Shown here: positions 1-64,000 of the stretch, piece after piece | How positions within the stretch are numbered: the first letter of the stretch is position 1 | How the letters are laid out: each line of letters starts with the position of its first letter | Source of the DNA: Eledone cirrhosa | Lineage: Eukaryota | Assembly: GCA_964016885.1 (NCBI GenBank) | Contig: OZ024740.1 | Location: 92,504,001-92,568,000, forward strand | Length of the DNA stretch: 64,000 bases | Reading direction: 5' to 3' | The notes under the pieces: generated by a model | Database searches by the model: none | The model's input: only the letters and a program-made list of their open reading frames with translations | Told to the model about the DNA's origin: nothing | Program-made: the position numbers and the translations under genes

Positions 1-833
1 TTCTTCAGACAAAATACAATATAGACAGTTTTATACATAAATAGATTTGACATACCGTTCAACATCGACTTGTATTTGAAAAAGTTGATTTGGCAGTGAA
101 AAATTGTAAACAGAAAGAAAGAAAGAAAGAAGGAAAGAAAGAAAGAAAACGAAGAAAAAGGATAAATGCATGCAACAAAATAGAGAGATGGAAAGATAGA
201 TAAAGAGAAGAACTTCGTGTAATACTGATATTTACATTATAGTGCCTGGTTTTTATACGAACTAATATTTCTACATAGAAACATAGGGTTTTTAAATTCT
301 GCCTCGCCTATGTCTGGTTACTTTTCATTTTTTCTCTCTATATAACGGCTGGTTTCTTTCCTAACCACATATATCTCCCTTACATTAATACTAGAGCTAA
401 ATAAATAAATAAATAAATAAATGTATCATTCATACGTCATTCAACGGATGTTCAACTACCTACTTTTCTCTATATATATCTATCTCTATCTATTTCCTCT
501 CTCTATATATCTCTCTCTGTTTCTTTACATGAAGTTCTTCTCTTTATCTATCTTTCCATCTCTCTATTTTGTTGCATGCATTTATTCTTTTTCTTCCTTT
601 TCTTTCTTTCCTTCTTTCTTTCTTTCTTTCTGTTTACAATTTTTCACTGCCAAATCAACTTTTTCAAATACAATTCGATGTTAAACGGTATGTCAAATCT
701 ATTTATCTATAAAACTGTCTATATTGTATTTTGTCTGAAGAAGGCATAACATATTGTTAATATGATATCCCTGAAATATATATAATGAAATAAATATGGT
801 TTTATAAATATAGTTTCCATTTATTTAATATCG
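1..833. mobile_element. Inverted-arm PLE 3'-end insertion, family C (left end cut by the window)
   Basis: 1-215 is the reverse complement of ~524-742. The right end ...tttaatatcg abuts (TA)n. Its terminus matches those of 39117-39656 and 54658-57402. Confidence 0.75.
721..797 (+). ncRNA. Minimal type-I hammerhead ribozyme (family C)
   Basis: tattttgt-CTGAAGA-agg...cct-GAAA-TATATA-TA-atgaaata. Stem I pairs with G-U wobbles and stem III is palindromic. The fold is conserved in four other family C copies. Confidence 0.7.
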
Positions 834-835
834 TA

Positions 836-1228
<393 letters not shown>

Positions 1229-1351
1229 TGGATACTTAGTAAGCAAATTGTGCCTACTATTGAATGTGTTAGCAAAGCACTCGACAAAGTAGGTCCTCAG
1301 AATAATAACATACGTTTAAATAGCTTAGCAAATAGAACATTGTGGTAGGCA

Positions 1352-1429
<78 letters not shown>

Positions 1430-1790
1430 CATTTTATTTATATACCGATATAATTATCCCTATCGAGCTATTACATTACGATTGACCAAACGGGATAGAC
1501 CAGCTCTATACAGTGGTGCACCTCAAACCTGAATATATATATATATATATAAATATACACCTACATATATATATATATGTATATATATATATTTATATAT
1601 ATATACATATACATATACATATACATATATATATATATATATATTTTTTAGTTTATGTTGGTTGTATACCAACACCTCACTATGCAGGCTGGACCACTCG
1701 ACGAAGTGCGCAGGTTGGTTTGATTACTCCGGAGTAGTGTAAAATAAAGTTATATAAAAGTCAAATGATTAAAATTTAGCTTCGTTTATT

Positions 1791-1845
1791 ACTGCTATAT
1801 ATATTTCAGTGACCGCCATCTTTGGCTGTGACCTCTTCAGGCAGT
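1791..1845 (-). ncRNA. Hammerhead ribozyme (family E, left arm)
   Basis: Reverse complement of the 2223-2277 motif. Confidence 0.8.
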
Positions 1846-2222
1846 TTGAATTAGTATGGTATAGACATGTACATATGATGTTTAGGTGTATAATATTGTC
1901 AATACTCTGATATGCCCAGTTCCTTGTTGAGTTGTTAATTCACTGAGGAACTGGAGTCATATGAATTCAAACAAACGAATTTCAGTGTCAAAGGTCCTCT
2001 TCTCCTCTCATTGGTCAGTTATTAGAACATTCCTCATTCTAAGTGTTATCTGACCAATGAGAGGAGAAGAGGACCTTTGACACTGAAATTCGTTTGTTTG
2101 AATTCATATGACTCCAGTTCCTCAGTGAATTAACAACTCAACAAGGAACTGGGCATATCAGAGTATTGACAATATTATACACCTAAACAACATATGTACT
2201 TGTCTATACCATACTAATTCAA

Positions 2223-2277
2223 ACTGCCTGAAGAGGTCACAGCCAAAGATGGCTGTCACTGAAATATATATAGCAGT
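2223..2277 (+). ncRNA. Hammerhead ribozyme (family E, right arm)
   Basis: actgc-CTGAAGA-ggtcACAGCCAaagaTGGCTGTcact-GAAA-TATATA-TA-gcagt: canonical core, 5-bp stem I, stem II hairpin, palindromic stem III. Confidence 0.85.
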
Positions 2278-2321
2278 AATAAACGAAGCTAAATTTTAAT
2301 CATTTGACTTTTATTTAACTT

Positions 2322-2372
<51 letters not shown>

Positions 2373-2374
<2 letters not shown>

Positions 2375-2481
2375 AACGAGTAGGACCCCGACGGCTGAGC
2401 TCAAGCCGTTTCTACTACCCTAATTATTGAGCACTTTGGTGCGTTATGGTCCACCTGGTTCCTTACCACATTTCCTCCGTT
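2373..2481. mobile_element. 109-bp miniature of PLE family D (short end + inverted tail)
   Basis: 2373-2412 is the reverse complement of 26371-26410, and 2411-2481 is the reverse complement of 24567-24637. Flanked by (TA)n on both sides. Confidence 0.75.
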
Positions 2482-3039
2482 ATATATATATATAAATATA
2501 TATGATTATATGTATATGTGTATATATATATTTTTATACATATATATATATAAATATATAAATATATAAATTTATATATATAAATATATATGTATATATA
2601 TATATATATGTATATAGATATATAAATATATGTATATATATAGTAATAATAATAAATGTAAAGACTAAAATCCAAAGAGGGCTCGATAAGGATAAGTAAA
2701 TATGTATATTAATACAATTATGTGTGTGTGTATGTGTGTGTCTGCGTGTATGTGTATTACCTATAGGGGCCTACATCTTACGACCGATTATCATGAAACT
2801 TTACAGGCTCATAGATTAGTCATCGGGGAGTGTTTTCTATATATCAGAGTATGTTCTTTTGATTTCGCGGTCATTCTGCACATAAAATCGATAGGGTTCC
2901 ACCTTCATTTAGCTATTGAAAAATAAGATTTTTGACTCTAGCTCGCACATTTTACCACCGATTTCGTTCAAATTTTAAAGCAAAATAGGTCGACTGGTGG
3001 TTCAGGAAGCCTTCCTTAATTCGGCCCTCCGCCATACCC

Positions 3040-3620
3040 ACAGGAGGTCAAATGTGGGTGTGGTGGAGGACCGATTTAAGGAACGCTTCCTGAACCACCA
3101 GTCGACCTTTAAATACCCGGACAGACATTCATCCACAAAACTCGCGAGCCACGTATGGTCCCTCAAGGACGCAAGTATAGACTCCTCCATTCAATGGAAA
3201 GCCATTACTAAGTCCAAGCCAATTGCAAGGGGATGTCCGTCGTATGCACTATGTAATGATGAACGAATACATTTTCTAAAGATATTATGCAATAGTGATT
3301 GCCTAAACATGAGAAATGAATTATTCACACATTGTCCACACGTCTAGAAACCCATATTACATAACTACAAAGCTCCGGATTCAATCACAACAACATCCTA
3401 ATTTTCTTATTGACTAGAAACATTTCGGACTTTCGCAGTTATCTCCCTTACGTCTATCGCACGCTTTTTAGTATTGCCTGTGTGAAGTGACGGTCTCTGG
3501 GCATGCGCGTTCGTACGGTTGTCCTTCCTGTTCCGTATAACCATGTCCATTACGAGCTGAGGATCAGTGAGGGTGAAACAATTGTTCTCGGTATGGTGAA
3601 CTAACTGTTGTGTAACCACA
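3040..3620 (+). mobile_element. 5'-truncated PLE: C-terminal GIY-YIG endonuclease remnant + 3' UTR ending at (TA)n
   Basis: ORF 2997-3347 gives VGVVEDRFKERFLNHQSTFKYPD...TKLASHVWSLK...LCNDE...LNMRNELFTHCPH, the PLE GIY-YIG C-terminal pattern. An HHR lies at 3553-3590. Confidence 0.75.
3553..3590 (+). ncRNA. Minimal hammerhead ribozyme
   Basis: cgag-CTGAGGA-tcagtgagggt-GAAA-CAATTG-TT-ctcg; palindromic stem III (ACAATTGT), weak stem II. Confidence 0.6.
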
Positions 3621-3624
3621 TCTA

Positions 3625-3687
<63 letters not shown>

Positions 3688-3756
3688 AAAAAGGGATGAC
3701 ATCGAAAATGCAACTGAAGTCTTATTTTTTTTTTAAATATATATATTTATTTGGTT

Positions 3757-3794
3757 CCTTTACCGGTTTCGTAGTTCTTCTGCTTTTCAAAAGG
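3757..3794 (-). ncRNA. Hammerhead ribozyme, U3-A8 core variant (family A, left arm)
   Basis: Reverse complement of the 10675-10712 motif, with one stem II change. Confidence 0.65.
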
Positions 3795-4339
3795 TGAGTT
3801 GAGATGGAGGGTCTGTGGTTTTTCTCACATCTGGTTGGTCTCTAAATGTTACTTGTTTTATATGGAAAAAATGGCTCGAAAGCCAGATTTTTCGAGAAGT
3901 AATTTGATTGGTTTGTCAATAATTATAATAAATTTCGCGCCAGTTCGCGTTACAATAGTTCTTCAAATAAGAGAGATTGTCACAGGTTGTTTTTTCATAT
4001 ATGAGTGTTTGAATTTCTTTTTACTTGAAAAAATGAGGCTCACGAAGGCTTTTTTTTGGTTGGTTATGATTGAAATTTGGCTGTCACGTGAACAAGTTTT
4101 CATTACATTTTTGCGCCTTTATTTGGAAAACTATTATGTAGTCTTTATAGTGAATGTTATGACAATGGAGAGATAGTGGTCAAGGGAAAAGGGATTGGGA
4201 GAAATGTTCTGGTTCAGTAAATATGGCCAGCTGTCAGTGTTCAGGTGTCAGAGTTCAGATTTTCTATTGAGACTGAAGATATGTGCTTATTTGTGTGCTT
4301 GTGTGTGTGTATATGTGTGTGTGTGTATGTGTGTATTGG

Positions 4340-4585
4340 AATATGATTCTATTAGTAGAGATGGGGGCGGGAGTTGTGTGTGTGTGTATATGGGTGTTAT
4401 GTGTGTGTGTGCGAGTATGTTAAGATGGAGAGAATATATATTTTGTGTGTGTGTATATATATATGTGTGTAGGAAAGTGGTTCTATTAGTAGAAATGGGG
4501 AGGGAGTTGTAGGTGTGGGGGTTGTTATGTGTGTGTATGGGTGTTATGTGTGTGGGATTATGTTTGGCATGTTAAGATGAAGAGA

Positions 4586-4616
<31 letters not shown>

Positions 4617-5450
4617 GTGTGTGTGTATGTGTGTGTGTAGGAAAGTGATTCCTTTAGTAGGAAGATGATTCTATTAGTAGAGATGGGGGAGGGAGTTGTG
4701 TGTGTGTGTATATGGGTGTTATGTGTGTGTGTGCGAGTATGTTAAGAGGGAGAGAATATATATTTTGTGTGTGTGTATATATATATGTGTGTAGGAAAGT
4801 GGTTCTATTAGTAGATATTTGGGGAGGGAGTTGTAGGTGTGGGGGTTGTTATGTGTGTGTATGGGTGTTATGTGTGTGTATGCGAGTATGTTAAGATGGA
4901 GAGAATATATATTTTGTGTGTGTGTATATATATATGTGTGTAGGAAAGTGGTTCTATTAGTAGATATTTGGGGAGGGAGTTGTAGGTGTGGGGGTCGTTA
5001 TGTGTGTGTATGGGTGTTATGTGTGTGGGAGTATGGTTGGCATGTTAAGATGAAGAGAATATATATATATATATATTGTGTGTGTGTGTATGTGTGTGTG
5101 TAGGAAACTGATTCCTTTAGTAGGAAGATGATTCTATTAGTAGAGATGGGGGAGGGAGTTGTGTGTGTGTGTATATGGGTGTTATGTGTGTGTGTGCGAG
5201 TATGTTAAGATGGAGAGAATATATATTTTGTGTGTGTGTATATATATATGTGTGTAGGAAAGTGGTTCTATTAGTAGATATGGGGAGGGAGTTGTAGGTG
5301 TGGGGGTTGTTATGTGTGTGTATGGGGGGTGTTATGTGTGTGGGAGTATGGTTAGCATGTTAAGATGAAGAGAATATATATATATATATATATATATTGT
5401 GTGTGTGTGTATGTGTGTGTGTAGGAATGTGATTCCTTTAGTAGGAATAT
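4340..5450. repeat. Composite tandem repeat (~150-320 bp GT-rich units) inside the family A 3' UTR
   Basis: Recurrent ttctattagtaga..ggggagggagttgt / gttaagatg..gagaatatat blocks; fewer units at 9490-10120 and 30890-31190. Confidence 0.85.
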
Positions 5451-5608
5451 TTTTGAATGAACATATTTTCCTGACTTTTTCGTGTTTGCTGTTGTATTGC
5501 CAGTGCAAACGTATGTTAAGGTTTATTTAGTTCGGGTTTTTATTTCCTAAAGTAGAAGGTGTTATGTGTGTGTGTGTATGTCATATTGTGGTGTTGACAT
5601 AATGTATA

Positions 5609-8600
5609 TTAAACCTTATTTAATGTTGGTCTATAATTTTGAATAAACATATTTTCCTTATTTATTTGCATTTGTTCTGTTGTATTGTTAGCGCAAAGGT
5701 TAAATGGGAAGACTTGGAATTTGGGTGTCTTATTACTTGCGCAAATGTCTAGATGTGCACTTAGTGGTATCTGTCTCGTGGTTGGATCTCCTAATTGTTG
5801 GCGATGAACTGTCATTCTGTTTCTGAGTGTGAGTTTAGTTTGTCCTATATAATCTTCATTGCATCCTTTACATTTAATGGCATAAATCAGATTTTTTGAT
5901 GAGCAAGTGAAGTGATTTTTTACAGTAAAATTTTGTCCTGATTTAAATGTATACGTGTTGCCTTCAATGAGCTGAGTGCAGGTTCCACAATTAGAGCGAC
6001 CACATTTTTTGATACTTGGTTGTGGGTTTGTGGTAGGTAATTTGGCATTGGTGAGTAATGTTTTCAGTGATTTGGTTGTCTTTTGCTTTTGATTATTTTG
6101 TGTGTTTCAAGGGCTTTTTTCATTCTTGGGTTTTGTTTTAGTAGTGGGATGTTATTGTGAATAGTGTTGTAAGCTTCCGCATTTCTTGGGTTGTGTGTTG
6201 AGATATATGATAGAATATTGGACGTACCTTGAATTTGTTTCTGTTTCCGTAATTCATCAATGCCTATTGCTTTAGCCCTTTCTATTCCATTATTTATTAG
6301 TAATAGTGGGTACTCTCTCTCAAGTAGAATTTCCTTTAATTCTTGAAGTCTTTTATTTCGCGTTTCATAATTGGAGACAATTGTTCAAATACTTCTTGCT
6401 AGGTTAAAAGGTATGTTCGTCTTCGTGTGCTTTGGATGGTTGGAGGTGAATAGCAGATATTGTTTGGAATCTGTTGGTTTGTAGTGTATGTCAGTTTCGA
6501 TATTTGTGTCTTTTTTTGTGATTAAGATGTCCAGAAATGGGAGTTGATCTTGGCTGTATTCCATTGTGAATTGGATGTGGTTATTGATGCCGTTTATTAA
6601 GTTTTTGAAATCCTTCAGTTGGTCGAGTGTTTGGGACCAAAGAATGAGGCAATCATCCATGTAGCGTTTCCAATTCTCTGATAAATATTTGTGGAAGTTC
6701 AATCCGTATTTTGATTTGGAATGTTCATATATCTGGACTTCTAAGTATGCCATGACTAAGTTGGCATAAGTTGGAGCGGCTTTTGTGCCCATCGCAGTCC
6801 CCGATATTTGCTAGTAAGTATTATCATCGAAATCAAAAAAGTTGTTCTGTAGGATGAATTTTAATCCCTCGGTGATGAAGCTTTTTTCTATTCTGTCAGG
6901 TATCTCATTGGGATATTTCTCTAGCCAGAATCCTATTGCTTCTAGTCCGTATTGGTGTGGGATCGTTGTGTAGAGATTCACTACATCGAAAGACACAATA
7001 ATAGTGTCGTTGTTGACATGTTTGAGGAGGGGGTTTAAGAGGTCCAGATCGTCTCTTACAAGGCTTGGTATGTGTTTCAGTATTGGTTTCAGTAGTATGT
7101 CTATAAAGAGTCTCAATCTGTGTGTTTCACATTGTGGGCCCGCTACAATTGGTCTTAATTTAAGGTCTGTGGGGTATTGTGTGTTCACGCAGGCTGAGGT
7201 GGCTTGTTTACAGGCATCGTTGATTATTTTACATTTGTGGATCTTCGGAAGTCCGTAAAGGTTGCTGGTTTTGTATTCAAAATTTGTTAAATAATCGCGT
7301 TCCTTTTTAGTTACGTCTTCCTGGTATCGATAAATCAGTGTGTTTAATTTGGTCATTATTTTTGATTGCTGGTAGTTTTTTACTCTTTCATAGTAATTAG
7401 TATTTTGTAAGAGAGAGAACATAGAATTTTTATATTTTTCAGTCTCCATAATGACAACAGTACTTCCCGTGTCCGCCTCCTTAATTACAATGTCCGGATT
7501 GTTTTTTAGTTCATGGATAATCTCCCATTCCCTTCGACTTGTGTTGGGTTTGGGTTTAGGTTGGGGTAGTTCATGGTATGGGAAGGTAGCTATGTGGTCA
7601 CAAAATTTGTCCAGAACTCTGTTTCTACCTTTTGTTGGGTTGTAGCTGCTTTTATTCCGTACAATTGATTCGTCGTTATTCTCCTTGTCAAAGAATTCCT
7701 CTATGAGACGTAATTTTCTACAGAAGTGTGAGATATCGTCATTTATCTCGTTGGGGTTAGGATATTGTGGTGTTGGTGTGAATTTCAGTCCTTTGGAGAT
7801 AATTTTTACTTGTTGGGCTGAGAGGTTTGTATTTGAAATGTTAATTATTTTCGGTTTTTCAAAATCGGTTTGTGCCACCGGGTGTCGTGAGTCCTGTAGC
7901 CTTGGTCTAAAAAATGATTTTTCTGGAATGTTTTTTCATTGGTATTATTATATCTAATGGTATTTCCCCTGTTGTTGTGTGGTCTTGTATAGAAGTTTCG
8001 GACGTATTGAGGTTCGGTTTGTGGATAGTCCGGGTTGTAGATTTGGTTCCTTTGTGTGGGTTGGGATCTATGGTTTTGGAACAGGCTCTGTGTGGGCAGG
8101 GGTCTACGGTTTTGGAATAGGTTTTTTGTGGGTTGTGATCTGCGGATCAGGTCCTGCCTTGTGTTCGGGGATCTTTGGTTTTTGTTAGTAGGGTTATAGT
8201 TTTGTCTATGGTTTCTGGGATTATCGTTATAGTTTTGCTGGGGGTATGTTGGACGTTTTGTTACTTTTTTTGTTATTTGTTGTGCATGTGGTGTGTGAGT
8301 TTTAGTTTGTTTTAAGAATGGGTTACCTGTATGTTGTTCATTTTTGATGTCCATTTCGTAGTTGTTGAACCAGGTGGCGTTTTTTTCCCATCGCTGGAGG
8401 GATGTGAGTTCTTCATCCTCACAGTTTGCTTTCCAAAGTTTTAGGGGTTTTTTTGTAGAGTAGGCCTTCAGAGTGCTTTAAGATTTCTGTGTCCATCTGT
8501 TGATCGAGTGACTTGAATTTTTCTTTGTTGGAGTTGGCTCTTAATCGCAACAGTTCTATTTCTGTTTTAAATTTTTCCAATGCCATCTTTTCCCTAAGAC

Positions 8601-8745
8601 TTTGTTGGTTTTCTGGTTCATTCGGGATGGGTTTTGTTTTGAGTTTTTTGGGGAGCATGATTGGGGTAGAGTTTAACCACTTTTCATATATGTCTGCCTT
8701 GCCATTACTTTTTTATGAGATTCCAAAGGGCGAATTTGCGGGCTG
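5609..8745 (-). pseudogene. Disrupted PLE polyprotein: N-terminal domain, reverse transcriptase, Cys-rich linker, GIY-YIG endonuclease
   Basis: KGLKFTPTP, IKEADTGSTVVIM, LYGLPKIHK, RPIVAGP, SFDVVNLYTTIP, MGTKAAPTYANL, RYMDD, LPFLDI, HYKPTD. Endonuclease as in the inverted copy. Contains several stops and frameshifts. The Cys linker and CCHH-type EN suggest a Naiad/Neptune-like clade (unverified). Confidence 0.92.
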
Positions 8746-8747
8746 TG

Positions 8748-9329
8748 CCAAGAAATGCGGAAGCTTACAACACTATTCACAATAACATTCCACTACTAAA
8801 ACAAAACCCAAGAATGAAAAAAGCCCTTGAAACACACAAAATAATCAAAAGCAAAAGACAACCAAAATCACTGAAAACATTACTCACCAATGCCAAATTA
8901 CCTACCACAAACCCACAACCAAGTATCAAAAAATGTGGTCGCTCTAATTGTGGAACCTACACTCACCTCATTGAAGGCAACACGTATACATTTAAATCAG
9001 GACAAAATTTTACTGTAAAAAATCACTTCACTTGCTCATCAAAAAATCTAATTTATGCCATTAAATGTAAAGGATGCAATGAAGATTATATAGGACAAAC
9101 TAAACTCACACTCAGAAACAGAATGACAGTTCATCGCCAACGATTACGAGATCCAACCACGAGACAGATACCACTAAGTGCATATCTAGACATTTGCGCA
9201 AGTAATAAGACACCCAAATTCCAAGTCTTCCCATTTTACCTTTGCGCTAACAATACAACAGAACAAATGCGAATAAATAAGGAAAATATGTTTATTCAAA
9301 AATATAGACCAACATTAAATAAGGTTTAA
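8748..9329 (+). pseudogene. Inverted 3' copy of the family A ORF (GIY-YIG endonuclease)
   Basis: CGRSNCGT...CSSKNLIYAIKCKGCNEDYIGQTKLTLRNRMTVHRQ...ENMFIQKYRPTLN. The ORF-track start at 8715 crosses the inversion junction. Confidence 0.88.
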
Positions 9330-10131
9330 TATACATTATGTCAACACCACAATATGACATACACACACACACATAACACCTTCTACTTTAGAAAATAAAA
9401 ACCCGAACTAAATACACCTTAACATACGTTTGCACTGGCAATACAATAGCAAACACGAAAAAGTCAGGAAAATATGTTCATTCAAAAATATTCCTACTAA
9501 AGGAATCACTTTCCTACACACACACATACACACACACACAATATATATATATATATATTCTCTTCATCTTAACATGCTAACCATACTCCCACACACATAA
9601 CACCCATACACACAAATAACAACCCCCACACCTACAACTCCCTCCCCATTTCTACTAATAGAACCACTTTCCTACACACATATATATATACACACACACG
9701 AAATATATATTCTCTCCATCTTAACATACTCGCACACACACACATAACACCCATATACACACACACACAACTCCCTCCCCCATCTCTACTAATAGGATCA
9801 TCTTCCTACTAAAGGAATCACTTTCCTACACACACACATACACACACACACAATATATATATATATATATATTCTCTTCATCTTAATATGCCAACCATAC
9901 TCCCACACACATAACACCCATACACCCACATAACAACCCCCACAACTACAACTCCCTCCCCATTTCTACTAATAGAACCACTTTCCTACACACATATATA
10001 TATACACACACACAAAATATATATTCTCTCCATCTTAACATACTCGCACACACACACATAACACCCATATACACACACACGCAACTCCCTCCCCCATCTC
10101 TACTAATAGAATCATCTTCCAATACACACAT

Positions 10132-10164
<33 letters not shown>

Positions 10165-10674
10165 AGCACACAAATAAACACATATCTTCAGTCTCAATAG
10201 AAAATCTGAACTCTGACACCTGAACACTGACAGCTGGGCATATTCACTGAACCAGAACATTTATCCCAATCCCTTTTCCCTTGACCACTATCTCTCCATT
10301 GTCATAACATTCACTATAAAGACTACAGAATAGTTTTCCAAATAAGGGCGCAAAAATGTAATGAAAACTTGTTCACGTGACAACCAAATTTCATTTATAA
10401 CCAACCAAAAAAAAACCTTCGTGAGCCTCATGTTTTCAAGTAAAAAGAAATTCAAACACTCATATATGAAAAAACAACCTGTGACAACCCCCCCTCTCTT
10501 ATTTGAAGAACTATTGTAACGCGAACTGGCGCGAAATTTATTATAATTATTGACAAACCAATCAAATTACTTCTCGAAAAACCTGGCTTTCGAGCCACTT
10601 TTTCCATATAAAACAAGTAACATTTAGAGACCAACCAGATGTGAGAAAAACCACAGACCCTCCATCTCAACTCA

Positions 10675-10712
10675 CCTTTTGAAAAGCAGAAGAACTGCGA
10701 AACCGGTAAAGG
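10675..10712 (+). ncRNA. Hammerhead ribozyme, U3-A8 core variant (family A, right arm)
   Basis: cctt-TTGAAAA-gcag-aagaa-ctgc-GAAA-CCGG-TA-aagg: all three stems form, stem III is palindromic (ACCGGT), cleavage triplet GUA. Confidence 0.75.
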
Positions 10713-11586
10713 ACCCAAATAAATATATATATTTAAAAAAAAAATAAGACTTCAGTTGCATTTTCGATTTCATCCCTTTTTCTTTATACTTCCACTCGTG
10801 TAGGACACCTCGGTTATTTTTCATTTTGTTAAAAAAACCTCACTTTCTAATATATATATATATATATAATATGAGCCGAAATATCGGTGATGCATCTGGA
10901 CTCAATTTATTGTGTGTTACAATTCTTTCGCCGGCAGACAGCTCGAGACAAGATCATTGTATGGATCTGCCTGATTCCAGTACTGCAGGTTCCTCGGACA
11001 CTGGCAATAATTTCGGATGTTAGATTCAAGAAAACATCTTCCTTGCTTGTCCTGCTGTTGGCTGTTGTATTTCTACGTCAATCATAAGTAGTTGCTTCCA
11101 GACTGTCCTTTCAGCTACCCTGCGTCCGACATACTTCAATGAATTCATGTTGGGTTAGGTATTTCACAAGTCCACTCACACACACATATGCCCACATATT
11201 CATACACACATACATACATATACACGCACAAGCGCACACACACATATGTATACATACATATATATATATATATATACACATATTTATATATACACACCCA
11301 TATACATATACACACACATTCACATACACAGACACACGCCCACAACCATATAACTAACAACATGCGCGTCCACAGAGGCCTGCCTACATGCCCTCGTACA
11401 TCAGCTCTCACACGCACCCACACGCACACACATACAAAGACACACACAAGCGTACGGTTACTTCTACTCATATACATAAACACGTACAGACATATACAGA
11501 GTCACGCGTACGCACATACACACGCCTGTCCGCCTGTCCGTATAGAGAGGTATACAGACATGCTCCCAGACACACATGCCCCCCCC

Positions 11587-11632
<46 letters not shown>

Positions 11633-12115
11633 TGTGTATGTACACACACATAAACGTATCAACAACAATCCCATAACCTAAGTTAGGTGCACGTACACAC
11701 ACACACGCACAGAGACACACATACACACACACACTCTGGTTTATATACATTTAAACAAATAGGCGCCCAATTACCTCCGTGCCCACGTACATCTACAAAT
11801 ATACATACACGCATACATATACCTGTCCGTACTCAAATGTGATATACTCACATTCATATAAGTCTGCAGAAAATGTGATACAGGGTCATCCATGACTGGA
11901 TGCATCTTGTTATACATGCACAAATATAAACAATGTAATCAAATACAAACATCCATACACATACATGCATGCATAGATATACACATGAATAAACAAAAAA
12001 ATAAGTAATAGTAAAATAAATGAATGTATATATCTATATACATATACATACACACACACACACACACATATATAGACGTATATCTATACATATACAGGCA
12101 CCCATATACATACAC

Positions 12116-12151
<36 letters not shown>

Positions 12152-12338
12152 ATACAGACACACACATACACATACATATATATATATACATACACATACA
12201 TACATACACATGTATAGAAAAACCTACAATATACATCTAAAGTCATACATTAAAACATGTATCTCGTACTAAACATACACAGATATAAGCATTATAATCA
12301 TATACATACATCCATACACATGCACGTAACATATACCT

Positions 12339-12825
<487 letters not shown>

Positions 12826-13140
12826 CATATATATATATATATATACACACTCACCTACGCATATACGCACATTTAAAAACAATGAAATAAATATACAATA
12901 TATTAACATTGCATATAACGTCACATAGAGATATATAAGAACCAGAGAGGGGAAGGGAGAAGGTAAGTGTATGCGTGTGAAATATTACATATTGGTAGTA
13001 TGAAATGCACACTTGTGTACGGAACAAATAATATGTGTTCCAAAATGTAGTACGTGGAGAGTATGTATTCACGATTGGAAAGGTACACATGCATGGGGGC
13101 GCGTAGCCCCATCATATTGGGGTATGTCATTGTGGTATAT

Positions 13141-13745
13141 CAAATTATTACCATAGAACCACCTTGAATCATAGACAACCTATGTATTTCTGGGGGTACC
13201 TTGTACCCTTAGACATATTAACTTTATTCTTTAATCTCCGTTATGTAGAGAACAAATCTGTCGTTCTATCTAGCTGCTATTTTTTTAGTGGTGACTATAG
13301 ACAACAAGTCTGTGATTTCCCGCCTTCACTTCACACCGGGGTATATACGGGTCACTTTTACGACCTTTCAGACCCATGTTAGCTGGGGACGAGGTCATAT
13401 AATTTATCGTTCCTGAGGTTTTTAACCCTAGGAAAGGAAAATGCTTCTCTGATGATCTTTGTTTTTCCATTAATATCCATGTGATATCTAATGTTTTGCA
13501 AAGTGAAACTGTACAGTAAGGGCCATTTGAATAGGTAAATATTTATATTATATTTTTTAATTTTGATTAATTTTAATTTTAAATTAATTTTGATTTATTT
13601 TGAAAAATTGGTTGAATTTTACTTGTTCTGCTTATCTTGATATTAAGTTCTGGTGTATTAAATTATTACCATAGAACCACATTGAATCATAGACAACCTA
13701 TGTATTTCTGGGGGTACCTTGTACCCTTAGACATATTAACTTTAT
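13141..13745 (+). mobile_element. ~520-nt pLTR/retrozyme-like unit with an ~85-bp terminal direct repeat
   Basis: 13142-13227 is repeated at 13661-13745. It contains an HHR and ends in a TA run. Confidence 0.6.
13445..13522 (+). ncRNA. Hammerhead ribozyme
   Basis: ttct-CTGATGA-t-ctttg...caaag-t-GAAA-CTGTACAG-TA-aggg; 10-nt palindromic stem III ACTGTACAGT, triplet GUA. Confidence 0.7.
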
Positions 13746-13761
13746 ATAAATATATATATAT

Positions 13762-14366
13762 TTGTTTTGTAAGGTTTTTATATGAAATCGTGTGTCGAAA
13801 TAAATAGTGTTATACTTGGGGAAGGTCACATTGTTGTAATAATATTACCAGAAATAATAACAGAAAACACTCATTGTTTGTTTGGTTTGGGCTTTCGTAT
13901 CTTTTATATCTTCATAGTTAATTCATTTGGCCATCAATGTTTATCACTGACAGGCCAACTGTAAAAAATACAGATATAAATACATATATATAGTCTAACA
14001 AAGTTCTTTCGTTGCACATCTGCAACATCATCAGTGGTATTATTCTTATGTTTCCCCCCATTCTATTGTATGTATTGTAGTGTCTTAAATGGCGTAGATA
14101 GTACAATAGATACAATACATGATAATAGTACCACTGATCATGTTGTAGATGTGCAACGAAAGAAATTTGTTAGACTATATATATATATATATGTATTTAT
14201 ATCTGTATTTTTTACCGTTGGCCAGTAGTGATAAACATTGATGGCCAAATTAATTAACTATGAAAATATAAAAGATAAAGAAACGAAAACCAACCTGAGA
14301 GTGTGTTCTGTTATTATTCTGTCAACATTGTTACAACAATATGACCCTTCTCTCCTCAAGTATACA

Positions 14367-14367
<1 letters not shown>
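13762..14367. mobile_element. Inverted-arm pLTR-like insertion, family F, with HHRs at ~13991-14040 (-) and ~14125-14178 (+, core mutated)
   Basis: 13810-14045 is the diverged reverse complement of 14122-14365. Motif: cca-CTGATGA-t-GTTGCAgatgTGCAAC-GAAA-gaac-TT-tg. The left tail is ~45 nt longer. Confidence 0.72.
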
Positions 14368-14437
<70 letters not shown>

Positions 14438-14440
<3 letters not shown>

Positions 14441-15183
14441 GAATAATCGAGTATCGGAAAATCAGCTCACGAATTAACGATAAACAAATCCGATATGAGT
14501 GGCAGAGGTCTCAATAATTTGGGTAAATCAGAGCTATAACTATCGTTAAATTACCAACACATAAAGATTATGCCTAAAATCACCCATACAGCCGAAAAAG
14601 AACGACCAGGAAGATATGGGTCACTCAAATAAAATATCAATAAATCAATAATTTAAATGAATGTAAAAAACTTACCCGGACCCGCTAGAAGGGTGTTAAA
14701 TCTAGCTTCTTGGGTTTCTGCAATTCCTTAATCCATTCACTATCAGCCCACATAAAAATATATAAGACTTCTAGGGAAGGACCGGACCGGAAGAACTTTA
14801 TCAACGGGTTAAGTCCGATAATAAAGAAGTGACCTTTAGCCAGACACGCACATGCTGCCCAGCAAGGGAGATGACCTCTATATTAGCGAAAAATTTTCGG
14901 TAATGTTGAAATCATGTGGGGGTACAAAATATCACATATCGAATCAGAGTGCTCAATAGACATGTTAAAATAAACAGGAGCTATTCATGATTCAATAGAA
15001 TCGACAAAAAAAAATTATCAATAAAATTAACTGGTCAATAGCTATGTCTAGAGCTAAATATAATAGAATAATCGAGTATCGGAAAATCAGCTCACGTATT
15101 AACGATAAACAAATCCGATATGAGTGGCAGAGGGCTCAATAATTTGGGTAAATTAGAGCTATAACTATCGTTAAATTACCAAC

Positions 15184-15185
<2 letters not shown>
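14438..15185. repeat. (TA)n-flanked ~625-bp unit with ~120-bp terminal direct repeats
   Basis: 14438-14557 is repeated nearly identically at 15062-15183. Confidence 0.75.
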
Positions 15186-15269
<84 letters not shown>

Positions 15270-15272
<3 letters not shown>

Positions 15273-17113
15273 TATGTACACGTACATATATATATATGTA
15301 TACCGACGTACAGTAGTATGTACTTATATATACATACATGCACACATATATATATTTACGCATGGATTCACCGAAAATTATTATAATGCTCGGTGTGAAT
15401 GTAAACAAACATCCCTTATTAAGCTGTAGTGTCTAGCAACCATCGTTGCTCGTTTGTTCAACACTGACAAATGAACAGTGTACTAGTTTCAAGCTTATTA
15501 GCTATCGTCAGCAACGTATACGTTCCTGCCAGATAATTGAACGTATATATGCACATTAACGGCTGATTAGCCCAGATTGCATATCGAGTGGGTTAATCGG
15601 CCGGGTGCACCGAAAACGATAAACGGAAAAAGTGAAACGAAATTTCATTTACCACTTTTAGTACGGCTGTTACTTACATATAAGTATGTAAACGTACATA
15701 CATACATGTATACTGACGTACAGTAGTATGTACATATATATACATACATGCACACATATATAACGAGCAACGATGGTTGCTAGACACTACGGTTTAATAC
15801 GGGATGTTTGTTTACAAACACACCGAACATTATAACAAATGTTCGGTGAATCCATACGTACATATATATATGTGTGCATGTATGTATATATATGTACGTA
15901 CTACTGTACGTCTGTATACATATATGTATGTACGTGTACATACTTATATTTAAGTAGCAGCCGTACTAAAAGTGGGAAATGAAATTTCGTTTCATTTTTT
16001 CCGTTTATCGATTACGGTGCACCCGGCCGATTAACCCACTCGATATGCAAATGGGCTACTCAGCCGTTAATGTGCATGAGGTAAGTATATACGTTCAACA
16101 AACTGGCAGGAAGGTATACGTTGCTGACGATAGCTAATAAGCTTGAAACTAGTACAGCGTTCATTTGTCAGTGTTGAACAAACGAGCAACGATGGTTGCT
16201 AGACACTACGGCTTAATACGGGATGTTTGTTTACAAACACTCCGAGCTTCATAATAAATGTTCGGTGAATCCATACGTACATATATATATGTGTGCATGT
16301 ATGTATATATATGTAAATACTACTGTACGCCTGTATACATATATGTATGTACGTGTACATAATTATATTTAAGTAACAGCCGTACTAAATGTGGGAAATG
16401 AAATTTCGTTTCATTTTTTCCGTTTATCGTTTTCGGTGCACCCGGCCGATTATCCCACACGATATGCAAATTGGGCTACTCAGCCGTTAATGAGCATAAA
16501 GTAAGTATATACGTTCAACAATCTGGTAGGAAGGTATACGTTGCTGACGATAGCTAATAAGCTTGAAACTAGTACATCATTCCTTTGTCAGTGTTAAACA
16601 AACGAGCAACGATGATTGCTAGACACTACAGCTTAATACAGCATGTTTGTTTACAAACACACCGAGCATTATAATAAATGTTCGGTGAATCCATACGCAC
16701 ATATATATGTGTGCATGTATGTATATATATGTACATACTACTGTACGTCTGTATACATATATGTATGTATGTGTACATACTTATATATAAGTAACAGCCG
16801 TACTAAGTGTGGGAAATTAAATTTAGTTTCATTTTGTCCGTTTATCATTTTCGTTGCACCCGGCCGATTAACCCACTCGATATGCAAACTGGGCGACTCA
16901 GTCGTTAATGTGCATAAGTAATTATATACGTTCAACAATCTGGCAGGAAGGTATACGTTGCTGACGATAGCTAATAAGCTTGAAACTAGTACATCGTTCC
17001 TTTGTCAGTGTTGAACAAACGAGCAACGATGGTTTCTAGACACTACGGCTTAATACGGGATGTTTGTTTACAAACACACCGAGCATTATAGTAAATGTTT
17101 GGTGAAACCATAC

Positions 17114-17164
<51 letters not shown>

Positions 17165-18240
17165 CATGTATGTATATATATGCACATACTACTGTACGTC
17201 TGTATACATATATGTATGTACGTGTACATGCTTATATTTAAGTAACAGCCATACTAAATGTGGGAACTGAAATATTGTTTCCTTTTTCCGTTTATCGTTT
17301 TCGGTGCACACGGCCGATTAACCCACTCGATATGCAAATTGAGCTACTCAGCCGTTAATGTGCATGAGGTAATTATATACGTTCAACAATCTGCCTGTAA
17401 GGTATACGTTGCTGACGATAGCTAATAAACTTGAAACTAGGACAGCATTCCTTTGTCAGTGTAGAACAAACAAGCAACGATGTTTACTAGACACTACGGC
17501 TTAATACGGGATGTTTGTTTACAAACACACCGAACATTATAATAAAGGTTCGCTGAATCCATACGTACATATATATGTGTGTGCATGTATGTATATATAT
17601 GTACATACTACTGTTGTCTGTATACATATATGTATGTATGTGTACATACTTATATATAAGTAACAGCCGTACTAAATGTGGGAAATGAAATTTCGTTTCA
17701 TTTTTTCCGTTTATCATATTCGTTGCACCCGGCCGATTAACCCACTCAATATGCAAACTGGGCTACTCAGCCGTTAATGTGCATAAGGTAAGTATATACC
17801 TTCAACAATCTGGCAGGAAAGTATTATTTGCTGACGATAGATAATAAGCTTGAAACTAGTACAGCGTTGCTTTGTCAGTGTTGAACGAACGAGCAACGAT
17901 GGTTGCTAGACTCTACGGCTTAATACGGGATGTTTGTTTATTAATACACCGAGCATTATAATAAATGTTCGGTGTCTCCATACGTACATATATATATATA
18001 TGTGTGCATGTATGTATATATATATACATACTACTGTACGTATGTATACATATATGTATGTACGGCTGTACATACTTATATTTAAGTAGCAGCCGTACTA
18101 AAAGTGGGAAATGAAATTTCGTTTCAATTTTTCCGTTTATCGTTTTCGATGCACTCGGCCGATTAACCCACTCGATATGCAAATTGGGCTACTCAGCCGT
18201 CAATGTGCATACGGTAAGTATGTACCTTCAACAATCTGGC
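15270..18240. repeat. ~420-bp HHR-bearing tandem satellite (retrozyme-like): ~1.2 inverted units (15270-15761) then ~5.9 head-to-tail units (15762-18240)
   Basis: Unit starts (aacgagcaacgatgg) at ~15762, 16181, 16601, 17018, 17469 and 17888. Each complete unit has one HHR. Confidence 0.9.
16118..16160 (+). ncRNA. Hammerhead ribozyme of the satellite unit (other copies at 16538-16580, 16955-16997, 17406-17448 [cleavage site mutated], 17825-17867 and 15475-15517 on minus)
   Basis: acgttg-CTGACGA-t-AGCT-aata-AGCT-t-GAAA-CTAG-TA-cagcgt: canonical core, 6-bp stem I, palindromic stem III ACTAGT, triplet GUA. Confidence 0.88.
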
Positions 18241-18244
18241 AATA

Positions 18245-18651
18245 ACCAATACACAGTCACCCAAACACGAACACACATCAAACAGAACAATATACACACA
18301 CGCAGACGCATGCACAGAGAAGACAACAGAACTAACAAATAAATAATTCAATAAACTGACTGAATAAAGATGGCGTAAGCATACAATACAACGGGAGGAA
18401 ACGTAATAGCACCACTGACGATGTTGCAGATGTGCAACGAAAGAACTTTGTTAGACTATATATATGTGTTTGTGTCTATATTGTATCTGTATTTTTGACC
18501 GTTGGTCAGTCAATGGTAACATTGAGGACCAAATAAATTAAATTAACCCATATAAAAGACACAGAAGCGAAATCCAACCAAACAGTGAGTGTGTTCTGTT
18601 ATCATTTCTGGCAATATTATTACAACAATATGACTCCTCCCTAGGTAAAAC
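18245..18651 (+). mobile_element. Family F pLTR 3' end with HHR (~18405-18458), joined to the satellite and ending at (TA)n
   Basis: Similar to 14090-14367; contains cca-CTGACGA-tgttgcagatgtgcaac-GAAA-gaac-TT-tg. Confidence 0.7.
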
Positions 18652-18689
18652 TATATATATATATATACATATATATTACTATATACATA

Positions 18690-18738
<49 letters not shown>

Positions 18739-19076
18739 TACAATGACATGTGTCTTTTCCTGTTAATCTGTTTTCACCTAGAATAATATAACCCAAGTTA
18801 TACATGAATTCATTTGTTTAAGAAAGTTGTTAGCAAGCGTCTATAATGAAACGTCTACGCATAACAAACGGTCTTTCTGTCCTGTACTCATAGCATTAAA
18901 ATGTTATTTTAATAACTGTGATTGATTGAAGACTAAACTCCAGCAATGAAGAAATATTTAAGTGCTGACTTATACTTCTTGTTTGTAAATTATTGCGGAG
19001 CAAATTGATCCACCTGCTCAATTTCTTGTGCGTTCTACCCTGCATATTTAAATATCGGTAACTGACCAACACCCAC

Positions 19077-19182
<106 letters not shown>

Positions 19183-19562
19183 TGTGTGTGTGTGTGCGCG
19201 CGTTTGTGTGTGTGTGTGTGCGTGCGTGCGTGCGTGTGTGTTTCTAAATATAGGTAGAGTCGGCTCGTATGTTATGCAATCGAAGCTGTTATCGTCTCGT
19301 GTGATGTTTATATGTCATACTTCATTTTATTCATGGTTAAGGCGGTTATAACGTGCTGAATCTTAAATATATAAATATATACACATATATCTATTATATA
19401 TGCATTTATATTCAATTCACACGTTTTCGCCCTGCGTAGGTGGGCACGGGAAAATCAAACGTAACAAATTTCACTATGTATACAAATTTAATAAATATTT
19501 AAACTGTTTCGGTATTGAGTATTTGTTCAAGTATTTCAGTAATGCACAATTATAGATAGAAC

Positions 19563-19720
19563 AATTGTTTCTACTTTTTGGGACAAGGCCAGCAATTACC
19601 CATTGCATGACTGGTACTTTATTTTATCGACCCCGTAAGGATGAAAAGCAAACTTAATTTCGGCGGGATTCGAACTCCGAAAGGGAAGGGTTGTGACTCT
19701 TTGCGTCAATGCATAGCGTC
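19563..19720 (-). mobile_element. tRNA-derived SINE, diverged
   Basis: Shares acaaggccagc...gtactttattttatcgaccccgtaaggatgaaa...cggcgggatt with the other copies. Confidence 0.8.
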
Positions 19721-20000
19721 AGATAGAATAATGACAATAACGAAGATGATATTTATCGTTTACATAGCTCAATGTCTAAAACGAGACGAGCGAGAGGAAG
19801 ATGTTGTATCTAGACAGCTAATTTAGAGTTGCATACCTGCTATCGATTAGTGAATATATCGATATTATTATGTTTACTTCACCCTTTTGAAATGTTCGTA
19901 AATCAATGAAACCGTTAAGGATTAAACCTTGTCTTGTTTCAGTGCATTCTTAAAACTACATATATGACACTGTAATTCTCTTCAATAATTAGGAAAATAT

Positions 20001-20188
20001 AATTGTTTCTACTTTTGACACAAGGCCAGCAATTACCCAGTGCATTACTGGTACTTTATTTTATCGACCCCGTAAGGATGAAAGCCAAAGTCAACCTCGG
20101 CGGGATTTGAACTCAGATCGTAAAGGGACGTAACTATGCTGGAAAGCATGGCGTCCGACCCTCTACCGATACTGCCAATCCACCCCCA
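20001..20188 (-). mobile_element. tRNA-derived SINE (~185 bp)
   Basis: On the sense strand: A-box-like TGGCAGTATCGG, B-box GAGTTCAAATCC, conserved (G)CTTTCATCCTTACGGGGTCGATAAAATAAAGTACCAG body, ATT-type tail. Confidence 0.88.
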
Positions 20189-20589
20189 ATATGATGGTAC
20201 TCTTCCGCAATACCACAAAACAAGAAATGTTCATATCATTTCGTCCGCATAGAGTACTAAAAGTGTTTTTTTTTTCTCTGAGGAGGGTGGGTTATGCCTC
20301 AAAGGAGGTGAAGTTCATTGAGTATATGTAATGTCGGAATATGTTGAATAGCGAAGACTGGCAGAGCTCTCCACATGTTGAAAATATGTAATATATAATG
20401 TTACTGACGAAACGATAGACTCCTTAAAGTTGTTTCATTTTGTACGGTGCAGGAAACTAGATCGACGGTGGATCACCATTTGAATTGCCAACCATAGTTC
20501 CTAGATACACTAATGGAGTTCCTGTAAATTGAATGGATTGGAATGTTTGATGTGTGCAGTGTAATGATGTATATTGTGGTATGTCGTGG

Positions 20590-20598
20590 AGAGAGAGG

Positions 20599-20690
<92 letters not shown>

Positions 20691-20726
20691 AAGAGAGAGA
20701 GAAATAGAGAGAGAGAGAGAGAGAGA
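20590..20726. repeat. (GA)n microsatellite
   Basis: Read directly from the sequence. Confidence 0.97.
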
Positions 20727-22938
20727 CGGAGTTAATGAGAGCCTCCAGTGTTTGCGAAATATGGCGAATCCTGAAGTCGAGAGTATCAGTAAAAGAAGGG
20801 ATGTACTGTCGGTTTTATTGGGATCACCCATTGTTTAAGTTTGAACTGTTAACTGGGGAAAAATGGTTAAATAAAAATACAATTGTGAAGTGATATTTAG
20901 TGAAATTATTGTAAGAATGCGTAACTCACATTGTTGAGGTATTGTAATGGTGTCAGTATCTTTCGAGAACTGTCCATATCATGTAGAAGACCTTACTGTT
21001 GTATTTGTGTTTCTACGAGTGGCTCGTGATACTGGTTGCGATTCTCGTGTCCGAGTATTTGGAAGTAGATTCGGGATTTAGAAATCGGTAATTAAACTTG
21101 AGTTACGATCAAGTAGGGCTTGACTTCTGTGCATTTTGTTTAAACACTCCATGCAACTTAGGTGTCATAGATTACGGACCTCTCATTGTAAGTTTCATTG
21201 ATTCGGCATTCATCCGGTGTTAAGAATGTACAAGCTGGTGTCAATAGAATCGCATATATGTACTTTTGCGTGTACAATCTGCTGTTTTGGTGTACAATTA
21301 TATGTACGTATGTACGTATGCATACATTAATAAGAATGTATTGATTAGCAGGTTAATGCGCAAGATGTGATGTAAAATCAGGGTATCCAATATACACTTT
21401 GGTAAGATCCTCTTGACCCTCGTAGCTTCTCATCTATATTATTTTCCTTGATTACAAGACTATAGAGTTCATATTTTCATTAGCCTTGTACATGGTTGTA
21501 CTTCTATATTAATTTTAAATTCAACATTAGATAATGATCGAAATCATGTCTGTTATTAAGTATGTGAATGCCCTATCAACGAATCTAGAGATGCAGGCTT
21601 CAGGTACGTCAGTAGAATATGGGGTTAATTGTATTTAATTATATGCACTAGAGCGAATTACTGGTTAATGCATTTGCATCTGAGCAATTATTGGTATATG
21701 AGATATATGTTAAGACATTGATAGATGGGATAGGGTTACTGCTGTTGTAGTTGCCAAAGTAAATCAAAGATTTCGGATTAAGATCTGATTGGGATAATCG
21801 TTCATTTCAAAAGTGTGTTGCTCTTATTGTTAAAGCTATCTAAGTATTTTATGTAATATTGTTTAGTTCCAAATCCGCATTGAATATGCACATGAAGTTA
21901 CATTCTTTTGTAACTTTTAGGTTATGTAATCCCTTGTAGATAACATGCCAAAATACGGTCTTTCTTTTATGTGTGTGTATATTGTAAATGAATAAATATG
22001 CTTCACTTTGCTACAAATACAGAGAGAAATAGCACACTATTCTATCGTTGTGAAATTGCTATAGATATTCCTGAGGGAGGAAAATCATATTATGCATCTT
22101 ACGACCTGTTTATGTTTTACGATATAAAAGATTATGTATCTATATCCGATTTACATAAAAACACACATATTACTTTGAATGCTATCGAAGGTACTATCAG
22201 GCTGAATAAATGAACCTCAGATCAACGGACTTCGAAATCTCTCAAATATATTTGTTTCGTGTATGCAAGTCTACTTTATTCAATAATGCTTGTTTCTTTT
22301 CTGTGATGCGTTATAGCATTGAAAACGTGTCTCTACGTTTTATCGAAGACTGTACAACCAAATAGAGGTATCGTTGTATCATATCTGTATAAAGGAATTA
22401 CTGACTCTCAATAAATTAGGGCCTAACAACAAACAATATTATATACAACTAGAAATAATATCTACATAACGCATCCCATTACGTTTATTTTGATGTATCT
22501 GCAATTGTTATGTAACATCGTTTAGTAATTTTTATGCATTTTTATTCGTATGCACAAACTCGTTGAGTTGCTCCGTGTTTCAACGTACATTTTATGTTAA
22601 ACAATGAAGGGTAGAATATATTTGGCTTACCAGAAGCACATTTTTTGTACTATCGGTAGCAGCTTAAATATTGAAATATTGAAATGTCTAAACAGATATA
22701 ACTTTGTGGTTCCCGAAATATTGTATATAATTAAGAATATAATAGAAGTAACAGATATTTGATCACAAATACATACACTTGCTTGTGTATTTACTATTTT
22801 TAATTGTGAAAATAAAAATATGGTGAACAAAACAAAAGAGAAATTATGGTTAGAATTTGTAAATTATTAGGCACGTCAATATATATTGTATTTTATACAC
22901 ACAACTAGATGTACACTCGCAAATATATGTACACACAC

Positions 22939-23001
<63 letters not shown>

Positions 23002-23182
23002 CGTGTGTGTTTCTGTGTGTGTGTGTGTGTGGTGTGTGTTTGCAGCGTATAGATGAATGTAGAGCAGATCGATAATGGAGTCAGATCCATGACTCATATG
23101 GGTCATCTCTGCGAAAGGCGCGTAACAGGTGGATACGCAATAAATATATTTCATATGCAAACTAAACTTCCTCTTTTTTCTA

Positions 23183-23252
<70 letters not shown>

Positions 23253-23253
23253 G

Positions 23254-23312
<59 letters not shown>

Positions 23313-24424
23313 GCATGCATATACCCACATATGCATAGGTACATGCAGTTGGACTATGTGGAATAATCAAGAACCCCATCTTTAGATTTGTACCTTTGAT
23401 ATTTGGTGCTCTGTAATATAATAATAACAGACTCAGTGCTAGAATGAGATGATAGTGTTCACTGAACCAGAAAGGACAGCGATAGTTAGGAAGACGCAAA
23501 TGCAGCCTATTCATAGAACTGTAAACATATGTGAATTATTTCAGATTATCATTGTAATAACTACGTATAGATAAGGACACATAAGCGATTGTACACATAT
23601 AACTCAAAGATACAGACGCAAATATTCAATAACACTATGCTTACACACACATAGAAACACACATACACGTACACAAATATTTGCCTAGTTGAAGTTGTCT
23701 AAATTGCAATGGAAGCGATTCTCATATATTCGAAACCCGCTTCAGACTATTGGTAAAAATGTATGAACTAATTAATTCAGAAGTACGTATATACATGCAT
23801 ACATACATCCATACATACCTACATTTTACGCACATATAGAAACGGTTTGAAAACACCAAATGTATTGGAAAGGCAACATCTCTTACATAATGTGTAACAA
23901 AACAATAAAAAAGCAATTGTACTAAAACTTTGTGAGAAAGGAAAATTTGCTCGACATCTTATTTTAAATCACAAAGCGTATGAACATATTAAGGGAAAAA
24001 ATACAGAATATGTCTACGTATATATATTTATGTAGAAAATATGTTTGTATGTGTGCAACCACATATATATTGTTCCGTATACACACCTTAATGCATATAT
24101 ACGTACATTGATAGTGTTGCAGGTGCAATAATTATTGTATTAAATGATAACGCCGCCTAAAGCAAATTGATCGCTCGAGTTTCGAAAGTGATAAAACATA
24201 TTTCACTCATTTTGAAAGATTAGGGGAGTGCGGTTGCCATAACATATATATGAATGTATGTATATATGTATATATGCGTGTGTGTATGTATGCATGTATG
24301 TATGCATGTATGTACAAATGTATGTATGTCTGCACATAGCGATACATCCCTATATTGTTTACAATGATAGTGTGTTTTTTTTATATGTATATGTGAATGA
24401 ATATATATAAACACACACACACAC

Positions 24425-24460
<36 letters not shown>

Positions 24461-24528
24461 GACAGCTTGGGTTATGAAATATTTATAGTGTGTTGCTTTT
24501 TACATAATTGAATAACTCTGTACTACAA

Positions 24529-24568
<40 letters not shown>

Positions 24569-24809
24569 CGAAGTAAATGCGGTAAGGAACCAGATGGACC
24601 ATAACGCACCAAAATACTCAATACTTAGGGTAGTAGAGTGGGTAATAATAACGAGTAGGAACCCGACAGCTGAGCTCAAGCCGTTTCGACGGTTAATTCT
24701 GGACTAAATGGAAATTGTTATCCTGGTAAATGAATAGCCGTGATTCTCAGGGGCTAATTTCATATATGGTAAAAGTGATTGTCCCAAGGATCGTCCTGTT
24801 GGATCCATT

Positions 24810-25210
24810 TGCCCCCTCGACAACAGATGCAGAGATCGTAATGTGATCTACCAGTGCAACGTGAGGACGGACACCTCCAACAAAGCTTATATAGGATTAA
24901 CTGCTTGTGACTTCAAGACCCGGCTATACCAACACATACATACTTTCCGAACCCGGCCCGGCGTCACGCCACTACACTTTCGGGCCACATCTGGGACCTC
25001 AAAGATAACAATATAACCTATAATCTTACTTGGAGCTTACTCTCCAGAGCCAACTCTTATACGGGAGGACGCCGTCCGTGTAACTTATGCTCGGGGGAAA
25101 CATTATTTAGCTGTTTTCAACGGTCCAACTCCTAAACAAGAAAGACGAACTGGTAAATGCATGCAAACATAGATTTCGTAGGACTTACCTCGCCCTCAAA
25201 CCCCATAATG
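24810..25210 (+). pseudogene. PLE GIY-YIG endonuclease remnant (absent from the ORF track)
   Basis: Manual translation gives CPLDNRCRDRNVIYQCNVRTDTSNKAYIGLTACDFKTRLYQHIHTFR, then frameshifted TTLSGHIWDLKDNNITYNLTWSLL...CNLC...LLNKKDELVNACKH. Confidence 0.82.
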
Positions 25211-26302
25211 ACCCGGGGGGGTAGACAAGGTCTGGGACACCCCATTTGCCGACTTTGTAATGGGTAACCCCTGCTTACAAAGGTAGACGTAAGATTTTCT
25301 CATATATTTTTTATCGTTTCCTCTATATTTCCTTCTTCCCCCATCCCTTCCTAGTCCTTCCACCCTAATTCTCCTTCTTTGTCGTCGTTCTTCTCACCTT
25401 CTCGCCCACCCCGAGGCAGCCCTTCGGTCCTTTGTAGCCACAGTACCACCACCCCACCGCCTATTCTATGATATAATTGGCTGACTCCGCTTCTTATAAC
25501 AGATGTGCTAGACCAGAGATACTTGCTTTCTTATCTGATTGCGGCCCAATTTCCGTGATTTCTAGATTTATTAGTAGTATATTTGCTTAGTTTCTCGTAT
25601 AACAGTTTTTTTTTTTTTTGGGGGGGGGGGGGTTATTCTGAATACATTTTTCGTATTAAATTGTTCATTTATATCGTACGAGCATTATGTAGTTTGTATT
25701 AGAATTTATGTATTGTAGCGGTATTCTTATATATCGTATTAGTATTCATTTTCGGGATTCTAAATTAATATTTCGTATTAGTTTCGGGTTTCTGAATTAT
25801 TATTCCGTATTAGTTTTTTTTTTTAGTATTTTGGCCCCCTAATTGTTGACCTGTCATTGTAAGATAGATTTTGCCGATTACTATTAATTCATAAAATTCT
25901 TTCACTACAATCTCGTATTTAGTATTCCGTCCAACCTATTAAACTTTTCTATAGTTTAGCAGTACCAGTGAGAGATTTGATGATTGTGGTAGGGGAATAG
26001 TAACCAGAAATTGTGTTTTTTTATATTTTTAACATTCTTATTTTTCTATATATTTACTCCATATAGATTTACTTATTGTTTCGACTTCCTCCACCTCCCC
26101 CTTTCTAGTATACTTCTCTTGACCTCTTATCCTTAGGATTCTGCTGTAGTTGTCACTTTCAACGCACGACTGGGTTTCCTCCACTCCCTCTCCCTCTTTC
26201 TTTACTGGCAAGTTCAGCTAGCCCATCCTTCCCAAAAATGCCATGATAGAATTATGTCTCAACAACAAACTTTTGAGAATCACTTTTACGATATATGGAA
26301 TT

Positions 26303-26398
26303 ACCCCCTGAGAAGCTCCGCTATTCATTTACCAGGATAAAACTTTCCATTTAGTCCAGAATTAGCCGTCGAAACGGCTCGAGCTCCGCCGTCGGGGT
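26303..26398 (+). ncRNA. Hammerhead-like ribozyme with atypical CUGAGAA core (family D; inverted copy at ~24661-24754)
   Basis: acccc-CTGAGAA-...-GAAA-CGGC-loop-GCCG-TC-ggggt: full stem III, GUC triplet, long stem II insert. Confidence 0.55.
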
Positions 26399-26408
26399 CC
26401 TACTCGTT

Positions 26409-26452
<44 letters not shown>

Positions 26453-26994
26453 GTGTGTGTGTGTGTGTGTGTGCATAGGTATATACGTGGAGAGCATAAA
26501 TTAATTATCTCATTATAAAATGCCATATTTTGGATACTATTAGAGATTTTAATTTTTCCTTGTTTTAAATCATAAATTTCAAGTCCAAAAAATTAAAAAA
26601 TATTTTACTAGGAAATGCGTTTAATTATTTGCAAGCCAAGAAATGCCTATAATATTATGAATGCCACAGTAATAAGAATTCGAGAAAGTAGAACTAATGA
26701 ATTCAGGAAAGTTTGAGAAAGTTGGAATTTTACCTTAGTAATGATCTCAAATATTTTCGGGTTTACCAACCATTAACATGTTATGCCCATGTGGGTGGTG
26801 CCTTCAAAGAGTAATCTGCGAAGGACAGTTTATGGCTGGTCGATTTAATTTGATTGAATATAAAAATATAATTGTTTGGTCATGTGTTTCGGGGGATATG
26901 TGAGTGAGTGTGTGTATGATATATGAACGTGTGTGCGTCGTGTATGTGTGTCTGTGTAGTGAGGAACGCATATTTCAGAGTTAGGGACTAAAAG

Positions 26995-27320
26995 GTGTGT
27001 GCATGGGTGTAAGTGTGTATGTGTATGGTATGTGTACGTGTGTGCATGGGTGTAAGTGTGTATGTGTATGGTATGTGTACGTGTGTGCATGGGTGTGTGT
27101 ATGTGTATGGTATGTGTACGTGTGTGCATGGGTGTAAGTGTGTATGTGTATGGTATGTGTACGTGTGTGCACGGGTGGGTGTATGTGTATGGTATGTGTA
27201 CGTGTGTGCATGGGTGTAAGTGTGTATGTGTATGGCATGTGTACGTGTGTGCATGGGTGTAAGTGTGTATGTGTATGGTATGTGTACGTGTGTGCATGGG
27301 TGTAAGTGTGTATGTGTAAT
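26995..27320. repeat. 43-bp minisatellite (~7.5 units)
   Basis: gtgtgtgcatgggtgtaagtgtgtatgtgtatggtatgtgtac repeated, with some 39-bp variants. Confidence 0.92.
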
Positions 27321-27841
27321 GAAGAACGCAGATTTCGGGGTATGATAGTAAAAGGTGTGTGTGTGTATATATATGTGTGAAATCTGTCTGCAACAATTAT
27401 TTTTTTTATTAGTCTGCTAGATGGCCATTCGAAGCTAGCAAAATATGTGCCTAATGCTAGTATTGGTCCCTTAAAAGTGGATTACAATTTGCAGGTATTG
27501 AGACATTTTTATGCTGTTAGCATTAGTTGTGTCAACAAAGGCCAAGGATAGGACTGCTGGGTATTGAACCGGTCCTTCAATTTAAATTGAAGCCTTCAAA
27601 TATCGCTTTATATACAAATCCGTATTAATTTCAGAAACCTATTTTAATGAAATAATAAATAATGATAACAATCACAGCAAATTCTTCGTTAAACCAAAAT
27701 ATGTGCCGCCTTTCTTTATGGATTTTCTTTTAAAACTGTTTCTACAATTTATAACGAACAGAAACTATTAGAACTGAAACATGAGTATATGATGAGATTG
27801 ACTAACTAATTTGCGTCATCTTTCTATCTGTTTTGTTTTTG

Positions 27842-27959
<118 letters not shown>

Positions 27960-29221
27960 CCTATATGTATATATGTGCACGAATGACATATCGTGTGAAA
28001 CGTAAGTTATGTAAATAAACGACTTAAATAAAAAATTAGCAATGCCTTAAACCAGGAATATTAAAACCTGTTAGTGAAAGTGTCACATGAATGTTGTCAC
28101 GAAATGGTCAGGGTCTCAAATCAAATACTACCACGTTTTCTATAATCATCTATATTGATATTATTGATATATTATTTTTGTGTTCAGAAGAATGTCATTA
28201 ATGGTTATCTTTTGTCTACAAACATTAGTTTATCAATTTGAAGAAATTGCTTAACATATCCCAAACAAAATAATTTGCTTATTAAATTTTGTCATGAATG
28301 AAATGTTTTTTCAAACGATTTGTCACTAATTGCAATTTGGTAAGGTTACATTTCTCATTTCTTCTTTAAAATTCCGATTTATTCTATGCATGTTCTATTT
28401 CTATAAGGATTGAATGTTATCAATTCATGGTTTCGAGTATTTTCATTTTTGTTTGTACATTTTTCTTAATATTTCTGAAAGAAATAGTGTATATATTTTT
28501 TTTATTAATGGTTACGTTGACAGAAAGCATTTAAGAAGAAATTGAATCGAATCTTTAAGGAATTTATAAATACATTAATTGCACAGATTTTTTTTATTAA
28601 TCTCGAACAATCTAAAAAATGATCTGTAAAATCCAATTATATAGTTTTGTTTAAAAAAAAAATTGATTGTCATATGTTCTATCTGTTATTATCAATCTAA
28701 AAGTGGATTAATGGGTTTCGGTGTAATACTCAAACGATATTCAAAAGAAATTGAGAACATTTAAAAATCTTTTGACAACATACAATGCAATTGAAAACGA
28801 AGATATTAAAAGGAGCTTTCAAATATGTCATAATATCAATTTTAATAAAGGTTATTTCATACAAACTACAAGACATTTCAAAAACAAGAGTCCAGTTGTA
28901 TGTAATCGTTCGGTAAAACCATTTAGTTAATGCCATTCCATATTTAAAGACATTGAATATTATTACTTCCCAATTGAAAAAGGTGTGTTTATATATTCAG
29001 AAAATAGAATTCCTCATGAACTTTATTTATAATTTCGCAAAAGAATTGCAAAAGGAAACAAATGAATCAAGGATACACACTTGAACAGCTTTGTGCAAAT
29101 GCTGTTTCTGGTAACATGCACGGATAGTAAAATAGAAACATTTCAAGATGGTTTTGTTTATTTGTTTTTAAGATGTAGTTTATTACCTCTCTCGTAATCC
29201 AATACGATTCCACAGAAAAAA

Positions 29222-29606
29222 TAATTCTTTCTACTTTTGGCACAAGGCCAGTAAATAACCAGTACATTACTGGTACTTTATTTTTATTGACCCCATAAGG
29301 ATGAAAGGCAAAGTTGACATTGGCGGGATTTGAAGTCAGAATGGAAAGGGCGTCTCTATGCGTCAAAGCATGGCGTCCGACCCACTACCGATACTGGCAA
29401 TTCACCACAGAAAAATAATTGTTTCTACTATTGGCACAAGGCCAGAAAATTACCCAGTACATTACTGGTACTTTCTTTTATCGACCCCGTAAGGATGAAA
29501 GGCAAAGTTAACCTCGGCGGGATTTGAACTCAGAATGGCAAGGGCCGTAACTCTATGCGTCAAAGCATGGCGTCCGAACCTCTACCGATACTGCCAATCC
29601 ACCGCC
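29222..29606 (-). mobile_element. Two tandem SINE copies
   Basis: Copies at 29222-29405 and 29417-29606; ccacagaaaaataat occurs before, between and after them. Confidence 0.88.
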
Positions 29607-29816
29607 AATCACCACAGAAAAATAATGCATGATATACATAGTGTGTTTTGACATAGGGAACACTTCTACAAAAGTCCAAATTAGTGGTTTCAATATACGG
29701 TGTTAGATATATACATATATTTATAATGTGACACCTTAACATTTGAAATAACAATTGTTTTAATCCCACATACACACACACAAACACACACACACACACA
29801 AACACAAACACACACA

Positions 29817-29875
<59 letters not shown>

Positions 29876-29876
<1 letters not shown>

Positions 29877-30848
29877 AAGAAAAAGAGATGAAATCGAAAA
29901 TGCAAGTGGAGTCTTATTTTTTTTTTAAATATATATATTTATTTGGATCCTTTACCGGTTTTGCAGTTCTTCTGCTTTTCAAAAGGTGAGTTGAGATGGA
30001 GGGTCTGTGGTTTTTCTTACATGTGGTTGGTCTCCGAATGTTACTTGTTTTATATGGAAAAAGTGGCTCGAAATGCCAGGTTTTTCGAGAAGTAATTTGA
30101 TTGGTTTGTCAATAATTATAATGAATTTCGCGTTACAATAGTTCTTCAAATAAGAGGGCGGTGGGGGGGGGGGGTTGTCACAGATTGTTTTTTTCGTGTA
30201 TGAGTGTTTGAATTTCTTTTTACTTGAAAAAAAGGGGCTCACGAAGGCCTTTTTTTGGGTTGGTTATAAATGAAATTATGGCTGTCACGTGAACAAGTTT
30301 TCATTAAATTTCCGTGCCCTTATTTGGAAATCCATTCTGTAGCCTTTTTAGAGAATTTTATGATAAGTGAAAGATAATGGTCAAGAGAAAGGGATGGGAG
30401 AATTGTTCTGGTTCAGTGAATATGGTTAGTTCGCTGGGGTGTCAGAATTCAGATTTTCTATTGAATAAAGAAAGTAAAGATATGTATGTTTATTTGTGTG
30501 CTTGTGTGTGTGTGTGCGTGTGTGTGTGTGTTGTGTGTGTGTGTGTTTGAATTTATTTACTTTAAAAAAGGTGGCTCACGAAGGCTTTTTTGTTTATAAA
30601 CGTGATTTGATTGGTTATGAATGAAACTTGGCTGTCACGTGGACAAGTTTTCATTACATTTTTGCGCCCTTATTTGGAAATCTATTCTGTAGCCTTTATA
30701 GAGAATGTTATGACAATGGAAAGATAGTGGTCAAGAGAAATGGGATTGGGAGAATTGTTCTGGTTCAGTGAATATGGTTAGTTCGCTGGGGTGTCAGAGT
30801 TCAGATTTTCTATTGAAGTAAAGATATGTATGTTTATTTGTGTGCTTG

Positions 30849-30879
<31 letters not shown>

Positions 30880-33291
30880 GTGTATTGGAAATGATTCTAT
30901 TAGTAGAAATGGGGGAGGGAGTTGTGTGTGTGTGTATATGGGTGTTATGTGTGTGTGCGAGTATGTTAAGATGGAGAGAATATATATTTTGTGTGTGTGT
31001 ATATCTGTGTGTAGGAAAGTGGTTCTATTAGTAGAAATGAGGGAGGGGAGCTGTGGGTGTGGGGGTTGTTATGTGTGTGTATGTGTGTTATGTGTGTGGG
31101 AGTATGGTTAGCACGTTAAGATGAAGAGAATATATATATATATATTGTGTGTGTGTGTGTGTGTGTGTGTAGGAAAATGATTCCTTTAGTAGGAATATTT
31201 TTGAGTGAACATATTTTCCTTACTTATTCGTATTTGTTCTGTTGTATTGTCAGTGCAAACGTATGTTAAGGTTTATTTAGTTCGGGTTTTTATTTTCTAA
31301 AGTAGAAGGTGTTATGTGTGTGTTTGTATGTCATATTATGGTGTTGACATAATGTATATTGAACCATATTTAATGTTGGTCTATATTTTTGAATAAACAT
31401 ATTTTCCTTATTTATTCGTATTTGTTCTGTTGTATTGTGAGCGCAAAGGTAAAATGGGAAGACTTGGAATTTCGGTGTCTTATTACTTGAGCAAATGTCT
31501 AGATGTGCACTTAGTGGTATCTGTCTCGTGGTTGGATCTCCTAATTGTTGGCGATGAACTGTCATTCTGTTTCTGAGTGTGAGTTTAGTTTGTCCTATAT
31601 AATCTTCATTGCATCCTTTACAGTTAATGGCATAAAACAGATTTTTTGATGAGCAAGTGAAGTGATTTTTTTACAGTAAAATGTTGTCCTGATTTAAATG
31701 TATATGTGTTGCCTTCAATGGGGTGAGTGCAGGTTCCACAATTAGAGGGACCACATTTTTTATACTTGGTTGTGGGTTTGTGGTAGGTAATTTGGCATTG
31801 GTGAGTAATGTTTTCAGTGATTTTGGTTGTCATTTGCTTTTGATTATTTTGTGTGTTTGAAGGGCTTTTTTCATTCTTGGGTTTTGTTTTAGTAGTGGGA
31901 TGTTCTTGTGAATAGTGTTGTAAGCTTCCGCATTTCTTGGGTTGTGTGTTGAGATATATGATAGAATATTGGAAGTACCTTGAATTTGTTTCTGTTTCCG
32001 TAATTCATCAATGCCTATTGCTTTAGCCCTTTCTATTCCTTTATTTATTAGTAATAGTGGGTACTCTCTCTCGAGTAGAATTTCCTTTAATTCTTGAAGT
32101 CTTTTATTTCGCGTTTCATAAATGGAGACAATCGTGCAAATTCTTCTTGCTAGGTTAAAAGGAATGTTCGTCTTCGTGTGCTTTGGATGGTTGGAGGTGA
32201 ATAGTAGATATTGTTTGGAATCTGTTGGTTTGTAGTGTATGTCAGTTTCGATATGTGTGTCTTTTTTTAAGATTAAGATGTTCAGAAATGGGAGTTGATC
32301 TTGGCTGTATTCAATTGTGAATTGGATGTGGTTATTGACGCCGTTTATTAAATTTTTGAAATCCTTCAGTTCGTCGAGTGTGTGGGACCAAAGAATGAGG
32401 CAATCATCCAAATAAAGTTTCCAATTCTCTGATAAATATTTGAGGAAGTTCAATCCGTATTTTGATTTTGACTGTTCATATATCTGGACTTCTAAGTATG
32501 CCATGACTAAGTTGGCATAAGATGGAGCCTTCGTGAGCCACCTTTTTTTAAGTAAAGAAATTCAAACACACACACACACACACAGCACACACACACACAC
32601 ACGCACACACACACAAGCACACAAATAAACATACATATCTATACTTTCTTTATTCAATAGAAAATCTGAATTCTTACACCCCAGCGAACTAACCATATTC
32701 ACTGAACCAGAACAATTCTCCCATCCCTTTCTCTTGACCATTATCTTTCACTTATAAAATTCTCTAAAAAGGCTACAGAAGGGATTTCCAAATAAGGGCA
32801 CGGAAATTTACTGAAAACATGTTCACGTGACACCCATAATTTCATTTATAACCAACCAAAAAAAGCCTTCGTCAGCCCCTTTTTTCAAGTAAAAAGAAAT
32901 TCAAACACTCATATACGAAAAAACAACCTGTGACAACACCCCCTCTTATTTGAAGAACTATTGTAACGCGAACTAGCGCGAAATTTATTATAATTATTGA
33001 CAAACCAATCAAATAAGTTCTCGAAAAACCTGGCATTTCGAGCTACTTTTTCCATATGAGACAAGTAACATTCAGAGACCAACCAGATGTGAGAAAAACC
33101 ACAGACCCTCCATCTCAACTCACCTTTTGAAAAGCAGAAGAATTGCGAAAACGGTAAAGGAACCAAATAAATATATATATTTAAAAAAAAAATAAGACTC
33201 CAGTTGCATTTTCGATTTCATCTCTTTTTCTTTATACTTTCACTCGTGTAGGACACCTCGGTTATTTTTCATTTTGTAAAAAAAACATCAC

Positions 33292-33297
<6 letters not shown>
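29876..33297. mobile_element. Second family A PLE insertion: minus arm 29876-32528 (RT C-terminus + EN) + inverted arm 32527-33297
   Basis: Same termini as 3684-10849. HHRs at 29949-29986 (-, GAAA mutated) and 33123-33160 (+). Flanked by (TA)n. Confidence 0.9.
31350..32528 (-). pseudogene. 5'-truncated, frameshifted family A RT/thumb + GIY-YIG
   Basis: MAYLEVQIY...LYLDD...HYKPTDSKQYL...NIPFNLARRICTIVS; CGPSNCGTC; MTVHRQQL... Confidence 0.88.
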
Positions 33298-33328
<31 letters not shown>

Positions 33329-33390
33329 CTCACGAATGAAACAGTTCTAGTTCTGTAGAAGCTCTTCTATATTAAAACTGTTATACTCTG

Positions 33391-33441
<51 letters not shown>

Positions 33442-33646
33442 CTTTCTGAGTCCAACCATTTTCGTTGGTATGGCAATGCGGCTGGACTGGCGATCGCTAT
33501 ATTTGATGTCTAAACGTTTTGTTATTACTCTGGGGTACTATTCCCTATCGAGTGCTAAAGCTACATTCCGAATTTGCATTCGTTAGCTTGGCCGCAACCT
33601 AAAGCTTCGTTAATGCTGTACTAAAATGTGTGTATATATATATATA

Positions 33647-34687
33647 CTATATTATATTTAGAGATTAATCTCTTAGTCGTTTACAATTAATCAGCTCAAA
33701 GAAAGAGCCATTTTTGAGCAGTGAAATACAAGTTATATATTAATATATATGATAAACACAAAACGTGTTTGTATTGTAACAGGCAAAGTTAGCTAGCATG
33801 AAATAAACTAATTTAAGTGAATACAATTTGTCTGTCTCGTTATAAGTCAATAAAGACAAGCTTATATTGGCAAAAGCCGTGATTCCTGGACAAATTTAAG
33901 TTTCAAAATCAAAACTCGCTCCATAGATGAATTTGAACTTCGAAACCCAAATATGTTTCGCAACGATGGTACATGAATTGAGAAATAAAGAGAATCGAAA
34001 TGGAATTGAAATAAAAAGTGAAATATCCAAATCTGCTGTGCTTATCAACAGGAATCCAGTAAAATTAGTACATTCCACCTTCAAACACGTCTTGTGTTTA
34101 TCATATATATTAATATATAACTTGTATTTCACTGCTCAGAAATGCCTCTTTCTTTGAGCTGATTAATTGTAAACGACTAAGAGTTTAATCTCTAAATATA
34201 ATATAGTATATTGCTCCTTAACTGTAGAGTTGATCTTTAATCCCGTATAAATGGCTGTTATTTCTAGCACCGGGAATGCGGGATGGCTAGTTTAGCTGGC
34301 TACACCATGTGTAATCAGACCTGCAACATTTTTGAAGGTGGAATGTACTAATTTTACTGGATTCCTGTTGATAAGCACAGAAGTTTTGGATATTTCACTT
34401 TTTATTTCAATTCCATTTCGATTCTCTTTATCTTTCAATTCATGTACCATCGTTGCGAAACATATTTGGGTTTCGAAGTTCCAATTCATCTACGGAGAGG
34501 GTTTGGATTTTGAAATTTAAATTTGTCCAGGAATCACGGCTTTTGCCAATATAAGCTTGTCTTTATTGACTTATATCGAGACAGACAAATTGTATTCACT
34601 TTAATTAGTTTATTTCATGCTAGCTAACTTTGTCTGTTACAATACAAACACGTTTTGTATTTATCCTATATATTAATATATAACTTG
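33647..34687. mobile_element. Non-coding inverted-arm insertion, family G (minus arm 33647-34085; plus arm 34082-34687, slightly longer than one ~565-nt unit)
   Basis: 33729-34085 is the reverse complement of 34332-34687, and 33647-33770 is the reverse complement of 34082-34210. Flanked by TA runs. Confidence 0.75.
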
Positions 34688-34961
34688 TATATATATATAT
34701 ATGAAACAAATTAACTGGAATATAGAGATTTGAAATGCAGGTGTAGACGGATTCTCAGGAAAATCAGAAAATTCGGCTTTTAGGAAATTTTAGAACAGCA
34801 TAATGCTGTCGAAGCGGCCCTGGGTTAAAACATGTTACCTCCAAGGACAGAGATTAGTGGCTAGATGTGAGTTGACTCGACTCGAAGGAATCAAGAGTTG
34901 ATTGGAAGAAGGAACAATAAATTGTGAAAATATATATGGGGTCAATAATATCAAATAATGC

Positions 34962-35515
34962 ACTTCAGATCTCAACCTCTTGCAGTTTAGACGAATTAAT
35001 AAGATTATTGCAGGGGAAAAGAGGCTCGTAACGGAGAAAGAATTATGTTCGTTCATATAATGTTTGTGTTGGGACAGGTTAGCGAGAAAGAGAAAGGTGA
35101 AGTGCGTCTGTCGACCTATTCGTTTTGAGAAAGGAAGAATATTGGCCTCAGTAGATCTGGCCTGTAGAAGAGAGGGAGGAAGAGGGAGAAGGTGACAGTG
35201 GGAGAGAGAAAGGTAGGAGCAGTGAGAGAGAATGGAGACACAGAAAGAATGAATGAATACACGGTGGACAGAGAGGAAAGAAGAAAAGACAACTCACCTC
35301 AAGTATGATATCAGTCCGCGTTAGAAGGCTAAGATAGCTTTTGAATGTATAAATAAATTAACTCGAAAATAGAGTTTTGAATAGCTCACAAACATTAAAT
35401 TATGCCCTTCAGATCACAACCTCCTACAGTTTCAACGAATTAATGAGATCACTCTGTGGAATAGGAGGCTTGTAACGGAGAAACAAATATATTCGTTTAT
35501 ATAATGTCTATGTGT
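34962..35515. repeat. Diverged ~105-bp direct repeats ~445 bp apart
   Basis: cttcagatc.caacctc...cgaattaat...gaggct.gtaacggagaaa...ttcgtt.atataatgt at 34962 and 35407. Confidence 0.6.
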
Positions 35516-36150
35516 ATGTATATAATTAAAATTTAGCTTCAGCATATCTGTATACATATATATATGTGAATTTAGTTCATCTAAAGATATACGTTATGTT
35601 TAAGAAATAAACATTTTGAAAGACATTCTATGAATTGAAAAGCTGATAACTGGTGCCGTCTGGCATATACATAACCTCAGAAGCAGCTGGGGATAACTGT
35701 TTGTGCATTTAGATCATCTGACTCTTAGAAAGGGATTTCTTCCTCTTGCATTCTGAAATAGGCGAACATATATAATTGTTCGCGTGTGTAGGTGGGCTCC
35801 GTAGCCTTCTTTGGGAATGAAGCTGTATCAGATGGTTTAACTTAAAAGAAAAATTAAAAGTTAGCTTCTGCATGTATGTAGAATTTTATATATCGAAATA
35901 TATGCAGTATATTTACCACCTACACAAGCCGAAAAACTAAATATGTTGTCACTGCTAATGTAAGCCAGAATCTCGAAATTCATAAAGAGTTATCCTCCAT
36001 CGATTATGCTGGAATCTTTTTGACGGCGCTGGCCGACAGCCTTTCAATTCATAGATGGGCTGTGAATGATTTATTTATTATACATATCGTATATCTTTGG
36101 ATATACGAAATTCCCAGACACGCACAGACTCACACACGCCCCCCCCCCAT

Positions 36151-36182
<32 letters not shown>

Positions 36183-36216
36183 GTGTATATAAATATATAT
36201 ACACACACACACACAT

Positions 36217-36319
<103 letters not shown>

Positions 36320-36942
36320 AATGAATATTGGGGATTGAAAATACATACTATTCCCAAATTCTCTACAAATATTTCAACAATGACATTTGCTTATGTATAC
36401 CGTTGAAACATTTCGTGCAAGAATTGTATACAGATATACCAAAGATAAAATTATTTCTAAAATCATAAGAACAGTTCAAGTGATAGGTGATTTTCTCGGG
36501 AAAGACAAATATGGAGTACTATATATGAGACTAATTGAATATTTTGAGTTACTTAATTTAAACTTACAAACACTGAAAGAAATATATGTATTTTCATATC
36601 ATAAGTTATTCCGGACAACATTCTTGTTAATGTGTGTTGCGAAATTACTCGGTAATAAAGTGCATCTTTATGTTTCTCATAAATATGAAATAATAAGTCC
36701 TGCGAACGAAAAGAAAATATACGTAATTAATATAACTATCATTTTTTTCTGCTGACACTATCCAGAAAAATATAAATTATACGCACAAAGAAAAAAACAC
36801 TGACACATGCTCACACGCATAGGGCCCGTATAATACATGCATGCATCTGTCCACACTCACACATACGCACGGACACACACGAACGCACGCACTCACGCAC
36901 ACACATACACACACACAAATACACACACACACACATACACAC

Positions 36943-37006
<64 letters not shown>

Positions 37007-37082
37007 AAATATAAATTAGCGAGAATCGTATTTCGGCTTTGGAAATTAGCGAAAAACAACTTCCGAGATGTGTGGCAAGCGC

Positions 37083-37168
<86 letters not shown>

Positions 37169-37483
37169 TAAAAATACGAAATATTGGTATATAAATAATA
37201 TAACGACTTGCAAACCAGACATCACTGAATATAAAGGCGCTAGAATTTACGAGTAGAAGGAACACAAGTTATTGTTATTGGTACAGCAATTTAGATATCT
37301 TCTACAAAAAACGTGGAATATCTAATCAGTTAAAATAATGAATTATTTCTTAGTATAGATAAGTAAAATACATTTCGAACACACGCCTGGAGACCTGAGG
37401 TGTGTGGTTGTGTGAGCGTGTGTGTAAATGTGTGTGTGTGGGTGGGTGGGGGGGGGGTCATGATATAGATATATACATGTAGA

Positions 37484-37650
37484 GATTGGCAGTATCGATA
37501 GAGGGTCCCACGCCATGCTTTGACGCATTGAGATTACAGCCCTTGCCATTCTGAGTTCAAATCCCACCGAGGTTAACTTTGCCTTTCATCCTTACGGGGT
37601 CGATAAAATAAAGTACCAGTAATACACTTGTGCCAAAAGTAGAAACAATT
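37484..37650 (+). mobile_element. tRNA-derived SINE
   Basis: Matches the SINE consensus; has a 3' internal deletion. Confidence 0.85.
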
Positions 37651-38439
37651 ATATATATATATACTTATGATGTAACTGTGTGGACTTTGTCAGTCATGGT
37701 TTGAGGAAAACAGGTTTCAAATTGTTTTTTTAAATCATCGCACATGGAAATAAGTCATCTGTCTGCAATATGAAAAATAATTGCATCAATAGGTTCAATC
37801 TGCGCTACGTGTATGCTATATGACAGTAATATTGTCAATGCTGTAGAAATTCTGGAAATAAATTATACATCTCAATCTCAAATTATATTACGTATGTTTT
37901 AATTTGAAAAAATAATTATTTTTTATAGAATAATAGACGGTAATATTGGACGGCTATGCTGAGAACCATATGGTCATTTTTCATATGAGCAGTACATAAC
38001 GCCCCTATCCCATTGGAGATAATCAATATTTTCTTAACCAGATACAAATAGATCAAAATCTCGACCAAATGGAAACGTAACTTCTTGGGGAAAATAGAAA
38101 AAATAAAACAAGGTTATTGAATGTATAATGAATATAAGCTTATTTGTTTCATCATACGTCTACTTAATGGCCCTGACCTGGGTCAAAAACAAAACGATTT
38201 TGAAAAGTTAACTTAACAAAATAAAACTTTCTTTATCGGAGCTTCATCGAAACTTTTGCACTTTTAAACGGCCTCACGCCTAATTACTGGACATATAGCA
38301 TATACAATTATTTGGAATATTTGTCTTTCAGGTAACAAGAACTATCTTCACAGTCTAATGAATTCATAAGCCTAGTTACAAACATAAATGCATATATTCT
38401 TTTAATCGTATATAAATATTTTGATATATATTATTCAAT

Positions 38440-38626
38440 AATTGTTTCTGCATTAGGCACAAGGCCAGCAAATACCCAGTGCATTACTAGTACTTCATTT
38501 TATCGACCCCGTAAGGATGAAAGGCAAACTCAACCTCGGCGGGATTTGAACTCAGATCGTAATGGGACGTAACTATGTTGGAAACATGGTGTCTGATCTT
38601 CTACCGATACTGCCAATCTACCGCCC
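38440..38626 (-). mobile_element. tRNA-derived SINE
   Basis: Matches the SINE consensus. Confidence 0.87.
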
Positions 38627-39052
38627 TAATGGTTCGAAATATCATGTCAATTTATGTGGTTAAAATATAGGCCATTCCTGAAAGAACATAACTTTAAAGA
38701 AGTATTTTTCATGGGCATTCTCTATGTTCGTAGATTAATCAACCATGGCGATTTTCTAGAATGTCTCTGAGGATAATATTTCAGGGTCATATGGCTACTA
38801 TAAATAGCATGACACGTTACCTTCTAAAGATATTCTTATTGGCTCGCGGGTAAAATTTATGCAGAATGTTAAAACCACATTAGATTGCTTAATTACGCAT
38901 GGCAATATGATCGGTTCCGAAAAAGGTAACGTCAAGTAGTAATACAAGTCTATAATACGTGATGGATAAAAATCAATTATGGAGAATATATTTCAATTCA
39001 TGTCGTATGGAATGTACAAATATGGATAGACAAGTTATATATGTGTACATAA

Positions 39053-39116
<64 letters not shown>

Positions 39117-39119
<3 letters not shown>

Positions 39120-39652
39120 GAAGTTATATTTAATTTTTTTGGATATAACAAGCAAATATTTTTATAACTGATATAAAGCACTCAACACATTATTGGAGTA
39201 AAAATACAATATATTAACAAATGGAAACTATATTTAGAAAACCATATTTATTTCATTATACATATTTCAAGGACACAAAAGCAAATTGTGGTGCGCTTTC
39301 TTCAGATAAAATATAATATAGATCAGATTTATAAACATATATTGACATACCCTTAATTTTATTATTGGTCTAATTTTTCCTATTCCAACTGCTTAATTTA
39401 AATGTACTGGAATTTAAACCTCCCCGACACTAATTTGCATAATAGACCAATAATAAAATTAGTAACACCACTATCCGGGAGCTTCCAACCGACATGGTCG
39501 CATTATTTAAGGGTATGTCAATATTTGTTTATAAAACTGATCTATATTATATTTTATCTGATGAAAGCGCACCATAATTTGCTTTGGTGTCCTTGAAATA
39601 TGCATAATGAAATAAATAAGGTTTTATAAATATAGTTTCCATGTGTTAATAT

Positions 39653-39656
<4 letters not shown>
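39117..39656. mobile_element. Inverted-arm insertion, family C variant, with HHRs at ~39245-39320 (-) and ~39544-39618 (+)
   Basis: 39207-39352 is the reverse complement of 39510-39656. Motif: CTGATGA-aag-c-gcacca...tggtgt-c-ctt-GAAA-TATGCA-TA. The left tail is ~90 nt longer. Confidence 0.8.
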
Positions 39657-39693
<37 letters not shown>

Positions 39694-39700
39694 ATATATA

Positions 39701-39803
<103 letters not shown>

Positions 39804-39848
39804 GATAAAGAACACAAGAGCGTCTACAACATCAACAGATTTGTATTG

Positions 39849-39893
39849 GCTTACAATGTTTCTTCCTTACGTAACCGAAGGTTTCGTCAGAGC
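39849..39893 (-). ncRNA. Isolated hammerhead ribozyme in a ~90-bp island between (TA)n runs
   Basis: Reverse complement reads gct-CTGACGA-aa-CCTT-cggttacgt-AAGG-aa-GAAA-CATTG-TA-agc. Confidence 0.65.
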
Positions 39894-39904
39894 TATATAT
39901 ATAT

Positions 39905-40012
<108 letters not shown>

Positions 40013-40142
40013 CACACATATATATATATATACATATATGCATGCAAATAAAACAACACGTACAACATACACTTGCGAACACACACACACACTATACGTA
40101 TATATGTGTATATATATATATATATAAATATATATATATATA

Positions 40143-40173
<31 letters not shown>

Positions 40174-40611
40174 AACTTTGGTTGTACACACTCTTATATG
40201 TACCTATATTTTCACATCTCCTTTCAATTATCAGTCTCATTTTTGTGCACTGTTTATTATGCCAATCTTTTTTTACTCTTTATTACTATATTGCAGTCAT
40301 AAATAACATTTTTATTTCTCCCTATATCCCTATTTAAGTCTAATCTCAAGCTACCGTCCAACCTTTCGTTCTATTTTATGGTTATATATGTACGTTCTCT
40401 GTTATAAATAAAAATACAAACTTGTCATTTATGTTTATACCAAGTAAGATGACGTTGGATTCTAACTCCTGCTTCCTCCTTTCATTTTATGGGCACTGCA
40501 GCACATCAAAGAAAGTTCATAATATCTTATTAGCATTTTTTAACAACACAAAACAGTCATAAGACTCTCAACATATACACAGGTATCTATATAAATATAC
40601 ATACACGTAGA

Positions 40612-40661
<50 letters not shown>

Positions 40662-40770
40662 ATTTGATCTTCTTTGAACCTATATATATATGTGTGTGTA
40701 CGTGTGTGTATGCATGCTGGCATATAACTATATAGAGAAACGTATATGGATACAGCCATGTATCATTTAA

Positions 40771-40950
40771 TTGGCAGTATCGGTAGAGGATTGGACGCAT
40801 TGCTTTCTAGCATAGTTATGCCCCTTTACAGTCTGAGTTCAAATCCCGCCGAGTTTAACTTTGTCTTTCATCCTTACGGGGGTCGATAAAAATAAAGTAC
40901 CAGTAATGTACTCGGTATTTGCTGGCCTTGTACCTAAAGTAGAAACAATT
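40771..40950 (+). mobile_element. tRNA-derived SINE
   Basis: Matches the SINE consensus. Confidence 0.86.
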
Positions 40951-42407
40951 ATATACAACCACCAATTTTGTTCGCGTTAACATGCACATTAAAATATATG
41001 GATATATATATATATAGGAATGTAGGTGTGTGTGTATCTGTGTGTGTGTCTACATGAGTGTGTGTGTGTGTGTGTGTGTTGCGCGTTTGAACACACTCTT
41101 ATTAACAGGGGCGTATATTTATCTATCTACATTGAATGTGTGCATGTCTTTATGTGCTTATTATTTCATGAGGCTAAATATATACGATTTGGGATACAAC
41201 ATGCCATTAACGTATTTTAAAATATACATCAAACTACTCGTTTGAATGTAGTAGTTTTAGAGGAAGCGATCACTTTTTACTTGAATCCTTTAATGTTAAA
41301 TTATTTTCTGCAGCGCAATTATATATGTTTGTTTGAGTGAGTGTCCGTGCATTTGTAACTACGCTTTTGTGGCTGATTGATATATATATATATATAAGGA
41401 GGAAGTTATAGTTCACTTGAAGCATTGTGTAATGAGGTATAAACGTTTGTATATGTATAATAAAGCCAAAATAATGCAGGTACGGACATAGAATATAGAA
41501 TACAAATGCAAAAGATATTGTTGACAATTAGTCTTTTACCTTAGATTTATTTAAATGTCCTTAATTTTCGAGATAATATCTCTTCTTCGGAGGGAAGTAA
41601 AGCGGTTACACCAGTGTTCTAAATAGCTTGCCAAGTCATGCTGACAGGAAATGTTATAGAGTATCTGTTCTATCTCTAATGACAAAGAATTAAGGTTATG
41701 TGGATAAAGAGTAGTCTCCCTTTAAACTGTTTTGTTTTTTGTACATGCCTGTTTAAGTGTGTGGGAGAATGTGTAAGGTGTAAGTATGTGTGTGTGTGTG
41801 TGAGTGTGAGAAGATCTCTATACGTAAATGTGCGGGATAGATGTTATCTCGTGTTATAGCTGGTCTTTGTGTGTGTATGTGTGTGTGTGAGAGAGAATAA
41901 GTGTAACTGTAAGCGTATGTGTGTGTGTGTGTGTGCGTGTGTATGTGTATGTGTGTGTGTGTGTGTATGTGTGTGTGGGTGGCGGGTGTAAATATGGGGC
42001 TAGATGCTCTATCATGTTATACACTGGGTGTTGAGTTCTAGTCTATTATTGATTGGTGGTTGTCTTTTGTCTACAATTAGTACTTCCTTAATTCTAAGAT
42101 TGCCGAGGTTTCTTTCCTTAGATTCTATCCTAACTGTTATGGTTTTGTCGGTGTTTTTGCATTTAACTAGGTCTTTCTTAAATGAGCAAGCGTTAGTATT
42201 GAGGTGTTCTTTTCTTCTTATGTGGAGTGGTCTGGTGGTACTACCTACGTAGAAGTTGCTGCATTTGTCGCACTCTAGTCTGTATACGACGTTAGCCTTG
42301 TGGCAAAGGTCTGTGTAGTTGATGGGGCAGTTGGCTAGCCTGCAGTGTTTGTCATGTCTGGTAGAGTGTCTTTGGGATAGTTGTCCGCGTAGAGAAGGAC
42401 CTGAGTG

Positions 42408-43315
42408 GATATATAGATGACATACTCATCCTTACATCATCCCATGAGGAGGCGGATAAAATATACACAACATTCTCTAGCATGGACGCCAGCATAACGT
42501 TCAGCATGGAACACTCCGATGACCGCGGATCCTTATCCCTACTGGACTTCCAACTCAGGGTAACATAGGAAGGGAACATCCACACTTGCTTCTATAAAAA
42601 AGCCGCCAGCAGGGATCTGTTCGTACATTTCAGATCGACCCTCCCACCCAGCGCTAAGTTCGGATACATAAGGAACGATCTAACACGTATCCGGAACAAA
42701 TGCACCGACGCTAGAGACCGAGACACACACACCACACATTTCCTGGAAGTACTCAAACTGAACGGATACACGACATCCACCACAAACCATGCCAGAAAGA
42801 ACGGAGGACACCACACACGAGGCACTAAAACTCTGCTTCCTGAAGCTCCCACACTTCAGTTACGAAACAACAACAGCCATCCGCAGAGCTATCAGACGAG
42901 AGGGACTAGGTATCTAACTGGCCCACTCAGGTCATTCTCTACGCGGACAGCTAACCAAAAGACACTCCACCAGATATGACAACGGCTGCAGGCTAGCCAA
43001 CTGCCCCATCAACGACACAGACCTATGCCACCAGGCTTACGTCGTATACAGACTAGAGTGCGACAAATGCAGCAACTTCTACGTAGGTAGCATCACCAGA
43101 CCACTCCACATAATAATAAAAGAACACCTCAATACTAACGCATCCTCATTTAAGAAACACCTAGTTAAATGCCAAAATACAGTCAAAACCATAACAGTTA
43201 GGATATAAACTAAGGAAAGAATCCTCGGTAATCTTAGAATTAAGGAAGCACTAATTATAGACAAAACGAAACCACCAATCAATAATAGACTAGAACTCAA
43301 CATCCAATTCATAAC
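42408..43315 (+). pseudogene. Family B RT C-terminus + GIY-YIG, 5'-truncated upstream copy
   Basis: Starts at YIDDILIL; CRLANCPINDTDLCHQAYVVYRLECDKCSNFYVGS...RPLHI.IKEHL...IKEALII...PPINNRLELN. Confidence 0.85.
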
Positions 43316-43881
43316 TTGATAGAGCGTCTAGCCCCATATTTACACCCGCCACCCACACACACACACGCACGCGCACACACACATACAGACACGCGCTTAC
43401 ACCTCCACTTATTCTCTCTCACACACACACATACACACACAAAGACAAGTTCTCACACAAGATTACACCTATCCCCCACATTTACGTAAAGACATAGCTT
43501 CTCACACTGACACACCCACACATACTTACACCTCACACATTCTCCCACACACTTAAACAGGCAAGTACAAACAAAAAAAAACCCTTTCAAAGGGAGACTA
43601 CTCTTTATCCACCTAACCTTAACTCTTTGACATTAAAGATAGAACAGATACTCTATACCATTTCCTGTCAGCATGACTTCGCAAGCTATTTATAACACTG
43701 GTTTAACCGCTTTACTTCCCTACGGAGATATTATCTCGTAAATTAAGGACATTTAAATAAATCTAAGAGAAAAGACTAATTGTCAACAATATCTTTTGCA
43801 TTTGCATTCTTTATTCTATGCCCATACCTGCATTGTTTTGGCTTTATTATACATATACAAACGTTTATACCTCATTATACA

Positions 43882-46440
43882 ATGCTTAAAGTGAACTATA
43901 ACTTCCTCCTTTACTTACGCCTGAGCCAGGCCCAGTTCACAACTGTAAAGAAACTCTTCCAGCTATCTGAAAAGCGCGCCAAAGCTGGCTGCCAAATAAA
44001 CTTCCTAAAACGATGCCTGAATAATAACATCATCCTCAAAACTATCAAACACTTGCACCTACCAACATGCTTCAAATCACCAGGTTTCAAACGATCACTT
44101 AGCTACATACAAACATTCTGCCTAAGAAAACTCATACAACACCTACACCGCTTGCTACAACACATACAGACTATTTACAGCCTTGTACCACAACTCGCTG
44201 AAACCCCAGAACCTCTGTCCAGTGTTACCTCCGCCGCTATAGCTAGGTCATACCACCATCGTCGACACTACGAGAAAATACGCCTAAGGCAAACATTTCT
44301 CAAACTCACCACGGCTAACCGTCTTAACAACATCCCAACTGTAAGCACCAACAGAGGCGAACAAGACAGTACCAACACCGAACCTAGCGGCGCCCCAACC
44401 AACAACACAACTGACGCAAAACACCTCGTCACAGACTTGACAGGATCCCTCTCCCGAGAGGAATTAGATATCCTCAGCCTGGGTCCCAAGTTCATATTGA
44501 AACAGAAACTGGACGACAAATTATGGCTCGACTTAGAAACAAATTTCTGTCGGGCTGCCTACCAACTAAAATGGATATCGACTCTCGGCAACACCACGGA
44601 ACCGAACAAAACCAGATTCCCGATATACCAACTGGATTGCCCACTCTGTCGACCGCCTGCCAACCGCAAGCTTGAAGAAAAACTCTCGATGCTAAAACAT
44701 TCCGTATTTAACATCTTACGGAAACAGAAGAAGATAGCTCCAAACCTCTCCGGGACACAACAGCTGGCCCTGAAGAACCTACGGAATAGGGAACGTATAT
44801 ACTTAACATTCGACAAAGGTAAAGAGTTTGCGTCATCTCTCAAGTCACATACAACAACCTAGCCTGTGAATACGTAAGCGACAATGAATTATAGACAGAG
44901 ATCCCGGACATGACTGCAGCACAGATCGAAAAACAGACCAACTCCATCTGATTCGACATCTGTAAGAGAAGACAACACCCAAATAAAGTTAAGCTCATCT
45001 ACACCACTATAAATAGCAGTCTGCCCACTTTCTACCACCTCATCAAGATCCACAAGAATAATACTAAGACACAAATAAGACCCATCGTCTCTAGAGTAGA
45101 AGGAACCCTATACACAATTTCCTGGCTCCTCTCACAGGTCCACAAGCCTCTACTCTCCAACTTTCCTGGGCACGTCAGTAGCCCCGACGAAGTCATACGT
45201 AGACTACACCAACTAGCCAGAACAATTAAAACGAAATAGATACGCTTTTAGCCTCGACGTTGTCTCCCTCTACATTACAATCGCCGCTCATCAAGTTGTC
45301 GATTTATTGACGGACTGCGTGGTCGCAGAGGACATCCACTGCTACGGCCTCCTTCCGACGGACATACACCAGCTTTTGTCCTTCACAGTGGACAACACGT
45401 ACTTCACCTTCCACCACCACACATAGAGACAGACAACAGGATTACCCATGGGATTCAGCATATCAGGCCGGCTGGCCATCACCTATATGAGCCAGCTAGA
45501 ATGCCGAGCCATCAACACCTGCCATTCCCATACTTTCTTCACCCGATATGTAGATGACATGCTCATCCTTACATCATCCCGTGAGGAGGCGGATATAATA
45601 TAAACAACATTCTCCAGCATGGACGCCAGTATAAAGTTCAGCATGGAACACCCCGATGGCCGCGGATCCCTATCCCTACTGGACTTCCAACTCAGGGTAA
45701 CAGAGGAAGGCAACATCCACACTTGCTTCTATAAAAAAGCCGCCAGCAGGGACCTGTTCGTACATTTCAGATCGGCCTCCCCACGCAGCGCTAAATTCGA
45801 ATACATAAGGAACGAACTACACTTATCCGGAACAAATGCACCGACGCTAGAGACCGAGACACACACACCACACATTTCCTGGAAGTACTCAAACTGAACG
45901 GATACACGACATCCACCACAAACCATGCCAGAAAGAACAGAGGACACCACACCCGAGGTACTAAGAGTTGCTTCCTGAAGCTCCCACACTTCAGTGACGA
46001 AACAACAACAGCCATCCGCAGAGCTATCAGACGAGAGGGACTAGATATCCAACTAGCCCACTCAGGTCCTTCTCTACGCGGACAGCTAACAAAAGACACT
46101 CCACCAGACATGGCAGCCGCTGCAGGCTAGCCCCATCAACGACACAGACCTATGCCACCAGGCTTACATCGTATACAGACTAGAGTGCGACAAATGCAGC
46201 AACTTCTACGTAGGTAGTACCAGACCACTCCACATAATAATAAAAGAACACCTCAATACTAACGCATTCTCATTTAAGAAACACCTAGTTAAATGCAAAA
46301 TCACAGACAAAAAACCATAACAGTTAGGATATAAACTAAGGAAAGAAACCTCGGCAATCTTAGAATTAAGGAAGCACTAATTATAGTCAAAAGACAACCA
46401 CCAATCAATAATAGACTAGAACTCAACACCCAATGTATAA
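43882..46440 (+). pseudogene. Family B PLE polyprotein (N-terminal domain, RT, GIY-YIG), disrupted
   Basis: INFLKRCLNNNII, ILSLGPKF, NLSGTQQLALKNL, DKG, FYHLIKIHK, IRPIVS, SLDVVSLY, GLPMG, RYVDD, LSLLDF, VYRLECDKC..YVGS. Multiple stops and frameshifts. The start is assigned to ATG 43882 by inference. Confidence 0.88.
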
Positions 46441-46497
46441 CTTGATAGAGCATCTAGCCCCATATTTACACCCGCCACCCACATACACACACGCACG

Positions 46498-46540
<43 letters not shown>

Positions 46541-47007
46541 ACACAAACACACACACACGCGTTTACACTTCCACTTATTCTCTCTCACACACACGCATAC
46601 ACACACAAAGACCGGTTCTAACACGAGATAACATCTATCCCCCACATTTACGTATAGACATATCTTCTCACACTCACACACACATACTTACACATCACAC
46701 ATTCCCCACACACTTAAACAGGCATGTACAACAAAAAAAGGAGACTACTCTTTATCCACCTAACCTTAACTGTTTGACACTAGAGATAGAACAGATACTC
46801 TATACCATTTCCTGTCAGCATGACTTCGCAAGCTATTCAGAACACTGGTTTAACCGTTTTACTTCCCTCCGAAGAAGAGATATTTTCTCGAAAGTTAAGA
46901 CATTTAAATAAATCTAAGGTAAAAGACTAATTGTCAACAATATCTTTTGCATTTGCATTCTTTCTTCTATGTCCATACCTGAATTGTTTTGGCTTTATTA
47001 TACATAT

Positions 47008-47063
<56 letters not shown>

Positions 47064-47699
47064 TTGTGTGTGTGCGTGTGTGTGTGGGTGTATGGATGTG
47101 GTTTGAATGAAATTGGGTGATAGTGTGCTTGATGCGTGCTTTAAATATATTTTATGCGCAAACAAATACTGAATTGGCTTTTATTTTAGTGTGTCTGACA
47201 TATTCCGTGTTATATTATGACACAGAAAAGACCAAAGAGGAAAAACATAAAGAGTGTTTGAAAGAAAGGTTTGAATTAATGCATTGTTGCTCAAATTAAT
47301 ATTTGGAATAAAACAAAAATGATAAAAACGTTTTATTATTGTTACTATTATTATTATCATTATGAATATTTAGCAGTGGACAGGAACGGCATCCTAGACG
47401 CACGCTTAGATTGTACGGGGAGTACATGATAGGAGCGATGGGTGCAAAAGCCTGAAGTAGCTGATGTGAGGTACCTATAGATGGCCCTAATATGCCAGTG
47501 TGGATCTAGACCTACCAGATAATGTTATCCAGTTCGTATATACATATAGGATTTTATTAGATCAATAGTTTAGAATATTGTAGGCTGTCTACTTTTTCAA
47601 ACGGTCGCTTAATCCTGTCACAAGTTTGTGATTTGTATGGTTGACATAGAAAAGATGCGTAGATTAGGACCTGATTAATGTAAAATGAACATCTCGTTT

Positions 47700-48500
47700 C
47701 CGGCACGTAAGGTTTACAGGGAAGGGTTAAACAATTTAGTCAAGAAAATGTTGACAGTGCAGGTCGTCAACAACAGTTGGTGGGAGCTCTCAAAAGAGAG
47801 ATTAAACTAATTTCGATTGGGTTTAGCAAAGAATTGGCGTTAACGAAAAATAGAAAGGAGGGTGACAAGGCAATGTGTAGGGGCATTGAAACTGAGGTGT
47901 TAGCGGCGGGTATAACATTAAACCATTTCCTCTATGCGAAACACGAAGGAGACATTGTCGGAGCTAAAGCGCGTGCTCTAAGAAAAGAGGGAAGCAAAGC
48001 TGTCCTATAGGCTCAAGTGGTAGAGGCGTAGCGTAGATACTAAACCGCAATTCGGTATTTGACGGACGAGCGCTAGGTAATTCCAGGTAGATGGGTGAAG
48101 CCTTTCACCAGCACTTTGCGCAGTTGTTCGGGGGAAGTGGCGGGTGGTAGACGGTGGTGGACTTTAGTCTCTACCACGAAGGTTTACCGCGTGTCGCGAA
48201 AGCTGATGTTGAGTGAGGCGAAAGGCCGATACTTTTAGTCGGAATTCAGGATGAGCTAGTCAGTTGCACGAGGCGCTACTCACCCAGACTTGGTCTCCCA
48301 TCTGCTGGAAGCAATCTACTGCAACTGGCAGCAGACCGGTGGGATTTCCAGTTGTGTGAGCCTGGGCGAAATGGCGCTGATGAGGAGAGTCGAGAACAAG
48401 AGGGACAATTTAGCTAATTTCAGGCCAATAAGAGTGCTCAACATAGAATTTAAGATTTTGTCCAATTTGTTATAAAAAAATGTGTCACCTGTCGTCGAGG
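47700..48500 (+). mobile_element. Degenerate L1/Tx1-type LINE ORF2 fragment (linker + start of RT)
   Basis: W..ALKREIKLISIGFSKELA; FHQHFAQLF; LLEAIYCNWQQTGGIS...KRDNLANFRPIRVLNIEFKILSNLL, matching the non-LTR RT N-terminal NxRPIxLLNxxxKIL motif. Confidence 0.75.
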
Positions 48501-48929
48501 AATTATAGAATTTATAGAGATTAAAACAGGGTCCTGTGTGGCTCTGATCAATTTACAATAATCGAAAGTTTTTGATAGAGACGATTATCGATACCTGGAG
48601 TATCCATCTCATTTTTCTTTCTTGCTCTCAAAATATAAATTTCATGAGGTATGAGATTTTTCAGCTTTCACTCTGAACGGTTTTCTTCTTTTCCATTTCA
48701 TGAGGGAGATTAAAGCATATAGTGATATGCTTCATTCTAGTAAGTTTTATTAAAGAAGGGTGAAAATATCGAGATTGACTGTTGTGATTGGCCCTACACT
48801 GAATGTGGTTTACTATTCAGGAGGGAATGAATATGAATGAATACTTTAATGGACAACTGGTGGTTGTATAATTCTGGATTGAATGTGGGGTTTTCTCGGG
48901 ATTAAGTGTACTCCCCAACATTTTAATAA

Positions 48930-49112
48930 GTGTTTCTACGTTTGGCACAAGGCCAGCAATTACCCAGTTCATTATTCGTACTTTATTTTATCGACCCGTA
49001 ATGATGAAAGGCAAAGTTAACCTCGGCGGGATTTGAACTCAGAATGGCAAGTCCCGCAACTATATGCGTCAAAGCATGGCCACCGACCCTCTACTGATAC
49101 TGCAAATCCACC
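48930..49112 (-). mobile_element. tRNA-derived SINE
   Basis: Matches the SINE consensus. Confidence 0.85.
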
Positions 49113-49705
49113 TGTTCCCTTTCCCCTTCAACGATATACTTTTTTTGTTTTACATCACGTAGATCCCAATTTCTGTTGTATTTGTTCTTGTGACTCAATT
49201 TCTAAACTATATTAATGTAAGAATCACGGGTCTGCGTACGGTTTATAATTTGTTATCCCCTTAGTAAAATAATTTGGATTACTTTGAATAAATAAAGAAT
49301 GAATATTACATAATTTATCCATTAAATTTCGTGGATGTTCATTAAATATACATATGTTATTACTTATTTAAAGTTTCACTTCTTCAACATTTTCAAATGT
49401 CAACACTTCCGCTTAGTGATCGTTTAAAGAAATATTAATATATTTCTGTCACAATTTTTCCTAATGCAGTTTATATATAATATCGTCTTTTTTAATGTAT
49501 CATGGATTACGTTACTGATTACATAAGAGTGTGTAACACAGTCTTCGTTCAATTTCTGTGTATATTATTGTCAATTACGATTTTATTTGATGTATCATAT
49601 CTACATGCATATATACTTGCTTATAATATCAATATACACACTACACATGCTAGCAGAAAACTACCCCGAAGAGTGGTTTTTCTGCTAGTCTTAATCATGT
49701 ATTAT

Positions 49706-50552
49706 TATTGGCAGTATCGGTAGTGGATGAGACGTGTGTGTGTGTGCGTGTATGTGTATGCATGCCTGTGTGTGTCTCTCTCTGTCTACGTTTGTGTCTG
49801 TATTTATGTCACATAGAATTACGTTCTTTTAAGATTTGAATTGAAATCCCGCAGTGTTTAACCTTGCCTGTTATCCTTACTGGGTCGACAAAATAAAGCA
49901 CCAGCAACGTACTGGGATCTATTTAATCCACTTTCCCTTCTCGCCAAATTACCGGCCTTGTGCCTATAATGGAAATCGTTATTATTATTATCATTTGTAG
50001 TATCGGTAGAAGGTTGCACACCACGCTTCGCATGAAAGAGTTACGTCCATTTACGTACTGAACTCAACTCCGCCGAGCTTAGGTTTGCCTTTCTTATTTA
50101 CCGGTTCGATAAATTAAAGAACTATTCACGCACTGAGTTCGATTTAATCGACTGCACCCCACCTTAAACTTGTTGGCCTTGCGCCTAAATCAGAAGCCAT
50201 TATTATTATTTTAAACACGATCCACAAAATAATAATTATAATGGATACGTACGAAGTAAATTACAAATTAAAGTGTGTATGAAGTGATTTTAAAGTGTCA
50301 CACCAGTGTTTTTTGACACCGGACTTTCAACTCTCAAGGATTCAAAACACATTTTTATATATTTATTTGTTTACTTAATTATTTATTCATTTTACATCTC
50401 TTTACGTTCTGAATTGAAATCCCGTCATTGTTTGCTTTGCCTTTCATCGTTGCAGCGCCGATGAGACAAAATTCCAGTGAAGCACTGGGGTCGAATTGAT
50501 CGACTTTCACCTTACCCAAATTTATTGGCCTCGAGCCTAATTCAGATAACAA
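49706..50552 (+). mobile_element. Cluster of three older, long-form SINE copies (~49706-49990, 49995-50210, 50400-50552)
   Basis: Diverged SINE body with an extra tcgatttaatcgact...aaatt segment before tggccttg. Confidence 0.72.
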
Positions 50553-51315
50553 TATTACAACTTAAATTTAAGAAAATACTACAACATATATATATATATA
50601 TATATAAACGCATTAAATATATTATCTCCCGTTTGTAAACACAGTACGTATGTGTGCATGTCGTCCCTGATATGCATTTACTACCTTCTCTCCAGTTTGT
50701 GAATCAAATATGCATGTGTGCATTCCTGCCCTCCCAATTACTCTATTCATTCCTCTCCCCTCTCGATCCCTCTTCAAACTTATTTTCTCATTCAACCCAC
50801 ATCACTCCCTTTCTATACCACCCTCACGTTATCATTCTACCCACCTCACTTAAAATCTCACGATTTACAATCTTCTGCCTCGCCCTCCAACACCCCAGAT
50901 TTAAATGCCCGCGCCTTCGCCTTCTCAGACTTCCACCCGAATAGGAGGAGAATCCGTGCTGCTCATGATATGCACATCAGTCGCAACAAAGGAGGACATT
51001 GCTCCAAATGTAATAACATTTTGCACCAGTGATGAGTGAATCTCACTCAGAGCGATTCGGAATCCCTGCTCCGGTGGCACGGCCAGAGATACAGAGAATA
51101 GAACTGACTGACACTGCACATGTTCTGAGAAACCTACTATCAATTTAAATACTTTCTAAAGACAGTTACTCTTTTCTGTGCCCTTGTGGTATCATTTGTC
51201 TGATTATTGATTGTAAAATCTGTGTATTATCAAACTTTGCCTTAGGTGTAAATTTGACACTTGGCATGATTCAGGAAAGAAGCAGAATTCAAAGGAAGTT
51301 TCAAATAGTAATAAT

Positions 51316-51662
51316 AATTGTTTCTACTTTTGGCACAAGGCCAGCAATTACCCAGTACATTACTGGTACTTTATTGTATCGACCCCGTAAGGATGAAAGG
51401 CAAAGTTAACCTCGGCGGGATTTGATGTCAGACCGTAAAGGGACGTAACTATGCTGGAAAGCATGGCGTCCGACTCTCTACTGATACTGCCAATCCACCG
51501 CCCTTCAAATAGTAATAATAATAATTGTTTTACATTAGACAAAATGCCTGCATTTTGTGGGAGTAGAAAGTTAATTAAATCGACACCAGTGCATTACTGG
51601 TGCTTTATTTATCGACCCCGTAAGGATGAAAGGCAAAGCTAACCACGATGGGAGTTGAACTC
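51316..51662 (-). mobile_element. Young short-form SINE (51316-51503) adjacent to the tail of an older long-form SINE (51523-51662)
   Basis: ttcaaatagtaataataa is duplicated at ~51300 and ~51504, consistent with a target-site duplication. Confidence 0.83.
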
Positions 51663-52602
51663 TATTCTCATATGTACTCTGTGTATCAGCAACACAAATC
51701 CGTTCATTATCTCGTTAGTCATGTGAATAAAGAGAATGTTGGCAAGATGGAAATGGAAATAAATTAGAACTAAACCAAAGAATCTATAACGGATGAAATC
51801 GAATTTCTTTTCTGAAAGTAATTCATTCACATAATATGAGAGGTATAACATAAATATTAGCTAGATAATAGGTATTGCCAATCAGTTCTCATCCGAAACC
51901 TTGGATTTATAACCGATAAACCCTCAACAGCAATACGTTATACCAGCAATAACTATGTATTCAGTAGCAGTTATGAGAAAACAGAAATATCATGGAACGA
52001 AAGAAGAATAAATTGCGTGGTATATATGAAAAATATGAAAGTTGTCAAGATAAGTAATTCTGATATTTCAATGTATTTAACCACAGCCATTGTATAATCG
52101 AATATTTCACTAGATGATACTAGATACTTGGTTGATATTATACAAGTTATAATGCATATATTTGAGATTATAGTCTGTTTCTAATCATCATTTGTATTGA
52201 TCAAGTAAAATAGACACGTTACTTAAAACAGATCTTACTATAGAAAACAATTAAATGGTGTGTCAGTTCATCGAACAGATTTCAATATTCAGTTGCGTTT
52301 ACCAACTTTCAAAATTAAACATGTATAGAAAAGGTTGTTTTAAAATTATATATGTTACGAATTTAATTAGCATATATTGTAAATAGTGTCGGTTATTGCC
52401 CCTTTCCACATCATGACCAATGGCAAACTATGTTTGAACAAGGCAACATACTAGTTTGAAACCTGCCCCTTAATTTAACCTCAGATAATACATTTGCATA
52501 TACTTACATACGCACACAAAAGCGCGCACACGCACACATAGCTATATATCTATACCTATATCTATCTATCTATCTATCTATCTAGCTCACTCTCTCTCTC
52601 TC

Positions 52603-52696
<94 letters not shown>

Positions 52697-52698
<2 letters not shown>

Positions 52699-52936
52699 AT
52701 TTTCCTTCAAGCATAGCTTTATACAAATATGTATAGACATTACGTATTACTAAAGAAACACGGTTTTAGGTCGCTGTAGCTATGCAAAGACCGGGGCTAA
52801 CGCTCCATTGTGGTGTCTAGTAGAAGCGAGGGGGACAACCGTCTATGCATTTCAGGCTTGACTGGCCTTCCTCAGGACGGTCCCGGTGTTTCCATAGCTA
52901 CGGCTTCCTAAAACAGTGTTTCTTTAGAAATAGAAA

Positions 52937-52940
<4 letters not shown>
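52697..52940. mobile_element. Small inverted-arm insertion, family H
   Basis: 52737-52793 is the diverged reverse complement of 52882-52940. It has a ~40-nt left tail and (TA)n flanks. Confidence 0.7.
52838..52881 (-). ncRNA. Hammerhead ribozyme (family H)
   Basis: Reverse complement reads accgtc-CTGAGGA-aggc-cagtcaa-gcct-GAAA-TGCA-TA-gacggt: perfect 6-bp stem I, palindromic stem III. Confidence 0.85.
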
Positions 52941-52971
<31 letters not shown>

Positions 52972-52972
<1 letters not shown>

Positions 52973-54010
52973 TCAAGTGTAATTTTGGTAGAAAGGTCCA
53001 AGCTTAAGAACACACTGTTATAACTATTTTTACTTAAATATAATTAGGTACAACAGTGAATATACACTTACTTAACTTTCGTTCAGTTATACAACCGAAC
53101 TCATTCAGCATGTTATATATAATAAAAATGGTTAACTCCACAGGTTGCTGAAATATTTTTAGAAAATACACGAGTGTGTTTAAAGGGTAGTTAATTTCGA
53201 ATTTAGCTGTAAATAAAGAAATCCTTTAGACAATGTAAAGGGGGTTAACTATAAAAAGGCTACAAATCCACATTCATCTGCAAACATAGAAGATCTCCAG
53301 CTTACGGATGACCATGCAGAAGTCCAGAGACATGCTCACGAAATTACCAGTGCAAGACACTGACATTGGTATATGAAGCAGAAGTGACCTCCCCCAGCGA
53401 GAACAACGAAACTGAAATCTGGACCTATGTTAGAACGTCCGAGAACCGATTCATATGACGGTACCTGAACCAAGACACAAACTTCAGATATCCTGACAAA
53501 AGTCATGCCACCCAGCTCTCAAGTCCTGTGTGGAACCTTAAAAATAACAGTCCATATTTTCCATTAAATAACGTATACAACAAAATAACGTATACTATAT
53601 TTTGCCGGCCTTATACCTATGTACATACTGAATTATGCACGCAACTGAATTCAGTGAAATACTGCTTAAACACCCACGTCAACTATTTAGTTGCTCTCGA
53701 CACGAGTGAAATTCATGATGAGTAAATGGTATAGACCAGACTAATTTATTTTAATTTCAAGGAATACAATTTCTTTGAATTAGTAACTTTGCACAAGTTG
53801 CTCAACGTTTTGTATTTTTCTTTTATAATTACCTACATTTACATTATCTAAAAGGTGTGTGCATTTATAGCTAAATTCGAAATTACCTGACGTTGAAGAA
53901 TTCACGTGTATTTTGTAAAAATGTCATTCCATATAACAGGCTGAAAGAGTTCTAGTGTACAATCCAATCGAACTTAAGTGCGCGTATATATTACTGTCAT
54001 AATTAATTAT
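52972..54010. mobile_element. Old inverted-arm PLE insertion (family I) with a GIY-YIG remnant at 53351-53550 (+)
   Basis: 53040-53215 is a diverged reverse complement of 53863-54010. Manual translation gives CKTLTLVYEAEVTS...TYVRTSENRFI*RYLNQDTNFRYPDKSHATQLSSPVWNLK. Confidence 0.65.
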
Positions 54011-54462
54011 ACAAATCTATCTATGTATCTCTCACTCTCTATATATATTTATACATAAAATACTATATTAGTTATATATTTTTTATACACCTAAGAATAG
54101 CGCTATAATTTGTTTATCTTTTTTTTTTCCAAACGTACATAATACCTTACTCTTTCTAAACTAACCTACTCCATGCCTTCAGAAATATCACCATCACTAT
54201 ATTGCATACCACAACATAATTGCATATATCTACTGTAACCGATGAATGATACCACCTATAAGATTTCGCTATTTAAATTGTTTATTTAGGAGATATTTCC
54301 CTTATTTTACAAAATTTCGTTTTAACTTGTATTACATTTAACAGCATGATATAAATCTGCATAAGCCCCTGGAGGTAGGGTCAACAATCTCAATCCCTTA
54401 TACATTCTAGAGATAAGGTCAATATTGAGCCTGCAAATCTTAGGTATAGACACACACTCGCA

Positions 54463-54590
<128 letters not shown>

Positions 54591-54657
54591 TATAGATATA
54601 CACATATATATATATAAATATATATGTATGTGTGTATACATATATATATATATATAT

Positions 54658-57401
54658 GCAAAAAGTTTTATTTAAAGTTGTTGGGTTACAACAAGTAAAT
54701 ATTTTATAACTGATATAAAGCACTCGACAAGTTTTGGAGTAGATATACGATATTAAACAAATGGAAACTATATTTATAAAACCATATTTATTTCATTATA
54801 CATATTTCGGGGATACCATATTAAAAATATGGCATGCCTTCTTCAGATAAAATACAATATATAAACAGTTTATTAATAATTTTGACGTACCATAAATATT
54901 GAGCAACCGTTATGTAAGAAGCCGGGTTGGTAGTGAGATGTTTATAAATATTTAGTGTTAAGCACAGTTAAAAAGAAAGACGGAGAAAAAGAAGAAATGT
55001 ATGTAAAGAATAACAGAGAGAAATAGAGAGAGATAGGGGAGAGAGAAATAGTGAGGAGGTGAAAAAAGAGAGGCAGCTGAAGGCAACATATGAATAATAA
55101 TAATTCATCATACAAATTGAGAGATTTAGGAGGGAGGGAGTACTGTAATTATTTAGTTTTAGTGTTAAGGACAGTTAGGGAGGAGATGGAGAGAAATAAA
55201 AAATGAAGAGAAAACAGAGAGAGAAAGATAGAGGTGGGGGGAAAAAAGAAAGAGGTAGATCAAATAATAATAATTATATAGGGGGAGGTGAAAATCAAGA
55301 GAGAAATAGGAGAGAAATAAGAGAGAAACTTGAGAGGCAAAGTCAGAACAACAGCTACATAGACTTCATCATATATAAAGAGGGAGGAGAAGAAAGAGCT
55401 ATATCTAGAGAGAGGGATGATAGATTTACATCTTTACGTTATGTCCTATCAATTTGAATTATCAATTCATATGAACTGGGTAATATAATGTAAAGATCAA
55501 TATTCATGAATGAGACCTAGATATATAATGTGTGAAAATAATTTTGCTCAATAATGACCATATGTTTAGTTTAAAATTCTGAGGTCGATGTACCAAAAAC
55601 TGAGATAAAACTTTTAAAAAAATACGGAAATATATAAGTATATACATACACATGCATATGCACATTCCAGAAAAGGAAAGAAAGAGAGAAAGAGAAGGTC
55701 ATCTCAAGTTCTAGTTGATATTATAGACATACCCATGATTTTACGTGATCAACTCTGTAATTTCTTGTTTCACAAAAAAAAGAATTTTCCTTGTGTTATA
55801 AAAGATTTCACTATATATATATACATAAAAAATAAACGATTAATATTCTTGCCCTCACATACATGATTGATTATCGTTCATGTATAGAATATTATGCATA
55901 TCTGTAACATATCCAGAACTATACCCACACATACATATAGATATATATGTATGCACACATACGGTACATGGACAGATAAAATATAATCTGTGATCATTCC
56001 ATATGCATATTAATACATATGGCCTTTGTACAGAGACAACCAGATATCAATATATCAGCACAGAAATATCAAAACGTTAAAATATTTTCATCACTCCCTA
56101 GAGTGTCTCGGGCCACAAAAACACAGTATATGCCCCTTATATCAACCACAGAAAACTACCCTTCCAATTTATCTGACAATATATTGCCAAGTTCATTAGA
56201 AACAATCAGAATCAAAATGCAAACAAAACACCAACAATTATCCAACAAAACTCATTCAGCAGAAATCATTTAAAGGATTTAGGAGACCCTGTTGTTCTAC
56301 GGATGCTCTTATATTTAGTATAGAAGTTTATCTTGCGTAAAATGTATTCAATAGATTGGGAGCATCTACATTTTAGAGTAGTTTAATTACATCATTAGTT
56401 TATATTTATGAAGAAGGTTTAAAAGAAAAAGTTGAAGGAATCGAAAGATTTATCGTCAGGTTTCATACATTAATTAAATATCTTAATTAATTATACTACA
56501 TTTTAAATTTATTTATATTTAAACATTGAGTTCAAACTATGTCTGCAGCAACTGAATAAATTGCTCCTTAAATTAAGGGAATTTTTGGATTTTAATATAA
56601 AGAATATCTCCTCCACACAGAGGTCACATGTCTCAGATAAGGAATTAAAAGGAATCCCCCTTGAGACAATATTCCAAAACATCGAATACCCAACGTTATC
56701 ATGATTAAGTTGCCAGAGTAAGCCTGATAGTGAGGTTGAAGATTTTTTGTTTGGATCTGTGAAAGAATTCTTATATATGATGAAGTCTATGTATCTGTTG
56801 TTCTGACTTTGCCTCTCAAGTTTCTCTGTTATTTCTCTCCTATTTCTCTCTTGATTTTCACCTCCCCCTATATAATTATTATTATTTGGTCTACCTCTTT
56901 CTTGTTTCCCCCCACCTCTATCTTTCTCTCTCTGTTTTCTCTTCATTTTTTATTTCTCTCCATCTCCTCCCTAACTGTCCTTAACACTATAACTAAATAA
57001 TTACAGTATTCCCTCCCTCCTAAATCTCTCAATTTGTATGATGAATTATTATTATTCATATGTTGCCTTCAGCTGCGTCTCTTTTTTCACCTCCTCACTA
57101 TTTCTCTCTCCCCTATCTCTCTCTATTTCTCTCTGTTTTTCTTTACATACATTTCTTCTTTTTCTCCGTCTTTCTTTTTAACTGTGCTTAACACTAAATA
57201 TTTATAAACATCTCACTACCAAACCGGCTTTTTGCATAACGGTTGCTCAATATTTATGGTACGTCAAAATTATTTATAAAACTGTTTATATATTGTATTT
57301 TATCTGAAGAAAGCATGCCATATTTTTAATATGGTATCACCGAAATATGTATAATGAAATAAATATGGTTTTATAAATATAGTTTCCATTTGTTTAATAT
57401 C

Positions 57402-57402
<1 letters not shown>
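54658..57402. mobile_element. Family C PLE insertion: minus arm 54658-~56772 (GIY-YIG C-terminus + ~1.8-kb 3' UTR) + inverted arm ~56770-57402
   Basis: 54748-55378 is the near-identical reverse complement of 56770-57402. HHRs at ~54784-54860 (-) and ~57290-57366 (+), each with a 10-bp stem II. The left tail is ~90 nt longer. Confidence 0.88.
56509..56772 (-). pseudogene. PLE GIY-YIG C-terminal remnant
   Basis: NSFTDPNKKSSTSLSGLLWQL...WNIVSRGIPFNSLSETCDLCVEEIFFIL...LNLRSNLFSCCRH. The ORF-track N-terminus comes from the inverted arm. Confidence 0.8.
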
Positions 57403-57453
<51 letters not shown>

Positions 57454-57719
57454 ATAAACTGGGTATCTCAGAAAAAAATGGGGTTGAAGTCAGAAAAATG
57501 ATTTTTATATCCTAATAACAAACTAGAATTGTTCCCCTTTCACATAATCCACAACAAGTATAACACCCTTTTCTCTACTTCTCCACTCCGCCTCCATCTA
57601 CGACTGGATTATTTCTACCATAATTCTCTGAAGCTCCTCTGTCTCGACCCTGCTGATGGCCCCCACGTTAGGAAAACGGATCTCCTTGGACCCCATGACA
57701 CTGTAAAAAAGAAAACAAT

Positions 57720-58470
57720 AGCATACGGCGACAGGTCACTTGCACAGTGGAGTAACTCAAGCATAGCGATTTACTCCGCCAGTAACTGCCGATTACTCAG
57801 CCGGCAGTTGTGAACCGGAGCGTTGTCGTGATGAAACAGACAGCAGTTTCCTGCTACAATACTTCCCCCTTCTCGTGCACTGAACGAACTAATTACGACA
57901 GGATCATGTTGTGGACATCCTGGTTGATCATCTGTCCTTGTAGCAAGACCTCTGTTTCAAGACAATTGATGACGTTCTAAAAACATTTGCATGCAAAGCT
58001 CCCTCTTGTCATCATTCAGCAGCTTCAGATAATCGTCGTGCAGGTTTTTACAAAAATAAAATTAAAATTGCCACATCTATGTTCGATTATTCTTCCTGCA
58101 ATATTTTCTAAATAATGTTAAAATCATACGACATCATTCTAAAAAAAATGTTTCTTCGCGCCAAAAACATCGGTCATAATCTTCGAAATGCTGTCGGTTT
58201 TCATATCCAACTCATCTGCGTTTAGTCGAGCAATTAGTTGAACACGTGTTTTACGCGCTCAACAAATCAACAGACGTACTCTTCGAAAATCTTCGAAAAC
58301 TGGGAGCGATTTGAATGAAAAAACGTCCCATGTTGCTCCTTTTATATCGCTCGCAAACCGAGAACACGCCATTGCCTTATCATCGAATATTTGCTTCAAT
58401 ATTCCGACGGTTCCTGAAAGACGTTTCCCTAGCCGGACCAGAAAGGAGGCTGCTTCTAATTGAAGTCACC
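57720..58470 (-). mobile_element. Highly degenerate Tc1/mariner transposase
   Basis: Minus-strand translation fragments HHDNAPVH (57810-57835), GQMINQ, ADELDMK and LKQIFDDKAM, in mariner order. No TIRs recognised. Confidence 0.7.
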
Positions 58471-58607
58471 TGATGGATCTAGTCATGAACATTCACAATT
58501 TAGAGTTTAATTCTTTCAAATATTTATATGGAACATACCGTAAATCGCTAGATACAAAGATATATGCACTTTATGTGTACAGCTATGACAGATCAAATAA
58601 CTCAATG

Positions 58608-58659
<52 letters not shown>

Positions 58660-61421
58660 CTTCTCATGAAGATAGCTGCCAAAATAATCAAGATGTGTGT
58701 CGAGGCAGTGTTTATTTGAAGCTAGCTGTGAGAGTATATACTCACATATCTTAGCACAACTCCGTTTAGATGTGGGCTCTTATCGAATAGAAACGTGCTA
58801 GTAGAATTCTCCCGGTGTCACGTGGTTGATGTTCTCCAGTAATGTGCTGAAATGCAGCAACGCGAGGAGGCAACATTGACGAACTTCGTCTGCAGTCCTG
58901 ATTATGTTTACGATATTGTAATTCAAAATATCTATGTCTAATCATTTGTAGACTAGGTGGATTAATTTGATGAGGAAAAGAACACTCACACACATACTCT
59001 CTACATTAAAATGAATAATATTTTATCATCAACCTATGATATATGAATGAAAATAGTTTACATTTGTTTCTATTCCACTGGACATAGAGACGTCGGAAAC
59101 GTCAGACTTTGAATTTCAGAGAAATGCATTCCATTTTGCAAATATTGAGTTTTGCGAGCTACTTGACTGCCAGTTCATACGAGTGTGTGCAGGATATATC
59201 AAACTAACAAGTTCTGTGAAGTTGGGACCGTAAAACATTACATCTGCGTTGGTTTTTCATTCTAAATCTTGAGACAATACACAAATGTTTAGTTGACTCC
59301 ACTAAGAGAAGCCGTGTGTCAGGAGACAATCTTAACACATTTGACCAATAAAATATACCCTCAACTTAGGCGTCTGCGTGATTTGAGCCTAGAACGCCAA
59401 GATCCGGTGGAAATACCGGCTGGTACGTTACCCTGTGGCTCGATTATTTCTACCAAACTCCTGTCATGTACTGCTACTAAATGTTATCGATCATCGAAAA
59501 AAAAAGAAAGAAAAGAAAACTTGTCGCCGCCCCCGCTATTTGAAATGACAATTCCCAATACATTAATTCACGTGTACGAAACGGAATTTCTTCTTTAATA
59601 AACGCCGTTTTTTTTATGTCAAAATCTCAGTACACCATATTGCAAATTGCAGAAGGAAGAAGCATTATAATTTATGATATTTGGCTTTTAATATAATATT
59701 TGCATTTTAAATGCAAGCTAAATACACAGTGTCTTTCTTACCTGAATCAATAAAATATACCCAGGGCATTATTCAATGTTAAATAGTAATCTCACAGGAA
59801 AATATAATAATGAGCCAAATGTGACAAATACCGATTAAATGAATATGCTTTAAGCGAATAATATTGTTGGACTCGTTATGTTTTTATTTGTGAGGAATTA
59901 CAATCTAACTCTTTTCATTAAAAGAAATAGAAAAAGTAATTGCCGACAGGCAATGTGAAGTGTGTGAAATATCAGTATAAAAGAATTCACCTGTGCTAAA
60001 TTTTGCTTGAAACTAACACACCTTATTTCATGAAATTTTCCTTGAATTTATTTCAAATACTATTCAGTTCACGAGACAATAGCAAATTAAAGAGTTAGAA
60101 AGTAAAATAGATATTGGTTTTAACAATCGATTATTATATACGCACTTTTAGAAACTGACATTCCTTGACTACATGCGTGAAATAGATATATGTATGAATG
60201 GGTTAGTAGCTACAGTGTAATATTTATCAATGCTCTTTCGGCCTCAATAGAAAAAGCACTTCCGACGTGTATATGCATGACTTGGTGGATCTATCCGCGT
60301 TTCCATCCAAGGCAAAACTCCATTACAATTACTGAATACAATACATGTAGAGTAGCAAATATTAAAGTGCATATTACGCCGTTGGGATAAACACATGTTA
60401 GTTCAACCTATAGAACTGACACAATAATTCAAGGCATATATTGGTTTCCTTAAATGTTCTACGGCACAATCTTTGCTATGTTTGCCTTTATGGCAATAAA
60501 TATATTATCGGTTCGTATTGCATATCATATTGTAAGTTATGAATAAATTATGTTGCAGCATTATATTGCATTAAATAAAATAGTGAATTAGTCACCTCTT
60601 TAAGTTATATGTATATATAGATATGGTGACCCGAGTATATTTATGTTATGAATATGAATAAAGCATGAAGAGTAGGTTTTAAAATATTTAATGAAAGAAC
60701 ATTAAAGACCATCTTCAGACAAAGGACCACAGTATATCCTTGTTTGATTTCGTGTTTAATGATGTAAAACCGCCAGGATTGGACAGATATACCTCACAAA
60801 TTTAATCCCAAGCTAAAGTTGCTACGTATTTGTTTCAGCTGCGTGAATTGCCCATCACAAATTTAAGGACATTGCTCGGTGTCTCAATGCTCCCAATGAT
60901 CCAGGATTCGCATCTGCTAATTTTCGATAAATCCTACAAGACCTGCTTTCTGTAAGTTAGTAAGTAAACCAATTCAATGTTCACAGGTATATATTATAAT
61001 TGCAAAATATATTTAAATCATATGAGATTGAATGCGTTGACTCTGGCTTCTTCATAACACATGAATCGATGTTCCTATTGTAGTGAATTCCTTCAGTTTG
61101 ATATAATATACATTTATTGCACGTAACTTACATTTGAAAAAAAGGCAATATCAGCTTTAGAAGAAGTTAGTGGTTATCTACGTCATAGATATTACATCCT
61201 AATTCTGAATTCAATATGCACTAGAAATAATAATATATTAAATTATTTCAATATAGATGATCCATAAATACACACTCACGCGCACATACACACACTCTCA
61301 CACACCCACATACACCCACACGCACACCCACACACACACACACACACGCACACAAATACACACACGCACATACACACACACGGACCCACACACACACGCA
61401 CACACACCCACACACAAACAG

Positions 61422-61539
<118 letters not shown>

Positions 61540-62449
61540 ATGGTAAATAGTTTTATCTTCAAAAACATGTTCATCCAAATGTTTCGTCATTAGTTGTAAT
61601 GGGTTCCAAATTTGATTAGATCACTGCTGTGTATTAATTGTGATTCCCTGTTATCTTCAGTCTGAACGATTTAAGAATGTATAGATTCGCAATGTATATT
61701 GATATAAATATAATACTATCACATGATACAGAAGTATACGTTAAGTAATGCAAATTGTTGTTTGATTTTCTTTGAAATCAATTGTCACAAACAAGCCACA
61801 ATCCCTTGCGAAATACTTTATCAGAGATTAGACACCTGTAATGTTTTAGTCATAGGATGTGTTTTCTTGCCTTTATTCTTACTTCAAAGCTAGTGTTAGT
61901 AGTAATACGAGACTTTCCTTGTCTAAGAGTGTTTATCAAGTCAATACGTTATCATGTTACTCAACCGATATTCTTATCATTTGCTTTTATTATGTTATGC
62001 ACCATGAAAAGAAATGATATTCTCTTAATCTCTTCCAAGCAATGGATTAACAGAAAAAAATTCTAGACTCTTTGGAGTCTAGGTTAGTTTAACTTATTTT
62101 GAGATAACAACAAAATGAAATGAATTCCAAAAAAAAAACAAATTCTATCAGGGAAATCATATCAAACATATATGTGATTGTGCCCGGGAAAAATCATAAA
62201 TCAAAATACGATAATGTACGGAATATTGCAGCTGCTTTCTTTAGATAACAGAATATTGAAGCATGGATTTCTGGATGATATGTATATTTCTGAGAACCCA
62301 GGATTAGTATAAGTTGCGATGAATTCAATATTAGCCAAATAACTAACCATAGATATGTACACTAACTAAAGGGAATATGTCCAAATATTGCTCACTAGCA
62401 TCAGATTGAACTAAATGCGCATACAATAAGAAAGCACCATTATTACACC

Positions 62450-62560
62450 TGCCGAGGTTAACTTTGCCTTTCATCCTTACGGGGTCGATAAACTAAAGTA
62501 CCAGTAATGCACTGGATACTTGCTGGCCTTGTACCAAACGTAGACACGTAGAAACAATTA
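62450..62560 (+). mobile_element. 5'-truncated SINE
   Basis: 3' half of the SINE consensus. Confidence 0.8.
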
Positions 62561-62858
62561 TTACACAACACAATAACCGCGTTTGATCAATGCAACTGAT
62601 TAGAATATTTACCTTCAACCAACAGATTTCTGTCGTGGTAACGATGGTGGAAATGACATCTGGAGCAGAAATAATTAAATAGTTTTCAAAATCTAGTTCT
62701 TTTCTGAAAATAAATAGGTTACAGGTGCGTTCTTTATTACATTGTCACTCTTCGGAGATCATCCATCAGCTCGTTTAGTTTCACCGTATCATTGGACAAG
62801 GACCACAGATTAGGTGTTAACAATACAATATATATCGAATTTCTCTTTAGTATTTCAA

Positions 62859-63038
62859 GTGGATTGGCACTATCGGTAGAGGGTCGGACGCCATGCTTTC
62901 AAGCATAGTTACGTCCTTTTACGATCTGAGTTCAAATCCCGCCGAGGTTGACTTTGCCTTTCATCCTTACGGGGTCGATAAAATAAAGTACCAGTAATGC
63001 ACTGGGTAATTGCTGGCCTTGTGCCTAAAGTAGAAACA
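62859..63038 (+). mobile_element. tRNA-derived SINE with a 10-bp TSD
   Basis: Close to consensus; agtatttcaa at 62849-62858 and 63039-63048. Confidence 0.9.
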
Positions 63039-63303
63039 AGTATTTCAAATGAAGAAAATATATTTCCCTGCAAATAGTTTGCAGGGAAATATAAAACTTC
63101 AAGCAGAACTCTAACAATTTAGTAGTGGTGTTCATTGGAATTATACCTAATAAACACTTAACACATTTACCCAGTATTTAGTACGTACAGATCCGCAATA
63201 AATAGCAAAATACACTTACTCAGACGCTGAAAATAATCTGCAGTTCCACATACCTGGTAGCACACACATATACATACACAGACGCACGCCTATACATACA
63301 TAC

Positions 63304-63343
<40 letters not shown>

Positions 63344-63361
63344 GACCAACTCATAATATAA

Positions 63362-63806
63362 TCTATATATATAAAGCTGTGGTTGTCTGTCTGTCTATCG
63401 ATTTTTGGCACACATCTCCTCTTAGAATCTCTGACGGAATTGCACCGAAATTTCTATACTTGTACATTGAGCCCTAGCGAAGACATCGGAAACAAAATAT
63501 TTCAAAATTACCCACCCTATGTGACGAAATCGAATCTAATGTATCGATTTTTGAGCGTAAGTGACGAGTTATTTCCCTTTGTTCTATATATATAAAGCTG
63601 TGGTTGTGTCTGTCTATCGATTTTTGGCACACATCTCCTCTTAGAATCTCTGACGGGATTGCACCGAAAATTGCTATACTTGTACATTGAGCCCTAGCGA
63701 AGACATCGGAAAAATAATATTTCAAATTGACCCACCCTATGTGACGAAATCGAATCTAATGTATCGATTTTTGAGCGTAAGTGACGAGTTATTTTCCTTT
63801 GTTCTG
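63362..63806 (+). mobile_element. Tandemly duplicated (221-bp) Helitron-like 5' terminus
   Basis: Each unit starts TCTATATATATAAAG followed by (gtct)n, as in non-autonomous animal Helitrons. No 3' CTAG end is seen in the window. Confidence 0.55.
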
Positions 63807-64000
63807 TTTACATTGAGCGTCTTACGCTGGCTTTCTCAGCGTTTAAAATGACATTAACACAATACACGAACAGTTGTCGAGCCAGCAAAATTTTGACCTG
63901 CAAAATTCATCAGTTCGAACACTAAGCTTCGTTTTGCTTCATTTCCATTTATAAGCCTTTTAAAACAATATTTTTACTTGAAAACAAGTCTATTTAAAAA

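Follow-up and report, generated by a model that had tools for sequence, protein, structure and literature searches.

The window, a stretch of 64,000 nt from Eledone cirrhosa (contig OZ024740.1, positions 92,504,001 to 92,568,000), contains a tandem array of a non-coding, hammerhead-bearing unit arranged in two opposed arms. Unit positions are counted from the base after the predicted cleavage site of the hammerhead (position 1 = window 16155). The inverted arm (15263-15762, minus strand, 500 nt) holds approximately 1.2 units, from unit position 130 to 420 and then 1 to 217, and its 3' end at position 217, referred to as the 'short' site, abuts a (TA)n run (15186-15262), the target tract bordering the insertion on its left. 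The direct arm (15762-18241, plus strand) comprises approximately 5.9 units. It opens with positions 27-420, continues through four full units, whose lengths by the spacing of predicted cuts are 420, 417, 451 and 419 nt, and closes with positions 1-374. The two arms are joined 5'-to-5' at 15762. An earlier note on this DNA had described about six head-to-tail units preceded by roughly 1.2 inverted units abutting (TA)n, and that layout holds. ARAGORN found no tRNA in the window.

The right end of the array is abnormal. It stops at unit position 374 and joins, with 1-2 nt of microhomology, the 5'-truncated 3' end of another element, element B (18240-18655, plus strand), which terminates at its own short end in a (TA)n tract (18652-18740) and replaces the normal right end of the array; a tailed right end would be expected there.

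Segments of the array differ by 3.1-6.6% from the family majority and by 5.9-11% from each other. Across both arms, a variant at position 338 is common to all seven array segments covering it and a variant at position 235 to six of the seven, which points to one template lineage for the array. Two units that lie two apart have five rare variants in common, and this sharing, together with dimer and tetramer periodicity in arrays elsewhere, suggests that subsequent exchange between DNA copies may have contributed to the six-unit length. The insertion is old and mosaic, and its length of six units is not by itself a rolling-circle record. The rolling-circle copy proposed in the earlier note survives in part: PLE-type insertion is supported by the evidence below, while units 5.9-11% apart that share rare variants lend no support to a single rolling-circle product.

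Hammerhead cores and RNA structure

Six cores of the form CTGACGA-N14-GAAACTAG(T/G)A are present, one at each of the five junctions of the direct arm and one in the inverted arm. The core starting at 16124, with a predicted cut after 16154, is the single fully intact one of the six; with its extended helix I, this best-preserved hammerhead spans 16098-16179 (plus strand), and its helix I is formed by 16118-16123 with 16155-16160. Two further plus-strand cores are intact in themselves and carry helix I mismatches, two at 16544-16574 and one at 16961-16991 (predicted cuts after 16574 and 16991). One helix I mismatch is also present in the inverted arm, where the core starts at 15511 on the minus strand and the predicted cut falls after 15481. 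The last two plus-strand cores are probably dead: that at 17412-17442 (predicted cut after 17442) has GGA in place of GUH plus a helix II mismatch, and that at 17831-17861 (predicted cut after 17861) has lost half of helix I, on its 5' strand, as well as one helix II pair.

In the predicted fold, helix I (ACGUUG/CAGCGU, 6 bp) is extended by a further stem, helix II has 4-5 bp overall (a U.U plus 4 bp in family A, to which the array belongs), and helix III consists of 2 bp and a UA loop inside the palindrome ACUAGU. As judged from this fold, the ribozyme is a canonical metazoan type-I hammerhead and not the min-HHR of PLEs (Penelope-type elements), which is described as a separate type without helix III and with a helix II of 7-8 bp (PMC4209133). 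The minimal type-I hammerhead that the earlier note assigned to each complete unit thus needs amending as to type and to state of preservation; a core does sit at every junction of the direct arm. A helix III this weak is reported to require a dimer (PMC4209133). Single cores showed no gain in folding over shuffled sequences (z of -2.4 to +0.3) and did not reach the active form, a misfolding that agrees with a dimer requirement and is no evidence for activity. The hammerhead database check suggested by the earlier note came back negative: Rfam gave no hammerhead family at gathering threshold, and at E<=10 no hammerhead was present among the best 150 of 152 matches, which were TA-rich microRNA-like noise.

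Fourteen hammerhead copies were picked by hand from family A and its sister families and aligned. In this sample, which amounts to about two deep lineages with a few sub-branches and supplied the structure as well as the test of it, 96.4% of cells were paired and 9 of 20 pairs were changed on both sides, compared with at most 52% paired and two pairs changed on both sides in a control with the partners slid. The core and ACUAGU were invariant in the 14 copies except for N7 and the cleavage-site base (A, U or C). Among whole monomers (nine copies), 23 of 89 predicted pairs were compensatory. A predicted long-range helix of 6 bp (16208-16213 with 16378-16383, plus strand), closing a domain with a long TA-rich hairpin, had three of its six pairs changed on both sides between families. 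Circular folds gave z of -3.9 to -11.8 across families (25 shuffles each), and in circular form the predicted family A monomer had 67-70% of its bases paired (z -3.9 and -8.1), a value to which the TA-rich hairpin contributes. The covariation of helices I and II across families suggests that the RNA structure of the unit is under selection. With a G+C content of 0.37-0.38, the units run head-to-tail without an internal region, without LTR architecture and with no ORF between them; the longest ATG frame in a dimer is 92 codons.

Dispersed copies and their ends

The exact 34-mer core matched the 3.0-Gb genome 5,868 times and its reversed control not at all, and a 25-mer from position 101 gave 8,989 matches (control 0). 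A relaxed CTGACGA-type core gave 16,407 (control 0), and the pattern CTGADGA, in which N7 is not C, gave 23,863 further matches (reversed control 7) that were mostly sister families among the 100 listed. The clade is estimated to hold roughly 40,000 hammerhead cores. Its sister families include A2 (approximately 484 nt, 70-88% to A by segment), E/F (466-469 nt, approximately 67% to A over positions 123-318) and A3. One homogeneous array of family E has 31 units at approximately 0.6% divergence, and family A arrays with at least 27 and at least 41 detected cores were found. Three other long arrays show dimer or tetramer duplication at the DNA level, with mid-unit breakpoints in the two dimer cases; long arrays grown by such exchange are a minority of loci. 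Thousands of scattered copies, ranging from monomers to multimers and with (TA)n at their flanks, speak against duplication at a single locus, which the earlier note had named as the result that would tell against it, and bear out its description of a dispersed non-coding hammerhead repeat of the retrozyme kind.

Ends were scored in 120 merged regions, a non-random set drawn from the top BLAST matches, from three loci of element B and from the contig-1 pattern matches listed first, most of which were included. Segments below 84% identity and TA-only matches were dropped; 210 arms remained, of which 204 did not lie at a locus edge. Two fixed sites, positions 217 and 273, accounted for the 3' ends of 171 of these 204 arms: 78 were short (213-221), 93 were tail (266-273) and 33 lay elsewhere. 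(TA)3 followed directly after the 3' end in 58 of 78 short, 79 of 93 tail and 4 of 33 other arms. Some of the 33 ends elsewhere are chaining breaks. An apparent T/A polymorphism at position 215 was dismissed as a junction effect, with A in 61 of 71 short-terminal segments compared with 5 of 284 elsewhere. Arms with a fixed 3' end had a median length of 429 nt, and 5' truncation was scattered. Each of three DNA runs made on one sample has 28-38 contigs in which the unit gives way to (TA)n at 18140 (= position 273). Homologous end sites occur in the sister families, at 270/328 in A2 and 233/302 in E/F.

The inverted arms meet 5'-to-5', and the way in which their outer ends combine is strongly biased. 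Both ends lay at fixed sites in 48 of 67 back-to-back pairs, and these comprised 45 short+tail, 3 tail+tail and no short+short combinations (binomial p=6e-11). Two of the 45 are local duplicates. Junctions overlap the TA target by 2-4 nt. Paired insertions have both ends in (TA)n, whereas among 58 unpaired arms only 9 have (TA)n on the 5' side. Between the two sites, 217 (=16371) and 273 (=16427), lies a 'tail' of 56 nt with a predicted hairpin at approximately 16390-16425, and this region (16371-16427, plus strand) is likely the RT initiation region. Frangieh et al. (2024, PMC11167929) identify the tail with a pair of internal start sites used by the RT in vitro. Craig et al. (2021, PMC8557442) count a tail on a single end, along with an inverted copy that is truncated, among the features of PLEs and tentatively tie the CxxC linker to (TA)n targeting.

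Element B offers a resident comparison. By inspection, its upstream frame contains a YVDD RT, a CxxC linker and a GIY-YIG-like motif; Pfam returned no match for element B, and its similarity to the GIY-YIG domain (E=4e-5) and the RT fragment (E=0.012) of the window is weak. All seven of its pairs are short+tail with a tail of approximately 45 nt, one of them in the window at 13754-14364, and a hammerhead-like motif lies within it at 18415-18442. From the fixed 3' ends, the short and tail pairing and the match to element B, we infer that a PLE protein inserted the copies. The earlier note had proposed the same enzyme and the same inverted geometry as in the neighbouring PLEs, and the pairs of element B support that likeness.

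The array/B junction at 18240 is absent from the other 39 best matches to element B, and it is unbridged among the contig pieces listed, which is no evidence either way. A single chimeric insertion of the two elements by template switch was considered and is disfavoured, as short+short pairs number 0 of 48 for family A and 0 of 7 for element B. A later insertion of element B with target deletion appears likelier, given that no such pair was found and that just 9 of 58 unpaired arms keep a 5' (TA)n. The 496 kb of flanks, element B and the PLEs of the window included, contained no autonomous element homologous to the unit in its pseudo-LTR or tail, and a search with a looser core pattern revealed none either. 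A protein search returned seven relatives at 37-41%, with no informative Pfam match in four of the seven, and named no partner. A separate genome ORF of 368 aa is rich in Met, Tyr and Asp and has repeated MDM motifs; it is presumably reflectin-like, which fits a cephalopod host, and Pfam gave no reflectin match for it. The reflectin pattern that led to this ORF occurred less often in the genome than its control.

Template and route of insertion

The 5' ends of the arms bear on what was reverse transcribed. After re-extension, 5 of 204 lay within 6 nt of the cut site compared with 5.8 expected; an apparent excess of 5' ends at position 1 arose from an edge artefact of BLAST and disappeared on re-extension. 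Of the 131 arms that extend as far as the first cut site, only 4 end at it (4 of 47 in loci chosen independently of the hammerhead), and a cut linear monomer was rejected as the usual template. Because 5' ends do not cluster at the cut site, the template would have been unbroken through it, as either a circle or an uncut multimer. Units within an insertion have subfamily alleles in common (0.70 vs 0.21 between loci) and diverge by 3.3% compared with 5.1% between loci. Across arms, units in the same register differed by 3.25% and units in different registers by 2.79% (39 pairs, p=0.09), showing no register effect. Inversion junctions recur in local duplicates and nowhere else. Multimeric RNA circles were rejected as the source of higher-order repeats for two dimer arrays, in which the breakpoints are mid-unit. 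The allele and register pattern would fit a monomer circle and would equally fit uncut transcripts of homogeneous arrays.

Taken jointly, the features of the locus and its relatives make it very probable that the array was inserted long ago as a copy of an abundant non-LTR retrozyme, non-coding and hammerhead-bearing, that a PLE mobilised. The full chain, in which such a retrozyme is inserted by a PLE RT/GIY-YIG protein from a circular-RNA template, is the account that we favour with some reserve. Tandem copies would be transcribed, and two hammerheads, brought together through the ACUAGU strands of helix III, would cleave after GUA to free a monomer of 420 nt; the extended helix I would hold its ends together. 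A host RtcB-type ligase, as shown for mussel and axolotl retrozymes (PMC7229834), would close the monomer into a circle. The PLE protein would cut both (TA)n strands and prime reverse transcription from each end, at approximately 214-217 and at 273, through 2-4 nt of UA-type microhomology and with the conserved hairpin between the two sites. The two cDNAs would traverse the cleavage junction, stop randomly and join 5'-to-5', and some copies would later expand by unequal DNA exchange. In the window, a later element B insertion, or a deletion, would have taken away the tailed right end. Against this chain, 8 of 9 Xenopus retrozyme dimers failed to cleave in vitro (bioRxiv 10.64898/2026.07.22.740005), and PLE insertion in vitro could dispense with the hammerhead (PMC11167929). 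We put forward more tentatively, as an idea that may well prove wrong, that at least four cephalopod ribozyme circles (approximately 40,000 hammerheads) parasitise a Penelope RT without pseudo-LTR homology, the enzyme being recruited by a conserved fold around the tail hairpin (56-69 nt). The same reading, equally tentative in this part, has the enzyme prime at two fixed sites, using both ends of one (TA)n break, and roll round the circle.

The PLE protein could instead have copied an uncleaved linear multimeric transcript, with circles absent or irrelevant, and the hammerhead could then have another job, such as turnover, end processing or protein-assisted late cutting. Both parts of this account strike us as unlikely, if far from negligible. 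Homogeneous arrays that could supply such transcripts exist (the 31 units of family E and the family A arrays of at least 27 and at least 41 cores), subfamily alleles are mixed between units in two arms, and the 5' end and register tests do not separate an uncut multimer from a circle. Uncut RNA proved to be the principal substrate of the PLE in vitro, where ribozyme mutants also inserted normally (PMC11167929). However, the fixed variants of the long array at C1:51.77 Mb (25T, 97G and 353T) are below 5% among dispersed copies, compensatory changes preserve helices I-III as well as the fold of the whole unit, and the related coral, mussel and axolotl retrozymes accumulate as circles (PMC7229834).

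Two other accounts place the origin of the units elsewhere. Were the units pseudo-LTR fragments of an undiscovered autonomous PLE, left as 5'-truncated partial tandems, their insertion geometry would be that of PLEs, as observed, and in Xenopus 24 of 57 retrozyme families match Repbase elements at their termini, nearly all of them PLEs (bioRxiv 10.64898/2026.07.22.740005). This is improbable in view of head-to-tail units with no intervening ORF beyond 92 codons in a dimer, a canonical ribozyme in place of the PLE min-HHR, 204 arms with no 5' end pile-up at a fixed unit position, and 58 unpaired arms whose 5' flanks have no common upstream sequence in register; the unit may nevertheless derive from a pseudo-LTR in the distant past. 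In the last account the family is a DNA satellite with a relic hammerhead, spread through unequal crossing-over or through extrachromosomal circles of DNA. Such a satellite would agree with the dimer and tetramer higher-order repeats, the mid-unit breakpoints of long arrays and the mosaic variants of the window array, but leaves unexplained why 3' ends should fall, in an orientation-specific manner, at two fixed sites in (TA)n while 5' ends scatter, why short+tail pairing is common to the family and an RT element, why the median arm length is 429 nt, and why helices covary. As a general account it is highly improbable; it is largely refuted for dispersal and remains valid for local array growth.

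Relation to known retrozymes and PLEs

In unit length, G+C content, hammerhead type, lack of coding capacity, dispersal and predicted self-pairing, the element matches metazoan non-LTR retrozymes, whose tandem units measure 150-450 nt (Cervera and de la Pena 2020, PMC7229834). As described there, these are short non-coding tandem units with low G+C (37-38% here), thousands of copies, a type-I hammerhead of canonical form whose palindromic helix III is weak, and a highly self-paired monomer; the U.U at the base of helix II is likewise found in axolotl HHR_Amex2. Cleavage and circles have been demonstrated for those retrozymes and are predictions for the Eledone family. The main text of that paper, which contains no cephalopod family (0 matches), reports large TSDs when present and gives no description of two start sites, (TA)n targeting or short+tail pairs.

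The likeness to endonuclease-bearing PLEs, so far as the accounts in PMC8557442 and PMC11167929 go, extends to 5' truncation, partial tandems, an inverted 5'-truncated copy, a one-ended tail, two internal RT start sites, microsatellite bias and a hammerhead upstream of the start sites. Unlike those elements, the unit has no ORF for a telomerase-like RT/GIY-YIG protein; its tail is 56-69 nt compared with 30-40, and its hammerhead is canonical (2-bp helix III, 4-5-bp helix II) where that of PLEs is minimal (PMC4209133). Its start sites have 2-4 nt of target microhomology, whereas the anole element initiates without homology (PMC11167929). Chlamys PLEs such as MRC1 (PMC8557442) are similarly non-autonomous, multicopy in head-to-tail order and PLE-mobilised.

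The element is not a new class, being of a retrozyme kind already known. Dependence of retrozymes on PLEs has been proposed (PMC7229834, PMC7761336, PMC11722881, PMC8969392 and bioRxiv 10.64898/2026.07.22.740005), and a 2020 review presents retrozyme repeats as having no conserved motif that points to a partner (PMC7761336). Li, Clavereau and Pollet (bioRxiv 10.64898/2026.07.22.740005) came to the same conclusion of PLE dependence from co-occurrence and pseudo-LTR homology in Xenopus, the classes that they sampled including no mollusc; the evidence here is an integration footprint, with no pseudo-LTR homology found. No cephalopod retrozyme was found in the literature consulted, PMC10886601 included, although supplements, Repbase and subscription papers may list the family, and the same literature yielded no paper describing the short+tail end geometry in retrozymes. 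The earlier note's suggestion that the family is undescribed therefore stands for the family, for which no paper was found, and not for its kind (PMC7229834; bioRxiv 10.64898/2026.07.22.740005). As read from these insertions, the genomic evidence for Penelope-type mobilisation is unusually clear.

These data address a question about animal retrozymes, namely by which enzyme they are mobilised and what template it copies. The clade provides a quantitative footprint, consisting of two start sites, short and tail ends and a 7 of 7 match to a co-resident RT element, as well as a structurally conserved candidate recognition domain, and makes the question accessible to the existing in vitro PLE assay. 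The pairing rule also bears on how the tails and inversions of PLEs are formed. If the proposed route is true, the insertions would record directly, in the genome, that circular RNA had been reverse transcribed in rolling-circle fashion, and the tail domain would be a portable PLE-RT loading signal.

RT/GIY-YIG elements and hammerhead-like motifs in the window

Element B, the abundant, (TA)n-targeting RT/GIY-YIG element that adjoins the array of ~420-nt hammerhead retrozyme units (family A), is present in the window at 13754-14364 and 18240-18655 and also at loci L211-L215. Its N-terminal region is Asn-rich, a Pfam search with the element returned no match, and its relatives, at 37-41% identity, are all unnamed. 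Element B's hammerhead-like motif is without the standard GAAA...UH helix III. Element B possibly represents a lineage of Penelope-like elements (PLEs) that is so far poorly characterised.

A second RT/GIY-YIG element occupies 5609-9329 as an inverted copy pair broken by frame breaks. It carries a CxxC linker and matches the Pfam domains GIY-YIG (E=1e-6) and RVT_1 (E=8e-4); judged from its motif, the element would be Neptune-like. Tandem repeats of 149, 314 and 463 nt lie on either side of it, at 4338-5447 and 9491-10120, and a related copy was seen at ~31290-33217. Fragments of another RT/GIY-YIG element are arranged both in tandem and inverted at 42012-46130. Two further families of minimal-hammerhead-like motifs, one at 735, 39305, 39558, 54846 and 57304 and the other at 1840 and 2228, some of them as inverted pairs, are probably the ends of other PLE families.

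Other repeats in the window

Between two (TA)n tracts lies a 750-bp element (14438-15185) with a direct terminal repeat of 134 bp (14430-14563 and 15055-15188; 96%), a shape that matches a partial-tandem non-autonomous element. A dispersed, SINE-like repeat of ~190 bp, in which no tRNA was called, occurs at 19545-19723, at 19993-20190 and in about nine more copies, and a 220-nt tandem repeat is found at 63362-63805.

Features elsewhere in the genome

Contig C1 of the host genome (G000) holds a reflectin-like gene cluster at 45.66-46.10 Mb, in which one ORF, of 368 aa, was read (L263, 1249-2355). Long family A arrays were found at C1:51.77-51.79 Mb (~21 kb; L218, L122-L124) and at C21:33.95-33.97 Mb (~14 kb; L216-L217), the latter of which shows tetramer periodicity and terminates in a tailed end, one of the two fixed 3' end sites of inserted arms. 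The sister family E (466-469 nt) forms an array of 31 cores with ~0.6% divergence at C1:5.738-5.752 Mb (L238, L259, L237). This array is bounded in (TA)n by a short end, the other fixed site, and an inverted tailed end, and it is the best locus for the question of whether a single RT event can yield 14 kb.
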